A DNA stretch of 64,000 nucleotides from Nitrososphaeria archaeon (lineage in GTDB: Archaea > Thermoproteota > Nitrososphaeria > JACIWG01). Where the stretch lies: positions 18,206 through 82,205 of the forward strand of contig JAOAKB010000002.1 of assembly GCA_026413865.1 (NCBI GenBank), read 5' to 3'. Positions within the stretch are counted from its first letter, which is position 1; every line of letters starts with the position of its first letter. Below are positions 1 through 64,000 of this stretch, in pieces. A program made the position numbers and the translations under genes. Under the pieces are notes generated by a model that saw only the letters and a list, made by a program, of their open reading frames with translations, made no database searches and had not been told where the DNA came from.

Positions 1-2
1 GA

Positions 3-83
3 GGGGGAATGGAGCGTATGATAGTTTATCCTGTTCTTGTTTGGGCTCTTGGATTTGGCAGCTATTTAATAGGTCAAAAATAA
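3..83 (+). CDS. 3' end of a membrane protein, DUF998-like (partial, begins before the window)
   Basis: Manual translation GGMERMIVYPVLVWALGFGSYLIGQK*. GGMERMIVYP followed by a hydrophobic helix is typical of DUF998 C-termini. Confidence 0.6.
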   Translation, partial: GGMERMIVYPVLVWALGFGSYLIGQK

Positions 84-130
84 GTTATTTTCTTTCAAAT
101 CCTACTGCTATTGAATTTAAGCTTAAATTT

Positions 131-1255
131 TTAGTTTAGGCACATTTTCCTAATCTCTTCTATTACATTCTTATTTAATGGTATTATGGCTTTTTCCATT
201 ACTTCCGCCATGGCTAATAAATTTTCTTCTGGCACATAATTTTCTGTTGACGCTATAACCATTATTCTATTACAATATGGTATGCTTTTTTCTAGCAGTT
301 CTATTAGGTATCTTTTAACATATTGTGGATTTGGACCTTGTGCTGTCGAAATTGCTGATGGAAAGTTTATCCATATTATTTTGTCTTCCCATTGTGCTAA
401 TGCATCCTCTATTGGTAAGTCTCCAGTTGGTGGTGGAGTAAACGCTTCTATGATGTCAACCTTTGATTTTGAAATAAGATTAGATAATGCTTTTAGTTTT
501 CCATCCATATGTACGTCTAATAGTTTACCTTTTGCATGCAATATATTTGCTAGCTTTTCATATGTTGGAAGATAGTATTTTTCAAACATTTTTGGGTTAA
601 CTATAAGGCTGTCTATGTTTCCTCCATACAATATTACCTTAGATGGTGCTTCAGCAGCAATAGGAAAAAGTTCCTTTTCATACTTTTCTTCAAGAATATT
701 ATATATCTCTTCAACGATTTCTTTATTTTTTACCATATCAAGGTAAATTCTATGGCCTATCCATTCAATTATAAGCCGCTGCATAGGCTCATATGGTAAA
801 GTTGATATGACAATACCATCGTTGCCCAAACGTTTCGTCTGATCCTCTACTGGATAATAGTATGGTTTAAAGTGTAGGTTTTCAGCAATAAACTTTAGAA
901 TTCTATAATCTTCTAAACTTTTTACCATAAAACTTGTTCTTATAGGCTGTAAGCCTTTCCAGTCCCTGCCAAAGCAAGCTTGACCATAGCCTACACCAAC
1001 TTTTAGCCGCTCAAATAGGCTTCCAAAACGAGTTTCATACTTTCTAATTATATATTCTCCTTCATATTTTACAGTCAATTCAACATTTGGAATGTATTCT
1101 ATATAACATGGTCTGTAGCAAAGTAAAGCCATGCCCATGTTTCTTGCAATCCGCTCAAGTTCTCCACGTGGAAGATGTCTGTCACAGTGGGCGAAAGGAA
1201 TTCTATCATGACTTTGTTTATTGAGAAAAGAAAGTACGAGTTCTTTTTGGCTCAT
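131..1255 (-). CDS. Uroporphyrinogen decarboxylase-like (URO-D/MtaA superfamily) protein
   Basis: C-terminal barrel motifs: P..FEKYYLP.Y, VHMDG, IIEAFTPPP.GD, IWINFPS, ENYVPEENL. Likely ATG start at 1255; the ORF track extends to 1342. Confidence 0.75.
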   Translation of the reverse strand: MSQKELVLSFLNKQSHDRIPFAHCDRHLPRGELERIARNMGMALLCYRPCYIEYIPNVELTVKYEGEYIIRKYETRFGSLFERLKVGVGYGQACFGRDWKGLQPIRTSFMVKSLEDYRILKFIAENLHFKPYYYPVEDQTKRLGNDGIVISTLPYEPMQRLIIEWIGHRIYLDMVKNKEIVEEIYNILEEKYEKELFPIAAEAPSKVILYGGNIDSLIVNPKMFEKYYLPTYEKLANILHAKGKLLDVHMDGKLKALSNLISKSKVDIIEAFTPPPTGDLPIEDALAQWEDKIIWINFPSAISTAQGPNPQYVKRYLIELLEKSIPYCNRIMVIASTENYVPEENLLAMAEVMEKAIIPLNKNVIEEIRKMCLN

Positions 1256-1457
1256 ATTATACACTTTAACCTTAGAACAATTTTTTGAACTTAAAAACAT
1301 TTCAGTTATAGTATGTCTATAATTTGAGGTTATAGCTATCAAATTGCTTTGCTAAAATTTTTGATTAGAAAATGTACAAAAGTTAGTACAAGCTTTTCTT
1401 TTCTGTTCAAAATTATAGTATTATAAAAGTTGGTATGCAATAGAGAGATGATGTTAA

Positions 1458-1967
1458 TTGAGTAAGGAAAAAAAGATTTTAGTTTTAACAATAATATCTG
1501 CAACAGCAGTTATAGCATTCACAATAACATCTTTAATGAACTTTCCCCCTTCACAAAATAAATTGACAAAAGAGTTTAGGGGAACATTTTTTGTAAGTGA
1601 TGCTGGACAGTCTCATGGTGGATTCGAATATAATGCAGAATGGAACGCTACACTATCTATCATGGACAAAAAGGGGGTCCTAACTCTAGAGCTGAATATA
1701 GGATTAGGTGATGCCCTAAAAAAACACAAATATGATATAACAGATTTCAGTATAGATTCAAAAAAGATTAGCATGAAAATTGATAATAGTGAGGTAGTTT
1801 TAGAGTTTGTTGAAAAAGATAAGATTTGGAATGGACAATATGACAACCACTATATTGCTTCATGGGGCAGTGAAGCGCCACCAGAAGAAGTTATTGGAAA
1901 AATTTCTCCAACAATCTTCCCTGGACTTGCACCACATTATTATGTTGAATTAAGACTTAAAGAATAG
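1458..1967 (+). CDS. Hypothetical N-terminally anchored/secreted beta-rich protein
   Basis: 169-aa ORF. KEKK is followed by a hydrophobic helix and then a soluble domain. Confidence 0.7.
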   Translation: MSKEKKILVLTIISATAVIAFTITSLMNFPPSQNKLTKEFRGTFFVSDAGQSHGGFEYNAEWNATLSIMDKKGVLTLELNIGLGDALKKHKYDITDFSIDSKKISMKIDNSEVVLEFVEKDKIWNGQYDNHYIASWGSEAPPEEVIGKISPTIFPGLAPHYYVELRLKE

Positions 1968-1982
1968 AATTTTTTAAGAATA

Positions 1983-3374
1983 TTATTGTATGTTTTCTTT
2001 TAGTTTATTTGACTTGAAATCTTTTATTAAGTTTATGAAAGTGTCTCTTACTGGTTTATATGCTTTTTCAAAAAATTCTCTTTGACTTTCTAACACATTC
2101 TTTGGAAAACTTTTAAGATAATTTAGTGCTGTATCCCATGCAATTTCAAATGAGACTATCGGTTTAATTTTTTGAACTATTTGATGGTCAAAATCTTTTG
2201 GCAACTGAATTGTGTCACCTATAGTAAACCATCCATCTTCTGTAACTGGCGCCTCTTCATCTCCAATTTTTTCGAATTTTAAAGCTTTCTTTTCTAACAC
2301 ATATTTTGTTATCGAAGTAGCCTTTGCACGATAGTGTATTGGTTTAGAATGTTTAGCCCATGCATAGAAAATTGCTCTGTTCAATCCAAATGATTTAGCT
2401 CTATCAAGATCCCCTTTTAATAGATAGTATCTTGCTGCCTGTAGTAAGGCCATAACCTGAAAACGGCCAATTTTTTCAGACACAATCGGCGTTTTAACAG
2501 CTTCTATGCTTTTCGGTTTAGAGGATATTTCGGTAATCTTTTCTTTATATTTTTGGAAGTAGCCTCCAACTTCTGCTATCGCTTTTAATGCAAGTTGATC
2601 GCCTTCGCCAATAACATAATTCTTCCAACTACTATCATGTTTTGGTGATTGTGGATTACACCATTCTAAATCAAAATTATTGATAGAATTCGGTTTAAAG
2701 CATACTGCAACCAAGTCTAGTTCTCTATGAAGTGATAATGGAGTTGTGAAGACCCTTTGAATGTCTATTTTATTTTCAACCTTAAAGGGCCTTTCTAATG
2801 AAGTAGATTCTTTGGATAATGCACTAATTTTATTCCAAACCCTTTTTAGTACATATTCTACAGTAGAGTATGCTATGTCGAGGGGATGATATTTTTTTAA
2901 AAGTTCTTCTGAAAAGGCGTTTTCATTAACATGAACATGTAGGCCTCGACCAGACCATTTTAGGTAAACGGACTCTCTTAAACCATACTTTCCAAGTTCG
3001 TCTACAATAATATTTGCAGCCTCAAGCGTTAGTTTTATGTTCGATAGTGAGCCGTCAATGTCCCAAACAGGAGTTGCTTTAAAAATATTATCCAATTTTT
3101 CTACATCATCCCTCTTAACTAAACTTCTATACACATTTACTGAAGCGTAAAATGTTCGTGGATAAAGTTTAGAATATTTTCTAATAAAATTCTTTAGAAA
3201 ATCTTTTTTAGAAAATGATAAAGGTGGACCGTTTCTCCAAAGGTATCTGAAAAAGATTCTTTCTTTACTTGATTTGATTTCAAGCGCAACCCATCTATTT
3301 CTACAATATTCGAAGATTTCATCTACTACAAAGTCTCTTAAATAGTATTCTTGTACTTTTTCTAAATCCAACAT
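1983..3374 (-). CDS. Archaeo-eukaryotic primase (AEP/PriS/LigD-Pol-like) domain fused to an uncharacterised C-terminal domain
   Basis: Motif I VWDIDG, motif II WSGRGLHVH, motif III KIDIQRVFTTPLSLH. The extra domain begins at GRFQVMALLQAARYY. Likely start at 3374. Confidence 0.75.
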   Translation of the reverse strand: MLDLEKVQEYYLRDFVVDEIFEYCRNRWVALEIKSSKERIFFRYLWRNGPPLSFSKKDFLKNFIRKYSKLYPRTFYASVNVYRSLVKRDDVEKLDNIFKATPVWDIDGSLSNIKLTLEAANIIVDELGKYGLRESVYLKWSGRGLHVHVNENAFSEELLKKYHPLDIAYSTVEYVLKRVWNKISALSKESTSLERPFKVENKIDIQRVFTTPLSLHRELDLVAVCFKPNSINNFDLEWCNPQSPKHDSSWKNYVIGEGDQLALKAIAEVGGYFQKYKEKITEISSKPKSIEAVKTPIVSEKIGRFQVMALLQAARYYLLKGDLDRAKSFGLNRAIFYAWAKHSKPIHYRAKATSITKYVLEKKALKFEKIGDEEAPVTEDGWFTIGDTIQLPKDFDHQIVQKIKPIVSFEIAWDTALNYLKSFPKNVLESQREFFEKAYKPVRDTFINLIKDFKSNKLKENIQ

Positions 3375-3474
3375 TAGTATAATTGTGTATAGTTCCTTAA
3401 AAGTTTTAGTCAAATAACTATAGCCGATTCAAAAATATTAAAATTCATATACAAATTATACTTGTATTACATGT

Positions 3475-3717
3475 ATGACAATAATTACAGTCAGAGTTAG
3501 TGAGGAAACAAAAAAGAAAATGAAGGAGGTTAATATTAATTGGAGCGAGTTTATAAGAAAGGCAATAGAAGATAAGATTTATGAGGAAAAAAGAAAAAAT
3601 TTGGCTAAAGCAGTCTTGATAAATGAAAGAGTTAAGAAAAAGAGTAAGGGCGAAGAAAAAGCTGAAGAAATAATAAGAAGGTTTAGGGATGAAAGATATA
3701 CAGGAAGTTGTGATTGA
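3475..3717 (+). CDS. vapB: VapB-like antitoxin (RHH/CopG type)
   Basis: 80 aa with ITVRVSEETKKKM..INWSEFIRKAIE. Overlaps the downstream PIN gene. Confidence 0.8.
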   Translation: MTIITVRVSEETKKKMKEVNINWSEFIRKAIEDKIYEEKRKNLAKAVLINERVKKKSKGEEKAEEIIRRFRDERYTGSCD

Positions 3718-4096
3718 TGCAAGCGTTATAGTTAAGTGGTTTGTAAAAGAAGAATCATCTAATAAGGCTATAATAATTAGAGACAAGTATATTGATGGGG
3801 AAATAAAGATTATTGCACCCGAAATTCTCCCCTTTGAAGCCCTAAATGCACGCTACAATAAAAAACTTTTTTCAAAGGACGAATTAAAAGAAATTTCTGA
3901 AGCCCTAGAAAAATTTTCCTTCGAACTTTATCCCTTAAAGGGAGAATATGCAAAAAAGATTGTAGAAATTACTGTTGAAAATAATATAACAGTTTATGGC
4001 GCCTCTTACATTGCTTTAGCTATACTCAAAAACACACAAGTTTATACTTCAGATAGAAAACTTATAGAAAGATTAAATAAAGAATTTTTGGCTTAA
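3689..4096 (+). CDS. vapC: VapC PIN-domain toxin, probably inactivated
   Basis: VIDASVIVKWF, EALN and YTSDR are present, but TVYDA reads TVYGA. The frame stays open past the TAA to 4141. Confidence 0.8.
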   Translation: MKDIQEVVIDASVIVKWFVKEESSNKAIIIRDKYIDGEIKIIAPEILPFEALNARYNKKLFSKDELKEISEALEKFSFELYPLKGEYAKKIVEITVENNITVYGASYIALAILKNTQVYTSDRKLIERLNKEFLA

Positions 4097-4301
4097 ATTA
4101 GAGACATAGAATATTTAGGTGCTGGTAAGCCCTCTCCATAAGGGAATAAATTTAATTAATTTATTTTCAACCTTTAACACATCTTCACATAACTTTTCTT
4201 AAAATATGTTTCAAATCTTATGTATTATAGTACAATAATTTAAATTTTTGGACTATAACATAGAATAATATTTGAACATAATTTTTGGAAGATTTCTAAT
4301 T

Positions 4302-5294
4302 TTATTTTCGAACAGAATATTTTAATATACTTTTGAAATAATGTGAAAATGCTATTAAAAACACGAGTAATATCGTTAGTGCTGTTATAGATTGTATTTG
4401 GTCCAGATTGGGTTTTCTGAACCTGCTTATCAGTTCATCATTGTATGCTAGTAGGATTATCGATGTTGTTTCAACATTTGCTGTACCACATATTGTACCA
4501 TTTAAGTAACTGTGTGTAGCTATTCCACCATTTTCCTTTTGATAAGACCAAGCAACTCTTTCAACCTGATCATAGATTGTGGAATTGTATTCCAGTGCCT
4601 TTACTGTAAAAAGGTATAAGCCTAACTTATAATTTTGATATAAGCTCTTTTCTTTTGCAGCCTTATCAAAAAAACCATAGCCATTCCACATTGAATCTAC
4701 AATTTTGAGCAGTCTAGTCGCATTTTCTTTGTTGCCATAAAGGTATTCGTTTAATGCAAGGTACAAGCATAGGTCAGCATATTCTATTGCATCATAAAAT
4801 ATTCCACCATCATCCTTTTGATGTCTATCAATCCATATAGTATAGTTTATACCATCAAATAAGAAATAGTTAACGCAAATATTCTCTTTATCATATCTAA
4901 TTCTAGTTATTTTTTCACCAAATACTATTTCGAAAAGATTTGGTTTTCCAAAGTTTTTGATATAAGGTGATATTGTTCTACTAATATTTTTTGCAATAAA
5001 ATAATTGTATGGTTCAAGAGCTTTTGCAGCCCACAAATTGTCACTGTAAATCCAGAAAGTTCTGTAGCATGGTGTACTATCTGGCACGTTACTGCCAGTA
5101 TCTTCTGATTCGCTTACAAGCCCTATTCTTGGGTCATATCTGTTAATAATATATTCTGCAGCCCTATTTAGGCTCATAACTTTACTGCCATTTTTTGATG
5201 TTATCTTCACATCTACGATTACTTGTATTGCTAAGAATATAATAAGAATAGTTAAGATTAGGCTGCTTAAGCGAACATTTTTCCTCATTATCAA
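4302..5294 (-). CDS. Hypothetical extracellular protein with N- and C-terminal TM helices, helical-toroid-like
   Basis: Two terminal hydrophobic segments. Internal motifs IYSDN, WNGYGFFD, YQNYKLGL, QKENGG and NVETT. Confidence 0.6.
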   Translation of the reverse strand: MIMRKNVRLSSLILTILIIFLAIQVIVDVKITSKNGSKVMSLNRAAEYIINRYDPRIGLVSESEDTGSNVPDSTPCYRTFWIYSDNLWAAKALEPYNYFIAKNISRTISPYIKNFGKPNLFEIVFGEKITRIRYDKENICVNYFLFDGINYTIWIDRHQKDDGGIFYDAIEYADLCLYLALNEYLYGNKENATRLLKIVDSMWNGYGFFDKAAKEKSLYQNYKLGLYLFTVKALEYNSTIYDQVERVAWSYQKENGGIATHSYLNGTICGTANVETTSIILLAYNDELISRFRKPNLDQIQSITALTILLVFLIAFSHYFKSILKYSVRK

Positions 5295-5324
5295 AAAGGA
5301 TATCTTTTTCCAAGATTTATAATT

Positions 5325-6017
5325 TTAGTCAAGCTTCTTTAATGCATTAATAAGTGCTTGGGATCTTGAACCAAATCTTGTAGCACCAGCTTCATGTAAC
5401 TTTAGTAGGTCTTCCAGATAGTTTACTGAACCCGAAGCCTTCACTTTTATATCCTTCCCCACAGTCTCATAAAGTAGTTTTATATCATGTATAGTTGCAA
5501 AGCCCGGCCCGACACCTGTACACGTTTTAACAAAGTCAGCTCCAGCATTTCTTGAAAGCTTAGCGGCTACAATCTTTTCCTCGTCAGTTAAATATCCTGT
5601 TTCAATAATTACTTTGACAATAATATCTTTACTTTCCTCTTTAGCAGCCTTAACAACTGCCTCAATATCCTTTTTTACAGCCTCATAATCACCAGATTTT
5701 AGTAAGCCTATATTTATAACCATATCAATTTCTTTCGCGCCATTTCTAATCGCTTGTTTTGTTTCAAAAACTTTGGTTTCAGTTGTAGTTGACCCCCATG
5801 GAAAACCGATGGCAGCTAAAACCTTTACCCCAGTACCCTTAAGTTGTTCTACTGCCAATGGAACATAGCATGGAGTTACTGAGACTGCATTAAAGCCGTT
5901 TTCTATTGCGTCCATACAACTTTTTATTACATCTTCTTTTGTAGCATTCGCGTTTAAGGCTGAAGCATAGTCAACCATTTTAGCAATCTCATACCGTGAC
6001 AATTTCTTTTCATCCAT
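5325..6017 (-). CDS. deoC: Deoxyribose-phosphate aldolase
   Basis: IGFPWG, GAKEIDMVIN, KVIIETGYL, GADFVKTCTG, GATRFG. Confidence 0.9.
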   Translation of the reverse strand: MDEKKLSRYEIAKMVDYASALNANATKEDVIKSCMDAIENGFNAVSVTPCYVPLAVEQLKGTGVKVLAAIGFPWGSTTTETKVFETKQAIRNGAKEIDMVINIGLLKSGDYEAVKKDIEAVVKAAKEESKDIIVKVIIETGYLTDEEKIVAAKLSRNAGADFVKTCTGVGPGFATIHDIKLLYETVGKDIKVKASGSVNYLEDLLKLHEAGATRFGSRSQALINALKKLD

Positions 6018-6107
6018 CAAATTTCACATTATAATTTATTGACTTAAAAATATATTAATTTTTAATTTTTTAAGAAAGTTTATATAAACGAATTTTAATT
6101 ATAGTTT

Positions 6108-6884
6108 ATGACCATTATGTCCAATCTATCTGAACTAAAAGAGAGAGTAATGAAAATTATACAGCCGAAAGGGGAGCCCGTAGCATTTAAATTATATACT
6201 ACATTGAATGAAGTTAAAAAACTGAATGTGCCACCTTTGGAAAAAAATCTTGCACTTTGTCAACTACTAAAATATTGTGCAATATTTGGAAAAACCAGAT
6301 ATGTTACTTTTGAAAATGTGGACGCATGTGTTGTTGGAAGCTATGTTTTAGGATTAGGTCTGCCTCCAGAAGATGTTAAGGAAAGATGGGTAAAAGGCTT
6401 TGCATATGAGCCAAAAATATTTGATAAACTTGTTGAGAACATAGAAAGTATATCTTTAGGAAAATATTCTGCAGCAGTTTTTGGAACTCTTGAATGGTTT
6501 AATAAAGTGGGAGAAAAGCCTGATGGAATAATATTGATAGTTAACTCAACACAAACATATCTTCTAAGCGTAGGTTTCTTTGATGCAACAGGAAAGAAGA
6601 TTGTTTCAGCATTTAATGGACATGCTGCTTGTGAAATTGTTGCAGCACTTGAAAAGGGCAAGAGTCCTTGGGTTACAATTCCTTGTGGTGGTGCTAGAGG
6701 AATCGCAGAAGCACAAGATGACGAGATTTGGGTTGGCATGAAAGTTGAAGAGCTTAAAACGACAATAGATAGATTAGAAAGTGTTGGCTTAAAGTATCCT
6801 CCATTCGTCTATGAAATGGTTAAAGCGGATTTGAACCCAGATCATCCATTAACAGGCCTGATAACAAGAAAAGCTAAAGAGTAG
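6108..6884 (+). CDS. DUF169-family protein
   Basis: EPVAFK, LCQ, C..G...LG, AAC, PCGGAR, DDE pattern. Confidence 0.75.
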   Translation: MTIMSNLSELKERVMKIIQPKGEPVAFKLYTTLNEVKKLNVPPLEKNLALCQLLKYCAIFGKTRYVTFENVDACVVGSYVLGLGLPPEDVKERWVKGFAYEPKIFDKLVENIESISLGKYSAAVFGTLEWFNKVGEKPDGIILIVNSTQTYLLSVGFFDATGKKIVSAFNGHAACEIVAALEKGKSPWVTIPCGGARGIAEAQDDEIWVGMKVEELKTTIDRLESVGLKYPPFVYEMVKADLNPDHPLTGLITRKAKE

Positions 6885-6945
6885 GCTAACTCAATCCTTC
6901 TATTTTTTTAACATTTATTAACTAAAAAATTAAATTTTATGGTAC

Positions 6946-7422
6946 ATGAACTCATTAATAGTATACTATTCAAGGACTGGAAAAAATGAAGAACTAGCTA
7001 AAATTTTACAGAAAAAATTAGGTTGTGAGATTGAAAGGATTGAAGAATATGTGAGTAGAAATGGAGTTTTAGGCTTCTTACGTAGTGGGATGCAGGCTAC
7101 TTTTAAGAAAATGAGTGAAATAAAGCCTACAAAAAATGATCCGAAAGACTATGATATAATAATTGTTGTTTCCCCCATTTGGGCTGGACATATTCCACCA
7201 CCTGTTAGAACATACATTTATAAAAACAAGGAAAAGATTGGAAAAATCGCTTACGCTTCAGTATCGTATTCGGGTTACGGAAACACTAGGGTTTTAAAAG
7301 ATTTAGAACACTTGGCTTCAAAGAAGGTTAGTGCACATTTACTTTTAAAAGAAAAAGAGATGGCTTCAAAAGCTCACTTAAATGCGATAGAATCTTTTTT
7401 GAACAATCTAAATAAATTATAA
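6946..7422 (+). CDS. Flavodoxin family protein
   Basis: IVYYSRTGKNE FMN loop and YDIIIVVSPIWAG. Confidence 0.85.
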   Translation: MNSLIVYYSRTGKNEELAKILQKKLGCEIERIEEYVSRNGVLGFLRSGMQATFKKMSEIKPTKNDPKDYDIIIVVSPIWAGHIPPPVRTYIYKNKEKIGKIAYASVSYSGYGNTRVLKDLEHLASKKVSAHLLLKEKEMASKAHLNAIESFLNNLNKL

Positions 7423-7462
7423 GAGTAAGTAGGTCTTGATGGAGATTAAAATTTTATAGTGT

Positions 7463-8227
7463 TCATGATATGTAGCCTAATTTTTCCGAATCTGTTTCCT
7501 CACTTTTTTCTCTCTTAACATATTCTGAAAACTTTTTATGGAATGATAGTGCAAGGTCCTCCATTTTCCTTAAATCTATCTCAACATTAACAATTTTAGA
7601 AAATACTCTTAGTAGTGATAGTGGCGCTATAAGGTCTCTACCTGCCGTCAAATAGGTTTCTCCCAAGAGTATTATACCGTCTATGCCAAACCTTTTACCA
7701 TACCCTACAAGGAGGCCGTTTACACCTGATATCACTCCTTCACCCTTAAACGGTATAACACCATATAGCCTAAGTTCTTCTAAAAGATCTCTTCTGGTGG
7801 CTATTCCATAAACGTTGACAGCCCATCTGTAAGAATATATTGGTGTTGCAGCAAATGTATAGATAATTTTTGGCCTATAAACTCTAATTTGATCAACTAT
7901 TTTATATGAAAGGTGATGTTGCCATTCTGGAGAAGAAGGTTGTGTTATTCCAGTAAATATTAGAAAACTTTTTTCTCCAACATCAGCATAATATAATTGG
8001 AAAAGTTCATTCATAAGGTCTTCGACAACACCGTCATGTGATGATATCACAGGTGAAGCTAGATGTGATGCTTTTATGCATCCAACTTTGCTTGCATTAA
8101 ACTGTTCTATTAGATAGTCGGCAGCCTGCTTTCCAGTTAAACCCATACCTGGAAGACCGGCGACAAAAATCAGATTATCTTTGACTCTATTAGGGTCCAA
8201 GTTTATTTTTAAATCTAATCCAATCAT
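7463..8227 (-). CDS. PAC2-family proteasome assembly chaperone
   Basis: AGLPGMGLTG...DYLI, TG.TQP, ISGVNGLL, LLGET. Confidence 0.85.
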   Translation of the reverse strand: MIGLDLKINLDPNRVKDNLIFVAGLPGMGLTGKQAADYLIEQFNASKVGCIKASHLASPVISSHDGVVEDLMNELFQLYYADVGEKSFLIFTGITQPSSPEWQHHLSYKIVDQIRVYRPKIIYTFAATPIYSYRWAVNVYGIATRRDLLEELRLYGVIPFKGEGVISGVNGLLVGYGKRFGIDGIILLGETYLTAGRDLIAPLSLLRVFSKIVNVEIDLRKMEDLALSFHKKFSEYVKREKSEETDSEKLGYIS

Positions 8228-8292
8228 AGCTTATACACTTACACTTTAAGAAAATTTTATTGTCACATAAATAGTTTTAGCGAAACAATTTT

Positions 8293-9570
8293 TTACTGCT
8301 TTTGTTTTTTAAGTTCTTCTACAATTTCTTTTGCACGGTCAAAACGTATTTTACCCTCTTTAACCATAATTTCGACGGCCTTGTCAACAATATCTGGTGT
8401 AGCACCAGCCATAATAGCTATATTTCTAGCATGTAACTTCATGTGACCTCTCTGTATACCTTCTGTTGCAAGAGCCTTTAATGCAGCCAAATTTTGTATA
8501 AGGCCAACAGCACCCATAACTTCACCAAGTTCATCAGCTGTCTTTACATCAAGAATCTTTAACGCTATCCTAGCAACTGGATGGGTTTTCACTGCACCAC
8601 CAACAAGGCCTACGGCCATAGGCATTTCTAAAGATCCTACAAGGTCGCCTTCTTCATTCTTTTCCCAAACACTTAATGGAGAATATCTTCCAAAACGTGA
8701 AGCATAAGCGTGTGCTCCAGCCTCTATAGCTCTATGGTCTTGTGCTGTAGCCAATGCCACAGCAATTACACCATTCATAATACCCTTATTATGTGTAGCA
8801 GCCCTATAGGGGTCAGCTGAAGCAAAAGCCCATGCGTCAACAATCCTGTCAACAACATCTTCACCACCAATCTCATTCTTATCTATTATTGTTCTTGCAC
8901 GAACAAGTCGCCTGTCAGCCAAATTAGATATTATCCTCAACAAAACCCTTCCACCAGAAATATCTTCTAAATATGGTGCTATTGCTTCAGCCATCGTATT
9001 AACTGCATTTGCACCCATAGCATCCCTAACATCAACGATAACATGGGTTATAACCATAGGTCCTCTTAAAGTATCTATTATCCTTACTTCAATATCTTTT
9101 GCACCACCACCCAAGCTTACGAGTGTTGGATCCTGTTCATTTGCAATCCTAATAAGTTCACTCTTATGCTCTAGAATCTTTAGCTTTGTACCCCAAGGAT
9201 CTTTTATGTGAGTTAACTGTATTTGACCTATCATAATAGGACCTGTACTCGATGTAAATATGCCTCCTTTTGCTCTAGCCCATTTAGCAGCATTACTTGC
9301 TGCGGCAACAACAGAAGGTTCTTCAATAACCATAGGAATAAGCTTATCCTTTCCATTAATCATAAAATTTACTGCAATAGCAAATGGATAAGCCATAGTG
9401 CCAATAACATTTTCAATCATTCTGTCAGCAGTAGAAAGGTCAAGGTTGCCTATCTTTTTCAAAATCATCACTTCTTCTTCTGTAAGATTAGCGAATTCAG
9501 ATACTATTTTCAGCCTTTCTTCTAATGATAGCTTATAAAATCCTGAAATTCTTGATGTCTTATCAGACAT
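8293..9570 (-). CDS. mvaA: Class II (bacterial-type) HMG-CoA reductase
   Basis: SRISGFYKLS, ENVIG, EEPSVVAA, DAMGAN, RAATHNKG, GIQRGHMKLH. Confidence 0.93.
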   Translation of the reverse strand: MSDKTSRISGFYKLSLEERLKIVSEFANLTEEEVMILKKIGNLDLSTADRMIENVIGTMAYPFAIAVNFMINGKDKLIPMVIEEPSVVAAASNAAKWARAKGGIFTSSTGPIMIGQIQLTHIKDPWGTKLKILEHKSELIRIANEQDPTLVSLGGGAKDIEVRIIDTLRGPMVITHVIVDVRDAMGANAVNTMAEAIAPYLEDISGGRVLLRIISNLADRRLVRARTIIDKNEIGGEDVVDRIVDAWAFASADPYRAATHNKGIMNGVIAVALATAQDHRAIEAGAHAYASRFGRYSPLSVWEKNEEGDLVGSLEMPMAVGLVGGAVKTHPVARIALKILDVKTADELGEVMGAVGLIQNLAALKALATEGIQRGHMKLHARNIAIMAGATPDIVDKAVEIMVKEGKIRFDRAKEIVEELKKQKQ

Positions 9571-9720
9571 TTATCATCAAGAAACCGTACAATTATAAAT
9601 TTATATAGTTATAATTTATTTAAATAAATTTTTAGGCAAAGATTTAATATAAGAAAAATTTGATATTACTTTTTGCGATACCTTTATTTATAATTGTAAA
9701 ACATTTTACTGTGACATTTT

Positions 9721-10476
9721 ATGATATTTAACATATTCTTTTTAGGAAATGCTGGATGTGGCAAAACAAGGTTAGCTTATGCTTTCAATAGATGGCTTAA
9801 AGGAAGAGGGTTTAAGTCTATTGTATGTAATCTTGATCCTGCCGCAGAATATTTTCCTTATACACCCGATTTTGACATTAAAGGATATGTTGATGCTAGG
9901 AAGCTTATGGTTGAAGAGGGTCTTGGTCCTAATGGGGCAATACTTTCTAGTGTTGACCGAATGCTTAAAATGTTTAGAGTCTGGTTTAATGATATTCTAA
10001 ATTATGATGTTGATTTCAGAATCTTTGATACACCAGGACAGCTTGAGATACTTCTTTACAGGAATAGTGCTATATCTATTATAAGCAAGATTGGAGAGAA
10101 GGGAAGAAATGTTGGCGTATTTCTGGTTGAAGCTAAGCTTGTTAGGGACCCTGTTTCTTTAACTGTTTTATTAATGCAGGCTAATATTACAAAGGTTAGG
10201 CTTGATATGCCAACAGTTCTTGTAATAAGCAAATCTGATTTGAAGCTAAGGAATGATTTGGAAATGCTTTTGTCTAATAGCGAGTACCTTGAGAATAGGG
10301 TTGTTGTGGAAGGTGTTGGTGGCCAGAAGAGTGCTGCAATTTTGCTCTGTAAGGCTTTGGCTCAAATGCCTTGGCGTCAGAGAATCATTAAAGTTTCTTC
10401 TTCAAAGAGGAGTGGTTTTAAGAACCTTTACGAGATTATTAATGAGGCTATGTGTGTCTGTGGCGATTTAACATAA
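9721..10476 (+). CDS. GPN-loop GTPase
   Basis: GNAGCGKT, NLDPA, GLGPNG, DTPGQLE, SKSD, C-terminal CVCGDLT. Confidence 0.9.
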   Translation: MIFNIFFLGNAGCGKTRLAYAFNRWLKGRGFKSIVCNLDPAAEYFPYTPDFDIKGYVDARKLMVEEGLGPNGAILSSVDRMLKMFRVWFNDILNYDVDFRIFDTPGQLEILLYRNSAISIISKIGEKGRNVGVFLVEAKLVRDPVSLTVLLMQANITKVRLDMPTVLVISKSDLKLRNDLEMLLSNSEYLENRVVVEGVGGQKSAAILLCKALAQMPWRQRIIKVSSSKRSGFKNLYEIINEAMCVCGDLT

Positions 10477-10478
10477 GA

Positions 10479-11261
10479 CTATTTTTGGAAAACTTTTTGA
10501 AAGAATTCTATTGTACGATTAATAGCCTGCCATTGCCAATCCCACTTATTAAACGTATGGTCTGAACCTTCTATGTAATATTTTTCTTTTGGTTCTAGAG
10601 CATTTTCGTAGAGTTTTTCAGCATGTGTTATTGGTACAAGCTGGTCTTTAGTTCCGTGAATTATTAAAATTGGCCTTGGAGAAATTTTTGAAACACTTTT
10701 TAGAACATTATGCTTTAGCGCATCTATAACAAACTTTCTTCCTATCCTATCCCCTGTAGGCAAGTCAATATACGATTTTAAAAGAATTCTGTTTAAGCTC
10801 ATTTCTCCAAACATGTTCTTAATACTTGATTCCATTTCCCTCAAATCTCCTGGACTACTCCATGTACAGACAGCCTTAATTCTTTCATCATCAGCAGCCT
10901 TTAAAATAGATATAACACCACCTAAACTTAATCCTATGACACCAATCTTATCTTTCAAGACCTCATTCCTGGTATAGAGGAAGTCTAGTGCACTACCCAA
11001 ATCTTTGACTTCGTCTGAAATTGTTATCGAATCATATGAGCCCTCACTTTCACCACAGCCTCTAAAATCAAACCTTAGCACAGCAAATCCTTTTTTACAT
11101 AATTCTCTTGCAGCGTAAACGAATAGGCGATGAGCTTCAATTCTGTTTCCAGTGAAACCATGACATAATATTATTGATGGAGCAGGAATTTTATCTGGCA
11201 CGTGAAGCATGCCAGCTACCTTTTCACCTTCACTTAGAAAAGTTACAAAAATTTCTTCCAT
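10479..11261 (-). CDS. Alpha/beta hydrolase
   Basis: HGFTG, FDFRGCGES, GLSLGG nucleophile elbow, HGTKD, DHTF. Confidence 0.9.
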   Translation of the reverse strand: MEEIFVTFLSEGEKVAGMLHVPDKIPAPSIILCHGFTGNRIEAHRLFVYAARELCKKGFAVLRFDFRGCGESEGSYDSITISDEVKDLGSALDFLYTRNEVLKDKIGVIGLSLGGVISILKAADDERIKAVCTWSSPGDLREMESSIKNMFGEMSLNRILLKSYIDLPTGDRIGRKFVIDALKHNVLKSVSKISPRPILIIHGTKDQLVPITHAEKLYENALEPKEKYYIEGSDHTFNKWDWQWQAINRTIEFFQKVFQK

Positions 11262-11337
11262 AAATAGAACTTCTTTTTAGATAAATAAAAAGTTTTTGCA
11301 AACATTTAAAATAGCGTATTTTAATAGAATATAGTGT

Positions 11338-12459
11338 ATGAAGATTGCATTTCTTAGAAGTTTTACTTTAAAGAAAAGCGATTCTATGGCAACGGATATG
11401 ATAGGCTATGGTGCTACAATACCAGATGCAATTGTAGAAGAAATGCGAAAAAAGGGTGTTGAAGTTATCGACATAATTCCTTATGTTGAAGAGACTTCAC
11501 CAACAGTTTCTAAGCTTCAATGGATTTACGAGGGCTATAAGCAGTTAATTGATATTATATCAAAGGATAATTTTGACTACATCTTTATATTCCATATATT
11601 TCACCATTTTCCAAGTGAAATAAAGAGAATTTTATGTGATTTTAAAAGCAAGATAAGGTTATGTGGATACACGCATGGAAGCCACTGGAATCCTACAGAT
11701 GTCTTCAGGTTCATAAACTATCCTGACATGGAGATAACGGATTTAGCAAATCTATATGTTATGGACATGATATTTCAGGTTTCAGAATATGCTGTTAAGG
11801 TTATGGATGATGAAATTAGAAAATTTAATGAAAACATAGCTAGAAAGTTGTATGAGAAGTATAGGGTTGTAGGCTTACCAATTAATGCTAAACTTATAGA
11901 AAGATATAGAACTGACAAAAAATTCGAAAAACTCACTATAGTATTTAATCATAATCTTATTTCAAGCAAAAATCCTATAATGTTTGTAAGAGTAATGGAT
12001 AAACTTTTAAAAAAGTATGATATTCAAGTAATTTTCACTCGAAGCATTTGTGACGACATGCAAATTGACTTAGCGCTAAAAGATTTTAAGAAAAAATATT
12101 CTGATAAAGTGTTTTTTATAGAAAAACCTGGGGCAGACCCATATTATCCTATATTATGGAAATCACATATACAAGTTTCTACTGCAACACATGAAACATT
12201 TGGAGTAGCAACCGTTGAAGCAATGTATACAGGAAACTGTTGTATACTTCCAAACCATTGTAGTTATCCAGAAATAACAAGAGGATATGAAGAATGTCTT
12301 TACGAGTATAATGAGGAAGAGCTTTACAGAAAACTTGTTTATGTAATAGAAAATGAAAATATAAGAAGAAAGATTGGAGACGAATTGAGCAAGAGAGCAA
12401 AAACATATGTTCCTGAAACTGTTGTCTCAAAGATAGTTGATTATATGGAAAAATTTTAG
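11338..12459 (+). CDS. GT-B glycosyltransferase (GT4-like)
   Basis: HETFGVATVEA (E-x7-E) motif, KNP, SYPEI. Confidence 0.85.
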   Translation: MKIAFLRSFTLKKSDSMATDMIGYGATIPDAIVEEMRKKGVEVIDIIPYVEETSPTVSKLQWIYEGYKQLIDIISKDNFDYIFIFHIFHHFPSEIKRILCDFKSKIRLCGYTHGSHWNPTDVFRFINYPDMEITDLANLYVMDMIFQVSEYAVKVMDDEIRKFNENIARKLYEKYRVVGLPINAKLIERYRTDKKFEKLTIVFNHNLISSKNPIMFVRVMDKLLKKYDIQVIFTRSICDDMQIDLALKDFKKKYSDKVFFIEKPGADPYYPILWKSHIQVSTATHETFGVATVEAMYTGNCCILPNHCSYPEITRGYEECLYEYNEEELYRKLVYVIENENIRRKIGDELSKRAKTYVPETVVSKIVDYMEKF

Positions 12460-12529
12460 AAAAAGAGAACATCACTTTTATAAAATATTTAAATATAACC
12501 TTATATCATCTATTTTATTGTAGATAATT

Positions 12530-13162
12530 ATGGAAGTTGATAAAATTTATCAACTTGCTATGGAATTTAAACCTTTTGAAGTCGAAAACGAGGTGAAAAG
12601 GCTTCTTTCTGAAGGTGTGGATCCAGAACTAATTTTAATACAACTTCGTAAAGCTATGATAGATGCCTGTGAAAGGTTTGGTAAAGAGTTTGCATTACCG
12701 CAACTTTCTGCAATAATAGCTGCCTTTAACATGGGATACAATATCTTGAAGGATAAAGTAAAGGTGAATGTGAAGGGTAAAATTCTTATGGGTACACTTG
12801 GTTCAATGCATTATATTGGCAAGGATATTATTAAGGTTCTTTACATGGCTGATGGATTTGAAGTTATAGACTTGGGTGAAAACCTGATGGCAGAAAATTT
12901 TATAAAAGGAATTATAGAACATATGCCTCATTTAGTTGGAATTTCAATGTTTTTAACTAATGCGATTTTTGAGCTTGGTAAGATTGTAGATTTCTTGGAA
13001 AAGGAGGGCTTAAGGGATAGGGTTAAAGTTATAGTTGGAGGAGTTCAAGGTAATAGGTATATTGCGGAAAAGTATCGTTTAGACGGTTGGGGACATGATC
13101 CTAAAACTGCTTTAGAACTTGCTAATAGACTTGTTTCGGAGGCGCGTGCAAAATATGGCTGA
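12530..13162 (+). CDS. Corrinoid (B12-binding) protein, MtaC/MtbC-like
   Basis: Cap domain plus MHYIGKDII, GFEVIDLG, VGIS, KVIVGG. Confidence 0.85.
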   Translation: MEVDKIYQLAMEFKPFEVENEVKRLLSEGVDPELILIQLRKAMIDACERFGKEFALPQLSAIIAAFNMGYNILKDKVKVNVKGKILMGTLGSMHYIGKDIIKVLYMADGFEVIDLGENLMAENFIKGIIEHMPHLVGISMFLTNAIFELGKIVDFLEKEGLRDRVKVIVGGVQGNRYIAEKYRLDGWGHDPKTALELANRLVSEARAKYG

Positions 13163-14273
13163 AGTAACAGGTCTTGAAAGAGCCTTAACATACTTACGTG
13201 GTGAAAAACCTGATAAGATGCCGATATGGTTAGAGTCTGTCTATTTGGCTTGGCAATATTCTGGCACATCAAGCCTAAAAGAATACATTTACGACTCTAA
13301 GGCAATAGCTTTAGGACATATCAGGGTAGCTGAAAAGTTTAGGGTAGACATTACTGGCGTTAACACTGACCAATGGGTTATGTACGAAATATTGGGTGCA
13401 GAGGTTGAAATTTTAGACCATGTTGTTCAAGCAAAGATACCACCCTGGCGTTACAGGCCTGACAGAAGCGTTTACGACAGATTTTTTGAGAAGGTTGAAA
13501 GAATTGAAAAGAATTTGAGTGAATTTGATCCAAGAAGATGTAGGAGAGCGAAGACACTATTTGACGCCTGGAAGATTGTAGCGGAAAAGATTGGGAAGAA
13601 AGTTCTTTTGAGACAAGGAATTCTTGGACCAGCTGCAACGTTAGCGCTTACAATTGGAATGACAGAGGTTATGAGGGATGTTATGATATTTCCAGACCTT
13701 ATGGGTACTTTAACTAGAATGGTTAGGGGGCCTTTGATGGAATGGACTGTTGATGTAGCCTATAAGATGGTTGAGGCTGTAAACTTTACGAATTTTTGTA
13801 TGGGATTCAGTGGCTATGATAGGTCTCTTTTAAATCCTGAGTTAAGAGAATGGCTTGCCCAACTAGATTTAGAATACTTGAGTAAGGTTAGAGAAAGGAT
13901 AGGCAATGATGTGCCTATAACGACTCACGTATGCAGTTGGGACCCAGACTTAGACTTTATTTATGAAAAATTCGGTAAACCTAAGCTCATTAACGAACTA
14001 CAATTTTATGCTCCAGGTTCAACATATCCTCTTGAAAGGGCTGTTGAAAAATTTGGGGACAAGATTCCATTATGCGCTGGAATAGACCATCTGGGACCAC
14101 TTTTTACAGGTACACCGGATGATGTTGAAATGATGGTCAAACATTCTATAGAATTGGGTAGAAATTGTATAAGTTTCGCTTTAGGTCCAGGATGTGGTTT
14201 AAGTCCAAATACACCAGAAGAAAATCTTCTAAAAATTTCAGAAGCTAGAGACAAGTATGGAAGGTATAGGTGA
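13155..14273 (+). CDS. Methylcobamide methyltransferase-like (MtaA/URO-D family)
   Basis: GEKPDKMP, GPAAT, THVC (HxC), GTPDDV, GPGCGL. Overlaps the corrinoid gene by 8 nt. Confidence 0.8.
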   Translation: MAEVTGLERALTYLRGEKPDKMPIWLESVYLAWQYSGTSSLKEYIYDSKAIALGHIRVAEKFRVDITGVNTDQWVMYEILGAEVEILDHVVQAKIPPWRYRPDRSVYDRFFEKVERIEKNLSEFDPRRCRRAKTLFDAWKIVAEKIGKKVLLRQGILGPAATLALTIGMTEVMRDVMIFPDLMGTLTRMVRGPLMEWTVDVAYKMVEAVNFTNFCMGFSGYDRSLLNPELREWLAQLDLEYLSKVRERIGNDVPITTHVCSWDPDLDFIYEKFGKPKLINELQFYAPGSTYPLERAVEKFGDKIPLCAGIDHLGPLFTGTPDDVEMMVKHSIELGRNCISFALGPGCGLSPNTPEENLLKISEARDKYGRYR

Positions 14274-14294
14274 AAGATTCTAGGTTGATCGATT

Positions 14295-15626
14295 TTGCCA
14301 CTTATTGGTAGATTTAGTGGGAAAAAAGAGAAGATCTCCTATAGTCTAGGTGCATTTGGAGAGTCACTGATATTCGCTATTATTGCAACTTACCTAACAT
14401 ACTTTTATATTGATATTGTTCATCTTGATGCTATTTTAGTTGGAATAGGTTATATGACAGCTTATGGTATATGGAATTCAATAAACGATATGATAGCAGG
14501 ATACCTTTCTGATAGAACAAAAAGTAGTTGGGGGCGAAGGATACCATACGTTCTTTTCTTTTCACCTTTAATGATCTTACTCTTTACTTTGATGTGGTCT
14601 CCTCCACTTGGAGGACAAGCATTATCTGACCCTACAAATTTCTATATATTTGGATATTTTATATTAGTTGTATTTTCTTTTGAGTTTGTTTACACATTAG
14701 TTGATGTTGGATGGAATGCACTTTTTCCAGAAATGTATACTAGCTTAAGTGAAAGAAGTGAGGTTGCAGTTTATAGGCAGGTTTTTGCAACAATAGGAGT
14801 AATAATAACCTTTATTCTCGCACCACAGATTATAACACAATTTACTAAAATTTTTGGACAATTTCAAGGATGGATTATTGTTGGTTTAACATTAGGCTTC
14901 ATGGGAGGATGCTCATTTCTTCTTTCACTTTTAGGAAGCAAGGAAAAAAAGGAGTATGTGGCTAAAGGATCTTTACCAATCAAAGAAACATTTCTGATAA
15001 CCTTCAAGAACAAATCATTTATTACAGCAGCATTTCTAATCCTAACCACAAGCTGGATTTGGAGTATGTTAGAGGCTATGACACCATTTATTGTAAAACA
15101 TTTTTTGGGAGGAGATATTGGCGATATAACGATAGTTGGCGCACCAATGATAATCTGTCCAATATTATTTTATCCCGTTTGGAGAAAAATTTGTGTAAAA
15201 TTTGGTTCCAGAATCACACTTGCTCTTGCCACAATATTGATGACTTCAGGACTACTTGTTCTAACACTTTGGGCACACTCTATAATAGAAGGAGTAATTT
15301 TAACAGCCTTTTTCGGCGCAGTAAATGGTGGTGTACAACTTTCTAGGGAACTTTTGATACCTGATGTAATAGACGAGGATGCAATGAAGACAGGTTTTAG
15401 AAGGGAGGGCGTATATTATGGTGCTCGCACTTTTGTAGACAGATTTGCTCTAGCACTCACTGGATTAGGTACCGCTTTTATCTTTGGATTAAGTGGGTAT
15501 GTTGCAGGCGAAGTACAGTCAATTGAAGTTATTTGGAGTATGCGTTTAGGAATGGCATTTATTATAATTGTTGCATTAAGTGTTTTCCTTATTGCAGTAA
15601 AATATTATCCTCTAGGAAGAAAATAA
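14295..15626 (+). CDS. MFS transporter, GPH (MelB-like) family
   Basis: NDMIAGYLSDRTKSSWGRRIPY, ALFPEM, PDVIDED, RREGVYYG. Confidence 0.9.
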   Translation: MPLIGRFSGKKEKISYSLGAFGESLIFAIIATYLTYFYIDIVHLDAILVGIGYMTAYGIWNSINDMIAGYLSDRTKSSWGRRIPYVLFFSPLMILLFTLMWSPPLGGQALSDPTNFYIFGYFILVVFSFEFVYTLVDVGWNALFPEMYTSLSERSEVAVYRQVFATIGVIITFILAPQIITQFTKIFGQFQGWIIVGLTLGFMGGCSFLLSLLGSKEKKEYVAKGSLPIKETFLITFKNKSFITAAFLILTTSWIWSMLEAMTPFIVKHFLGGDIGDITIVGAPMIICPILFYPVWRKICVKFGSRITLALATILMTSGLLVLTLWAHSIIEGVILTAFFGAVNGGVQLSRELLIPDVIDEDAMKTGFRREGVYYGARTFVDRFALALTGLGTAFIFGLSGYVAGEVQSIEVIWSMRLGMAFIIIVALSVFLIAVKYYPLGRK

Positions 15627-15675
15627 AAATAGTTTCAATATCCCCTTATATTTGTTGATAATAATTTAAAATTTT

Positions 15676-17052
15676 TTAGCCTAACATTGTTGTAGGATTG
15701 AGAATGTTATTTGGGTCAAAGAGTTTCTTGATTCCAGATAAAAGTTCTATAACCTTCGGATCCACATACTTATAGAATTCCTTTACTCTCGCCTTACCAA
15801 CCCCATGCTCGCCAGTAATAACACCACCCAAATTTAGTGTAGCCTCATATATTTCGTTCCTTATCTTTTCACAGTTTTCAAGGTCTTTCCTTAAAATATG
15901 TGGATGTATGTTTCCATCACCAGCATGACCGTAGGCGGGTATTTCAGTATTATATTTTGAAGCTATCCTATCAAGCTCGTCGGCAAGTTTTCCCATTTGA
16001 GCTGGTGGAACGGTAACATCGAGCACATCTGAAGAGAGAGGCTTTAATGCTGCTAGAACATTTTTTCTAATCTTCCAAACCCTATTTTCTTCACTTCCTT
16101 CAGCTATTCTAGGTTCTAGACTATTATGTTCTAAACAGAAGTCGCTTGCCTTTTCTGCTTCACTAAAAACAATATCTTTTTTTCCAGCCAACTGTATAAG
16201 TAAAAGCACAGGACCAGGAATATCAGTATACCATGTTTCACCCAAATCTTTTGCAGAAATATCCATACACTTGTTCTCCACATACTCGAGCGAGAGTGGT
16301 TCTATTCCACTAGATAGTATTGGTGCTACCGCACTGAAAGCATCATGCCTATTATTGAATGGAACAAGAAGTGTTAACTGATATTCTGGCTTAGGCAAGA
16401 GCTTTACAGTAGTCTTTGTAACTATTCCAAGTATTCCTCCACTTCCAACAATCAATTGGATAAGGCTTGATGTAACATTATCCTTTATAAGTTTACCACC
16501 TAAATTTAATATTTCACCTGTGGGTAGAACAACTTCCAAACCCTTAACATGATGTCTCATAACACCATGCTTTACAGCCCTAGCACCACCAGAATTGTTT
16601 ACGGTTATAGCACCCATAGAAGCCTGCTCGTTTGCAGGATAGGGTGGAAAGATGAATCCAGCTGAAGTAACTATCCGCCCAAACTCCTCTAAAGTAACAC
16701 CCGGCTCAACCAAAGCCATCATGTTATCCTTGTCTATGATAACATTCTTCATCCTCTCCAAAGAGATTATGATACCATCTTTTGTTGGAACAGCTGCAGC
16801 TACAACACCAGTCCCTCCACCCCTTGGATAAATGGGTATCCTTTTTTCATTTGCAAGTTTAACTATCTTTGAAACCTGCTCTGTACTTATAGGTTTTACA
16901 ACAATACAGTTTGTTGAAGGCTTTATCGAACTTGCAACAAAAGTTTCATCATACAAGTATGGTTCAATCTGCTCCTTTTTAGACAACACATAATCCTTTC
17001 CAACAATATTTTCAAGCTCCAAAATCAAACTATTAGGAAACGTCATAAACAA
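15676..17052 (-). CDS. FAD-linked 2-hydroxyacid oxidoreductase (GlcD/D-lactate dehydrogenase family)
   Basis: PRGGGTG, GHAGDGNIH, GEHGVG, FDPNNILNP. Confidence 0.9.
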   Translation of the reverse strand: MFMTFPNSLILELENIVGKDYVLSKKEQIEPYLYDETFVASSIKPSTNCIVVKPISTEQVSKIVKLANEKRIPIYPRGGGTGVVAAAVPTKDGIIISLERMKNVIIDKDNMMALVEPGVTLEEFGRIVTSAGFIFPPYPANEQASMGAITVNNSGGARAVKHGVMRHHVKGLEVVLPTGEILNLGGKLIKDNVTSSLIQLIVGSGGILGIVTKTTVKLLPKPEYQLTLLVPFNNRHDAFSAVAPILSSGIEPLSLEYVENKCMDISAKDLGETWYTDIPGPVLLLIQLAGKKDIVFSEAEKASDFCLEHNSLEPRIAEGSEENRVWKIRKNVLAALKPLSSDVLDVTVPPAQMGKLADELDRIASKYNTEIPAYGHAGDGNIHPHILRKDLENCEKIRNEIYEATLNLGGVITGEHGVGKARVKEFYKYVDPKVIELLSGIKKLFDPNNILNPTTMLG

Positions 17053-17153
17053 TCGTATAATGGTTTAACATGCTTATAAGATAAAGGTTTTGCTGTAACA
17101 AAAATTTTTTATATAATACTACTATAATAATTTAATGCGATGGTGACTTAGGC

Positions 17154-17549
17154 ATTAGAAGAAAATCTTATCCACTGTCTCTGATTTTAGTTTTTATTGC
17201 AACTTTTTCTTTAGCCATAAGAAAGTATTTAGAAAATGATCCAATTTTTGCTATATTCAGCTGGTTTTCGGCTTCAGTATGCACTTACATGATAACCGCC
17301 TTTTTGGAAAGTAAAGGAATATTTTTGAACCAAAAGATAATTTTGTCGATTATCCTTTTTGTCACATTAGGTGGAGGTATAGTAGCTAACTTCTACATTT
17401 TTGTTAATTGTAATGTATTTTTTATAAGGATATTTTCTCTATCAATATTGCTTCTAATAGCTTTAGTTTACAGCATTGGCATAATAGCATATTTAATGGG
17501 AAGAAGAGGGTGGTCTAAGAAAATTTTAGACTGGATATTAAACAAATAA
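17154..17549 (+). CDS. Small multi-TM hypothetical membrane protein (start uncertain)
   Basis: The frame is open from 17136 and hydrophobic well upstream of the first ATG (17289). GGTGA lies at 17142-17146. Confidence 0.5.
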   Translation: MRRKSYPLSLILVFIATFSLAIRKYLENDPIFAIFSWFSASVCTYMITAFLESKGIFLNQKIILSIILFVTLGGGIVANFYIFVNCNVFFIRIFSLSILLLIALVYSIGIIAYLMGRRGWSKKILDWILNK

Positions 17550-17579
17550 AATCTATTATTTTAATGTTTATATAATTTT

Positions 17580-17595
17580 GAAAAATCTTTATAAG
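17580..17595 (+). promoter_or_regulatory. BRE/TATA promoter of the acidic micro-ORF
   Basis: gaaaaatcTTTATAAG, ending about 30 nt before the ATG at 17626. Confidence 0.6.
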
Positions 17596-17625
17596 CAAGA
17601 AACTTTAAGACCTCCAACGAACCTT

Positions 17626-17724
17626 ATGGAAGAAGAGTTCGAAGAAGAATTTGAGGAGGAATTTGAGGAAGACTGGGAAGAAGAAGGATGGGAAGAAGAG
17701 TGGGAGGAAGAAGAGGAGTTTTAG
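17626..17724 (+). CDS. 32-aa ultra-acidic microprotein (MEEEFEEEFEEEFEEDWEEEGWEEEWEEEEEF)
   Basis: ATG to TAG by manual translation. Mixed GAA/GAG codons. Flanked by a TATA box and a T-tract. Confidence 0.7.
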   Translation: MEEEFEEEFEEEFEEDWEEEGWEEEWEEEEEF

Positions 17725-17730
17725 ACTAGA

Positions 17731-17750
17731 CTTTCCTCCTTTCTTTTTTT
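17731..17750 (+). terminator. Pyrimidine/T-rich archaeal terminator
   Basis: ctttcctcctttcttttttt directly after the micro-ORF stop. Confidence 0.5.
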
Positions 17751-17754
17751 AATT

Positions 17755-18747
17755 TCAGACGGTTATTGATGGTGTCGTCAGGTCTGTTATATCCGCTAAA
17801 GCTTTTCTAGTAAAGTTTATTGCTGAAATTATAGATGAGATTTTAGAAATTTCCTTTATAGACCTATTCAATGTTAGAGTTCTTATTAAGTTAATCTTTT
17901 CCTCTATAGAGTCAGATATAGTTAGTATGCTCATTTTTAAAGTAATATTTTTAGACATGTACGCTTTATAAGCTATATCAAACATTTTCTCAAAAGACAA
18001 TTTGATTTCATGCAAAACATTTGATAACCCATTATCCAATGTGATGCCTACACTATTTATAACATTCGATGCAATCATGCTAGAATAGTCGCCTATTGAT
18101 TCGATGAGGCTTGCATAAAGTCTATGGTCTAAACATTCTATTGCACTAAGGTTAAACTTTCTCATAATATCTGGGCTTTGAATTGCACTTCTAATAAGTC
18201 TAACAAAAAGAAAATACAGTCTATCAACTTCATCATCAACCTTAATAACATCTTCAGCAAGTATATTATCATGATTTAGTAGAGAGGAAAATGAGTCAAG
18301 AAACATTGTTTTAACAAGTAAACTCATCCTATTTAAAATCTTATTAGGATTCAATAAGCTTATGTCTGTAACAAACTCTACCAACATTGAATCTTTATCT
18401 TCTTCAACAATTTCTAAGCCAGCAAGTTTAGATAAGAATGTCTTAACATCCTTTCTATCACCATTTTCTATGAAAGATAAATTTACAACTTTTATTAGAT
18501 TGTAGCCTAAAAGATATGCACCAGTAATATCGTCCAAGACAGCCTTTAAACTTCTTTTCCTACAATCTACTACCGACAAATTTTCTGTAAACTTCTTTTT
18601 TGTAGAAAATAATATTAGATTACCGAATTGGTCGACCTCTAAACCCAATACGTCCCCTTTGCAGACACCATACTTTTTTACCCAATCTTTAGGTAAAGAA
18701 ATTAATAGTGTTCCTTTTCCAACTTCTTGAACCTTTCTATACTCCAT
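17755..18747 (-). CDS. AbrB-PhoU phosphate uptake regulator family
   Basis: YRKVQEVGKGTLLISLPKDW (AbrB), AYLLGY, DDEVDRLYF, ESIGDY. Confidence 0.9.
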   Translation of the reverse strand: MEYRKVQEVGKGTLLISLPKDWVKKYGVCKGDVLGLEVDQFGNLILFSTKKKFTENLSVVDCRKRSLKAVLDDITGAYLLGYNLIKVVNLSFIENGDRKDVKTFLSKLAGLEIVEEDKDSMLVEFVTDISLLNPNKILNRMSLLVKTMFLDSFSSLLNHDNILAEDVIKVDDEVDRLYFLFVRLIRSAIQSPDIMRKFNLSAIECLDHRLYASLIESIGDYSSMIASNVINSVGITLDNGLSNVLHEIKLSFEKMFDIAYKAYMSKNITLKMSILTISDSIEEKINLIRTLTLNRSIKEISKISSIISAINFTRKALADITDLTTPSITV

Positions 18748-18827
18748 ATAACTATAAATATTCTATATACCTATTTAAGTTTTCTATAGAAAATATTGAT
18801 ATGCAATTTTTTAGGGGATATAAGAAT

Positions 18828-19610
18828 ATGGTAATACATAAGACTAAATCAATAGTTTTAATAGCATTATGTGCAACATTATATGCAGCACTTATTGCAC
18901 TTACTGCAACGATTCCAACACCTTGGGGTGTTGGCCATTTTAGACCAGCAGTAATTATTCCAGCACTTTTCGCATTAATTGCAAACCCTTGGATAGCAGA
19001 CTGGGGAGTCGCATCGGGTAAAAAGAGAGGAAGCTTCATACTACCAACAGGTCTAGGCCCGATCGGCAGCCTTGTTTCAGGTGTACCAGGAAACTTTTTC
19101 GGTTTCCTATTATATGGTTTTATCGTACATAAGCATAGGTCGTGGACAAAATTTGTTATTGGAACAGTAGTTGGAACTTTGGTAGGCAATTTTATTGCCG
19201 CATCAGGAGTAGCATTTTGGTTAACAGTTATTGTCCCAAAATGGATTGAAATATCAAATGAAGCATTACTTTTGACAATATTTGGTCTTACTATATTTTG
19301 GGAAGTGACCATGGTACCATTTATTTTGATTATTGTACCACCAATGTTAGTTGCATTAAAAGGGCTTGAAAACAGGACCATATTTGATTTAAACTTAAAG
19401 CCTCTTGTTCGCACAAAAAGTGATAAAATAGCCGTATTTTCTATAACTAGTTTATTTTGCACACTCTATCTATTATTAACTTTCTCACCTTTAAGTGCAA
19501 TAATGTTTTCACAAGTTCAACCATTATATGCTGAAATAACAAGAATATTTACTTTAATGTGCGGAATATCTATAATAGTAATTTATTTAATTAGTGCCCA
19601 AAGAATTTAA
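18828..19610 (+). CDS. ECF transporter S-component-like membrane protein
   Basis: IALCATLYA, FRPAVIIPA and multiple TM helices. Start taken at ATG 18828. Confidence 0.65.
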   Translation: MVIHKTKSIVLIALCATLYAALIALTATIPTPWGVGHFRPAVIIPALFALIANPWIADWGVASGKKRGSFILPTGLGPIGSLVSGVPGNFFGFLLYGFIVHKHRSWTKFVIGTVVGTLVGNFIAASGVAFWLTVIVPKWIEISNEALLLTIFGLTIFWEVTMVPFILIIVPPMLVALKGLENRTIFDLNLKPLVRTKSDKIAVFSITSLFCTLYLLLTFSPLSAIMFSQVQPLYAEITRIFTLMCGISIIVIYLISAQRI

Positions 19611-19659
19611 TATTATTAAAGCACTTGCAAAATTTTGGCTAAATAAATCAAAGCAGAAT

Positions 19660-20265
19660 CTATTTAGGTTTTTGATTAAAATATTTGAGAAAAATGTACA
19701 TTACAATCAAGATTATGCCTAATATTATCGTAAACAATTCAAATTGCGAGAAAAAGTACTCAAGTATTTGATTTCCATAAAGCATTATTAGATATGATTC
19801 AGGTAAGAATCGGGCGGCTCTACCAATCATTGAGGCAACAATATAGCCAAGAAAGTTTTTAAGCCTAAAAAGGCCGGCAGTGATAGTAAAAACCTTAAAT
19901 GGTATTGGTGTAAAAGCTGCAATTCCTACAGCCAATACACCATATTTTTCATAAAAATATTCAACTTTCTTAAGTTTAGATTCGCTGACAAATCGTTTTA
20001 AAATTGGTCTACCTCCCTTAAGGCCAATATAATATCCTACTACAGCCCCGGCTACAGATGAAATAGTTGCCACTAGGCCATAAAAAAGACCGTTAGCGGG
20101 ATCTAGTAATACAAGAGGAATTAACATTGCGTCAGGTGGGATAGGAAAGAAGATCGCCTCTATAAAAGAGAGTATAAACAGGCCAGCTGGACCCCAAGGT
20201 AATAAGTATGCATTCACGTAATCTAAAAATCCGTCTAACAATGCATTCATGCTTATCAAGAGCAT
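19660..20265 (-). CDS. DedA/VTT (YqaA-like) membrane protein
   Basis: SFIEAIFFPIPPD, FTPIPFKVF, GRAARF. Confidence 0.9.
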   Translation of the reverse strand: MLLISMNALLDGFLDYVNAYLLPWGPAGLFILSFIEAIFFPIPPDAMLIPLVLLDPANGLFYGLVATISSVAGAVVGYYIGLKGGRPILKRFVSESKLKKVEYFYEKYGVLAVGIAAFTPIPFKVFTITAGLFRLKNFLGYIVASMIGRAARFLPESYLIMLYGNQILEYFFSQFELFTIILGIILIVMYIFLKYFNQKPK

Positions 20266-20358
20266 GAATAGGTTAAATATATATCATTTTTGAATTAAGC
20301 ATTTATATTTGTAATTTGAGCTCTTTTGATTCCATAAAATCTCTGATATTTTTAAAAG

Positions 20359-20390
20359 TTTAAATACCGTTATGTTTTTTTACCATAACG
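20359..20390 (+). promoter_or_regulatory. TATA box plus ModE-type palindromic operator CGTTATG-N9-CATAACG
   Basis: TTTAAATA at 20359-20366. Arms at 20368-20374 and 20384-20390, abutting the tupA TTG. Confidence 0.75.
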
Positions 20391-21329
20391 TTGAGTATGT
20401 TAACTGGTAAAAAAGTTTTTACAGTAATGATATTCATTATAACAATATTAAGTCTAATAACAATAAATTTTCCAAAATTTTATGCTCAAAAGACAACCCT
20501 AAGAATAGCTACTACAACAAGTTTGGATGCTTCAGGACTACTAGATAAGATAAAGATAGAATTTAAAAAAAGTAACCCTAACATAGATGTCACTTGGATT
20601 GCAGTTGGAACAGGTCAAGCAATAGAGGTTGGAAAAAGAGGTGACGTAGACATCATCCTTGTTCATAATCGTCAACTTGAAGAGAAGTTCATCTTGGACG
20701 GGTATGGAGTACATGGCATTACATTTGCATGGAATGATTTCATATTAGTAGGGCCAAAAGATGATCCTGCAAGAGTAAATACTTCAAAAAATGTTATTGA
20801 AGCATTTAAAAAAATTTATGAGGCAGGAGAAAATGGAAATGCCCTATTTATTTCACGTGGAGACATGTCTGGTACATATTTGAAGGAAATGGAAATATGG
20901 AATTATACTGGTTTAAAGGTTGACAAAAAGAAATGGTATATTGAAATTGGGCAAGGTATGGAGCAGGCTTTAATAATAGCAAACGAGAAACAAGCATATA
21001 CTTTATCTGATAGGTCAACTTTCCTAACAATAAAAGACACAGTAGGTTTTTCGTTAACAATACTTTTTGAAAGAGACCCTAGGCTTTTGAACCTTTACAG
21101 GGCTATAATCGTTAACCCAAAAAAGCAGCCTAGCATAAATTATGAATGTGCACAAAAATTTGTAAGTTTTCTAGTTTCGTCAGAGGGACAAAATATTATA
21201 GCCAATTATACAAAAAATGGTCAAAAACTCTTTCATCCAGCTTTTGGAAGATTAAGTGAGCTTGGAATAAACGATTCCTATGAAGAAGAGGAGGTTAATT
21301 ATTGGAAAAAGATAATAGAAGGTGGATAA
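20391..21329 (+). CDS. tupA: Tungstate ABC transporter substrate-binding protein
   Basis: ATTTSLDASGL (TTTS signature), GTGQA, SRGD.SGT, YTLSDRSTF. Confidence 0.93.
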   Translation: MSMLTGKKVFTVMIFIITILSLITINFPKFYAQKTTLRIATTTSLDASGLLDKIKIEFKKSNPNIDVTWIAVGTGQAIEVGKRGDVDIILVHNRQLEEKFILDGYGVHGITFAWNDFILVGPKDDPARVNTSKNVIEAFKKIYEAGENGNALFISRGDMSGTYLKEMEIWNYTGLKVDKKKWYIEIGQGMEQALIIANEKQAYTLSDRSTFLTIKDTVGFSLTILFERDPRLLNLYRAIIVNPKKQPSINYECAQKFVSFLVSSEGQNIIANYTKNGQKLFHPAFGRLSELGINDSYEEEEVNYWKKIIEGG

Positions 21330-22038
21330 GTTGGAGGTTTTTCCACACCTAATTTTTAACGATGAAATAATCCATATAACTCTTTTGTCGTTTCAAATAT
21401 CGTGTACTGCTGTTGCATTAGCAACTTTAATATCCTTACCCTTAGGAATTATTCTTGGATTGAAAGAGTTTAGGGGAAAACAGCTTGTGCTATCTATTGT
21501 TAACACTTTAATGGGATTACCTCCTGTTGTAGTAGGATTGATACTTTATCTTTTATTGTCCACTTCAGGACCATTTGGGCCACTAAACCTCTTATATACA
21601 CCTTCTGCAATGATTTTGGCACAACTTATTATGGCTGTACCTATTGTAATAGGACTTTCTTATTCTACCATAGCCGCTGTTCCAGAAAAGGTTATAGAGC
21701 AAACACTTTCATTAGGTGCGACAAGATACCAACTATTCTTTATACTTCTAAAGGAAGCTAGAGTTGGAATTTTAGCTAGTATAGTAGCCGCATTTGGTGG
21801 TGCAATTTCTGAGGTTGGAGCTATAATGATCGTCGGAGGAAATATAAGATATTTTACTAGAACACTTACGACTGCAATATTGTTGTATACGAGCATGGGA
21901 GAATTTGATATTGCATTAACTTTGGGCATCATACTTTTGGTAACCGCATTTTTCATAAACATTTTCTTAACATATTTGCAATCAAAGCAGAATACAACAT
22001 TTAGAAAAAAGCTTAGAAGATTAAAATTTGGTGATTAA
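21322..22038 (+). CDS. tupB: Tungstate ABC transporter permease
   Basis: GLPPVVVGL, AISEVGA.MIVGGNI, TRTLTTAI. Confidence 0.92.
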   Translation: MDKLEVFPHLIFNDEIIHITLLSFQISCTAVALATLISLPLGIILGLKEFRGKQLVLSIVNTLMGLPPVVVGLILYLLLSTSGPFGPLNLLYTPSAMILAQLIMAVPIVIGLSYSTIAAVPEKVIEQTLSLGATRYQLFFILLKEARVGILASIVAAFGGAISEVGAIMIVGGNIRYFTRTLTTAILLYTSMGEFDIALTLGIILLVTAFFINIFLTYLQSKQNTTFRKKLRRLKFGD

Positions 22039-22768
22039 GATGCTTCGAGTGGAGGATTTGTGGAAAAGTTACGAGGGAAGAAAAGTGTTACAAGGTGTTT
22101 TCTTTGAGGCTGAAAAGGGAAAGATATTATGTATTATAGGTCCAAATGGGTCAGGAAAGACAACATTGCTTAGAATATTAAACCTCCTTGAAACACCGGA
22201 TAGAGGAAAAGTTTTCTTTGACCAAATATGCCTAACAGGATTGGTTGGTGAAGAAAAACGATTTCATATTAAAAAAATGGCGATGGTTTTCCAACAGCCA
22301 GTACTATATAATTCAAGTGTCTTCGATAATGTGTCAATTGGTTTAAGAATAAGAGGGTTTGGAAAAAATGAGATTATTGAGCGAGTAAATGATATTCTAA
22401 AAACTATTGGCCTACTCGAGTACCGTGATGTGCATGCATACACTTTATCTGGTGGAGAAGCACAGAGAGTATGTCTTGCAAGAGCACTAATATTAAAACC
22501 TGAAATACTTTTATTGGATGAGCCTACATCAAATCTTGACCCATTCAACACACAAATAATAGAAAATATAATAAAAGAATATTGTATAAAGGAAAAGCCA
22601 ATTGTGATATTAACAACACACAACATGTTTGAGGCAAAAAAGTTAGCTGACAAAGTAGCATTACTTTACAATGGAAAAATAGTTGAGGAAGGAGATGTTA
22701 AAAGTTTCTTTGAACATCCAAAAAATGATATAACATCAAAGTTTGTTAATGGTGAAATAATATTTTGA
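22028..22768 (+). CDS. tupC: Tungstate ABC transporter ATPase
   Basis: GPNGSGKT, LSGGEAQR, LLLDEPT, and operon position. Confidence 0.88.
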   Translation: MVIKMLRVEDLWKSYEGRKVLQGVFFEAEKGKILCIIGPNGSGKTTLLRILNLLETPDRGKVFFDQICLTGLVGEEKRFHIKKMAMVFQQPVLYNSSVFDNVSIGLRIRGFGKNEIIERVNDILKTIGLLEYRDVHAYTLSGGEAQRVCLARALILKPEILLLDEPTSNLDPFNTQIIENIIKEYCIKEKPIVILTTHNMFEAKKLADKVALLYNGKIVEEGDVKSFFEHPKNDITSKFVNGEIIF

Positions 22769-23859
22769 ACAGCTTAAAGGAAAAGATAGGTTTTATAAAA
22801 ATGTTGAATGTTAAGACCAGCTTCTCAATAAAATTAGAAAACAGGCTAGAGGGAATTGATGAAAAGAGTGCAAAACTATTACATGGAATTAGAAAATTTG
22901 GTTCTATAATGATGGCGGCAAAATATGTTGGAGAAGACTATAAACTTGCTTGGACAAGAATAAATGAGCTTGAAAAAGAGTTTGGCTGTAAACTTGTAGA
23001 ACGCAGCTTTGGTGGATTAGGTGGAGGTAGTGCAAAATTAACGATTGAAGGGGAAACATTACTTCAAAAATATCTGTTAGTGGAAAAAAAGTTTAAAATG
23101 ATCAACAAAAAAGAACTTCTTAAAGCAGACCTTTCAATTTTTGGAAGTCACTGTCCTACACTAGAAATTTTAATCGAAACACTTGAAAAAAAATATAGAG
23201 GTTTTTTTGTAGAATATGTTAATGTAGGCTCCTACGAAGGATTAACCCTTGTCCTTAAAGGCTTTTCAGACATTTCAGGAATACACTTGTTTGATGAAAA
23301 AACTGGAGAATATAATACATATCTGTTAAAGAATAAAGTTTTTGGTGAAAAGATTTCGATAATCAGAGGCTATAGGAGGACCCAAGGTATTGTTACAAAA
23401 AAGGGGAATCCTAAAAAAATATTTTCTATAAAAGACCTTTTAAGAAAGGATGTGACATTTATAAATAGGAATAAAGGTTCTGGAACAAGGTTTTTAATAG
23501 ATAGACTAATAATGAATTTTGCATCAAACGAGAAAATGCAATTTGATGACGTGATCAAGCAAATTAGAGGTTACAATAATGAGGTAAGATCACATTTAGA
23601 GGTTGCTGTTGCTGTAAAGGAGGGGAAAGTGGACTGTGGCTTTGCAATAAAAGCTGTGGCAAAACTTCTAAACCTAAACTTTATACCTTTTACAGAAGAA
23701 GTCTTTGACTTTGTAATTTTAAAAAAGAATATTGGAAAAGACAATATACAAAAATTTATTTTAACACTCTCATCAAAAGACTTTCAGGAAAAAGTTTTGG
23801 AAAAAGATTTTGGTATAAGATTTTTTGAGAATACAGGAGAATTAGTAAAAGAACAGTAA
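22765..23859 (+). CDS. ModE-like wHTH regulator fused to a PBP-like effector domain
   Basis: GSIMMAAK...YKLAW...GGLGGGSAKLT, then GSHC, VGS..GL, INRNKGSGTR. Confidence 0.85.
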   Translation: MNSLKEKIGFIKMLNVKTSFSIKLENRLEGIDEKSAKLLHGIRKFGSIMMAAKYVGEDYKLAWTRINELEKEFGCKLVERSFGGLGGGSAKLTIEGETLLQKYLLVEKKFKMINKKELLKADLSIFGSHCPTLEILIETLEKKYRGFFVEYVNVGSYEGLTLVLKGFSDISGIHLFDEKTGEYNTYLLKNKVFGEKISIIRGYRRTQGIVTKKGNPKKIFSIKDLLRKDVTFINRNKGSGTRFLIDRLIMNFASNEKMQFDDVIKQIRGYNNEVRSHLEVAVAVKEGKVDCGFAIKAVAKLLNLNFIPFTEEVFDFVILKKNIGKDNIQKFILTLSSKDFQEKVLEKDFGIRFFENTGELVKEQ

Positions 23860-23917
23860 TGGCATATACGTGGAAAAGGAAAAAGTTTTAAGGAAATTAA
23901 TTTAGCATAGGAAAACA

Positions 23918-24964
23918 ATGTCCCTACTTCCAAATGACCTATTAGACTTACTACTGCTTGAAAAAATCTGTTCTGGAGAAGGAATAGAAATTAATATAGC
24001 ATCACTTTCTAGGTTGCTTAAAAAGCATAGAAAGACTATAAAAGAAAGAGTCGATATGCTTCTATCAAATAGGATTATAGATCGTCCAGTAGCACCTTTC
24101 AAAGCCTTATTTAAGGAGTTACCTCTTTTAGTAGTATCCTATGCTGACCTCCCCTATGATTCTAGAATTATAGAATGGCTAAAGGAGGATAAAAACATCT
24201 TTGCAGCATATAGAATTAGGGAGGGAGAAAGTAATATGCTAATATTTGAGTTTCATAAAAGCATTTGGGACTATCATGTTTGGAGGGAAAATATTGTTGC
24301 TGACGGAAAGATTCCAGAAAGAGGAAAAAGAGCGCCATCAAATAACTTTTACTTTTCAAATCAAGGAATTTTTAAGTACGAGCCAAGTGTAGGATTTAAT
24401 TTAATTAAAGAAGAGTACGAGAAAAAAGGATATGTTGAAATTAATGGATGTAGACTAGACAATATTTCTCTTAGAATTTTAGAATGTCTGTTGAAAGGCG
24501 AGGGCATAGTAGTAAACGAGAATGAACTAGCGAGAAAACTTAATGTATCAAGAAGAACAGTCCTTAAAAAAATACAAAGGCTAAAAGAAACCGGAATAAT
24601 TTTGAAACCATTATGTAGGTTTCCAAATTTTTTTGTACCACCAAATTATTTACTATTTTTATCCCTAGTTGAAGTAAGGTCAAACAAGGATAGGATAGTA
24701 GAAGATATTCTAAAAGATGATCACATAAGCTTAGCATATCATATTAGCAATGGCCGATATAATTTGCTACTATTCCAAAACCATAAAGATATTGAAGATT
24801 ATTTAACATGGGAAGACATGTACACGGAAAAGTATCCTGAAAGCCTGGGGTCAATAAAAATTACCTTACTTTCACCAAAGATGACAATCTTGATAGACCA
24901 GCAGAAGGTTTCATTAGGAATAATTCGCTCAAAAATAGAAGAAATAAAGACTAAAATGACTTAG
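23918..24964 (+). CDS. Tandem Lrp/AsnC-type transcriptional regulator
   Basis: Two HTH + ligand-binding halves (NIASLSRLLKKHRKTI; NENELARKLNVSRRTV). Confidence 0.7.
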   Translation: MSLLPNDLLDLLLLEKICSGEGIEINIASLSRLLKKHRKTIKERVDMLLSNRIIDRPVAPFKALFKELPLLVVSYADLPYDSRIIEWLKEDKNIFAAYRIREGESNMLIFEFHKSIWDYHVWRENIVADGKIPERGKRAPSNNFYFSNQGIFKYEPSVGFNLIKEEYEKKGYVEINGCRLDNISLRILECLLKGEGIVVNENELARKLNVSRRTVLKKIQRLKETGIILKPLCRFPNFFVPPNYLLFLSLVEVRSNKDRIVEDILKDDHISLAYHISNGRYNLLLFQNHKDIEDYLTWEDMYTEKYPESLGSIKITLLSPKMTILIDQQKVSLGIIRSKIEEIKTKMT

Positions 24965-25082
24965 GAACTATTAAAATTCTATATTTTCAAAGTGTACCTA
25001 CTATTTTTCTATAGCATTATTTAACATAATTAATGTTATAAAATGACACCATAGTATAAAAGTAGGTTACATCCAATTATAT

Positions 25083-25122
25083 AAAACTTAATAAAAAATG
25101 TAATAATTTTTTATTAAGTTTT
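25083..25122. repeat. Perfect 17-bp inverted repeat with a 6-nt spacer
   Basis: aaaacttaataaaaaat-gtaata-attttttattaagtttt. Confidence 0.85.
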
Positions 25123-25207
25123 TTATTTTATAAAATTTAGTGGCTTTTTATAAAAAATATGTTAAAAAAGTTTATAAGGTAAGGAAATGATGCGAATAGC
25201 TTAGGCC

Positions 25208-26227
25208 ATGGAATTAAAAATAAACATAGAAAAGACAAGCCAATATACAGGTAAAAAAGTGGCAATAATAGGAGGGGGGCCTGCAGGTCTTTCTGCAGCA
25301 AAAGAATTAATCCAATTAGGACATGAGGTTCATGTTTATGAGAAAATGTGTGAACCCGGAGGCCTCTTAATATTTGGTATTCCATCATATAGGATAAATA
25401 AAGAAAAGGTCAGAGAGAATATAAGGAAGCTTGCGGAGTCAGGTGCAACTTTTTATACTAACACAGAAGTAGGAAGAGATATCCTTCTTTCTGATATTAT
25501 CAAAAAATATGATGCGGTACTGATAGCAACAGGAGCATGGACATATAAAAGGATGGGAGTTCCTGGAGAAAATTTAAAAGGAATATATTATGCTTTAGAT
25601 TATATTATAAATTATAATTTTTGTAAATTAGGTTATCTAAAAAATGAAAATTTGCCTAAGCTTAGTGGCCATGTTGCAGTTATAGGAGGAGGGTTGACGG
25701 CTGTAGACGCATGCCATATTGCACTACAAAATAATGTTGAGAGAGTTTATTTAATTTACCGTAGAGGAAAATGGCAAGCTCCAGCTGGAAAAAAGATTAT
25801 TGAAAATTTAGAGATCTCAGGTGTTCATGTTATGGACTTCACTCAACCTATAGAGTTTATTGGTGAGGATGGAGTTGTTAAGGCAATAAAGGTGGTGAAA
25901 ACTGTAATAGAAAAAGATAATGGTAAATTTGAATTAAAAATTGTTCCAGACTCCCAACATCTTATTCAAGTAGATAATGTACTTATAGCGGTTGGACTTG
26001 CACCATCAATTCCAAATGATGGTGGAAAACTTAATATAAAAGTTGAAAAAGAGTTCAGAACTAATAATGAAAAAGTTTTCATAGCAGGAGACGCGTTACT
26101 TGGCCCATCCTATATAGGATTTGCAATTCAAAGTGGAATAAGGGTGTCAAAAGAAATACATGCTTACCTAACACAAATTCAAAAGGAAGTAGAACAAAAA
26201 ATAGATAGAAAAATTAGCACAATTTAG
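25208..26227 (+). CDS. FAD/NADPH oxidoreductase, GltD-like without the N-terminal Fe-S domain
   Basis: GGGPAG, GGLL.FGIP.YR, GGGLTAVD, YRR, FIAGD. Confidence 0.85.
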   Translation: MELKINIEKTSQYTGKKVAIIGGGPAGLSAAKELIQLGHEVHVYEKMCEPGGLLIFGIPSYRINKEKVRENIRKLAESGATFYTNTEVGRDILLSDIIKKYDAVLIATGAWTYKRMGVPGENLKGIYYALDYIINYNFCKLGYLKNENLPKLSGHVAVIGGGLTAVDACHIALQNNVERVYLIYRRGKWQAPAGKKIIENLEISGVHVMDFTQPIEFIGEDGVVKAIKVVKTVIEKDNGKFELKIVPDSQHLIQVDNVLIAVGLAPSIPNDGGKLNIKVEKEFRTNNEKVFIAGDALLGPSYIGFAIQSGIRVSKEIHAYLTQIQKEVEQKIDRKISTI

Positions 26228-26271
26228 AAAAATAATAGATATTTTGACAATAGACAAACTTTTTATCTCTT

Positions 26272-26565
26272 TTATCCAAATATTCCGCCAAAGCCTTCAA
26301 GAGAACGTTCACTTTCTTCATAAAGTTTTTTAAGCACCATTTCCCTTTCTTCACCAGTTACTTCAACACCCAAATCTTTTGAAAGCTCTAAAGCTCTTTT
26401 ACACTCTTCTTCATCACCTAACACCCTTATATAAAATCCACCTTCTTTACCAAATGATTGTGCTTCATGGGTTAGTAAATTAGCTCTGGAAACTATGTTA
26501 TCTCCAAAAAGTTTTTGCTTTAATTTTTCAAAGTTTTTTTGTTCCACATACAATACTATTTCCAT
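26272..26565 (-). CDS. Hypothetical protein
   Basis: 97-aa ORF with an upstream GAGG motif; ends GFGGIFG. Confidence 0.7.
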   Translation of the reverse strand: MEIVLYVEQKNFEKLKQKLFGDNIVSRANLLTHEAQSFGKEGGFYIRVLGDEEECKRALELSKDLGVEVTGEEREMVLKKLYEESERSLEGFGGIFG

Positions 26566-26662
26566 TTTTCCTCATGAAGGAGTCTTAAACCACTTTATTT
26601 AAACATTATTTATTTTTAGAAAAGAGAAAGAAATATCTTTTTATATAAGAGTTAGGAAATGA

Positions 26663-27049
26663 TTGTTGACGAATGATATGATTAGTTGGAGTAAAGCATT
26701 TTATAAGGGATTTATTATATTATTATGGAGTATTCTTTGGGCGATAGTAGGTTTCCTACTATTCTCATTCGCCATTTCCTCAATTTTAGCAAGCTTTATC
26801 ACAGTAGTTGAAGACCCTACCCAGATAATTAATAACCCACAAATTCTCCAGGAAATTGTTACAAATTATATGTGGCCAATAATGTTATCATTTATTGTGA
26901 TTTCAATTTTTGTTGGAGTTGCAGTATATGCTACCATGATTAAGGTTATAGGAAACACAATATTAGAGGAAATTAAGAAAATGCCGTCAGCCCAAACTTT
27001 ACCAGTACCCCCTCCACCACCTCCTCCTACAGAGCCAGAAAAGTATTAG
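26663..27049 (+). CDS. Two-TM membrane protein with a polyproline tail
   Basis: Two hydrophobic helices and C-terminal PVPPPPPPPTEP. Confidence 0.7.
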   Translation: MLTNDMISWSKAFYKGFIILLWSILWAIVGFLLFSFAISSILASFITVVEDPTQIINNPQILQEIVTNYMWPIMLSFIVISIFVGVAVYATMIKVIGNTILEEIKKMPSAQTLPVPPPPPPPTEPEKY

Positions 27050-27087
27050 AAAAAATATTTTTATACAGTGTTAATTTTTTCTTTAAT

Positions 27088-27447
27088 GTGCCGAAGCAGC
27101 CTCATAGAATGGTCTTGGGTGTTCTAGATGAAAACTCTTATACTATAATGAATGCTTTAAACATGTCAGATGGCAAACCTAAATCTTTTCTCCAACTTCT
27201 TACAATAACAGGTCTTCCAAAATCCTCACTTTATGTTACGTTAATGAAAATGCTTGAAAATGGTTTAGTTGAAAGAATAGAATTTAATTATAGACTTTCT
27301 AATAATGGCCAAATAATATATAACACATTTAAGCAAATATTAGAAAAAAGAACATTAAAAACTGATGTTACAAAACTTGAAAAAGAAGAAAAAAGAGGTG
27401 CATTTCAGAAGTTAATTGAAGGTTTTAGAAAAATTTTTGGAAAATAG
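27088..27447 (+). CDS. Winged-helix DNA-binding protein
   Basis: SFLQLLTITGLPKSSLY...LENGLVER..YRLS. Confidence 0.75.
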   Translation: MPKQPHRMVLGVLDENSYTIMNALNMSDGKPKSFLQLLTITGLPKSSLYVTLMKMLENGLVERIEFNYRLSNNGQIIYNTFKQILEKRTLKTDVTKLEKEEKRGAFQKLIEGFRKIFGK

Positions 27448-27522
27448 TGTGTTGGCATAAAAACAAAAATATTTGTGAAAAGTTTATATTTTCTTAACTT
27501 TTTGGTTTAGGGAGTTTAAAAA

Positions 27523-28875
27523 ATGACAGATAACATAGGACCAAAAATGGAAGTTGATGGAAAAATTAATCTTTTTAGAGACATATTCCCCTTCGACTCA
27601 CCTCCAAAAATAAAGTTAAATAAGGTTCCAGAAAATATTTGGATAACAGATACAACATTACGTGATGGACAGCAAGGTTGGAAAACATTTTCGGTAGAAG
27701 AATCCTTAAAAATTTATGAAATCCTTAGTGCTCTAGGAGGAAAGAAAGGTGTAATACGTTCTACCGAGCTATTTCTTTATACTAAAAAGGATAAGGAAGT
27801 TGTTAGAAAAATAAAGGGATTAGCATTCGATTATCCTAAACCAGTAGGATGGATTAGGGCAACATTATCAGACGCACAACTTGTTTTGGAGGAAGGTTTA
27901 GAAGAAACCACAGTATTATGCTCTATATCAGATTATCATATATTTAGCAAGTTTAATATGAGTAGAAGTCAAGTTTTAGAAAAATATTTGGAAGTTGTAG
28001 AATTTCTTTTGAAAAACGGTGTTATACCAAGATGTACTTTAGAGGATGCTACCAGAGCAGACATAGAGAATGTGGTAGTACCATTTGTGTCTAGGCTTAT
28101 GAAACTTTCAGAAAAGTATAGGTTACCAGTTAGAATAAAGATTGCCGATACACTTGGTGTGGGACTTCCTTTCAGAGAAGCAGGTTTACCTAGAAGTGTA
28201 CCTCTTATGATAGAAACTTTGATTAGAGAAACTGGTATAGAGGAAGAGAATATTGAATTTCATGGCCATAATGACCTTTTTATGGTTACTGCAAACCATC
28301 TTGCTGCGTGGTTAAGTGGTGCAGCACTTTCAAATTGTACACTCTTTGGAATAGGAGAACGTGCAGGTAACTGTCCACTTGAGGCAATGTTGCTAGAATA
28401 TTCTATGATACATGGTATTGAAGGAATAAATTTGAAAGAGATAGTAAAGGCTGCTGAACTTTTTAAGAGCATGGGTCTAATATTCCCTGAACATTATCCT
28501 TTAGTTGGCCCAAATGCTTTTAGAAGCAAGGCTGGAATACATATTGACGCTTTTCTTAAAAATCCTGAAGTCTATTTGCCCTTTGACCCAGTAAATGTTC
28601 TCGGAATCTGGCCTCAAGTGACAATAGACCAGTATTCAGGTAGGGCAAGCGTCGCATACTGGATAAAAACACACCTTAACCTTAACGATGACGACATAAA
28701 AGATGATCCAAGAGTAAATGACATACATAAGGAAATCTTAAAAATGTATGATGCTGGTAGACAAACACCAGTATCGGATATCGAAATGTTTAATTTAGTT
28801 AAAAAATACTATCCTGAGCACATAAAACAAGAAAATGGGTTAAAGGTAGGTGATGAGCGTGTCAACATTAGTTGA
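27523..28875 (+). CDS. Re-citrate synthase-like DRE-TIM acyl-CoA condensing enzyme
   Basis: LFRDIFP, ITDTTLRDGQQ, ELFLYTKKD, SDYHIF, LEDATRAD, HGHND, GERAGNCPLE. No LeuA regulatory domain. Confidence 0.8.
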   Translation: MTDNIGPKMEVDGKINLFRDIFPFDSPPKIKLNKVPENIWITDTTLRDGQQGWKTFSVEESLKIYEILSALGGKKGVIRSTELFLYTKKDKEVVRKIKGLAFDYPKPVGWIRATLSDAQLVLEEGLEETTVLCSISDYHIFSKFNMSRSQVLEKYLEVVEFLLKNGVIPRCTLEDATRADIENVVVPFVSRLMKLSEKYRLPVRIKIADTLGVGLPFREAGLPRSVPLMIETLIRETGIEEENIEFHGHNDLFMVTANHLAAWLSGAALSNCTLFGIGERAGNCPLEAMLLEYSMIHGIEGINLKEIVKAAELFKSMGLIFPEHYPLVGPNAFRSKAGIHIDAFLKNPEVYLPFDPVNVLGIWPQVTIDQYSGRASVAYWIKTHLNLNDDDIKDDPRVNDIHKEILKMYDAGRQTPVSDIEMFNLVKKYYPEHIKQENGLKVGDERVNIS

Positions 28876-30112
28876 AAAAATTATTGCAAAATCCTCTGGA
28901 AAAAATAGTGTTTCACCAGGCGAGTTTGTTCTAGCGGATGTTGATGTAGTTTTTGCACACGATGGTACAGCTTTACTTGCAATAGAGTCAATGCAGGAAA
29001 TTGGTATAGAAAAAATTTTTGACAAGAATAAAGTAGTATTTTTTATAGACCATGCGTCACCTAGCCCTTCACCTCAAATATCGAACATACATTCTGCAAT
29101 GAGAAAATTTGCTAGAAAACATGGCATCAAAATATATGATGCTGGATCAGGTATATGCCACCAAGTTTTGCCTGAAGAGGGATATGTTAAACCTGGTTCA
29201 GTAGTAGTTGGTGCAGACTCTCATACTGTGACACATGGTGCTTTTAATGCGTTTGCAACAGGCGTTGGAAGCACAGATGCAGCAATCGCTATGGCCACAG
29301 GAAAATTATGGTTCATGGTACCAGAATCTGTGAAAATTGTGGTTGAAGGCGAATTTAGAGATATGGTTATGTCAAAGGATCTCGTATTATATGTGTTAGG
29401 AGAGGTTGGAGCTGATGGACTAACTTATATGTCTGTAGAATATCATGGAAGTTGTATTGATCGCTTAAGTGTTGATTCACGGATGACAATTGCAAACATG
29501 GCTGTTGAAATGGGTGCAAAATGTTGCCCAATGGAATTAAATAGTGCAACAGAAGAATGGTTAAAAGAAAGAGTAGGCAACTTTAAGCCAGTGAAAGCGG
29601 ATAAGGATGCAAAATATTTTGATGAGCTTAATGTTAATGCATCAAAACTTGAGCCACTTGTTGCAGCACCATCAAATGTGGATAATGTGAAAAGTGTTAG
29701 GGAAGTTGAGGGTACAGAAGTGGATCAAGTGTTTATAGGCTCCTGTACAAATGGTAGACTTGAAGATATCAAAGTAGCATGTAGAATATTGGATGGAAAA
29801 CAAGTTAAAACACGATGTATAGTTATACCAGCTTCAAGAAAAGTTTACTATGAAGCACTCAATAAAGGGTTCATAGATAAACTTGTTAAAGCAGGATGTA
29901 TTATAGGATTTCCAACATGTGGCCCATGTATTGGAGCACACATGGGCTTATTAGGAGATGGGGAAGTCGCAATATCAACAAGTAATAGAAACTTTATTGG
30001 CAGAATGGGTTCAAGCAGTTCAAAAATTTATTTAGCAAGTCCCGCTACTGCAGCAGCGTCTGCCTTAGAAGGAAAAATTGTTGACCCGAGAAAATATGGT
30101 GAAAGTATATGA
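28853..30112 (+). CDS. Aconitase-family hydro-lyase large subunit (IPMI/homoaconitase type, LeuC/HacA)
   Basis: IDH, GICHQ, GADSHT, GSCTNGR, CGPC.G, STSNRNF.GRMG. Confidence 0.92.
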   Translation: MSVSTLVEKIIAKSSGKNSVSPGEFVLADVDVVFAHDGTALLAIESMQEIGIEKIFDKNKVVFFIDHASPSPSPQISNIHSAMRKFARKHGIKIYDAGSGICHQVLPEEGYVKPGSVVVGADSHTVTHGAFNAFATGVGSTDAAIAMATGKLWFMVPESVKIVVEGEFRDMVMSKDLVLYVLGEVGADGLTYMSVEYHGSCIDRLSVDSRMTIANMAVEMGAKCCPMELNSATEEWLKERVGNFKPVKADKDAKYFDELNVNASKLEPLVAAPSNVDNVKSVREVEGTEVDQVFIGSCTNGRLEDIKVACRILDGKQVKTRCIVIPASRKVYYEALNKGFIDKLVKAGCIIGFPTCGPCIGAHMGLLGDGEVAISTSNRNFIGRMGSSSSKIYLASPATAAASALEGKIVDPRKYGESI

Positions 30113-30627
30113 AGATAAGTGGCAAATGTGTTAGATTGGGAGATCACATAAACACAGATTTAATAATTTCTGGAAAGTACAAGTATAGGACACAAGATAT
30201 AAAAGAACTTGCAAAATATGTTTTTGAAGATCTTGACCCAAAACTTAAGGAAAGACTTTATGGAGGAAGTATCATTGTTGCACAGAAAAATTTTGGATGC
30301 GGTTCAAGCAGAGAACAAGCGCCTAGAGTACTAAAGGCTGCAGGAGTCAACGCTGTTATTGCAGAATCTTTTGCAAGAATATTCTTTAGAAACGCAATAA
30401 ATGTTGGACTCCCAGTAATTATTTCAGAAGAAAAATTTATAAAAATGGTCAAAGATAATGAACCATTAACCATCGACCTTTCATCAGGAAAAGTTTATGC
30501 TCTAGAAACAGGTTTAGAAGCAAATATTAAACCTTATCCCCATTTCATGTTGAAGATTGTTGAAGCAGGAGGAATAGCGGAATACTTTAAAATTCATAGA
30601 ATGTTTCCTTGGGAAACAAAACTATAA
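30109..30627 (+). CDS. Aconitase-family hydro-lyase small subunit (LeuD/HacB)
   Basis: [30 protein letters not shown]. Confidence 0.92.
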
Positions 30628-30711
30628 AATCTTTTAAAACAAAATTACTTTAAATTTTAATTAATTTGATAATATTTAAATAGATGTGGCCCTAAAAAAA
30701 TTTGATAAAAA

Positions 30712-31179
30712 ATGAATGTTAAAGATGTTTCAAAGGAGATGGTTAAAGAAGAATATGAACTTTCCCAAAGACTGCTGAAACTTGCTGAGACAATAGATAG
30801 TGGTGTCATAAAAGCACTTTTGACAACTGTAGCATTTGATTCAGAAAAACATTCACATCTTTATATTGCAATACTAGATTTATTGGACAAAAGTAGGAAA
30901 ATGGTACCTGAAAGTGATATTGAAAAAATTCAAGATGAAATAGAATTACATATAAAAATTGAAAGCAAAATGTATCAGACAGTAAAAAGCTTGCTTGAAG
31001 ATATTGATGACCCAAAGATAAAAATGATACTTCAGCTTATAATGGAAGATGAAATAAGACATCATAAAATATTTCAAGAATTAAAAAATGTTATTATGTC
31101 CAAAGAGGCTTTAACAGAAGATGTGGTCTGGGACATGGTCTGGAAAGATGCAGTATTCCATGGGGGGCCAGGAGGATAA
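30712..31179 (+). CDS. Ferritin-like/rubrerythrin-family di-iron protein
   Basis: DSEKH and DEIRHH motifs in a four-helix pattern. Confidence 0.75.
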   Translation: MNVKDVSKEMVKEEYELSQRLLKLAETIDSGVIKALLTTVAFDSEKHSHLYIAILDLLDKSRKMVPESDIEKIQDEIELHIKIESKMYQTVKSLLEDIDDPKIKMILQLIMEDEIRHHKIFQELKNVIMSKEALTEDVVWDMVWKDAVFHGGPGG

Positions 31180-31240
31180 AGAACATAATTAATTTTTTTA
31201 TATTAAAAATATATATTCACCTGTTTGGTCTTAGTGTTGG

Positions 31241-32467
31241 GTGGTAAATCTAACAAGCAAAAAAAATATTAATGATAGAGAAACCAATTCAACTAAACAA
31301 TTAAAAGGCTTTTCCACTAAAAGTATCCATGGACACGAATTTTATGATCCAGAATTAGGTTTATTTAAGGTTCCAATCTATCAAACAGTAGTTTGGGAAC
31401 AATTTGATAAAATAACTGGATTGCCAAGAAAAACATCCAGAGAGACTGAATTAAAATATTCGAGAGAAGAGAATCCTACAGTCTATGCGTTGGAAAAAGT
31501 TTTAGCAAAACTTGATGATACAGAGGATGCGCTTGCCTTCAATTGTGGTATGGCTGCTATTTCAACCATTTATCTTTCGACCCTAGAAAGTGGTTCCACC
31601 ATTCTAATATCTAAAGAAGCATATGGTGTCACACAGCAGCTTGCTTTAAATTTAGGCAAATATGGTGTAAAAACATTATTTGGTGGACCAAATACTGAGG
31701 AAATAATTGACCTGATAGATGATAAAGTGAGTCTTGTTGTAGTTGAAACCATAACAAATCCTTTACTCAAAGTTATAGATGTAAACGAGGTTATAAAAGT
31801 ATGTAAGGAAAACAATGTAAAGATTGTTGTCGATAACACATTTGCAACACCAATACTTTATAGACCAGTAAAGAATGGTGCGTGGCTGGTACTCTACAGT
31901 CTAACTAAATATCTTTCAGGCCATAATGATGTAATTGGAGGATCAGTTGCAGGAGACAAAGAAACAATTAAAGTACTATGGGACTGGCGCAAGAATCTTG
32001 GAACAATAATGAATCCATTTGAAGCATATCTTGTAATTCGTGGGCTGGAAACGTTAGAAGTTAGATTTATTAAACAATGTGAAAACGCTTTAGAAATCGC
32101 TGAATTCTTGAAAGATAATCCTAACGTTGAGGAAGTCTATTACCCAGGTTTAAAAGATAACGCCTACCATTCTATTGCAAACAAGGTCTTTGAACATCAA
32201 TTATACGGTGGAGTAGTAAGTTTCAAGGTTAAGGGAGGGAAGGAGTCAGCATTCAATTTCTTTAAAAAGATCAAAGTAATAAAGTCTACACCAAGCCTTG
32301 GCGGAGTAGAAACATTAGCAACATATCCAATATTAAGTGCATCAAAGAGTATGCCTCAATCTTTAAAAGAGGAATTGGGTATAACGGATAATTTGATAAG
32401 ATTGTCCGTAGGATTAGAGGATATTGAAGATTTGAAGGAGGATATAGAGCAAGCCTTAAAAAGTTAG
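31241..32467 (+). CDS. metB: Cystathionine gamma-synthase/lyase family PLP enzyme
   Basis: YSREENPT, GMAAI, VDNTFATP, SLTKYLSGH, SLGGVE, RLSVGLE. Confidence 0.85.
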   Translation: MVNLTSKKNINDRETNSTKQLKGFSTKSIHGHEFYDPELGLFKVPIYQTVVWEQFDKITGLPRKTSRETELKYSREENPTVYALEKVLAKLDDTEDALAFNCGMAAISTIYLSTLESGSTILISKEAYGVTQQLALNLGKYGVKTLFGGPNTEEIIDLIDDKVSLVVVETITNPLLKVIDVNEVIKVCKENNVKIVVDNTFATPILYRPVKNGAWLVLYSLTKYLSGHNDVIGGSVAGDKETIKVLWDWRKNLGTIMNPFEAYLVIRGLETLEVRFIKQCENALEIAEFLKDNPNVEEVYYPGLKDNAYHSIANKVFEHQLYGGVVSFKVKGGKESAFNFFKKIKVIKSTPSLGGVETLATYPILSASKSMPQSLKEELGITDNLIRLSVGLEDIEDLKEDIEQALKS

Positions 32468-32640
32468 AGGACATATAAATTTAAATAATACAATTTTTTG
32501 ACTGAAGATGTTGAGGCTGAAATGGGTGGATTAGTTCATCTGTTCAAAGATTGAATATAGACAACCATTTTTAAATATAGAAACAGTTTTCGTGAACAAA
32601 CATTTTATAGAACTAACAAGATGTTTTGAGGTGAAAAATT

Positions 32641-33624
32641 TTGGCTAATATTTCATTTGCGATACCTAAAGGGTCTCTTGAAAAAGCAACTTACGATTTT
32701 ATAGAAAAAGCGTTCATCAAACTATATGGCAAAGAAAGAAGCTACAGGCCAACATCAAGTGATACGGAAATCAAGTTTAAAATTTTAAGACCACAAGAAA
32801 TACCAATATATGTTTCTGATGGATTATATGATTTAGGGATAACAGGCTTAGACTGGGTTCAAGAAACATCAGCAGATGTCAAAGTTCTTTTAAACCTTGA
32901 ATATGGTCAAACAAAACTTGTTTTTGCAGTTCCAAAAACATTTGAAGCAAACAATATGAATGAAATGATTAAAAAATACTGGTCTGAAAATAGGACACTA
33001 AGAATCTCGACAGAGTATCCTTTATCTATTTCAAAATATCTTATGTCACTCTCTGAATACAAGCAGATTTATGGCGGAATAAAGCCTATTATTATCACCC
33101 CATGGTGGAAGACTGGCGAAAATAAGAATATACAAATATATCTTTCATTTGGTGCTACTGAAGCAAAACCTCCAGAAGAGGCAGACGCAATTGCAGACGT
33201 TTCAGAAACAGGCACAACACTAGAACAGAACGGATTAAAGCCATTAGACTTAATAATAGATTCACAAGCTGTACTAATAGCAAACAAAAGTTCTTTATCT
33301 AATGAATTGAAGAGAGAAAAAATATATGACATTATAGCACTCTTTAGAGGAGTTATAGAAAGTGGGAAAAAATTGCATATATTCGTTAACGTTAAAGAAG
33401 AAAACCTTCAACCACTTGTTTCACTCTTGCCTGGACTAAAGGGGCCAACTATAAGTAAACTTTCTAAGCCCGGATGGTACGCAGTTAACACAGTAATATC
33501 ACGTTCAGAATACATGAAGCTTCTTCCAAAACTAAGAAAACTGGCTCAAGGTCTAGTGGTACATGAGCCACAACTGATAATGCCCTTAGAGGATATAGCG
33601 AAGGAAGAAAACGGTGAAAAATAA
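32641..33624 (+). CDS. hisG: ATP phosphoribosyltransferase, long form
   Basis: AIPKGSL, RPQEIP, DLGITG.DW, GATE, ETGTTL, C-terminal regulatory domain. Confidence 0.95.
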   Translation: MANISFAIPKGSLEKATYDFIEKAFIKLYGKERSYRPTSSDTEIKFKILRPQEIPIYVSDGLYDLGITGLDWVQETSADVKVLLNLEYGQTKLVFAVPKTFEANNMNEMIKKYWSENRTLRISTEYPLSISKYLMSLSEYKQIYGGIKPIIITPWWKTGENKNIQIYLSFGATEAKPPEEADAIADVSETGTTLEQNGLKPLDLIIDSQAVLIANKSSLSNELKREKIYDIIALFRGVIESGKKLHIFVNVKEENLQPLVSLLPGLKGPTISKLSKPGWYAVNTVISRSEYMKLLPKLRKLAQGLVVHEPQLIMPLEDIAKEENGEK

Positions 33625-33626
33625 GA

Positions 33627-34904
33627 TTGAAAACTTACTACATTAACAGAGAAAATATTAGAATGGTATTATCTAATATAAAAGAAAAGAGAACTTACAT
33701 GAAAGATAGGGAAGAGATGGTGTTAAAGGTAATAGAGGATGTAAAAAGAAGAGGGGATGACGCATTAATTGAATACACTAAAATTTTTGATGGTATTATA
33801 CTGTCAAAGGATAAGATTCCCGTTAAAAGTGAGGAAATAAAAAATGCATACAGTTATATTAGTGAAGAACAGATTAAGGCATTAAAGATATTAAAAGAAA
33901 ATATAGAGAAAGTTGAAAAAGAAACCTTCAATAGAATGTTCTTTAAAATTGAAAATGATGGCTTCCAAATTATACAAACTTTAAAGCCAATAAATAGTGT
34001 TGGATGCTATGTACCTGGCGGTGAAGCGTCTTATCCTTCTACAGTGTTAATGGCAGCTATACCAGCAAAAGTTGCTGGAGTAAAGAGGGTTATTGTTGTT
34101 TCTCCACCAAAAAATTTGAGCGCACCACTATTGGTTGCGGCAGACATAGCAGGTGTTACAGAAATCTATCGTATAGGTGGTGCACATGCTATTGCAGCAC
34201 TAGCCTACGGAACCGAAACAGTTAAGCCTGTGGATAAAATTGTTGGCCCTGGAGGAAAGTATGTGACTTTAGCGAAGGCTGCTGTAGCATGTGATGTTGC
34301 AATAGATATGCTAGCAGGTCCTTCAGAACTTGTTATATATGCTGAGGGGGAAAGTTATGCTGAACAGATCGTGCTCGACCTTATTGCGCAAGCAGAACAT
34401 AGCTCAGACACAATATGTGGACTTGTGACAACCTCTTCTAATCTCATTAAACGGGTTGCACAGCTTCTACCAGAGTATATTATGTCAGCACATAGACGTA
34501 ATATTGTTAATTTGTCTATCGAAAACAATGGCTTTCTAGCTTTAGCTGAAAATGAGGAAGTTGCAGTAGACTTCATCAACGAGCTTGCACCAGAACATTT
34601 AGAAATATTCTCAAAAGATTATGAAAAAATTCTTGATTCGATTAAAAATGTGGGTGCGATTATGATAAATGGTTCAAGTGTGGTAACAGACTATTATTGT
34701 GGAATAAACCATATACTCCCTACAAGTGGACAGGCAAGATATAGGGGGGGATTATCTTGTCTAGACTTTGTTAAAATCGTGAAAGTTATTGTAGCGTCAG
34801 AAAAATATTCTGAAAAAACACATTTTGTAATAGAACAACTCGGAAAATGTGAGGGATTACTTAATCATGTAAATAGTTTAATGTATAGAAAAGAGATAAG
34901 GTGA
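33627..34904 (+). CDS. hisD: Histidinol dehydrogenase
   Basis: GCYVPGG, KIVGPG, AGPSE, AQAEH, APEHL, NHILPT. Confidence 0.95.
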   Translation: MKTYYINRENIRMVLSNIKEKRTYMKDREEMVLKVIEDVKRRGDDALIEYTKIFDGIILSKDKIPVKSEEIKNAYSYISEEQIKALKILKENIEKVEKETFNRMFFKIENDGFQIIQTLKPINSVGCYVPGGEASYPSTVLMAAIPAKVAGVKRVIVVSPPKNLSAPLLVAADIAGVTEIYRIGGAHAIAALAYGTETVKPVDKIVGPGGKYVTLAKAAVACDVAIDMLAGPSELVIYAEGESYAEQIVLDLIAQAEHSSDTICGLVTTSSNLIKRVAQLLPEYIMSAHRRNIVNLSIENNGFLALAENEEVAVDFINELAPEHLEIFSKDYEKILDSIKNVGAIMINGSSVVTDYYCGINHILPTSGQARYRGGLSCLDFVKIVKVIVASEKYSEKTHFVIEQLGKCEGLLNHVNSLMYRKEIR

Positions 34905-34950
34905 TTATAAATTGTATCTTTTATTCAATTAAATTTTTGAGGGAAACTAA

Positions 34951-36027
34951 ATGCCTGGAAACTATATTAAATTAGAGGACAAGAGAATATATTTGCATAA
35001 AAATTTTATAGAAGTTAAGAATAGTATAGAAAAACTGGTTTTTGATTGTGATGGCGTTCTAATAAATACAAACAATTCTTATAGAAAGACTATAAGAGAG
35101 ACACTTTCAATAATCTTTAAGCCCTTTCCTCAAAGAAGATTTATTGGATATAGGGAAATTGAAAAGCTAAAGTTTACAGGAATTTACAACAATGACTGGG
35201 ATACAACATACGCTTTAGCACTGTTTCTCTTTACAACCCTATCAGAGGAGCAGACTAAAGAATTAGTTAAATGGTTGACACTACAGAAAAATGATACTAG
35301 TTCTAAATCTTGTAAAAAGGGGTTTAACATAGAACTTCAAAGCTTCTTAAATAGCATAGAATCTGATCCAATTAAAGACCCTGAAAAATATGCAACAAAA
35401 GTATGCAAAGAAAAGGGAACATATAATGAACTAGAAGAATTTATTAAGATAATTGGAAAGCCAACTAATGTTCGAGAAAGTCTGCTAGCAAAAATCTTTG
35501 ATTCAATATATTATGGAGAAAAACTCTTTCAAAAAATATATAATATTGTTCCTCCAATCAAGATTCCAAAAGGAAATATTGAAACAGAAAGATTGTATAT
35601 CAGTAAAAGAACATTATTATTTTTAAAAGAAACTTTCAATTCAAAAATATATCTACTTACAGGCAGATCTAAAATTTCAATTCAATACAAAATGAGATAT
35701 ATGGAAGAATATTTTGATACAAAAAAATCATATTTTATAGAAGATATAGTTAGGGATGGTGTTGGAAACATAAATTTATTTAAAAAGCCTTCTCCAATAC
35801 CATTAATAAATTTGGCAGACAATCAACCAACATTATATATTGGAGATTCAACAGAAGATTTGATATTGGCTAAAAAGGCTAAGGATGTTTCAAACAAAAT
35901 ATATTTTGCCGGAATAGTTAATCCAAATGATAAAATGGTAAGAAGATATTTTATGGAATCAAATGCAGATTTAATCGTTTTATCAGTTAATGACTTACCA
36001 AAAGTATTTAAGAACAAGATAAAGTGA
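34951..36027 (+). CDS. HAD-superfamily hydrolase, candidate histidinol-phosphate phosphatase
   Basis: FDCDGVL, NNDWD, LTGR, KP.P, IGDSTED. Located inside the his operon. Confidence 0.75.
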   Translation: MPGNYIKLEDKRIYLHKNFIEVKNSIEKLVFDCDGVLINTNNSYRKTIRETLSIIFKPFPQRRFIGYREIEKLKFTGIYNNDWDTTYALALFLFTTLSEEQTKELVKWLTLQKNDTSSKSCKKGFNIELQSFLNSIESDPIKDPEKYATKVCKEKGTYNELEEFIKIIGKPTNVRESLLAKIFDSIYYGEKLFQKIYNIVPPIKIPKGNIETERLYISKRTLLFLKETFNSKIYLLTGRSKISIQYKMRYMEEYFDTKKSYFIEDIVRDGVGNINLFKKPSPIPLINLADNQPTLYIGDSTEDLILAKKAKDVSNKIYFAGIVNPNDKMVRRYFMESNADLIVLSVNDLPKVFKNKIK

Positions 36028-36035
36028 TTTAGTTT

Positions 36036-36611
36036 ATGAGAATAATGAAATTGGAACGTAAAACAAAGGAAACAGAAATAGTTATCACATTAAATTTAGA
36101 CGGAAGTGGCAAATATGAAATTGACACACCAATAGCCTTTTTAAATCACATGTTAAGTGAACTAGCGGTCCACTCCTTAATGGATCTACAGATTAAAGCA
36201 AAGGGTGACCTTAAGCATCATATTATTGAAGATGTCGCAATAGTTTTAGGAAATGCAATAAAAGATGCTTTAGGAGATAGAATAGGATTAAGAAGGTTTG
36301 GTTACGCTATGGTCCCAATGGATGATGCACTTGCATTAGCGAGTGTTGACCTTGTTAATAGACCGTATGTGTCAATAAAAATGAAGCTTGAAAAGCAAAG
36401 AGTTGAAGATGTAGCCTGTGAAGACATAATACACTTTATTGAAACTTTTGCTAAAAACATTCCCTGCACATTACATGTGGAAATTTTAAAGGGTGAAAAT
36501 GTCCATCATAAGATTGAGGCAGCATTCAAGGCAATAGCGCTTTCATTAAGGGAGGCATGGTCCTATGATGAAAGAAGAGTGGGCAGTCCGAGCTCTAAAG
36601 GACTGATGTAA
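36036..36611 (+). CDS. hisB: Imidazoleglycerol-phosphate dehydratase
   Basis: RKTKET, HHIIED, PMDDA, HHKIEA, PSSKG. Confidence 0.95.
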   Translation: MRIMKLERKTKETEIVITLNLDGSGKYEIDTPIAFLNHMLSELAVHSLMDLQIKAKGDLKHHIIEDVAIVLGNAIKDALGDRIGLRRFGYAMVPMDDALALASVDLVNRPYVSIKMKLEKQRVEDVACEDIIHFIETFAKNIPCTLHVEILKGENVHHKIEAAFKAIALSLREAWSYDERRVGSPSSKGLM

Positions 36612-37214
36612 ATGATTTTTGCAGTTATAGATTATGGAGCAAGTAACATGTTCAGTCTTATAGCATCCCTTAAACGAGCAAATGTACAAGTAAAAATAGT
36701 TGATGAAAGAGAAAGATTAGAAAAATATTCTGCTATAATATTACCTGGTGTTGGAAATTTCACTTCAGCTGTTCAAAAGATATCTAATCTTAAAAATGAA
36801 ATTTTAGACGCAGTAGCTAAAGGAACATACATTTTTGGAATATGTTTAGGCATGCAGTTACTATTTAATGAAAGCGAAGAAGGACAAGGGGAAGGTTTAA
36901 GCATATTTAGAGGAAAAGTAGTAAAGTTTCCAAAAACAATAAAAGTACCGCATATGGGCTGGAATCTTGTAGAACCTCAAGGATATAGCTTACTGTTATC
37001 AGATTTTGAGAGAGAAAGGTGGGCTTACTTTGCACACTCCTATTATCCAAACCCTTCCAACAACAATATTGTTAAAGGGATAACACATTATGGTATAAAA
37101 TTTGTTTCTGTTGTAGAAGAAGGAAACATATTTGGGACACAATTTCATCCGGAAAAGTCTGGAGAATTTGGTAGACGAATTATTAAAAATTTTGTAGAAT
37201 ATGTTAGAAGGTGA
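36612..37214 (+). CDS. hisH: IGP synthase glutaminase subunit
   Basis: LPGVG, GICLGMQ, PHMGWN, QFHPEKS. Confidence 0.95.
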   Translation: MIFAVIDYGASNMFSLIASLKRANVQVKIVDERERLEKYSAIILPGVGNFTSAVQKISNLKNEILDAVAKGTYIFGICLGMQLLFNESEEGQGEGLSIFRGKVVKFPKTIKVPHMGWNLVEPQGYSLLLSDFERERWAYFAHSYYPNPSNNNIVKGITHYGIKFVSVVEEGNIFGTQFHPEKSGEFGRRIIKNFVEYVRR

Positions 37215-37220
37215 GAGTTT

Positions 37221-37940
37221 TTGGAAATATTGCCTGCAATAGACTTGATGGATGGTAAGGTTGTAAGATTAATAAGAGGGCAACCATCAAACATTATTGT
37301 ATATTCGGATAATCCTTGTAAAGTTGCATTAGAATGGGAGAAAAGTGGAGTCCCAGGAATACACGTTATCGATCTTAATGCAGCATTTGGTTCAGGAAAT
37401 AATCGAAAAATAGTCAAAAAAATATGTGAGAATATAAGGTTGCCAATAAACTTTGGAGGGGGATTGCATACAATTGAAGATATAGAGGAAGCATTTAGTA
37501 TAGGAGTTAGTAGAGTTATTGTTGGATCAGCAATCTTTACAAGAAAACTTGAGTTAGAGGAGGTACTATCTTTTGGAAAAGATAAGGTTATTGTAGCAAT
37601 TGATCACAAGAACGGTAAAGTTACAATAGATGGATGGAAAACAGTTTTATCTATAGACATATATGATGCAATGAAAAGTCTCTGGTCTAGGGGTGCAAGA
37701 CTCTTTCTTACAACCAATACACAAACAGATGGAACGTTAGAGGGTATAGATATCCAATACCTAAAAAAGGTAGAAGAATTTTTAAAACAAGTCTATGTAG
37801 CAGGAGGAATATCCTCAATAAGTGATCTATTAATCTTGAAGCAGATGAAGGTTAAAGGTGTAGTTTTAGGAAGAGTATTATATGATAAGATTATAGATAT
37901 TAAAGAGGCTTTAGAGGTTGCTAAAGATGACTGTAGCTAA
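37221..37940 (+). CDS. hisA: ProFAR isomerase
   Basis: [31 protein letters not shown]. Confidence 0.93.
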
Positions 37941-38694
37941 AAGAATAATACCATGCTTAGACGTTGATAATGGTAAAGTTGTAAAGGGCAGACATTTTGT
38001 CGAACTAAGAGAGGCAGGGGAGCCAGTTGAACTTGCAACAAGATACAGGGACGAAGGTGCAGACGAACTAGTCTTTCTCGATATTACTGCAACAGTTGAA
38101 TCACGGAACACATTATATGATGTGGTGAGGAATGTTGCTGAAGTTTTAGACATACCTTTTACAGTAGGAGGAGGAATAAGAAGTATAGAGGACGCTTACA
38201 AAATATTAAGAAATGGCGCTGACAAAATTTCAATAAATACAATGGCTGTTGAAAAACCTGAAATAATCAAAGAACTTTCTATAAAATATGGAGCACAGTG
38301 TGTTGTTGTAGCAATAGATGCAAAAAGAACATATAGGACAAAATCAGGATTTGAAGTATATACTCATGGTGCAAGAGTTCCAAGAAATATAGATGCACTA
38401 GAATGGGCTAAAAGAGTTGAAGAATTAGGTGCAGGAGAAATTCTTTTAACCTCAATTGATAGAGATGGAACAAAGGAAGGATACGACCTAGAACTAACTT
38501 CACTTATTTCCTCAAATGTTAACATTCCAGTTATTGCTAGTGGTGGTGGAGGCACACTTGAGCACATTTATGAGGCACTAACTTTAGGAAAAGCTGATGC
38601 TGCACTCGCAGCATCTATTTTCCACTACAAAGAATATACAATTAGAGAAGTTAAAGAATATTTGAAAAGAAGAGGAGTGATGGTTAGATTATGA
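37927..38694 (+). CDS. hisF: IGP synthase cyclase subunit
   Basis: [35 protein letters not shown]. Confidence 0.96.
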
Positions 38695-39032
38695 AATTTG
38701 ATATAGAGTATGTTAAGTTAGAAGATTTAATGTTTAAGGAACAATGGCTATTACCTGTGGTGGTTCAAGATGTCAACACTAAAGAGGTTCTTATGGTAGC
38801 GTATGCGAACAAGGAGGCAGTATCTAAAACTTTGGAAACAGGATATGCACATTTTTGGAGTAGAAGCAGAAAGAAACTTTGGAAAAAGGGTGAAACTTCA
38901 GGCAACTTTATAAAGGTAGAAAAGATTCTTGTAGACTGTGACAACGATACACTGCTATATTTGGCTTTTCCAACTGGACCAACATGTCATACAGGAAGAG
39001 TTTCATGCTTTTTTAAAGAATTAACTGTTTAA
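38691..39032 (+). CDS. hisI: Phosphoribosyl-AMP cyclohydrolase (no HisE fusion)
   Basis: SRSR..LW.KGETSG, DCDND, CHTG..SCF. Confidence 0.95.
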
Positions 39033-39038
39033 GCGTTA

Positions 39039-39620
39039 TCATTCTAAGCTTCTTTTTATCAAATATTTTATAAGCTTATGACTTATTACTGGCCTCCCAT
39101 TTTCTATAGGATAAGCGTAGGGTAGAACTATGTAATGGTGATAAGGCTGTTTTTCCAACTTAATCTTTATTCTAAGCCCACGCTTAACAGGAATATCCTC
39201 TAACTTTTTACCATTCATCACCATATAGGAAACATATACAGCACCGTCTATAGGAAATTGCCAAACACCAATATTTCTCAACAAAGCACCCTTTGCATAT
39301 GAACTTAACATTTTAGACGTCCTACCTTGAGGAGGATTATCGCCTAAAATGCCTCCAATCACAACAGCCTTTTTATTAACCATATCTTCATAGCAAAGTC
39401 TTAATTCAGCTTGAGGATCTAATATTATAATATCTTTTGGGTCAAAAATTTCCCAAACATGTGATTGAACGACTTTACCAAGTTTAGACAAAACTTTAAC
39501 CCAACCAGATGGAACATTTGTAAAAACAATATTTTTTCCAGTAATTTTTGAAGCATTCTCATATTCATAATAAAGCCATTTACTTAGTTCATTCTCCAAA
39601 TTTTCTATAATAATTTCCAA
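39039..39620 (-). CDS. SPOUT methyltransferase, Sfm1/DUF431-like
   Basis: IIIENLE...W...EY, LDPQA, GGILGD.PP.GRT, Q..IDGA. Confidence 0.8.
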   Translation of the reverse strand: MEIIIENLENELSKWLYYEYENASKITGKNIVFTNVPSGWVKVLSKLGKVVQSHVWEIFDPKDIIILDPQAELRLCYEDMVNKKAVVIGGILGDNPPQGRTSKMLSSYAKGALLRNIGVWQFPIDGAVYVSYMVMNGKKLEDIPVKRGLRIKIKLEKQPYHHYIVLPYAYPIENGRPVISHKLIKYLIKRSLE

Positions 39621-39639
39621 CCTATATCACATTCAAACA

Positions 39640-40224
39640 TTATACCAGTTGATTAAAGCTTGCCAATCTTGCACCAGCATTAACCATTTCATTAAGGGCT
39701 TCCTCACTATCCTTTGGTTTCAAGTTAACACCCTTTACTGCATCCACTAGAACATAAACTTCATACCCAAGTTTTAGAGCATCACGAACAGTGGCCTTAA
39801 CACAATAATCTGTGGCTAAACCAGCAACAAAAAGTCTTCTTACATTATTCCTCCTAAGTATTTTATCTAATTCTGTTCCCTGGAAACCTGAGTATGCTTC
39901 AATTTCAGGCTTAAAAGCTTTAGAAATTACAATAACATTCTTAGGCAATTTTAGCATCGGATGAAACTCTGCACCCCAAGTATTTTGCACACAGTGTACA
40001 GGCCAAAGACCACCATACTCTTTAAAAGAAATATGATTTTTGGGATGCCAGTCTCTAGTTGCAACAACAATAGCATTTTTTGAAACAAACTTCTCAATAT
40101 ACTTGTTTATAACAGGAACTATCTTGTCCCCCTCTGGTACTGCAAGTGCACCACCAGGACAGAAATCATTTTGTACGTCTACAATTATAAGTGCATCATT
40201 TCCTACAATATTGACATATTCCAT
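39640..40224 (-). CDS. pncA: Nicotinamidase/pyrazinamidase
   Basis: VDVQNDFCPGG, DWHP..H, WPVHC, GLATDYCV. Confidence 0.93.
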   Translation of the reverse strand: MEYVNIVGNDALIIVDVQNDFCPGGALAVPEGDKIVPVINKYIEKFVSKNAIVVATRDWHPKNHISFKEYGGLWPVHCVQNTWGAEFHPMLKLPKNVIVISKAFKPEIEAYSGFQGTELDKILRRNNVRRLFVAGLATDYCVKATVRDALKLGYEVYVLVDAVKGVNLKPKDSEEALNEMVNAGARLASFNQLV

Positions 40225-40264
40225 ACTTCTAAAACTATTTAAAAGGAATATAATAAATTTTTTT

Positions 40265-40440
40265 GGTTAAGAATATAGTTTCAATAAAGGTTAAAGCAAG
40301 CATAATTGTAAGAAAACTATTGCTCTGGATTCTTTAATTTAATATAGAATTTTTAATCAATATAAAGCTAGAGAATAAAAATCCGCCAAGTATATATGGG
40401 CTGACCTTATAACATTCCAAGCTTCTTAAAATAGAAAGGA
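40265..40440 (-). pseudogene. Possible remnant of a membrane-transporter gene
   Basis: The minus strand reads SPYILGGFLFSSFIL...*...FLTIMLALTFIETIFL, hydrophobic but broken by stops. Confidence 0.25.
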
Positions 40441-40553
40441 TTCTACTTTTCTATAAAGATTAGTAATTTTGTGTAAAAAGCTGCCAAAAAATTTTATATT
40501 CAATTAAAAAATTTGCCTATACACTTATATAAAAGTTTGTATAAGTTATTTGT

Positions 40554-40841
40554 ATGCCAGTTTATGTTCTACTTTCAACATTAACGGACGAGGGTGCCAA
40601 AACAATTAAAAGTAAACCTGAAAGGATCAAGGAAGTTAATAAAGAGATAGAGGCTTTTGGAGTAAAGGTTTTACACCAATATGCTGTACTTGGACCATAT
40701 GATTTTGTTAACATTGTAGAGGCGCCGAATAATGAAACAATTTTTAAACTTTCTGTAGAATTATCCTCACGTGGGACAATTAAGATAATGAGTATGCCAG
40801 CTATTCCAACAGATGAACTCATAAAAATGATCAAAAAATAA
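40554..40841 (+). CDS. GYD-domain protein
   Basis: TDEG...I...PER and LGPYDFV.IVEAP. Confidence 0.88.
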   Translation: MPVYVLLSTLTDEGAKTIKSKPERIKEVNKEIEAFGVKVLHQYAVLGPYDFVNIVEAPNNETIFKLSVELSSRGTIKIMSMPAIPTDELIKMIKK

Positions 40842-40893
40842 TATAGGCACCCTTACCACAAAATTTTTTTAGTACATCAATAATTTAGGAAAA

Positions 40894-41769
40894 TCATATC
40901 TTATCAATAAAAACTATGTCTTCCTGAAAATGATGTTCTGCTTTATCCAAATATCTTCCTTCACTATCTATTATTGAAGATATTCCTTCAAATTGGAAAC
41001 CAAGAATTTTTCCTACACCCATGGGATTAACACCATACTTGAAACCATATTTTTTAGTCATACTATAACATCCTTTCCACCATATTTCCTTAGCCTTATC
41101 CCAAGTTAGTTCAGCATTGGCAGACGGTTGAATAAGTATTTCAGCACCATCTTTTCTAAGTTTAGAAACTACATCATCAAAAAATGAATCATAACATATG
41201 GCTACACCAATTTTTCCAAACTCTGTTTCAAAGGCATTAATTTTTTCAATACTAGAAGGATGAAGACCTAGCTCATATTCGGGTGGAGTTATGTGAACCT
41301 TACGTTGTACACCTATAATTTTTCCTTCGGGGTCAAAAGTATATGAAATATTTCTTACCTTACCCTCATATTTAACAAATGTTGAGCCTGCAACAACATA
41401 GCATCCACTTTTTCTAGCAACTTCCTCGAAAGTTTTAACGTAGGTTTCAAGCATAGGTTTGCTTTTCCAAATTAGTATTGCTTCCGTCCACTTATTTGTC
41501 AAATTAGTTAACATTATTGAAACCAGCTTGGGAAAATTTTTTATTACAAGCTTTTTTAATGTACTTGAAATGTCTTCACTTTCAAAAGCTTTTGTACCTT
41601 CAAGCACTAGAAAAACACCTACATTTTCTGGATAGACGATAATTCCTTCGCTTCCAATTAATTTGGAGGCTTCGACACCAAGTTTAATCATTTTTTCCTT
41701 AAATCTATAAGACTCCAAATAATCTAAAGTTTCAAACTTGTATTGTATTGCCGCGATACCGGCCATCAT
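40894..41769 (-). CDS. Carbon-nitrogen hydrolase (nitrilase superfamily)
   Basis: Glu-Lys-Cys triad: YPEN, RKVH, ICYD. Confidence 0.88.
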   Translation of the reverse strand: MMAGIAAIQYKFETLDYLESYRFKEKMIKLGVEASKLIGSEGIIVYPENVGVFLVLEGTKAFESEDISSTLKKLVIKNFPKLVSIMLTNLTNKWTEAILIWKSKPMLETYVKTFEEVARKSGCYVVAGSTFVKYEGKVRNISYTFDPEGKIIGVQRKVHITPPEYELGLHPSSIEKINAFETEFGKIGVAICYDSFFDDVVSKLRKDGAEILIQPSANAELTWDKAKEIWWKGCYSMTKKYGFKYGVNPMGVGKILGFQFEGISSIIDSEGRYLDKAEHHFQEDIVFIDKI

Positions 41770-43055
41770 TCATCAGTCTCCAACTTTTTTCTTTCGAGCA
41801 TTGCCCTTTCTCTCATTAAATTTCTTAGTTTATCCATATCCTTTACCACAAAAAGTGAGGCTATAAAAAGGAAGATTCCACAAAAAAGCCATGCAGTTGA
41901 TGATATGGAGGCAATGGCTACACCTAAACCGTAAACATCAGCTATAATTCCAGCCGCCAGAGGAGAAAGAGAACTTCCTACATTCCCAAAGAATTCGTGA
42001 ATGGATATTGCTAAACTTCTTGCCTCCGGCTCTGTCACATCGTTTATTGTAGCAATAACATTGGCTGACGCCATAGGAATTACCGAAGCAGTAATGATAG
42101 CAAAATACTGGAAAATATCCTTAGAGCCTGCATAAATTGTTAAAGTTATCAAAATTGCACTTGCAAACACAATTAGAGTAGAAAATAGAAGCCTACCACG
42201 TCTATATTTTTTAAAAAGAAAGTCACCAAAGACACCACCTACAATATATCCAATGGTCATTAAAACCATTAAAATTATCATAAAAAAGGTGGCTTCATCA
42301 TTTGGATAATTTCTTACATTTACAAGATAACTGAACATCCAGTATATAATGGCCTGCCAAGCAAACATTGCAGAAAAACATTGAATATATAATAGTAACA
42401 GTGTCCTTTTTCTCAGAACATTAATAATATTTTCTCTACTAATCCTATATACAGTTATTTTACTGAATGATTCTAGTTCTGGTTCAGAAATGCCTCTTTG
42501 AGGGTCTCTTACAAAAAGGTATATCATTAGCGCAATAATTATTCCAATAGAACCTGTAAAGAAATATGCATACCTCCAACCATACTGTGAGCCAATAAAA
42601 AGTGATATCAGACTTCCTAATATAGTTCCAGTAACATTCGAGGCATAAAGCAAGCCCATTGCTCTTCCTCTCTCTGCAGGTTTAAAATAGTCTGAGACAA
42701 CACTATATATTCCAGGATAACATGAATCATCTACACCAGTAGCAGATCTTGATATTAGAAAATTGAAAAAGTTTCTTGCAAGAGCACTAATCCAAGTTGT
42801 AGCACCCCATATAAATGAGGCTAAAGAAATTAATTTTGTCCTAGAATATTTGTCATAAAGATAACCCCAAGTTGGATAAAGTATAGAGGCAACAATTAAA
42901 CTACCAGTAAGAACCATACCCATTTCCGTATAAGATATTTCAAATTCATTCATAATAGAAGGAGTTAGAAAACTTATCATAAGTTTGTCAGCATAGTGGA
43001 AGATTACAAAAGACATGAATATTGATAAAACAAGCCAACGATATCTTTTCCCCAT
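41766..43055 (-). CDS. MFS transporter
   Basis: GYLYDKYSR, SDYF...RGRA.G, about 12 TM helices. 4-nt overlap with the hydrolase gene. Confidence 0.9.
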   Translation of the reverse strand: MGKRYRWLVLSIFMSFVIFHYADKLMISFLTPSIMNEFEISYTEMGMVLTGSLIVASILYPTWGYLYDKYSRTKLISLASFIWGATTWISALARNFFNFLISRSATGVDDSCYPGIYSVVSDYFKPAERGRAMGLLYASNVTGTILGSLISLFIGSQYGWRYAYFFTGSIGIIIALMIYLFVRDPQRGISEPELESFSKITVYRISRENIINVLRKRTLLLLYIQCFSAMFAWQAIIYWMFSYLVNVRNYPNDEATFFMIILMVLMTIGYIVGGVFGDFLFKKYRRGRLLFSTLIVFASAILITLTIYAGSKDIFQYFAIITASVIPMASANVIATINDVTEPEARSLAISIHEFFGNVGSSLSPLAAGIIADVYGLGVAIASISSTAWLFCGIFLFIASLFVVKDMDKLRNLMRERAMLERKKLETDE

Positions 43056-43189
43056 ATATTAAGAAGAAACGAAAATATTATAAAAATTTTACCACAATTA
43101 AAAAATATGGCTTACCTTTTAATAAAAAGTTGCTAACAATTGAACATACTAAAATAAAATTTTTATACACAAGTTGGAAACAAAGTATT

Positions 43190-43441
43190 ATGGGAAAAGA
43201 ATTTTTAGAGATAACTTCACTTGACGCACTCATTAAGGTAGCAGAAGAGGCCAAAGTTGTAATCAGAATGGATCCCATAATTATAATACCATTATATGGC
43301 TTAACATTTTTTCTCGATCTAAGGAAAATGAATGAAGGAGAAGTAAAAGAAATTTTTATTAAACTTAGGGATAAAATTGTTCTAGTTAATAGAATAGTTA
43401 TGGAAGACTCTTTAAGTGATTTAATAAAAAAAGTTGTTTAA
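43190..43441 (+). CDS. Small hypothetical protein
   Basis: Likely ATG at 43190, downstream of a TTTATA box. Confidence 0.6.
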   Translation: MGKEFLEITSLDALIKVAEEAKVVIRMDPIIIIPLYGLTFFLDLRKMNEGEVKEIFIKLRDKIVLVNRIVMEDSLSDLIKKVV

Positions 43442-43463
43442 AAAAAAGGTTATAGAAAGTTAT

Positions 43464-44195
43464 TTACTTTTGACTCGCTTTCCACTTTAAATAATCAAAG
43501 TTTGGAGCTTTAAACACTTTCTGTTGCTCTATTTCTCTTCTCCTAAGTTCTCTAGCATATTCTAGAACCTTAGGTAAAAATCGCTCCGGAAACTTTGCAG
43601 CACCACATACGTCCATGTGCACAATGTCTCCTGGAGAAACAGCCATTCCAGCAACATTAACTGGAATATTTGCACCTCTTAACATTAGTGGACCATGACC
43701 TGATGTTAGTCCTGTTGCCAAATATTGGACTTTCATTTCCTTAATTTCTTCAAAGTCCCTCATTGGGCCGTCTGTTACTACACCTACAACACCCATAGCT
43801 TTAAACTGTGCAGTCATATTACCTCCAAAAAGTCCAGAAAGGTTTCTTAGCTCTGGTGGATATGTTTGTTTGGCAACTAAAATTATTGGCTTTTTTGTTT
43901 CATATAAGTGGTCTAGTAATATAAACTTGTCGAGTTTCGTATAGTTTAGAGATTCTTCAGAATACCATGCTGTTGCAGCATAGCCACATACAGGCCCAAG
44001 TTCAGGATACATACATTTTAGTGTCTGGTCTGTATAATATTCTCCATACCATGCATCATACAATTTTAGACATATATCGCTACCAGGATATGTTGCAACA
44101 ACATTACATATTGTAGCAGTATCAAAGTTTCTCAATTCTTGAATTATTTCTTCATTTGTCATTTCATTAATTTCTTTAACTTTCTTACTACTCAT
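43464..44195 (-). CDS. RraA/HMG-CHA aldolase family protein
   Basis: DTATICN, GYAAT, FGGNM, GVVTDGPMRD, VSPGD. Confidence 0.85.
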   Translation of the reverse strand: MSSKKVKEINEMTNEEIIQELRNFDTATICNVVATYPGSDICLKLYDAWYGEYYTDQTLKCMYPELGPVCGYAATAWYSEESLNYTKLDKFILLDHLYETKKPIILVAKQTYPPELRNLSGLFGGNMTAQFKAMGVVGVVTDGPMRDFEEIKEMKVQYLATGLTSGHGPLMLRGANIPVNVAGMAVSPGDIVHMDVCGAAKFPERFLPKVLEYARELRRREIEQQKVFKAPNFDYLKWKASQK

Positions 44196-44345
44196 GATTT
44201 TTAACTCCAATTTTAATATTATTAAACTTTTATATTAGAAATGGGAACAATCAAGTTAAAAATTAAAAAAGTTTAATAAGAATACTTTTGAAACCAATTA
44301 CACCTTCTGATAAAAGAATGTGATTGTATCAAGAGGGAGTAAAAT

Positions 44346-45248
44346 ATGAACATGGAAATTTTGAAAGCTATGGAACTTACAAAGATATACAAGGGTGGAG
44401 TAAAAGCTTTGGATAATGTTAGTTTCGATTTTTATGGCCAAGGAGTTTTTACAATATTGGGAAGAAATGGTGCAGGAAAGACTACATTTTTAAGAATAAT
44501 TGGAACACAACTTTTACCATCTAAGGGTAAAGCTTATGTTTTAGGATATGATGTTGTAAAAGAAAGTAAAAATGTTAGAAAAAATATTACGGTTATGCCT
44601 CAAGAAGGTTCAACTTTACCACCTCTTACTCCATGGGATCATGTATACTATACTCTTAGAATTAGAGGATTTAGCAAGGAAGAGGCTAGAGAAAATGCAT
44701 TAGAAGCTTTATCAGCACTTGAACTGCTCGAATACAAGGATGTACATGCTGACCAACTTTCTGGAGGATTAAGACAAAGAACTTTGGTTGCAATGGCAAT
44801 GGCTACCAAGTCAAAACTATTACTCTTAGATGAACCAACGTTAGGACTAGACCCATTAAGTAGGAGAAATATTTGGAAAGTTATAAGAGAATATTGCAAA
44901 AAATATGGTTCAATAATTTTGACAACCCATTACTTAGATGAGGCTGAAATCTTGTCTGATGATATCGTTATATTGAATAATGGTAAGGTTATTGCTAAAG
45001 GAAGTGTAGAACAGTTGAAAAGTGAAGTTAGAGAGAAGGTTAAAGTCGAGGTGTATAATGGTTTTACAGAGGAAGAATTAAGGTCATATGGTCGAATAGT
45101 TGTTGTTGGTGACAGAAAAAGAGTTTTAACAGATGAAAAGTCAGCACAGGAGCTTGTAAAAATTTCTATAAAACGGGGTGTCAGAGTACAAACATCGCCT
45201 ATAACTTTAGACGATGTTTTTGTAGACCTTGCAGCCGAAGGTGAGTAA
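44346..45248 (+). CDS. ABC-2 (DrrA-like) ATPase
   Basis: GRNGAGKT, LSGG, LDEPT.GLDP, TTHYLDEAE. Confidence 0.92.
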   Translation: MNMEILKAMELTKIYKGGVKALDNVSFDFYGQGVFTILGRNGAGKTTFLRIIGTQLLPSKGKAYVLGYDVVKESKNVRKNITVMPQEGSTLPPLTPWDHVYYTLRIRGFSKEEARENALEALSALELLEYKDVHADQLSGGLRQRTLVAMAMATKSKLLLLDEPTLGLDPLSRRNIWKVIREYCKKYGSIILTTHYLDEAEILSDDIVILNNGKVIAKGSVEQLKSEVREKVKVEVYNGFTEEELRSYGRIVVVGDRKRVLTDEKSAQELVKISIKRGVRVQTSPITLDDVFVDLAAEGE

Positions 45249-45251
45249 AAG

Positions 45252-45983
45252 ATGGGAATAATGTCTGTTCTAATTTTAGGTTACATGTATGGTTTTCTTT
45301 GGCTAAGAAGAAACCTTCTTTCAATGGTATGGCTTTTTTCAACACCCTTTACCATTCTCTTCCTCTTTTACACTATTATTGGTGAAAAGGCTTTACCTAC
45401 AGCATTTGTAGGCTCATATATTATGATATTTGTTGGAGCAGGTGTTAGTGTGATGGGAGACATTGTGTGGATAAAACGTGAAATAAAACTTCAAGATATA
45501 TTTGTGGCTTCACCATTGTCTGCTTTAGAATATATGGCAGGTATTGCTTTGGCGGAACTCTTTTTCTCTGCACCCGGAATAATTCTACTTTTTATACCAC
45601 TCATGATAATGAATTCGAGCCTTAGTGGTATAATAACAATAATTGTGGTGCCTATATTTACATGGGTAATAGTATCAGCAATAAGCTTTTATATTTCAAC
45701 ATATGTTCCAAACGCTAGAAATGGATGGCAAATAAGTTCGATTTTGAGCCTCATACTCACAATTTTACCTCCAATATTTTATCCAATAGAAATTATCCCC
45801 GAAGTTTTAAAGCCTTTAGCTTACCTTATACCAACGACACATTCAGCCCAAATATTAAAACAGTGTGTGAAAGTAGTTACCCTCAGCTCTAACGAAATTT
45901 TGATGAGTTGGGCATATTTGATACTTTTCCTCGTCTTCTCAATCTTTTTGGCAGTAAAGATGGCGAGATGGAGGGAAATTTAG
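45252..45983 (+). CDS. ABC-2 permease
   Basis: Six TM helices with PPIFYP...P....LIPTT. Confidence 0.85.
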   Translation: MGIMSVLILGYMYGFLWLRRNLLSMVWLFSTPFTILFLFYTIIGEKALPTAFVGSYIMIFVGAGVSVMGDIVWIKREIKLQDIFVASPLSALEYMAGIALAELFFSAPGIILLFIPLMIMNSSLSGIITIIVVPIFTWVIVSAISFYISTYVPNARNGWQISSILSLILTILPPIFYPIEIIPEVLKPLAYLIPTTHSAQILKQCVKVVTLSSNEILMSWAYLILFLVFSIFLAVKMARWREI

Positions 45984-46013
45984 CTACAGTAAAGATTATG
46001 AGATACAATATAC

Positions 46014-47114
46014 TTGCCCAAATCTATGGAATATACAGTAAAATGTAGCAAATGTGGTAAAGAAGACTGGGATAACACAAGTTGGAAGTGTGAATGTGGT
46101 GCACCATATAACATAATCTTAGAAGAAAAATTCTATGTTAATAGAATCGAAAGAAAAAACTATAGTTTATGGCGTTACAAAAAATTTTATCCATACATCA
46201 AAGACTCCATAGTTACACTTGGCGAGGGCTTTACACCAATTATTAAAGTTGAGGATAATCTTTGGTTTAAGCTTGACTTCTTAATGCCCACAGGCTCATA
46301 CAAAGATAGGGGCTCATCAATACTAGTTTCAGGGATAATAGAAAATTTAAAAGGAATTAATTGTGTTTCAGAAGATTCTTCAGGAAATGCTGGCGCGTCG
46401 ATTGCAGCATACTGTGCTAGGGCAGCGTTAAAAGCAAAAATATTTGTTCCAGAAAATGCGTCTGGACCTAAACTTTTTCAAATAAAAAAGTATGGGGCTG
46501 AAGTTTATACTGTTAAAGGGAAAAGAGAGGACGTATCAGCTGCCGCACAAAATGTTAAGGACAGCCTATATGTGGGCCACTCTTGGCACCCATATTTTAA
46601 AGACGGTATAAGGACATTAGCTTATGAGATCGCTGAACAAATGGACTGGAAGACGTTTGATAACATATTTCTACCAGTTTCAGCTGGAACGCTCTTACTT
46701 GGAGTCATAGCAGGTTTCATTCATTTACTCGATTCTGGCATAATTGATAAAATGCCTAAAATTATAGCATGCCAAACTAGCCAGGTTTCCCCCTTATATC
46801 ATAAGTTAAAGGGAGGCAAATATATTAAACCTGAAAAAATACTTTCTGTAGCAGACGCCTTAATAACTACAAATCCACCATTACTTGAAGAAATGTATAA
46901 TATGATGAAAAAAATAGATGGAGATGCTGAAATCGTAAATGAAAACGAAATTATTCAAGCGCACACTATTTTAGCAAAAAAGGGCGTGTATGTTGAACCA
47001 AGTTCGGCTGTGGCTTATGCCGCATATTTAAAACGTTTAAAGGAAAAAAATTTAAGTGAAAAGGAAAATGTATTAATTATACTTACGGGTTCCGGTTTAA
47101 AAAGTGCACTTTAA
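46014..47114 (+). CDS. thrC: Threonine synthase family PLP enzyme with N-terminal Zn ribbon
   Basis: CSKC..CEC, LGEGFTP, PTGSYKDRG, SSGNAG, EPSSA, LTGSGLK. Confidence 0.85.
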   Translation: MPKSMEYTVKCSKCGKEDWDNTSWKCECGAPYNIILEEKFYVNRIERKNYSLWRYKKFYPYIKDSIVTLGEGFTPIIKVEDNLWFKLDFLMPTGSYKDRGSSILVSGIIENLKGINCVSEDSSGNAGASIAAYCARAALKAKIFVPENASGPKLFQIKKYGAEVYTVKGKREDVSAAAQNVKDSLYVGHSWHPYFKDGIRTLAYEIAEQMDWKTFDNIFLPVSAGTLLLGVIAGFIHLLDSGIIDKMPKIIACQTSQVSPLYHKLKGGKYIKPEKILSVADALITTNPPLLEEMYNMMKKIDGDAEIVNENEIIQAHTILAKKGVYVEPSSAVAYAAYLKRLKEKNLSEKENVLIILTGSGLKSAL

Positions 47115-47787
47115 GTTTCTCGATTGCATTAACAATATTTTCTACAACTTCCTCAGGAGGGCGGTTCATCCAAACTTCTATAAATGGGACTGAACCTTTT
47201 TTAATATAATATTCTATTACAGGCTTACTTTGTTGTTCGTAAACTTTTAATCGCTCTTCAATAACTTCAGGCTTGTCATCATCTCTTTGGATTAAAGGCG
47301 AACCACATTTATCACATTTCATATCATTTTTTGGGAGTAGTGGTGGAAGAATGTATTCGACTCCTTCGATAGTCTTCTTTATATTGGCTATGTTATAGTT
47401 TCCATCACATTTTGGATTTGAACATATTCTTCTTGCTGAAATCTTTTCAACCAATATTTCTTTATGAGCGTTAATTTTTATTATTGCATCAATTTTAGCG
47501 ATTTTGTCAAGAACTTTAGCTTGTTCAACTGTCCGAGGATAACCATCTAGTATAAAATTATCTAAACCTTCAAGTTTTCTTTTAACCACTTCTATAACTA
47601 TTTCATCAGGAACTAGCTTTCCTTCTTTTAAATAGTTTTCAATTTTTTTACCTAGATCAGTGCCCCTCTTTATTTCCTCTCTGAATATGTCTCCAGTAGA
47701 AATCTTTTCTAAGCCATACCTTTCTCTTAGTCTCATGGAATAGGTTCCTTTTCCAGAACCAGGTGGACCAAAAATTATTAACTTCAT
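47083..47787 (-). CDS. adk: Adenylate kinase, bacterial long type with Zn-LID
   Basis: GPPGSGKGT, STGDIFR, LVPDE, LDGYPRT, CSNPKC..CDKC, QRDDD. Confidence 0.92.
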   Translation of the reverse strand: MKLIIFGPPGSGKGTYSMRLRERYGLEKISTGDIFREEIKRGTDLGKKIENYLKEGKLVPDEIVIEVVKRKLEGLDNFILDGYPRTVEQAKVLDKIAKIDAIIKINAHKEILVEKISARRICSNPKCDGNYNIANIKKTIEGVEYILPPLLPKNDMKCDKCGSPLIQRDDDKPEVIEERLKVYEQQSKPVIEYYIKKGSVPFIEVWMNRPPEEVVENIVNAIEKLKVHFLNRNP

Positions 47788-47855
47788 ATCTATCACCAAC
47801 CTTAACTATTTGTGCAATTTTAAATCTTTTGAAAAAATTAAAAAAAGATTTTGGG

Positions 47856-50282
47856 TTAGGAAGTGGTTTCTTCAGAACCTAATTCTTCTTCCTCTTCTTC
47901 AACTACTTTTCTTGACCGTCTCCTTAGTATAAAGAAAACTGCAATTAAGACAATTACAACTATGATCGGTATTATTACAAACGGTTCAAGCAATATCGCG
48001 TAAGGTGGAGGTGGTGGAGGGGTTGTAGTGGTTGTAGTTGTAACTTGTTCTGAATACGGTATCCCCCAAATAAGTGTTTTATTAGATATTGTTCCAACCC
48101 CTTGAATGGTTGCTGAAACTTCTATCACATTTTCCCTTTCTTGGACATAGAGTAGGTTGTTGGAGCTACCATCAGACTTTGTTACAGTTTGAGTTTGCTG
48201 AAGACCCATACCTTTCCATTTTATGGTGAGACCGCCATATGGCCTATTGTTTACTATGGCTTGAACTTCGATTATAATATTTTCACCAGCTTTTGCTGAA
48301 GCAACAGACCTAATGTTTAATGATGCAGTATAAGTATATGGTGTTAAATGAATTGATGAAGTTGTGAAACCGTCTGCTACAAATGAAATGTAACTACTTC
48401 CTGGCGCATTAGCATTCGCGAACAGTATGACTTCAGCATTTTCTGGTCCAAGACTTACTTCAGAGACTACAGATATAGCAGTAGCATTACTTGAAGCAAC
48501 TTTTATAGTGAATGATTCGCCTACTACACCAGGACTTCCTGTTGAAGTTAATAATTGAACAGATATTGGGAACCGTAGTGTAGTTAATGGTGTTATTGTT
48601 GTAACAAAGAAAGTTGACGCTCTAACCACATGTACTGTTGAAGTTATACTACCAGAGGGAATACCACTTGCGGATGCTGTAAGGAAAAAGTTTCCAGGGG
48701 ACTTGCCCCAGATTTTGAAAATCTGATAATAGCTCTTCTTTTGCAGCACCACATTTTCTTCTACACCAACAACTTTAGTGTCTGATGGAGAAAGTAGAAC
48801 AGGAGTATTTTGCTGAACAGGAGCGGGTAAACCTGAACTTGATGTTAAAATGCATGCTTCAACTTCACCACCTGAGGGTATAGGTGGAATAATTATAGTT
48901 GTTGTAGAAGGAACAGGTGAGTAAACATTAACTGTGCAACTTCCCTTGACTAAATCTGATGTCACAGCTGTTATTTCTACTTGGCCATATGCCTTTGGAA
49001 TGCCCTTAACATATTCAATAGACCTATTTGCACCTACTATGATCTGATTTTCTGTAGAAAAGACATCGGAATAGGAGGAGAAAACATTAACTATTATAGA
49101 GTTATTTGCTTTACATGGTTTGCCAGCTTTGTCTAAGAGTTGCACCATTAAAGCTGTATACTCTTTTTCGTCAGAAGGAAACATTTGAGCAAGAGAATAA
49201 ACTGTTATTGCATAAGGTTTGCCAGTATTATTTATTACTTCTATGTCAACGCTGGCAGTTATAAGATTTGCAGAAGAAGCATATATTGTGGCCCTGCCTG
49301 TATTGTTAACGTAAACACGTGCTAAAGTGTACCATTCTTCACTACCAATTACAGCTTCTGGTTCTATTATAACAACAGACCTATTACTTGAATAAAGTTT
49401 TATTGAAGCAGGATAGGGTACCTTTGCTGGCATAAGGTTTTGGTCAACTATGGCAACTGGAATGGAAAGATTTTCACGTGCACATAAAAGTTGAGGTAAC
49501 ATTATGTAAAGCTTTTCAGGTTTTGCACCTGAAACTCTTAAAGTCATAGAATCTGGCATAAGGTCAGCACATGATGCAGTAATAGTAGTGCTGCCTATGA
49601 AACCTTTAGCGATAGCCTTACCTTGGGCGGAGAAACTACCTTTAGGTATTTTGATCGACTCTTCTTCTATATAGGCGATTTGATTATTTGATGATGATAG
49701 AGAAACCGTTAGATCGGTTCTAGCCTTTGTAGGATTGCCATAAGAGTCAACAAGAGTAACAACCACCTTTGATTCAGCTCCAACAGACGGAGCAAGAATA
49801 TCTGGAAGCAAAGTCACCTTTAGAGCTTTAGGTGTACCTGCAAGCGGTTCAGCAACCATGTTGATAACAGAGGATCTAAAACCTGTTGCGGTAGCAGAAA
49901 CCTCGACAGTCCTACTTTCAGACACATTACTTGTCGCATTAACTATCACATAATAATTCCCACTGTTTATAACAACCCTCTTTGGAACTCTTAAAATATT
50001 ATCATCTGAACTAGACAATATGACTTCTACAGGATTCCTTAAAAGATAGGGGTTTCCTTCCTTATCAACAACTGAAACAAAGAATGCTGGATGAGGCTTT
50101 CCATCTGCTGGAACAGACTTTAATGCTGGAGTTAAAACTAATGATAGAGGTTCTTCTTGTGCAAAAACATTAGTGAATGATAAAACTGGAAAAACTAAGA
50201 ACATAATTGTTGTAACAGCCAAAAGATGTTTGTAAAAAACACGCCTTTTACTAAAATTGCAAGTTATAATTTCCATCAACAT
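47856..50282 (-). CDS. Cell-surface protein with tandem Ig-like repeats, Thr/Pro linker and C-terminal TM anchor
   Basis: Signal peptide, recurring V.hhD..G.P motif, TTTTTTTPPPPPP, TM helix, RRRSRK. Confidence 0.75.
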   Translation of the reverse strand: MLMEIITCNFSKRRVFYKHLLAVTTIMFLVFPVLSFTNVFAQEEPLSLVLTPALKSVPADGKPHPAFFVSVVDKEGNPYLLRNPVEVILSSSDDNILRVPKRVVINSGNYYVIVNATSNVSESRTVEVSATATGFRSSVINMVAEPLAGTPKALKVTLLPDILAPSVGAESKVVVTLVDSYGNPTKARTDLTVSLSSSNNQIAYIEEESIKIPKGSFSAQGKAIAKGFIGSTTITASCADLMPDSMTLRVSGAKPEKLYIMLPQLLCARENLSIPVAIVDQNLMPAKVPYPASIKLYSSNRSVVIIEPEAVIGSEEWYTLARVYVNNTGRATIYASSANLITASVDIEVINNTGKPYAITVYSLAQMFPSDEKEYTALMVQLLDKAGKPCKANNSIIVNVFSSYSDVFSTENQIIVGANRSIEYVKGIPKAYGQVEITAVTSDLVKGSCTVNVYSPVPSTTTIIIPPIPSGGEVEACILTSSSGLPAPVQQNTPVLLSPSDTKVVGVEENVVLQKKSYYQIFKIWGKSPGNFFLTASASGIPSGSITSTVHVVRASTFFVTTITPLTTLRFPISVQLLTSTGSPGVVGESFTIKVASSNATAISVVSEVSLGPENAEVILFANANAPGSSYISFVADGFTTSSIHLTPYTYTASLNIRSVASAKAGENIIIEVQAIVNNRPYGGLTIKWKGMGLQQTQTVTKSDGSSNNLLYVQERENVIEVSATIQGVGTISNKTLIWGIPYSEQVTTTTTTTPPPPPPYAILLEPFVIIPIIVVIVLIAVFFILRRRSRKVVEEEEEELGSEETTS

Positions 50283-50538
50283 TAATCCAGTTAATTAAGA
50301 ATATGATATTAATAAAGTTAACGGTGAGAAAGGACTACAAATCAAAAACTTAAAATATAAGAAAAAGGAAATAGCTTAATATTAACTTCACATGATTTCA
50401 ACTTTGTTATAATTATCGCTGATAAAATTTATGCATTGAATAAGAAGAAAAATAATAGTCAATATTAATTTAATCAAAGAAGAATGGCATGAGATTAATA
50501 TTTATATAAGGTTTTTTTGAACCATTAAATATAAAAAA

Positions 50539-51660
50539 TTGCCTAACAGACGAGATTTTTTAAAAATTGGGACAGCATTTGGTGCAGGAGCTTTGGCAGG
50601 AGGAACAATCCAATACATTATTGGAAAAAGTGAAATTGATCAACTGAAAGAGTCTTTAAAAAGGTCAAATCTAGAAATTGAGCCAACAATTAACATCTAC
50701 AACTGGTATGATTACATAGCTCCAGGTTTATGTGACGATTTTAGTGATGAATATGGTGTTGATTTAAGGTATACGACTTACAGTAATCCTGATGAGATGT
50801 TTGCTAAAGTTAGGGCAGGCGGCTCAGGCTTTGATGTCGTTGTTGCTTCAGACTATAAAGTTGGGGAAATGATTCAACAGAATCTACTTCAGAAACTCGA
50901 TTATACTAAAATAAAACATTTCAAATTTGTTAATGATAAATTTCGTAATCCACCATTTGATCAAAAACAAGAATATTCTGTTCCATACTTGTGGGGTACA
51001 ACTGGAATAGGATACAACAAAAATATTGTAAAAGAAGATTTTGAGGGCTTCGAAATAATATTTGATGAATCAAGGATATCAAAGTATAACAAGAAAGTGG
51101 TATTAGTCGATGAAATGAGAGAAGTTTTTGCAGCAGCGCTAAAGTATCTTGGCTACAGTATAAACGATACTAATGAAGATCACTTAAATCAGGCTAAAGA
51201 AGTAATATTAAAGATTAAACCATATCTTCTAAAATTTTCTGCGGAACAGATTAAGGAACTCTTGATATCTGGTGACGCCGTTTTGGCCTTAGGCTACAGT
51301 ACGGACATATACCTTGCATCATATCAAAATGAGAGTATAGCATATAAAATAGCTGGAGAAGGAGGAACACTTTGGATGGATAATTTTGTACTCTTAAATG
51401 AATCAAAAAATGTGAACATATCACACAAATTTATAGACTACATGCTTAGACCGTCAATTGCCGCAATAAATAGCAACTATCTCTTTATAGCAAATCCATG
51501 CAAAATAACAGTTGATAGAGGATACGTTTATCCTGAAATTGCTGAAGACCCAAACATATATCCATCAGACGAAGTAATGGATAGGCTTGAGATTCTCCGA
51601 CCCTTTACACAAGAAGAAAGAAATCTTATGGGTAAGCTTTGGTCGGAGATTAGGGCGTAA
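50539..51660 (+). CDS. potD: Polyamine ABC transporter substrate-binding protein with Tat signal
   Basis: NRRDFLK, IYNWYDYI, PYLWGTTGIGYN, EGGTLWMD. Confidence 0.9.
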   Translation: MPNRRDFLKIGTAFGAGALAGGTIQYIIGKSEIDQLKESLKRSNLEIEPTINIYNWYDYIAPGLCDDFSDEYGVDLRYTTYSNPDEMFAKVRAGGSGFDVVVASDYKVGEMIQQNLLQKLDYTKIKHFKFVNDKFRNPPFDQKQEYSVPYLWGTTGIGYNKNIVKEDFEGFEIIFDESRISKYNKKVVLVDEMREVFAAALKYLGYSINDTNEDHLNQAKEVILKIKPYLLKFSAEQIKELLISGDAVLALGYSTDIYLASYQNESIAYKIAGEGGTLWMDNFVLLNESKNVNISHKFIDYMLRPSIAAINSNYLFIANPCKITVDRGYVYPEIAEDPNIYPSDEVMDRLEILRPFTQEERNLMGKLWSEIRA

Positions 51661-52725
51661 ATGACCCGTGACCTTGAACTCATAAACTTGACAAAAAAGT
51701 ATGGTTCAATAATTGCAGTGGACAATATAAATCTCTACATTAAACCCGGAGAATTCTTTTCATTGCTTGGACCAAGTGGATGCGGAAAGTCTACAACATT
51801 AAGACTAGTATGTGGATTCGAGGAGCCGACTAAAGGTTTGATAAAAATTGGTGGAAACATTGTAAACGATATACCACCATATAAACGTAATGTTGGTATG
51901 GTCTTTCAATCACTTGCACTCTTTCCACATCTTACTGTGGGAGAAAATGTTGCCTTTGGACTAAAATTGAAGAAGCTGCCAAAGGATATAATACAGGAAA
52001 AGGTCATAAGAATGCTTGAATTAGTTGAATTACATGGATTCGAGAACAGGAAAATTAATGAACTAAGTGGTGGACAGAAACAGAGAGTTGCTCTTGCAAG
52101 AGCACTTGTAACTGAACCATCCATACTATGTTTAGATGAACCATTGGGTGCACTGGATTTAAAGCTTAGGCTTCAGATGCAGACTGAAATAAAGAGGATA
52201 CATGATAAGACAAAAAACACCTTTATTTATGTTACACATGATCAAGGAGAAGCTATGGCGATGTCTGATAGGATTGCGGTAATGAACAAAGGACATATAG
52301 AACAGGTTGGAACGCCTAGGGAAGTTTATGAACATCCACAAACAAAATTTGTGGCCCAATTTGTTGGAGAAAGTAATCTTCTAATGGGTAAATGCTTAGA
52401 TGGAAATAAGATCATAGTAAATGGTTTTGAATTAAAGGGGCTCTATCCCAAAGATTTCTTTAACAGAGAAGTGTATATAAGCATAAAACCTGAAAAAATT
52501 CTTGTAACAAAACACCATTATGTTAGAAAATTTGATAATTCTATTGAAGGAAAGATTGAGGAATATATTTACAGAGGAGATGATACAATCTACAAGATTT
52601 CAATAGGAGGACACTTCGAAATACTAGCAAGGGCACAGACTATAGGTGGACAATTTAATAAAGGAGAAAATGTTTTTGTAAACTGGAACATCGAAGATGC
52701 AATAATTTTGCCCAAAGAAGATTAG
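51661..52725 (+). CDS. potA: Polyamine ABC transporter ATPase
   Basis: GPSGCGKST, PPYKR, LSGGQKQR, DEPLGALD, TOBE tail. Confidence 0.9.
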   Translation: MTRDLELINLTKKYGSIIAVDNINLYIKPGEFFSLLGPSGCGKSTTLRLVCGFEEPTKGLIKIGGNIVNDIPPYKRNVGMVFQSLALFPHLTVGENVAFGLKLKKLPKDIIQEKVIRMLELVELHGFENRKINELSGGQKQRVALARALVTEPSILCLDEPLGALDLKLRLQMQTEIKRIHDKTKNTFIYVTHDQGEAMAMSDRIAVMNKGHIEQVGTPREVYEHPQTKFVAQFVGESNLLMGKCLDGNKIIVNGFELKGLYPKDFFNREVYISIKPEKILVTKHHYVRKFDNSIEGKIEEYIYRGDDTIYKISIGGHFEILARAQTIGGQFNKGENVFVNWNIEDAIILPKED

Positions 52726-52770
52726 AAATTAAAATTAAGTTTATATTTTATAGTATGACCACCCAAGCGC

Positions 52771-53001
52771 ATGCCATCAACATATATATTAATAAACGCT
52801 GATTCAGGCTATGAAAAGAAACTTTTGAAACAACTTAGGGAGATAGAGAACGTTAAAGAGGCTTTTTTAGTCTATGGAACATTTGATATAATAGCTAAGG
52901 TCTATACAGAATCTTTAGAAGAATTAAGGGAACTTATTTCTTCAAAAATTAGGAAACTGGATAATGTCGTGTCAACAATGACACTCATTGTAGCTGACTA
53001 A
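52771..53001 (+). CDS. Stand-alone Lrp/AsnC ligand-binding (RAM) domain protein
   Basis: YILIN...G.E, VYGTFDIIAKV, IRKLDNV.STMTLIV. No HTH. Confidence 0.88.
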   Translation: MPSTYILINADSGYEKKLLKQLREIENVKEAFLVYGTFDIIAKVYTESLEELRELISSKIRKLDNVVSTMTLIVAD

Positions 53002-53005
53002 AAAT

Positions 53006-53803
53006 TTAACTTCTACTTGAAATCCAGTAACTTATGAAAGCTAACGTTCCAGAAATAATTAATGTTATTGTAGCAATAGCATTTATCTCGGGAGAAACAC
53101 CTGACTTTATTTTCGAGAAGATTAGCATCGGTAATGTTATTATACCAGAACCTGTTGTGAAAGACGCTTTTATTAGGTCATCGAAAGATTGTGTAAAAGC
53201 TAACAACGAGCCCGCTAAAATTCCAGGTGCAATTATCGGTAAAGTAACTTTTGTAAAAGTCTGGAATGGAGTCGCACCTAAACTTAAAGCAGCCTCCTCT
53301 AATGAACGATCATAATCTGAAAGCCTAGCTCTAACAACAGTAAAAACATAAGCAATACAGAATGTTGCATGACCAATTATAATAGTATTTAAGCCAAGTT
53401 TTATATTAAAAAGTACATAGAAAAGCAGAAGCGATAAAGCTTCAGTAATTTCAGGTATTATTATTGGAACAAGCATCATGATATAAAATAGGTTTTTGCC
53501 TTTTATATCATATCTGACCAAAGCGTATGCGGAAATTGTTCCTAAAACCGCTGAAATAAATGATGTCACAATCCCAATGAATGTACTATTGCCTAATGCA
53601 TTCCAAATTTCAGGAGTTCTAAAAAGTTTATCATACCATTCAAGAGAAAAGCCCTTCCATATTACTGTAGAACCAATTCTTCTACCACCCATCGTTATAC
53701 CCTCATTAAACGAAAAAAGTACGAGGATAGCAATAGGCGCATACAATATGATAAAAATTATTACCAGATAAGCCTTTAAAAACTTATCAAATATTCGTTT
53801 CAA
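53006..53803 (-). CDS. potC: Polyamine ABC permease
   Basis: LYAPI..L.LFSFN, FSLEWY, LEEAA..LGA, SFDD, SPEINA. Confidence 0.9.
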   Translation of the reverse strand: MKRIFDKFLKAYLVIIFIILYAPIAILVLFSFNEGITMGGRRIGSTVIWKGFSLEWYDKLFRTPEIWNALGNSTFIGIVTSFISAVLGTISAYALVRYDIKGKNLFYIMMLVPIIIPEITEALSLLLFYVLFNIKLGLNTIIIGHATFCIAYVFTVVRARLSDYDRSLEEAALSLGATPFQTFTKVTLPIIAPGILAGSLLAFTQSFDDLIKASFTTGSGIITLPMLIFSKIKSGVSPEINAIATITLIISGTLAFISYWISSRS

Positions 53804-54675
53804 AGACCCAATTCAACCTCCTTCGCAAAATACTTAATATACAATATTGTTATGAATAGGACTAAAATTATTAACACTATAGATAAAGCTGAACCTAATG
53901 GGTAGTTGCCCATAGTCAAAAATATTATCCATAAGTGATTACCAATCATATACCATTCTATGCCACCCAAAAGTTCGGGCACTAAAAATTCTCCAACAGC
54001 AGGAATAAATACTAGTATAGAGCCAGCAAAAATACCAGGCATAGTTAAAGGCAATGTAACTTTAAAAAACACATTTATTGGTGATGCACCCAAACTTTGA
54101 GCGGCTTCAAGATATTGAGGATTTAACTTTTCAGCGGAAGCGTAGATAGGGAGGACCATCATTGGTAAGTAATTATAGACCATACCAAAAACTACAGAAT
54201 ACCAAGCATATAGCCATTGAGGCTTATCGCCAACGAAACCCAAGAAGGTCAATATTTGATTAAATATGCCATTGGTGCTAAAGATTGAGATTATAGAATA
54301 TGTTCTCGCTACAAAACTTAGCCAGAATGGAATTATTATTAACATAATGAGTAGATTTTGATATTTTTTTTCTTTAAAACCAATATAGTATCCTATAGGG
54401 TAGCCTAATATTAGACAAAAGATTGTAGAAATTGATGCTACAGCCAAAGTTCTTAATATTGTCTTAGTAAATTCAGGAGTCAAAATATTAAAGTAATTTT
54501 GTATTGTGAACTCAAAAGTTATTCGACCAAAAGCGTCAATTTTAGAAAAACTGTATACAAAGACTATAATTAATGGGATTATAAAAAAAAGTAGTTCGAA
54601 AATGAAAGCTGGAACTATTAGAAAGTATCCCTTCAATCTTTTTAAACTTAGTTTAGCATTAGAGTCTGAAAGCAT
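53800..54675 (-). CDS. potB: Polyamine ABC permease
   Basis: FTIQNY, LGYP, IPFW.S...R.Y, YLP.MVLP, EAA..LGA. Confidence 0.9.
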   Translation of the reverse strand: MLSDSNAKLSLKRLKGYFLIVPAFIFELLFFIIPLIIVFVYSFSKIDAFGRITFEFTIQNYFNILTPEFTKTILRTLAVASISTIFCLILGYPIGYYIGFKEKKYQNLLIMLIIIPFWLSFVARTYSIISIFSTNGIFNQILTFLGFVGDKPQWLYAWYSVVFGMVYNYLPMMVLPIYASAEKLNPQYLEAAQSLGASPINVFFKVTLPLTMPGIFAGSILVFIPAVGEFLVPELLGGIEWYMIGNHLWIIFLTMGNYPLGSALSIVLIILVLFITILYIKYFAKEVELGL

Positions 54676-54723
54676 TCTTATACAAAAAGGATTATTTGAG
54701 CAATTTAAAAACTTAATCTCATT

Positions 54724-55698
54724 TTAGCCTTGAGTAAATATATAGTCTCTTACCCTTTTTTCGTCAACTTCAACTAGTACACCCCTCAGTACACCAATAT
54801 TATATTCGCTTCCAGGATTAAAAACAAGAGTTGAACCAATCCTATCAACACCTCTTGATTCATGTATATGGCCATGAAAACTTATTTTTGGCTGAAACTT
54901 TTCAATAGCCTTTCTTACAGAAATGCTACCTACATGGACCATTTCATACTCTCCTCCAGGTTTAAGTATAGGCTTTAATTCATCATCCAACTTTGGAGCT
55001 AAATCTATATGTGTTCCATAAGGTGGAACATGAATATTAAAAATAAGTTGCTCGCCAAGATTTCCATTCAAAAGGGCTTCAATTTTTGCTAAAATATCTT
55101 CTTCAGACAAATCTCTTGGACAATGCCATGGAGTAATATTTGATACGCCTAAAGAAAAAAGTTTATAGTTCTGGTCCACTTCAATAACTTTTTCATCTGG
55201 ATTAATAATATATTTTGATTCTAAAAGTATTTTATCCACAATATAGGAATCATCATTACCAGGCATTATAAAGAATTTAGTATCATTCATTTTTTCTAAA
55301 ATGTCGTCAGCCATTTTTATCCAAGAATAAAGGGATTCTTTAATAAGTTCCTCAAAAACAGTTTCTGCGAACTTCATGTTTTCTTTTAATTCAATAGCGC
55401 CTCTTTCGTCAGTAACATAGGGATAGAAGCCTATAGCACGAATCTTTTCTTTTAAACTATTCAATTTATCAATACTGTTTATATTAATTTTTTCACCAAG
55501 AAAATATGTTTCAAAAGAACCGTTACCTTTAGAAATTATGGGTATTAGAGCTTTTCCAGTAATATCGCCACCAACAATGACCAAATTGGCTTTATACACC
55601 TTTGGAACCATTAACAACTTTTTAAAACAACTATCACTACCATGTATGTCTGATGAAAAAAATATGCGGAGTTTTCTAGTTTTTCCTAATGAGAACAT
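54724..55698 (-). CDS. Icc-like metallophosphoesterase
   Basis: SDIHG, GGDITG, PGNDD, HVPP, HGHIHES, NPGS. Confidence 0.88.
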   Translation of the reverse strand: MFSLGKTRKLRIFFSSDIHGSDSCFKKLLMVPKVYKANLVIVGGDITGKALIPIISKGNGSFETYFLGEKININSIDKLNSLKEKIRAIGFYPYVTDERGAIELKENMKFAETVFEELIKESLYSWIKMADDILEKMNDTKFFIMPGNDDSYIVDKILLESKYIINPDEKVIEVDQNYKLFSLGVSNITPWHCPRDLSEEDILAKIEALLNGNLGEQLIFNIHVPPYGTHIDLAPKLDDELKPILKPGGEYEMVHVGSISVRKAIEKFQPKISFHGHIHESRGVDRIGSTLVFNPGSEYNIGVLRGVLVEVDEKRVRDYIFTQG

Positions 55699-55710
55699 CT
55701 TCTGGCCCCA

Positions 55711-57279
55711 TCATGCAGGTGGAAACTCTTTGAAAGCAAGTTCAAGTGGAATACCTTTGATTCTGTGGTATACTGAGCTTATAACATAAATTATTATTCC
55801 AACAACATATATGCCTATTAAGAATATAACAGCATCAGGAGTAAGGCCTGAGACAGCAGGTTCTGTTCCGACCCACGCAAGCCAGATTGATAGTATAGCA
55901 CTTAATGTTGCAAGAATCACTAAAAGAGGTACACCCAAAACCTTTTTTCTCACAACAGCTGGAGCCAGTTCAAGAAGTTCCTTACGTTTATAGGGTAAAA
56001 TTATTCCCGCAAGTGAGGCCACAAATGTCATTATACCCCATCCAAGGACAACGAAGACAAAATAGCTTAGCAATGGTGTAAAAAGCCAAAGGTACTGGGC
56101 TATAATTGCAACAACAGTTACAGTAATTAAAGCAGTATATGGTGTACCATATTTTTGATCAACTTTTGAGAGGAACTGTGGTACAATTCTATCAAAAGAC
56201 CATGCAAAAAGAAGCCTTACTGTGGTAAAGATATAGACTAAGATTGCTGAGAGTGTCATGGCAGCAAATCCGCAGACTATGAGAGTATATACAGGGAGAG
56301 AGACAGCACTCCTTGCCAGTATATGGAAGAATGGAAGTGTTTCACCTAATGGATAGTTGTCTGGGCTATTAACGAGTAAATACGCTAAGGATGCGACAAA
56401 ATTTGCGCCCATACCATTGTAAGTTGCATCATAAATAATGTAAGTAATTAAACCAAAAACGAGTACAGCACCAATTATAGCAATCAACTGAGACCTTTTA
56501 ACTTCTTTAATTTCTCCAGCGAGATATACTGAATTGTTAAATCCTAGAAAGTTGAGAATTGTGAACATTACACCTGAAAATGTTGCCGAAATAAGGAAAG
56601 TTTCAGGCATACCATTAGCAAGGGCTGTTGAGATTACATTGTTTGAATCAAAATTATATGCTGAAGCTACTGAAGACTGGAAATAGGAAGGGGACATTGT
56701 ATAGAAAGAGATAGCATACGCTATTACACCAGCACATATGATTAAAAAGAAGACCCAAAAAGCATACTTTGTCACTCTTACACCTCTAGACATGAGTAAG
56801 GCTATTAGAATATAGAATATTGCGGCGATTAAGAACATGTTCCAAGGATCATTAACCCAAGAGACAGCATCAAACATGCCGTAGGCTTCAAATAATGGAG
56901 AAAGAGCATACTGTGTAAACCATGGAACATAGGAGCCTGCAACAGATAATAGGGTTATAAACAGGAAGAAGTTTATTGCAAAACCAATTGATGGGTGAAT
57001 CAGCCTACTAACCCAGATGTAGTCTCCACCAGTCCTTGGCATTATAATTGACATGTAGGCATAATATAATCCGATAATAATACTGATTGCCATTGCAAGA
57101 AAGACTGTTGTTGGTAGGTGTACACCGGGAAAGATGCCAAGAGCCCAAACACCATAGACGTATACAGCTGTAGGAGCCATAATTAGAACATTGTAAACAA
57201 GGGCATCCCATGCTGAAATCTCTTTTACGAGGCCAGAAGAACGTCTAACATACATTTGAAGTTCGCTAGACGAACCCAT
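55711..57279 (-). CDS. APC-family amino acid/amine permease
   Basis: RRSSGLVKE, MPRTGGDY.WVSR, AGEIK, R..FAWSFD, FKEFPP. Confidence 0.9.
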   Translation of the reverse strand: MGSSSELQMYVRRSSGLVKEISAWDALVYNVLIMAPTAVYVYGVWALGIFPGVHLPTTVFLAMAISIIIGLYYAYMSIIMPRTGGDYIWVSRLIHPSIGFAINFFLFITLLSVAGSYVPWFTQYALSPLFEAYGMFDAVSWVNDPWNMFLIAAIFYILIALLMSRGVRVTKYAFWVFFLIICAGVIAYAISFYTMSPSYFQSSVASAYNFDSNNVISTALANGMPETFLISATFSGVMFTILNFLGFNNSVYLAGEIKEVKRSQLIAIIGAVLVFGLITYIIYDATYNGMGANFVASLAYLLVNSPDNYPLGETLPFFHILARSAVSLPVYTLIVCGFAAMTLSAILVYIFTTVRLLFAWSFDRIVPQFLSKVDQKYGTPYTALITVTVVAIIAQYLWLFTPLLSYFVFVVLGWGIMTFVASLAGIILPYKRKELLELAPAVVRKKVLGVPLLVILATLSAILSIWLAWVGTEPAVSGLTPDAVIFLIGIYVVGIIIYVISSVYHRIKGIPLELAFKEFPPA

Positions 57280-57345
57280 ATGTATCGTAAACCTCTTCAA
57301 TTATTAAATTAATAAGTGTTTCTTTTAAAATTAGTTCTTAAAAGA

Positions 57346-58248
57346 TTATTTGATGCCCAGAAAATCTTCAAATTTAACAAAATCTTTGGAAATTTCGGCT
57401 CTAACACCCTTTTTAGGATCAACTAACTGATTTATCCTCAAATTAACTATTAAGCTTCCAAGCATATAAGCTTCTTCAAAACTAAGTTTATGTGAAATCA
57501 TTAATGTCTCAACTGCATATTCGGTAGCAGCACGTATTGCCTCATCTATTGTATTGCCAAATGCCAATATTGCTATAATATCTTTATTTTCTAGAATAGG
57601 GAATCTTGGTTGCCTTTTCTTTATCAAATTAATTCTTACAAGTACTTCTCCAGAGGTTTCAGCTGCAGAAACACAGAGTTCCCCGTCAGCCTGCACAGCA
57701 TGAAGGTCCCCAAGGGCTAAAAGAGCACCTTCCACTGTTACTGGAAGATATAGTATTGAACCTGCATTTAATATAGGAACATCCATATTACCTCCATGCC
57801 GACCCAAATCACCACATGGAATCTCATCATATGCTGGTGCAACACCTATTGTACCTATCATTGGATTTGATTTTATTCTTAATGAACTAAAATTGGTAGT
57901 GTATTTACTAGTCTTTAACATCTTTATTTTGGAGGAAAATTTTAGGTTAGAAAGTACTCCATTACCTGGAACTGTTACTAGAAAAGCTTTATCATCCACA
58001 CTAATATCAAGTATTTCAACTGCTAATGTGTCACCTGGTTCTGCACCTTTAACGTAAAGTGGGCCTGTAGCACCATTTACTCGACTCCAGTCAATGGCAC
58101 TTATTGAATCATTTTCATTTCTAATTTGTCCGCCTAAACAGTCTATTGTTTCAAAAATAATCAAGTCACCTGGTGAGGCAGTTTCTACAGGCTTATTTTT
58201 TGCACTAAATTTGTATATAACATTTGTTTTACTAATACGTTTAACCAT
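57346..58248 (-). CDS. Acetamidase/formamidase family protein
   Basis: NGATGP..V.GAEPGD, PMIGTIGVAP, HGGNMD, GDLHA.Q.DGE. Confidence 0.9.
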   Translation of the reverse strand: MVKRISKTNVIYKFSAKNKPVETASPGDLIIFETIDCLGGQIRNENDSISAIDWSRVNGATGPLYVKGAEPGDTLAVEILDISVDDKAFLVTVPGNGVLSNLKFSSKIKMLKTSKYTTNFSSLRIKSNPMIGTIGVAPAYDEIPCGDLGRHGGNMDVPILNAGSILYLPVTVEGALLALGDLHAVQADGELCVSAAETSGEVLVRINLIKKRQPRFPILENKDIIAILAFGNTIDEAIRAATEYAVETLMISHKLSFEEAYMLGSLIVNLRINQLVDPKKGVRAEISKDFVKFEDFLGIK

Positions 58249-58344
58249 CTACATCCACTATAGAGACATCCAATTTTTAGGTCTATATAAGTTTATAAAA
58301 ACCTTCTTAAATTTTAAATAATTTTGGTAAAATATGAATATAGT

Positions 58345-58797
58345 ATGGATTTAGAGAAATTTTTAAAAGAAAATGGGCTATGGTACAGGTTTATTGAGAA
58401 GACTGAGACAATACATACTGCTGATGCTGCGAAGGTTGCTGGAATCGAATTAAATAGGCTCACTAAGAATCTTGTATCAAAAACTGATAAAGGAGAATAT
58501 GTTCTACTAATTGTTCCAGGAAATAAGAAGGTTGACCTTGATAAGGCTGCCAAAGTTCTTGGTGCAAAGAAAGTACGTCTTGTACCCTTTGATCAAGCTG
58601 AAAATGTAAGCGGATACCCTCCAGGAGGAACACCATCAATAGGACATAAAATACCAATGAAAATTATAATGGATAAAAGTCTACTTCTATATAAAACAGT
58701 ATTTTGTGGTGGCGGTTCTAGAACAAAGCTTCTAGAGTTAAATACAGAGGACATAGTTCGTGTAGGACAAGCAATTGTTGCAGATATTTCAGCCTAG
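58345..58797 (+). CDS. YbaK/ProX aminoacyl-tRNA deacylase family
   Basis: T..AA, KNL, GY.PGG..SIG, CGGG. Confidence 0.9.
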   Translation: MDLEKFLKENGLWYRFIEKTETIHTADAAKVAGIELNRLTKNLVSKTDKGEYVLLIVPGNKKVDLDKAAKVLGAKKVRLVPFDQAENVSGYPPGGTPSIGHKIPMKIIMDKSLLLYKTVFCGGGSRTKLLELNTEDIVRVGQAIVADISA

Positions 58798-59080
58798 CAA
58801 CGAGTGTTGGGATATAGGCCATAATCCTTTAACAATTCATAATACTTAGCATTTCTAGTAAGATCATTTTCATTCTCTAAAATATTCTTAAGCCCATTCC
58901 CTAACCTTAGTATCAGTATATTCTAGTTTTAGAAAACTCTTTATCCTCTTTCTATAAACTAACCCTATTTTCAGCAACAGCCATATTTGTCAATCCATCT
59001 AAAGATGTAATCCAAGTCTTGTTATCTTTAATTTTCTTTAACTTTTTTAGTTTTTACACTAAATGATGTTGTGCATACAT
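58794..59080 (-). pseudogene. Possible degraded small ORF
   Basis: Protein-like segments in shifted frames (KRIKSFLKLEYTDTKVREW / LKNILENENDLTRNAKYYELLKDYGLYP) with internal stops. Confidence 0.3.
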
Positions 59081-59140
59081 ATTATAAAAAAATAAACGAT
59101 ATATATGTACTAGAAACAAAAATATTGAAGAGCATAAGAG

Positions 59141-62100
59141 ATGAAAGCCATTTTCTTAAAACTTTGCCCAAACTGTGGAGGTGATATAAGCGATTACAGA
59201 CTCTCTTTAAAAGTTCCATGTGAAAAATGTTTACCTTTATCCGATGAAAAAATTTTAGAAATTGTAAGTGACAAGAAGAATGTACAGTTATATATTTTGG
59301 AACTTTTAAAGAACTCAGATTCATTAAAAAACTTACGCAGTCTATATGAAATTGAAATTCAGTTAGAGGAATTAAATAATTTATTTCACAGGGCTACAGG
59401 GAGTAGGCTTTGGAGTGCACAAAGAACTTGGGCTAAAAGGATATTTTCTGGAAAAAATTTTGCAATTATAGCACCAACAGGAATGGGAAAAAGTGTTTTT
59501 GGAATAATCCTCTCACTCTACTATGCTTTGAAAAACAGGAAATGTTACATAATTGTTCCAACTGCAATTTTAGCAGAACAAACTTATCAGAGAATGATAA
59601 TATTTTTAGAAAAAATTGGTACACAAATAAAAATTTCACGATACCATTCAATGTTAAGTGAAAAGGAAAGGGAGCTAGAAAAAGAAACAATTATTAGCAG
59701 ACAATATCATATATTAGTTACAACATCAGCTTTTCTTTCAAAAAATTTTGAAATGATAAATGGAGATGTTTTTGATTTGATCGTAGTAGATGATGTTGAT
59801 GCACTATTAAAGTCTTCAAAAAATGTTGACAAGGTACTATGTTTAGCTGGTTTTTCAGAAGAAATAATAGCACAGGGGCTTAGACTAATTGAGCTTAGAA
59901 GAAAATATCAAAAGAATTTGAGGAAAGGTGAAAATGTAACAGAACTAATAGATGAAATATGGAATATAAGAAAGAGAATAGAAAATTATATGAATACAAA
60001 GAAAATTGGGAACATAATTGTATCAGGTGCATCTCCACGAGCGAAGAGGACAAAAAGGATAAAATTGTTTAAGGAGCTTATGGGCTTCGAAATCGGATCT
60101 AGAATAGAATTTATAAGGAACATAGAAGACCTTTTTATTCAAAAAGTGGATAATATTGAAGAAAAGGTTGTGCAACTTGTTAAGATTCTTGGCTCTGGCG
60201 GAATCATATTTGTGCCCATGGATAAGGGTCTAGAGTTTGCTGAGAAATTATATAAAAAATTATCAAAGGAAAAAATTAGTGTTTCATTATATGATAGAAC
60301 TAAAGCTAAAATTTTAGAAGATTTTTCTTCAGGCAAGATTGAACTTTTGATTGGAATCGCATCCTACAGAAGCCCTCTTGCAAGAGGAATAGATTTACCA
60401 CATATAATAAGATATGCTATATTTGCTGGAGTACCAAAATTTAAGATAAGTCTAGACATGGAAAAGGACTTTACTCCAACTAGGGCTATAATATTACTTT
60501 CAAATTTAAAAGAACTTGTAAGAGAAGAAGAACAAGCAATTATTGAAAAATATGTTACAGAATTAAGAAGTATAGTGCAGCAAATACCATCAAGTGATAT
60601 CAAGGAAATTTTAGACTCAATATACAATAATTTAAAGCTTGAAGGATACAAAGGCATAATTAAAGAAAAACTTGAAAAAATTAGAGAGTTTCTTATAAAA
60701 CTTTTGTCTATGGAAGAGATTATAGAAAAAATTAGATCATCACCTAATATAACAATAAGTTCGGAAAGGGACAGACCATTCTTAGTTATACCCGATACCA
60801 TCGGATATATACAGGCTTCTGGAAGAACATCAAGAATGTTTGTTGGAGGTATATCAAAAGGAATATCTGTCACAATTGTTGATGATGAAAAAGCATTTAA
60901 TGGACTAGTTAGAGAATCCAGACTATTTTCTGAAGAAATAGAGTGGAAAAATTTTGATGAAGTAAACTTAAATCAAATTTTAGAGGAAGTTGATAGAGAT
61001 CGGGCTACAATAAAAATGCTTATGGCAGGTACTATAAGCCCACAATTTAAAGACCCTATAACAACAGCACTTTTAGTGGTAGAATCACCAAATAAGGTTA
61101 AAACGATTGCAAGATTTTTTGGGAAACCAAGTAAAAGAACAGTTAACGGATTAACAGTTTATGAAGTGAGTACGGGTGATTATATTCTTAACATAACTGC
61201 AAGTGGGGGACACCTATTTGACCTACCAACCCATTTAGAAAAGAATAGTATTCATGGAGTAATAAGATTAGATGATAAATTTGTACCAGTATATATTACA
61301 ATAAAAATATGCAGAAAATGTAAGAAAACTTTCGCAAAACCTTTAGAAAAATGTCCTTACTGCCAAACAGAGGTAATAGATAAAGCAAATACAATAGAGG
61401 CGTTAAGAAAACTTGCTTTAGAAACAGACCAAGTATTGATTGGTACAGACGCAGATGCTGAAGGAGAAAAGATAGGATGGGATATATCCACAGCACTCTC
61501 GCCATATACACCAAAAATAAAACGAATAGAATTTCATGAAATAACAAAAAGAGCTTTAGTGAATGGATTAAGAAACATGAGAGACATGGATATGAAGCTT
61601 GTAGAAGCACAGATGGTTAGAAGAGTAGAGGACCGTTGGCTAGGTTTCGAGTTAAGTGCAAAACTTTGGGACAGATTTAATGATAAGACGCTTTCAGCAG
61701 GAAGAGTACAAACACCTGTTCTAGGATGGATTATTAACAGAACAAACGAATCCAGAAAAAGTTTCCAGACATTTTTTGAAATAATATTAAAAAACGGACT
61801 AAAATTTATTATAAAAATACCAATAGTAGAAGACAGTGTAGTCAGGGAAGAAATTGATAAACTGCTTAAAACAAAATATTATATAAAATGCTTGTCTAAG
61901 GAGGAGATAGAAATTCATCCACTTCCACCATATTCTACGGACACATTACTTCAAGAGGCAGCGATTACATTAAAATTTACTGTACAGAAGACAATGAATA
62001 TTGCACAAGATCTATTCGAACTAGGACTAATAACATACCATAGAACAGACAGTATAAGAGTTTCACCTACTGGACAGAATGTGGCAAAAGAGTATATTAT

Positions 62101-62806
62101 TGACAAATTTAATAAAACATTCTTCAAACCAAGAGAATGGTCAAAAGAAGGCGCTCATGAATGCATTAGGCCAACAAGACCAATTGATGCAGTAAGATTA
62201 AAGCATATGCTTACTTTAGGAAGTATAAAACTTGCGAAAAAGATCACTCAAGAACACTTTCAACTGTATGAACAAATATTTAGAAGATTTATAGCAAGCC
62301 AAATGAAACAAGCAAAAGTGTTAAAAGAAAGGTATGAAATTAGATTCAACAATAATATTGAGTTTATTGAAGGATACACAAAGATAATAGAAGAAGGATT
62401 CAATTTGATCCAAAAAATAAATCTTATTCCAGAATTGCAGGGAGGAGAAGTTAGGGCTATAAATGTGAAAAGTTGGAAAGCACCAACAATACCACTCTTA
62501 AAACAAGCTGATGTAATAAAGCTGATGAAGCTAAAGGATATAGGTAGGCCGTCAACATATGCAAAAATTGTCACAACCCTCTTCCAAAGAGGATATGTAC
62601 AGGAAAACGATAGGAAGGATATAATTCCAACAAAAAAAGGATACCAAGTGTACTTTTATCTAAACAAAAGATTCTATGAATTTATTTCAGAAGAGACTAC
62701 ACAAAGATTAAAGAAGACCATGGATTCAATAGAAGAAGGTAAAGTAGACTATCAACAAATACTTAATAATCTTTACAAAGAAATACTAACTATAAGAGGA
62801 CAGTGA
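59141..62806 (+). CDS. rgy: Reverse gyrase
   Basis: N-terminal Zn finger CPNC..CEKC, APTGMGKS, DDVD, QASGRTSR, VESPNK, second Zn finger, GRVQTP, GLITYHRTDS, GRPSTY. Confidence 0.98.
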   Translation: MKAIFLKLCPNCGGDISDYRLSLKVPCEKCLPLSDEKILEIVSDKKNVQLYILELLKNSDSLKNLRSLYEIEIQLEELNNLFHRATGSRLWSAQRTWAKRIFSGKNFAIIAPTGMGKSVFGIILSLYYALKNRKCYIIVPTAILAEQTYQRMIIFLEKIGTQIKISRYHSMLSEKERELEKETIISRQYHILVTTSAFLSKNFEMINGDVFDLIVVDDVDALLKSSKNVDKVLCLAGFSEEIIAQGLRLIELRRKYQKNLRKGENVTELIDEIWNIRKRIENYMNTKKIGNIIVSGASPRAKRTKRIKLFKELMGFEIGSRIEFIRNIEDLFIQKVDNIEEKVVQLVKILGSGGIIFVPMDKGLEFAEKLYKKLSKEKISVSLYDRTKAKILEDFSSGKIELLIGIASYRSPLARGIDLPHIIRYAIFAGVPKFKISLDMEKDFTPTRAIILLSNLKELVREEEQAIIEKYVTELRSIVQQIPSSDIKEILDSIYNNLKLEGYKGIIKEKLEKIREFLIKLLSMEEIIEKIRSSPNITISSERDRPFLVIPDTIGYIQASGRTSRMFVGGISKGISVTIVDDEKAFNGLVRESRLFSEEIEWKNFDEVNLNQILEEVDRDRATIKMLMAGTISPQFKDPITTALLVVESPNKVKTIARFFGKPSKRTVNGLTVYEVSTGDYILNITASGGHLFDLPTHLEKNSIHGVIRLDDKFVPVYITIKICRKCKKTFAKPLEKCPYCQTEVIDKANTIEALRKLALETDQVLIGTDADAEGEKIGWDISTALSPYTPKIKRIEFHEITKRALVNGLRNMRDMDMKLVEAQMVRRVEDRWLGFELSAKLWDRFNDKTLSAGRVQTPVLGWIINRTNESRKSFQTFFEIILKNGLKFIIKIPIVEDSVVREEIDKLLKTKYYIKCLSKEEIEIHPLPPYSTDTLLQEAAITLKFTVQKTMNIAQDLFELGLITYHRTDSIRVSPTGQNVAKEYIIDKFNKTFFKPREWSKEGAHECIRPTRPIDAVRLKHMLTLGSIKLAKKITQEHFQLYEQIFRRFIASQMKQAKVLKERYEIRFNNNIEFIEGYTKIIEEGFNLIQKINLIPELQGGEVRAINVKSWKAPTIPLLKQADVIKLMKLKDIGRPSTYAKIVTTLFQRGYVQENDRKDIIPTKKGYQVYFYLNKRFYEFISEETTQRLKKTMDSIEEGKVDYQQILNNLYKEILTIRGQ

Positions 62807-62837
62807 TGATACATTAAAATTCTTTTGGGTGCACATT

Positions 62838-64000
62838 ATGAAGCTTAAAAGCCTTAAAATAAATGAAATAGAATTTTTAAGAAAAATAGAGTTTAATCCC
62901 TTCACTAAAAAATACAAGAAGGGAATGAAAAAAGTCGCGCTAGTATATCCAAACAGATATGTTGGAGGAATATCTAATATTGGACTTCAAATAATATATT
63001 CAAAGGTTTTCGAACATAATGCGTACTGTGAAAGATTTTATTATGATGTCTTTGATGGAATAAGGAGCTTTGAAAATGCAACACCCTTACAAAAGTTTGA
63101 TATTGCACTATTCAGTTTACAATATGAACTAGATTATTTTAGAGCAATAGAAATTTTAAAGAAGGGTGACTTTAAAGGCTTAAAGATTGCAGGCGGCCCA
63201 GCCGTTATGATAAACCCAAAACCTTTAACAGGATACTTTGACGCATTTTTTATAGGAGAAGTTGAGGAAAAGGTTGAAGAAATAATTGAAGCTAAATCTA
63301 AGGAAGAGCTTTCTGGAATAGAAGGCGTATATACTGGAAAGGAAGATAAAGTTAAAAGAGTTAAAGCAAAAATTGGCGCTCACCTACCTACAGAAATAGT
63401 TGGAAATGGAGTTTATGGCAGATGTTTTATCCTAGAAATAGGGAGAGGCTGTATAAGAAAATGCAGGTTTTGTGTTGTGAGAACACTCTATTCACCACCA
63501 AGATGGAGAAAAATAGATGATATGCCGGAAGTAAAAGGTGTTGAAAAGGTTGTTTTAGTAGCACCATCTCCAACCGATAACCCAAATTTTCTTGAGATGC
63601 TAGAATACTATGTAGAAAAAGGCTTTAAAGTTTCACCATCCTCTATAAGAGCCGACACTGTTGACGAAAAGCTTGTTAACCTTCTACATGAAGGAGGACT
63701 AAAAACGTTGACCTTGGCACCTGAAACAGCGTCTGAACATCTGCAGGAATTAATATGCAAGAATATTACTTCAACTGACATTCTTAATGCAGCAAAGTTA
63801 TCGTCAAAAAAGTTTAACAAAATAAAATTGTATTTTATGATAGGACTTCCATATGAAACAATGGACGACGTTAAAGGAATAGTGGATTTAGCTAATAAAG
63901 TTAAAGAAATAGTTGGTGTAGTAAAGATTTCAGTAAATCCACTTGTTCCTAAGCCGCATACACCTTTCCAATGGCTTCCCTTTGGTGGGCTTCAAAATAT
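62838..64000 (+). CDS. Radical SAM protein with B12-binding-like N-terminal domain (partial, runs off the window)
   Basis: Manual translation: VALVYPN.Y..G.SN.G, FSLQYELD, AGGP, GRGCIRKCRFC (CxxxCxxC), LAPE, YFMIGLP, PKPHTPFQ. Confidence 0.9.
   Translation, partial: MKLKSLKINEIEFLRKIEFNPFTKKYKKGMKKVALVYPNRYVGGISNIGLQIIYSKVFEHNAYCERFYYDVFDGIRSFENATPLQKFDIALFSLQYELDYFRAIEILKKGDFKGLKIAGGPAVMINPKPLTGYFDAFFIGEVEEKVEEIIEAKSKEELSGIEGVYTGKEDKVKRVKAKIGAHLPTEIVGNGVYGRCFILEIGRGCIRKCRFCVVRTLYSPPRWRKIDDMPEVKGVEKVVLVAPSPTDNPNFLEMLEYYVEKGFKVSPSSIRADTVDEKLVNLLHEGGLKTLTLAPETASEHLQELICKNITSTDILNAAKLSSKKFNKIKLYFMIGLPYETMDDVKGIVDLANKVKEIVGVVKISVNPLVPKPHTPFQWLPFGGLQN

Follow-up and report, generated by a model that had tools for sequence, protein, structure and literature searches.

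Positions 17626-17724 of the window, i.e. of the whole 64,000-nucleotide stretch of archaeal DNA analyzed here, are, as far as can be read from sequence, a genuine, independently signalled protein-coding gene that is selected at the peptide level. The product is very probably a translated and selected microprotein, and it belongs to a family of unannotated standalone microproteins of thermophilic Thermoproteota. The family failed every family test and no description of it was found in the literature searched; its mode of action may yet be of a known kind, namely that of an acidic mimic.

A short gene with its own signals

The locus comprises the following features:

17580-17595, plus strand: promoter, with the BRE-like purine-rich GAAAAAT (17580-17586) followed by the TATA box TTTATAAG (17588-17595)
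17626-17724, plus strand: micro-ORF of 32 codons plus TAG, with the product MEEEFEEEFEEEFEEDWEEEGWEEEWEEEEEF and a net charge of about -23
17730-17750, plus strand: CCTCC pyrimidine-rich stretch and T-tract, able to base-pair with the ORF's purine-rich 3' end
17755-18747, minus strand: AbrB/SpoVT-PhoU-domain regulator of 330 aa, the convergent neighbor, 30 nt past the micro-ORF stop

The reading frame starts with the ATG at 17626 and ends with the TAG at 17722-17724, within a stop-to-stop frame of 60 codons. The peptide contains 22 Glu, 1 Asp, 1 Gly, 4 Phe and 3 Trp among its 32 residues, with no basic residue and no tryptic site at all; Phe or Trp occupies positions 5, 9, 13, 17, 22, 26 and 32, and the C-terminus reads EEEEEF directly before the stop. 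Glu is encoded by 14 GAA and 8 GAG codons. The original prediction, which had been made from the window only, had given the same length, residue counts, aromatic positions and codon usage, and all of these were reproduced exactly. Throughout the 1.45-Mb genome, read in all six frames, only two stretches reach at least 12 Asp/Glu per 20 residues, namely the micro-ORF and its paralogue on contig C48, and given this genome-wide rarity of such acidic stretches the micro-ORF is not a chance feature. An AlphaFold model of the peptide is one long helix (pLDDT 93), on which the aromatic residues do not share a single common face; as poly-Glu helices are a common default of such models, this helix was left out of the evidence.

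The BRE/TATA signal upstream and the T-tract behind the stop, which had also been predicted, were both found. The first T of the TATA box lies 38 nt upstream of the ATG, and the block AATCTTTATAAG is invariant in four orthologous loci of the same genus, while the sequence further upstream is not alignable. In most family members, a TATA-like box is positioned 36-50 nt before the ATG, and GGAGG or GGTG Shine-Dalgarno motifs precede the ATG in many family lineages. With the transcription start placed by inference, the distance from TATA box to ATG implies that the leader would be very short or absent. Behind the stop, the T-tract tttcttttttt covers 17740-17750 (with seven consecutive T at 17744-17750), and the element at 17730-17750 is a probable terminator or 3'-end structure. 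A hairpin at the 3' end is present in both the MFE and the centroid fold, and a CCTCC-type stretch with T5 or longer follows the stop in many family members. A bacterial-type terminator scan of the locus found none, but as its model is bacterial and the host archaeal, bacterial-type promoter and terminator scans are uninformative here. The convergent neighbor matches PhoU (1.8e-13) and a MazE/AbrB-type domain (3.8e-4) in Pfam, and TIGR02135 matches it below the family cut-off.

Selection acts on the peptide

In the four orthologues of the same genus, the ATG and the frame are kept at lengths of 32, 32, 31 and 35 aa, indels are in-frame, and the stop always follows right behind the final Phe, although it is written as TAG, TAG, TAA and TGA. 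The orthologue of genome G003 differs from the window at 6 bases, which are all synonymous third positions. Family-wide, in 20 same-length close pairs, codon position 3 holds 152 of the 160 differences, and in the frame of the ORF 141 synonymous codon changes stand against 15 non-synonymous ones, whereas the same pairs, when read in the two alternative frames, give synonymous to non-synonymous ratios of 1:151 and 14:141. The dominance of synonymous third-position changes, together with the kept frame and the conservation of the stop by three different codons, argues for selection on the peptide. This agrees with the original prediction of an independently signalled gene under peptide-level selection, and the synonymous bias in relatives that had been suggested as a check of it is clearly present.

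Could the locus nevertheless be no gene, but just a purine-rich (GAR)n repeat or an RNA element that happens to be open in frame? GAR repeats are indeed open in all three sense frames, a polybasic ORF of 33 codons overlaps at 17651-17752, and a search for sequencing runs with the locus gave no RNA run but two DNA runs labelled hot springs metagenome, which contain fractions of 0.91 and 0.56 of the words sampled, the better of the two perhaps being the source sample. A fortuitous repeat, however, would not restrict variation to position 3 of one single frame, nor would it require in-frame indels and a stop that is retained by different codons, and the start signals are conserved across the family. 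An RNA element is also not indicated, as the best Rfam matches remain under the gathering score (E 0.023 and 0.32) and thus within noise, and as the overall fold is not unusual (z-score 0.17), which argues against a structured non-coding RNA. A non-coding origin of the pattern is therefore barely conceivable.

A family of thermophilic Thermoproteota

The family follows the pattern (E3-4-F/W)n at a length of 23-55 aa. Its members consist of a Met, a short hydrophobic cap or none, five to nine repeats of Glu3-4-Phe/Trp, and an aromatic end with free carboxylate. In 48 distinct peptides, the repeat core contains 74.6% Glu, 12.5% Trp and 6.6% Phe, and Lys, Arg or His occur in the core of none of them; the spacing of the aromatic residues peaks at 4-5 residues, and Phe and Trp swap between lineages. 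The net charge ranges from -15 to -38, Trp codons reach about 20% in some ORFs, and 59 of 63 archaeal micro-ORFs retain Phe or Trp as their last residue.

A pattern search across archaeal genomes, which had been proposed as a check along with the original prediction, led to a family. When about 186,000 species genomes were scanned, 69 archaeal loci matched, and 59 of these are micro-ORFs that end with Phe or Trp and a stop; this type was found in none of 49 bacterial matches. It was also found in none of 45 viral loci, and the idea of a viral anti-defence mimic was rejected on this ground. The class sample contains the pattern in 13 of 401 genomes, compared to one match of the reversed-pattern control; the 16 distinct ORFs are short without exception, and all but one end with Phe or Trp. 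In the phylum sample, 57 of 401 genomes match, and the control does not match at all. Carriers are Thermoproteota that span Desulfurococcales, Thermofilales, Bathyarchaeia, Methanomethylicia and thermophilic Nitrososphaeria, and cultured carriers are suggested by L086, recorded as a Thermogladius chromosome, and by L061, recorded as a Desulfurococcaceae strain. Reverse gyrase scores above the cut-off in 12 of the 13 class-sample carriers versus 30 of the other 388 genomes. Some hyperthermophile-sized families of the phylum sample do not show the pattern (0/23, 0/25 and 0/15), and heat alone is therefore insufficient to account for the distribution, but as the strict pattern overlooks divergent members, these absences are soft.

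The peptide matches no Pfam family at E <=10, although the composition filter of HMMER may suppress low-complexity matches, and it has no match in NCBIfam or among PDB sequences. A look-alike search in the ESM Atlas returned nothing. With a 51-aa family member, a protein homology search gave 3286 word candidates, of which none scored at E <=10, probably due to the composition filter, and none of 10 family members is present in a collection of 15 billion proteins. The literature, searched by sequence strings and keywords at the level of abstract openings at most, contained no description of the family at that level. Within this scope, the family is undescribed, as had been suspected. If the peptide is made, a conserved gene family has been overlooked by annotation pipelines, which miss it because it is tiny and of low complexity, and composition filters of HMMER-type searches conceal genuine families. 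The design of the peptide is unusually easy to read in terms of charge, aromatic spacing and terminal aromatic residue.

Genomic neighborhood

No universal neighbor exists among 41 flanked loci, and the neighbors vary by lineage. The most common ones are a TFS-N-like zinc-ribbon protein (8/41) and ABCE1 (7/41), followed by Sua5 (four loci) and by aEF2, AspRS and THUMP proteins (two each), and regulators of the Lrp/AsnC and AbrB-PhoU types are found as well; most neighbors are thus nucleic-acid or translation proteins, with the reservation that these are raw counts and that related genomes are not independent. In the phylum sample, the TFS-N-like gene lies within 1 kb of the peptide gene in 14 genomes of 5 families. 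The TFS-N-like protein is itself acidic, and it was not found in the genome of the window. A phyletic match between the two was considered and rejected, as 258 of 401 phylum genomes encode the protein, and families that do not have the peptide are among them (23/23 in f30, 15/15 in f38). A mirror-image polybasic partner micro-ORF was not found in the genome. Maturases (radical SAM, YcaO, ATP-grasp etc.) are encoded neither by the nearest ORFs of the 41 loci nor by the window neighbors, and a RiPP or cofactor precursor is therefore not indicated.

The convergent PhoU regulator had led to the idea that the peptide acts as polyphosphate surrogate. This idea is not supported, as PhoU neighbors the gene only in four genomes of the same genus and in two Thermofilales records, but in none of five genomes of another carrier family (f29), and the own-genome paralogue on contig C48 adjoins TIM and Sua5 without any PhoU neighbor. 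When the Thermofilales PhoU was compared with the three paralogues of the window's genome, the window PhoU was the best match (103 versus 81 and 64 bits), while the reverse comparison was not decisive. A complex prediction for peptide and PhoU neighbor scored 0.00 and was counted for neither side.

As the gene lies on the same strand and directly upstream of ABCE1, the TFS-N-like gene or TIM in at least 14 loci, one may ask whether the act of translation is the function, in the sense that an ORF rich in Glu, Trp and Phe codons senses the supply of charged tRNAs and couples it to the downstream gene, with a peptide that is irrelevant. The high frequency of Trp codons would fit, and in L064 and L067 the TFS-N-like frame opens right behind the micro-ORF stop, and reaches its first ATG about 10 nt further on. 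Many loci, the window's among them, nevertheless have a convergent next gene and a T-tract behind the stop, and the terminal aromatic residue, the exclusion of basic residues and the interchange of Phe and Trp point to a selected product, which makes a mere sensor function highly improbable.

The vicinity to translation genes could alternatively reflect a free mimic of the C-terminal tail of the ribosomal stalk protein aP1, which would dock on translational GTPases or ABCE1 and tune translation or ribosome recycling. aP1 tails bind aEF1A, aEF2, aIF5B and ABCE1, and an acidic run with hydrophobic or aromatic end is their general design. The peptide gene is directly upstream of ABCE1 in the seven loci mentioned above (six Bathyarchaeia and one Nitrososphaerota record), and it converges on aEF2 in two. 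The ABCE1 adjacency is limited to these two lineages, though, the window copy is near neither ABCE1 nor aEF2, and the aP1 tails of the class end with ...EEEExxLEGLxSLFG, a motif that the peptide does not have. As 20 of 21 relatives possess aP1, nothing is replaced by the peptide, and a replacement of aP1 was rejected although aP1 was not found in G000, which is 77% complete. Altogether, an aP1 mimic is improbable.

A possible polyanionic mimic or chaperone

What could be the function of such a peptide? Composition and context favor, albeit tentatively, a polyanionic mimic or chaperone with aromatic anchors that is directed at basic nucleic-acid-binding proteins. The peptide would be a genetically encoded polyanion that carries aromatic “stickers”. 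Its Glu runs would imitate the nucleic-acid backbone and pair with surfaces rich in Lys and Arg, while the spaced Phe and Trp residues and the aromatic C-terminal tip might fill pockets in which bases or hydrophobic ligands are otherwise stacked. At high temperature, the peptide could thereby shield, chaperone or competitively regulate those basic nucleic-acid-binding proteins that serve transcription and translation, and its action would be akin to that of DSS1/Sem1, SSB-type acidic tails and “Hero” proteins, without homology. The acidic-aromatic core, the terminal aromatic residue, the nucleic-acid and translation neighbors and the reverse-gyrase link were counted as indirect evidence for this mechanism; the lack of a universal neighbor, the acidic nature of the TFS-N-like neighbor, the lack of a polybasic micro-ORF and the peptide-less hyperthermophile-sized families were counted against it. 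If it is true, an encoded polyanion would be added to the ways in which archaea are known to adapt to heat or to control nucleic-acid-binding proteins.

A protein ligand may not be needed at all if the peptide is a buffer of cations or polyamines, with carboxylates and Trp/Phe (via cation-pi interactions) binding long or branched polyamines, Mg2+ or K+ in the cytoplasm of thermophiles, and thus an encoded counter-ion or thermoprotectant. Polyamine-binding sites are lined by Glu and Trp, as in PotD, and the extreme charge, the preference for Trp and Phe and the complete absence of basic residues from all 48 cores would be appropriate, as would the frequent reverse gyrase of carriers and the neighborhoods without conserved protein partner. 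On the other hand, the strict aromatic C-terminus and the hydrophobic N-cap would be superfluous for ion buffering, a peptide of 3-4 kDa from one or two gene copies would need to reach very high levels, and the pattern is missing from many hyperthermophile-sized families. Buffering is therefore unlikely.

Comparison with known systems

The mimic or chaperone reading has a close design parallel in the eukaryotic DSS1/Sem1, which binds OB-fold or PCI-domain partners as a glue or DNA mimic. The peptide shares with it that it is small, free-standing and acidic, and that Phe/Trp anchors are scattered through it in motifs of the EEF and EDW type. Such acidic segments with aromatic anchors are evident from the peptide composition, and the pattern is kept in 48 peptides. 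DSS1/Sem1 proteins have roughly 70-90 aa, whereas the peptide has only 32 and is built from a strict tetrad/pentad repeat with more than 70% Glu and without C-terminal helix segment. Its hosts are archaea without BRCA2 and 26S lid, unlike those of DSS1. The DSS1_SEM1 profile (PF05160) did not match the peptide (Pfam, E <=10), with the caveat that the HMMER composition filter may mask low complexity. DSS1 is termed a small acidic BRCA2 partner (PMC7641332) and is reported to block DNA binding by BRCA2 HD-OB1 (PMC11329725), and the action proposed for the peptide would be of this kind. Of the DSS1 likeness in the original prediction, the acidic character with Phe/Trp anchors thus stands, but membership does not, as a profile match is lacking and the peptide is half as large. 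Judged from sequence features, the resemblance is best read as convergent.

In the tips of bacterial SSB (...DDDIPF) and phage T7 gp2.5, an acidic run leads to a terminal aromatic residue that docks with side chain and free carboxylate. The peptide family likewise ends its acidic run with an aromatic residue and a free carboxylate (Phe or Trp in 59/63). In contrast to these tips on OB-fold proteins, however, the peptide is the whole gene product, much longer and repetitive; it is a standalone ORF of 32 codons with its own TATA box, and no OB-fold ssDNA-binding domain is attached.

LysW-type amino-group carrier proteins (PF21344) resemble the peptide in that an acidic Trp-containing tail docks to enzymes, and near-identical (EEEW)n tails are indeed present on LysW-like zinc ribbons of Chloroflexi and one archaeon (L089, L102, L107, L092; the first three score 1e-15 to 6e-12 with PF21344). 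The peptide might accordingly be a carrier or tag for ATP-grasp ligases, comparable to the acidic tail of LysW or to RimK substrates, and two of the fusion records adjoin a lysine-2,3-aminomutase-like radical SAM enzyme, one of them (L102) also an ATP-grasp protein. LysW has a C-terminal acceptor Glu in an EDWGE-type end, but the peptide ends with Phe, or with Trp in other members, and has neither a zinc ribbon, nor Cys, nor any Pfam match. As ATP-grasp or radical SAM genes, including a LysX-type ligase, are also absent from the 82 nearest neighbor ORFs of archaeal micro-ORFs, a carrier function is very unlikely.

The tail of aP1 (PF00428) shares the acidic stretch with hydrophobic or aromatic end, and ABCE1 and aEF2 occur as gene neighbors of the family, but the peptide has no PF00428 match, no dimerization domain and not the LEGL(S/A)SLFG end that aP1 has in the class relatives. 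Hero (heat-resistant obscure) proteins are described as highly charged disordered chaperones (PMC7067378). By analogy, the peptide is highly charged and presumably heat-soluble and disordered, its family is linked to thermophily, and client protection may be proposed for both, although Hero proteins come from eukaryotes, are much longer and do not consist of repeats. It is possible, if on balance doubtful, that thermophilic Thermoproteota use phylum-wide encoded polyanions of the type (Glu3-4-Trp/Phe)n with an aromatic C-terminal tip as free mimics of nucleic acids, or as acidic-aromatic ligands of the machinery for transcription and translation, and that these would represent a prokaryotic counterpart, perhaps even a design forerunner, of eukaryotic DSS1/prothymosin-type acidic partners and acidic-aromatic interaction motifs.

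Coding evidence for the micro-ORF

On direct reading, an ATG at 17626 opens 32 codons that encode MEEEFEEEFEEEFEEDWEEEGWEEEWEEEEEF, a peptide of 22 Glu, 1 Asp, 1 Gly, 4 Phe and 3 Trp without a single basic residue. The Phe/Trp residues occupy positions 5, 9, 13, 17, 22, 26 and 32, and the Glu codons are mixed (14 GAA, 8 GAG). Sequence, composition, codon mix and aromatic positions are exactly those of the original prediction, and the BRE/TATA element and T-tract that it had described around the ORF are also present:

17588-17595 (+): TATA box TTTATAAG, 38 nt upstream of the ATG, preceded by purine-rich GAAAAAT
17626-17724 (+): micro-ORF, TAG stop at 17722-17724
17730-17750 (+): pyrimidine stretch and T-tract 3' of the stop
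17755-18747 (-): convergent AbrB/SpoVT-PhoU regulator gene, starting 30 nt past the stop

The usual TATA-to-start distance would imply a leader of about 8 nt. The pyrimidine-rich CTTTCCTCCTTTCTTTTTTT 3' of the stop can pair with the GAR-rich 3' end of the ORF, which would place a roughly 20-bp hairpin ahead of the T-run (17686-17755, +). No minus-strand ORF of at least 25 codons overlaps the region.

A PhoU orthologue was found in four genomes of the genus (the window's own genome G000, G003, G001 and G004), and a micro-ORF converges on it in all four. The peptides are 32, 32, 31 and 35 aa long, and every indel is therefore in frame; the stop (TAG, TAG, TAA and TGA, respectively) immediately follows the last Phe in each. 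Frame and stop are thus kept in the same-genus copies, where frame-breaking indels or loss of the ATG or stop would have spoken against a gene. AATCTTTATAAG is unchanged among these loci, and the sequence further upstream is unalignable. The window and G003 copies differ by six bases, all synonymous and all at third positions. In 20 same-length close-relative pairs from the whole family, which are not independent, 152 of 160 base differences fall on codon position 3, and the micro-ORF frame shows 141 synonymous versus 15 non-synonymous codon changes (stop-to-stop changes scored as synonymous), as compared to 1:151 and 14:141 in the two shifted frames. This bears out the earlier view that selection on the peptide, rather than DNA slippage, is at work.

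A purine-tract constraint on DNA or RNA would allow A/G changes at any position, which is not the observed pattern. An overlapping polybasic ORF in the +1 shifted frame (MRRNLRKTGKKKDGKKSGRKKRSF..., 17651-17752, +, 33 codons) is not conserved (1 synonymous versus 151 non-synonymous changes) and is excluded because the substitutions cluster at position 3 of the micro-ORF frame. Rfam has no family at threshold for the region, and its fold energy is ordinary (z = 0.17). At the level of sequence, the substitutions and signals show a selected, independently signalled microprotein gene; that there is no gene at all is hardly credible, and an ORF that merely senses translation appears very improbable.

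When all six frames of the 1.45-Mb assembly were scanned for D/E-rich windows (at least 12 D/E in 20 residues), only the micro-ORF and one paralogue came up, and the micro-ORF is no random by-product of composition:

G000 contig C48:94295-94403 (-), outside the window: paralogue MPYLEEEFEEEFEEDFEEDWEEDWDEEWEEEEEEF

The paralogue carries its own TATA box, AAAGTTTATAAA, has a divergent Sua5/YrdC gene on one side and a triosephosphate isomerase (TIM) gene, on the same strand, on the other, and is kept in all four other genus genomes searched (G001-G004).

A thermophile-biased family with a strict grammar

The pattern search across archaeal genomes that had been suggested with the original prediction did recover a family. 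With the degenerate pattern EEE-[F/W/L/C]-EEE-[F/W/L/C]-EE, 13 of 401 genomes of the own-class sample matched (6 of 81 genera; one match to the reversed control pattern), and all 16 distinct ORFs are short and standalone, 15 of them with F or W right before the stop. In the phylum sample, 57 of 401 genomes matched (no control match); some anonymous taxonomic families are rich in matches (f22 11/16, f29 14/17, f34 4/4, f35 8/24) and others are devoid of them (f30 0/23, f31 0/25, f38 0/15, f5 0/56). With one genome per bacterial or archaeal species, the matches listed comprise at least 118 loci, 69 archaeal and 49 bacterial as sorted from record titles. In 59 of the 69 listed archaeal loci, a stop-to-stop frame of at most 85 codons has W (46) or F (13) as the last residue of its acidic tail, and four more have similar, E-terminal frames. 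None of the 49 listed bacterial loci is of the F/W-ending standalone type, nor is any of 45 pattern loci on viral contigs a micro-ORF of this type. By record title, carriers among the matches listed are Desulfurococcaceae/Desulfurococcales, Thermogladius, Thermofilales, Thermoproteales, one Sulfolobales MAG, Bathyarchaeia, Methanomethylicia, Culexmicrobium and the Nitrososphaeria-type Caldarchaeum, Terraquivivens, Pelearchaeum, Geothermarchaeota and Scotarchaeum. As a looser C-terminal pattern also reaches a divergent member, from another genus of the family, and a third copy in G004, the strict-pattern counts are lower bounds; kinship inflates all family counts.

In the 48 distinct peptides ending in F/W, charge, the spacing of the aromatics and the aromatic C-terminus obey a strict grammar. 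They are 23-55 aa long (median 35), with 5-9 aromatics and a net charge of -15 to -38; Glu makes up 74.6% of the repeat core, Trp 12.5%, Phe 6.6% and Asp 3.6%, with K, R or H in none of the 48 cores, and hydrophobic positions are most often 4 (114 cases) or 5 residues (60 cases) apart. A short hydrophobic/aromatic N-cap is common (MLWL, MKWLL, MVLY, MFRF, MPYL). In most members, a TATA-like box is located 36-50 nt 5' of the start codon, and T5 or longer occurs within 45 nt past the stop. Ahead of the T-run there is often a CCTCC-type stretch, to which the purine-rich 3' end of the ORF is complementary enough to pair; in many lineages, GGAGG or GGTG lies 5-12 nt upstream of the ATG.

The family is distributed in Thermoproteota with a bias towards thermophiles. 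Reverse gyrase (TIGR01054, above cut-off) occurs in 42 of the 401 class-sample genomes, namely in 12 of 13 peptide carriers versus 30 of 388 others, and the sole carrier without it is an 85%-complete genome. The window itself encodes a full-length copy, which marks the organism as a thermophile:

~59141-62791 (+): reverse gyrase (TIGR01054, 1304 bits)

Two large class families without the peptide (0/224 and 0/78) look, by their genome numbers and sizes, like the mesophilic ammonia oxidisers. Thermophily appears to be necessary for peptide carriage, with the reservation that related genomes are not independent, and it appears not to be sufficient, since several phylum families with complete genomes lack the pattern.

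Gene neighbourhoods

The nearest upstream and downstream ORFs of 41 archaeal loci with 2-kb flanks were compared to Pfam; the counts are raw ones and include related genomes. There is no universal neighbour among these loci. The widest linkage found is to a gene for a protein of about 100 aa (TFS-N-like) that has only the N-terminal zinc ribbon of the RPB9/TFS type, without a TFIIS_C domain, ends in an acidic EYYxVFLESY and scores below the TFS cut-off. It is a neighbour at 8 of 41 loci; copies lie at:

L064:1638-1943 (-), L056:2199-2510 (+), L106:2139-2432 (+), L120:1578-1856 (-), L086:2231-2542 (+): TFS-N-like protein

Of the 401 phylum genomes, 258 encode it, and the gene often adjoins that of the peptide; coordinate comparison of the best 150 TFS-N-like matches places it within 1 kb in at least 14 phylum-sample genomes from five families (f22, f27, f56, f74, f78), a lower bound. 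This protein, itself acidic, is no obligate partner, since it occurs in peptide-free families and no copy was found in the genome that the window comes from.

Seven Desulfurococcaceae loci have a convergent gene for a protein of about 160 aa without family match (no Pfam match for three listed copies scanned, no NCBIfam match for two):

L083:1467-1946 (+), L086:1486-1971 (+), L115:2071-2556 (-), L122:2074-2583 (-), L104:1136-1627 (+), L124:1472-1960 (+): ~160-aa convergent protein (Desulfurococcaceae/Thermogladius)

Further neighbours at the 41 loci are small AsnC-type ligand-binding proteins (4), aEF2 (2), AspRS (2), TIM (2) and AbrB-PhoU (2, Thermofilales), and upstream divergent ones are Sua5 (4), THUMP (2), KaiC (2) and MoeA (6). 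The synteny with PhoU that the original prediction had proposed to test is narrow: the adjacency is limited to the window's genus (4 of 4 genomes with a PhoU orthologue) and two Thermofilales records, none of five f29 genomes has a PhoU homologue near the peptide gene, and the paralogue lies between Sua5 and TIM. The frame around the PhoU orthologue in G004 (C12:8307-9290, L004) has 571 codons versus some 335-340 in the remaining three, which may reflect a fusion or just a missing upstream stop.

ABCE1/RLI lies immediately downstream on the same strand at 7 of 41 loci (6 Bathyarchaeia, 1 Nitrososphaerota). Together with the aEF2 neighbours, this could suggest a stalk-tail mimic that acts on ABCE1 or aEF2. 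The aP1 tails of class relatives end in LEGL(S/A)SLFG, unlike the peptide, and we consider such a role improbable. In G000, a 77%-complete assembly, aP1 (PF00428) itself was not found; it is present in 20 of 21 relatives, and an assembly gap is the most likely reason.

Possible function and comparison with known systems

We tentatively propose, at somewhat less than even chance, that the peptide, as a polyanion anchored by its aromatics, acts as a mimic or chaperone towards basic proteins that bind nucleic acids. This reading is based on the total exclusion of basic residues, the interchangeability of F and W, which suggests a generic aromatic anchor and not a catalytic residue, the conserved terminal aromatic carboxylate, and neighbourhoods rich in transcription and translation genes. 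A terminal aromatic carboxylate is likewise conserved in SSB-type tips. The high negative charge could also serve as a polyamine or cation buffer, which seems unlikely; the remaining probability belongs to something else. AlphaFold models the peptide as one helix (pLDDT 93), on which, with a turn of 100 degrees per residue, the aromatics are not gathered on a single face; since poly-Glu helices are a frequent default of structure prediction, the model carries no weight for or against the proposed mimic or chaperone.

Pfam and NCBIfam contain no family for the peptide, including DSS1_SEM1, Ribosomal_60s and Zn_ribbon_LysW; membership in DSS1 is not supported. PDB sequences gave no match and the Atlas no neighbour, a collection of 15 billion proteins held an exact match for none of 10 family peptides, and no description of the family was found in the published literature at the level of titles and abstracts. 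Because of the absence of a description at that level and of a database family, and because every comparison for membership in a known family was negative, we rate the family as categorically new; its mode of action may still be of a known kind.

An informative analogy is to LysW-type zinc-ribbon proteins of Chloroflexi and one archaeon, which have near-identical (EEEW)n tails:

L102:1785-2051 (+), L107:1950-2282 (-), L089:1983-2183 (-), L092:1821-2039 (+): LysW-type zinc-ribbon proteins (PF21344)

A lysine-2,3-aminomutase-like radical SAM gene adjoins the LysW-type gene in L102 and L107, in L102 together with an ATP-grasp gene, and a chorismate mutase/prephenate dehydratase gene does so in L092. 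By analogy, the peptide could be a carrier or ligase substrate; none of the nearest ORFs of the 41 flanked loci is a maturase, ATP-grasp or radical SAM protein, and this role is very improbable. The (EEEW/F)n tails of these four proteins end in W, Y or I instead of the usual acceptor Glu. A tail of this kind, here on LysW-type zinc ribbons, is thus used elsewhere as a docking arm.
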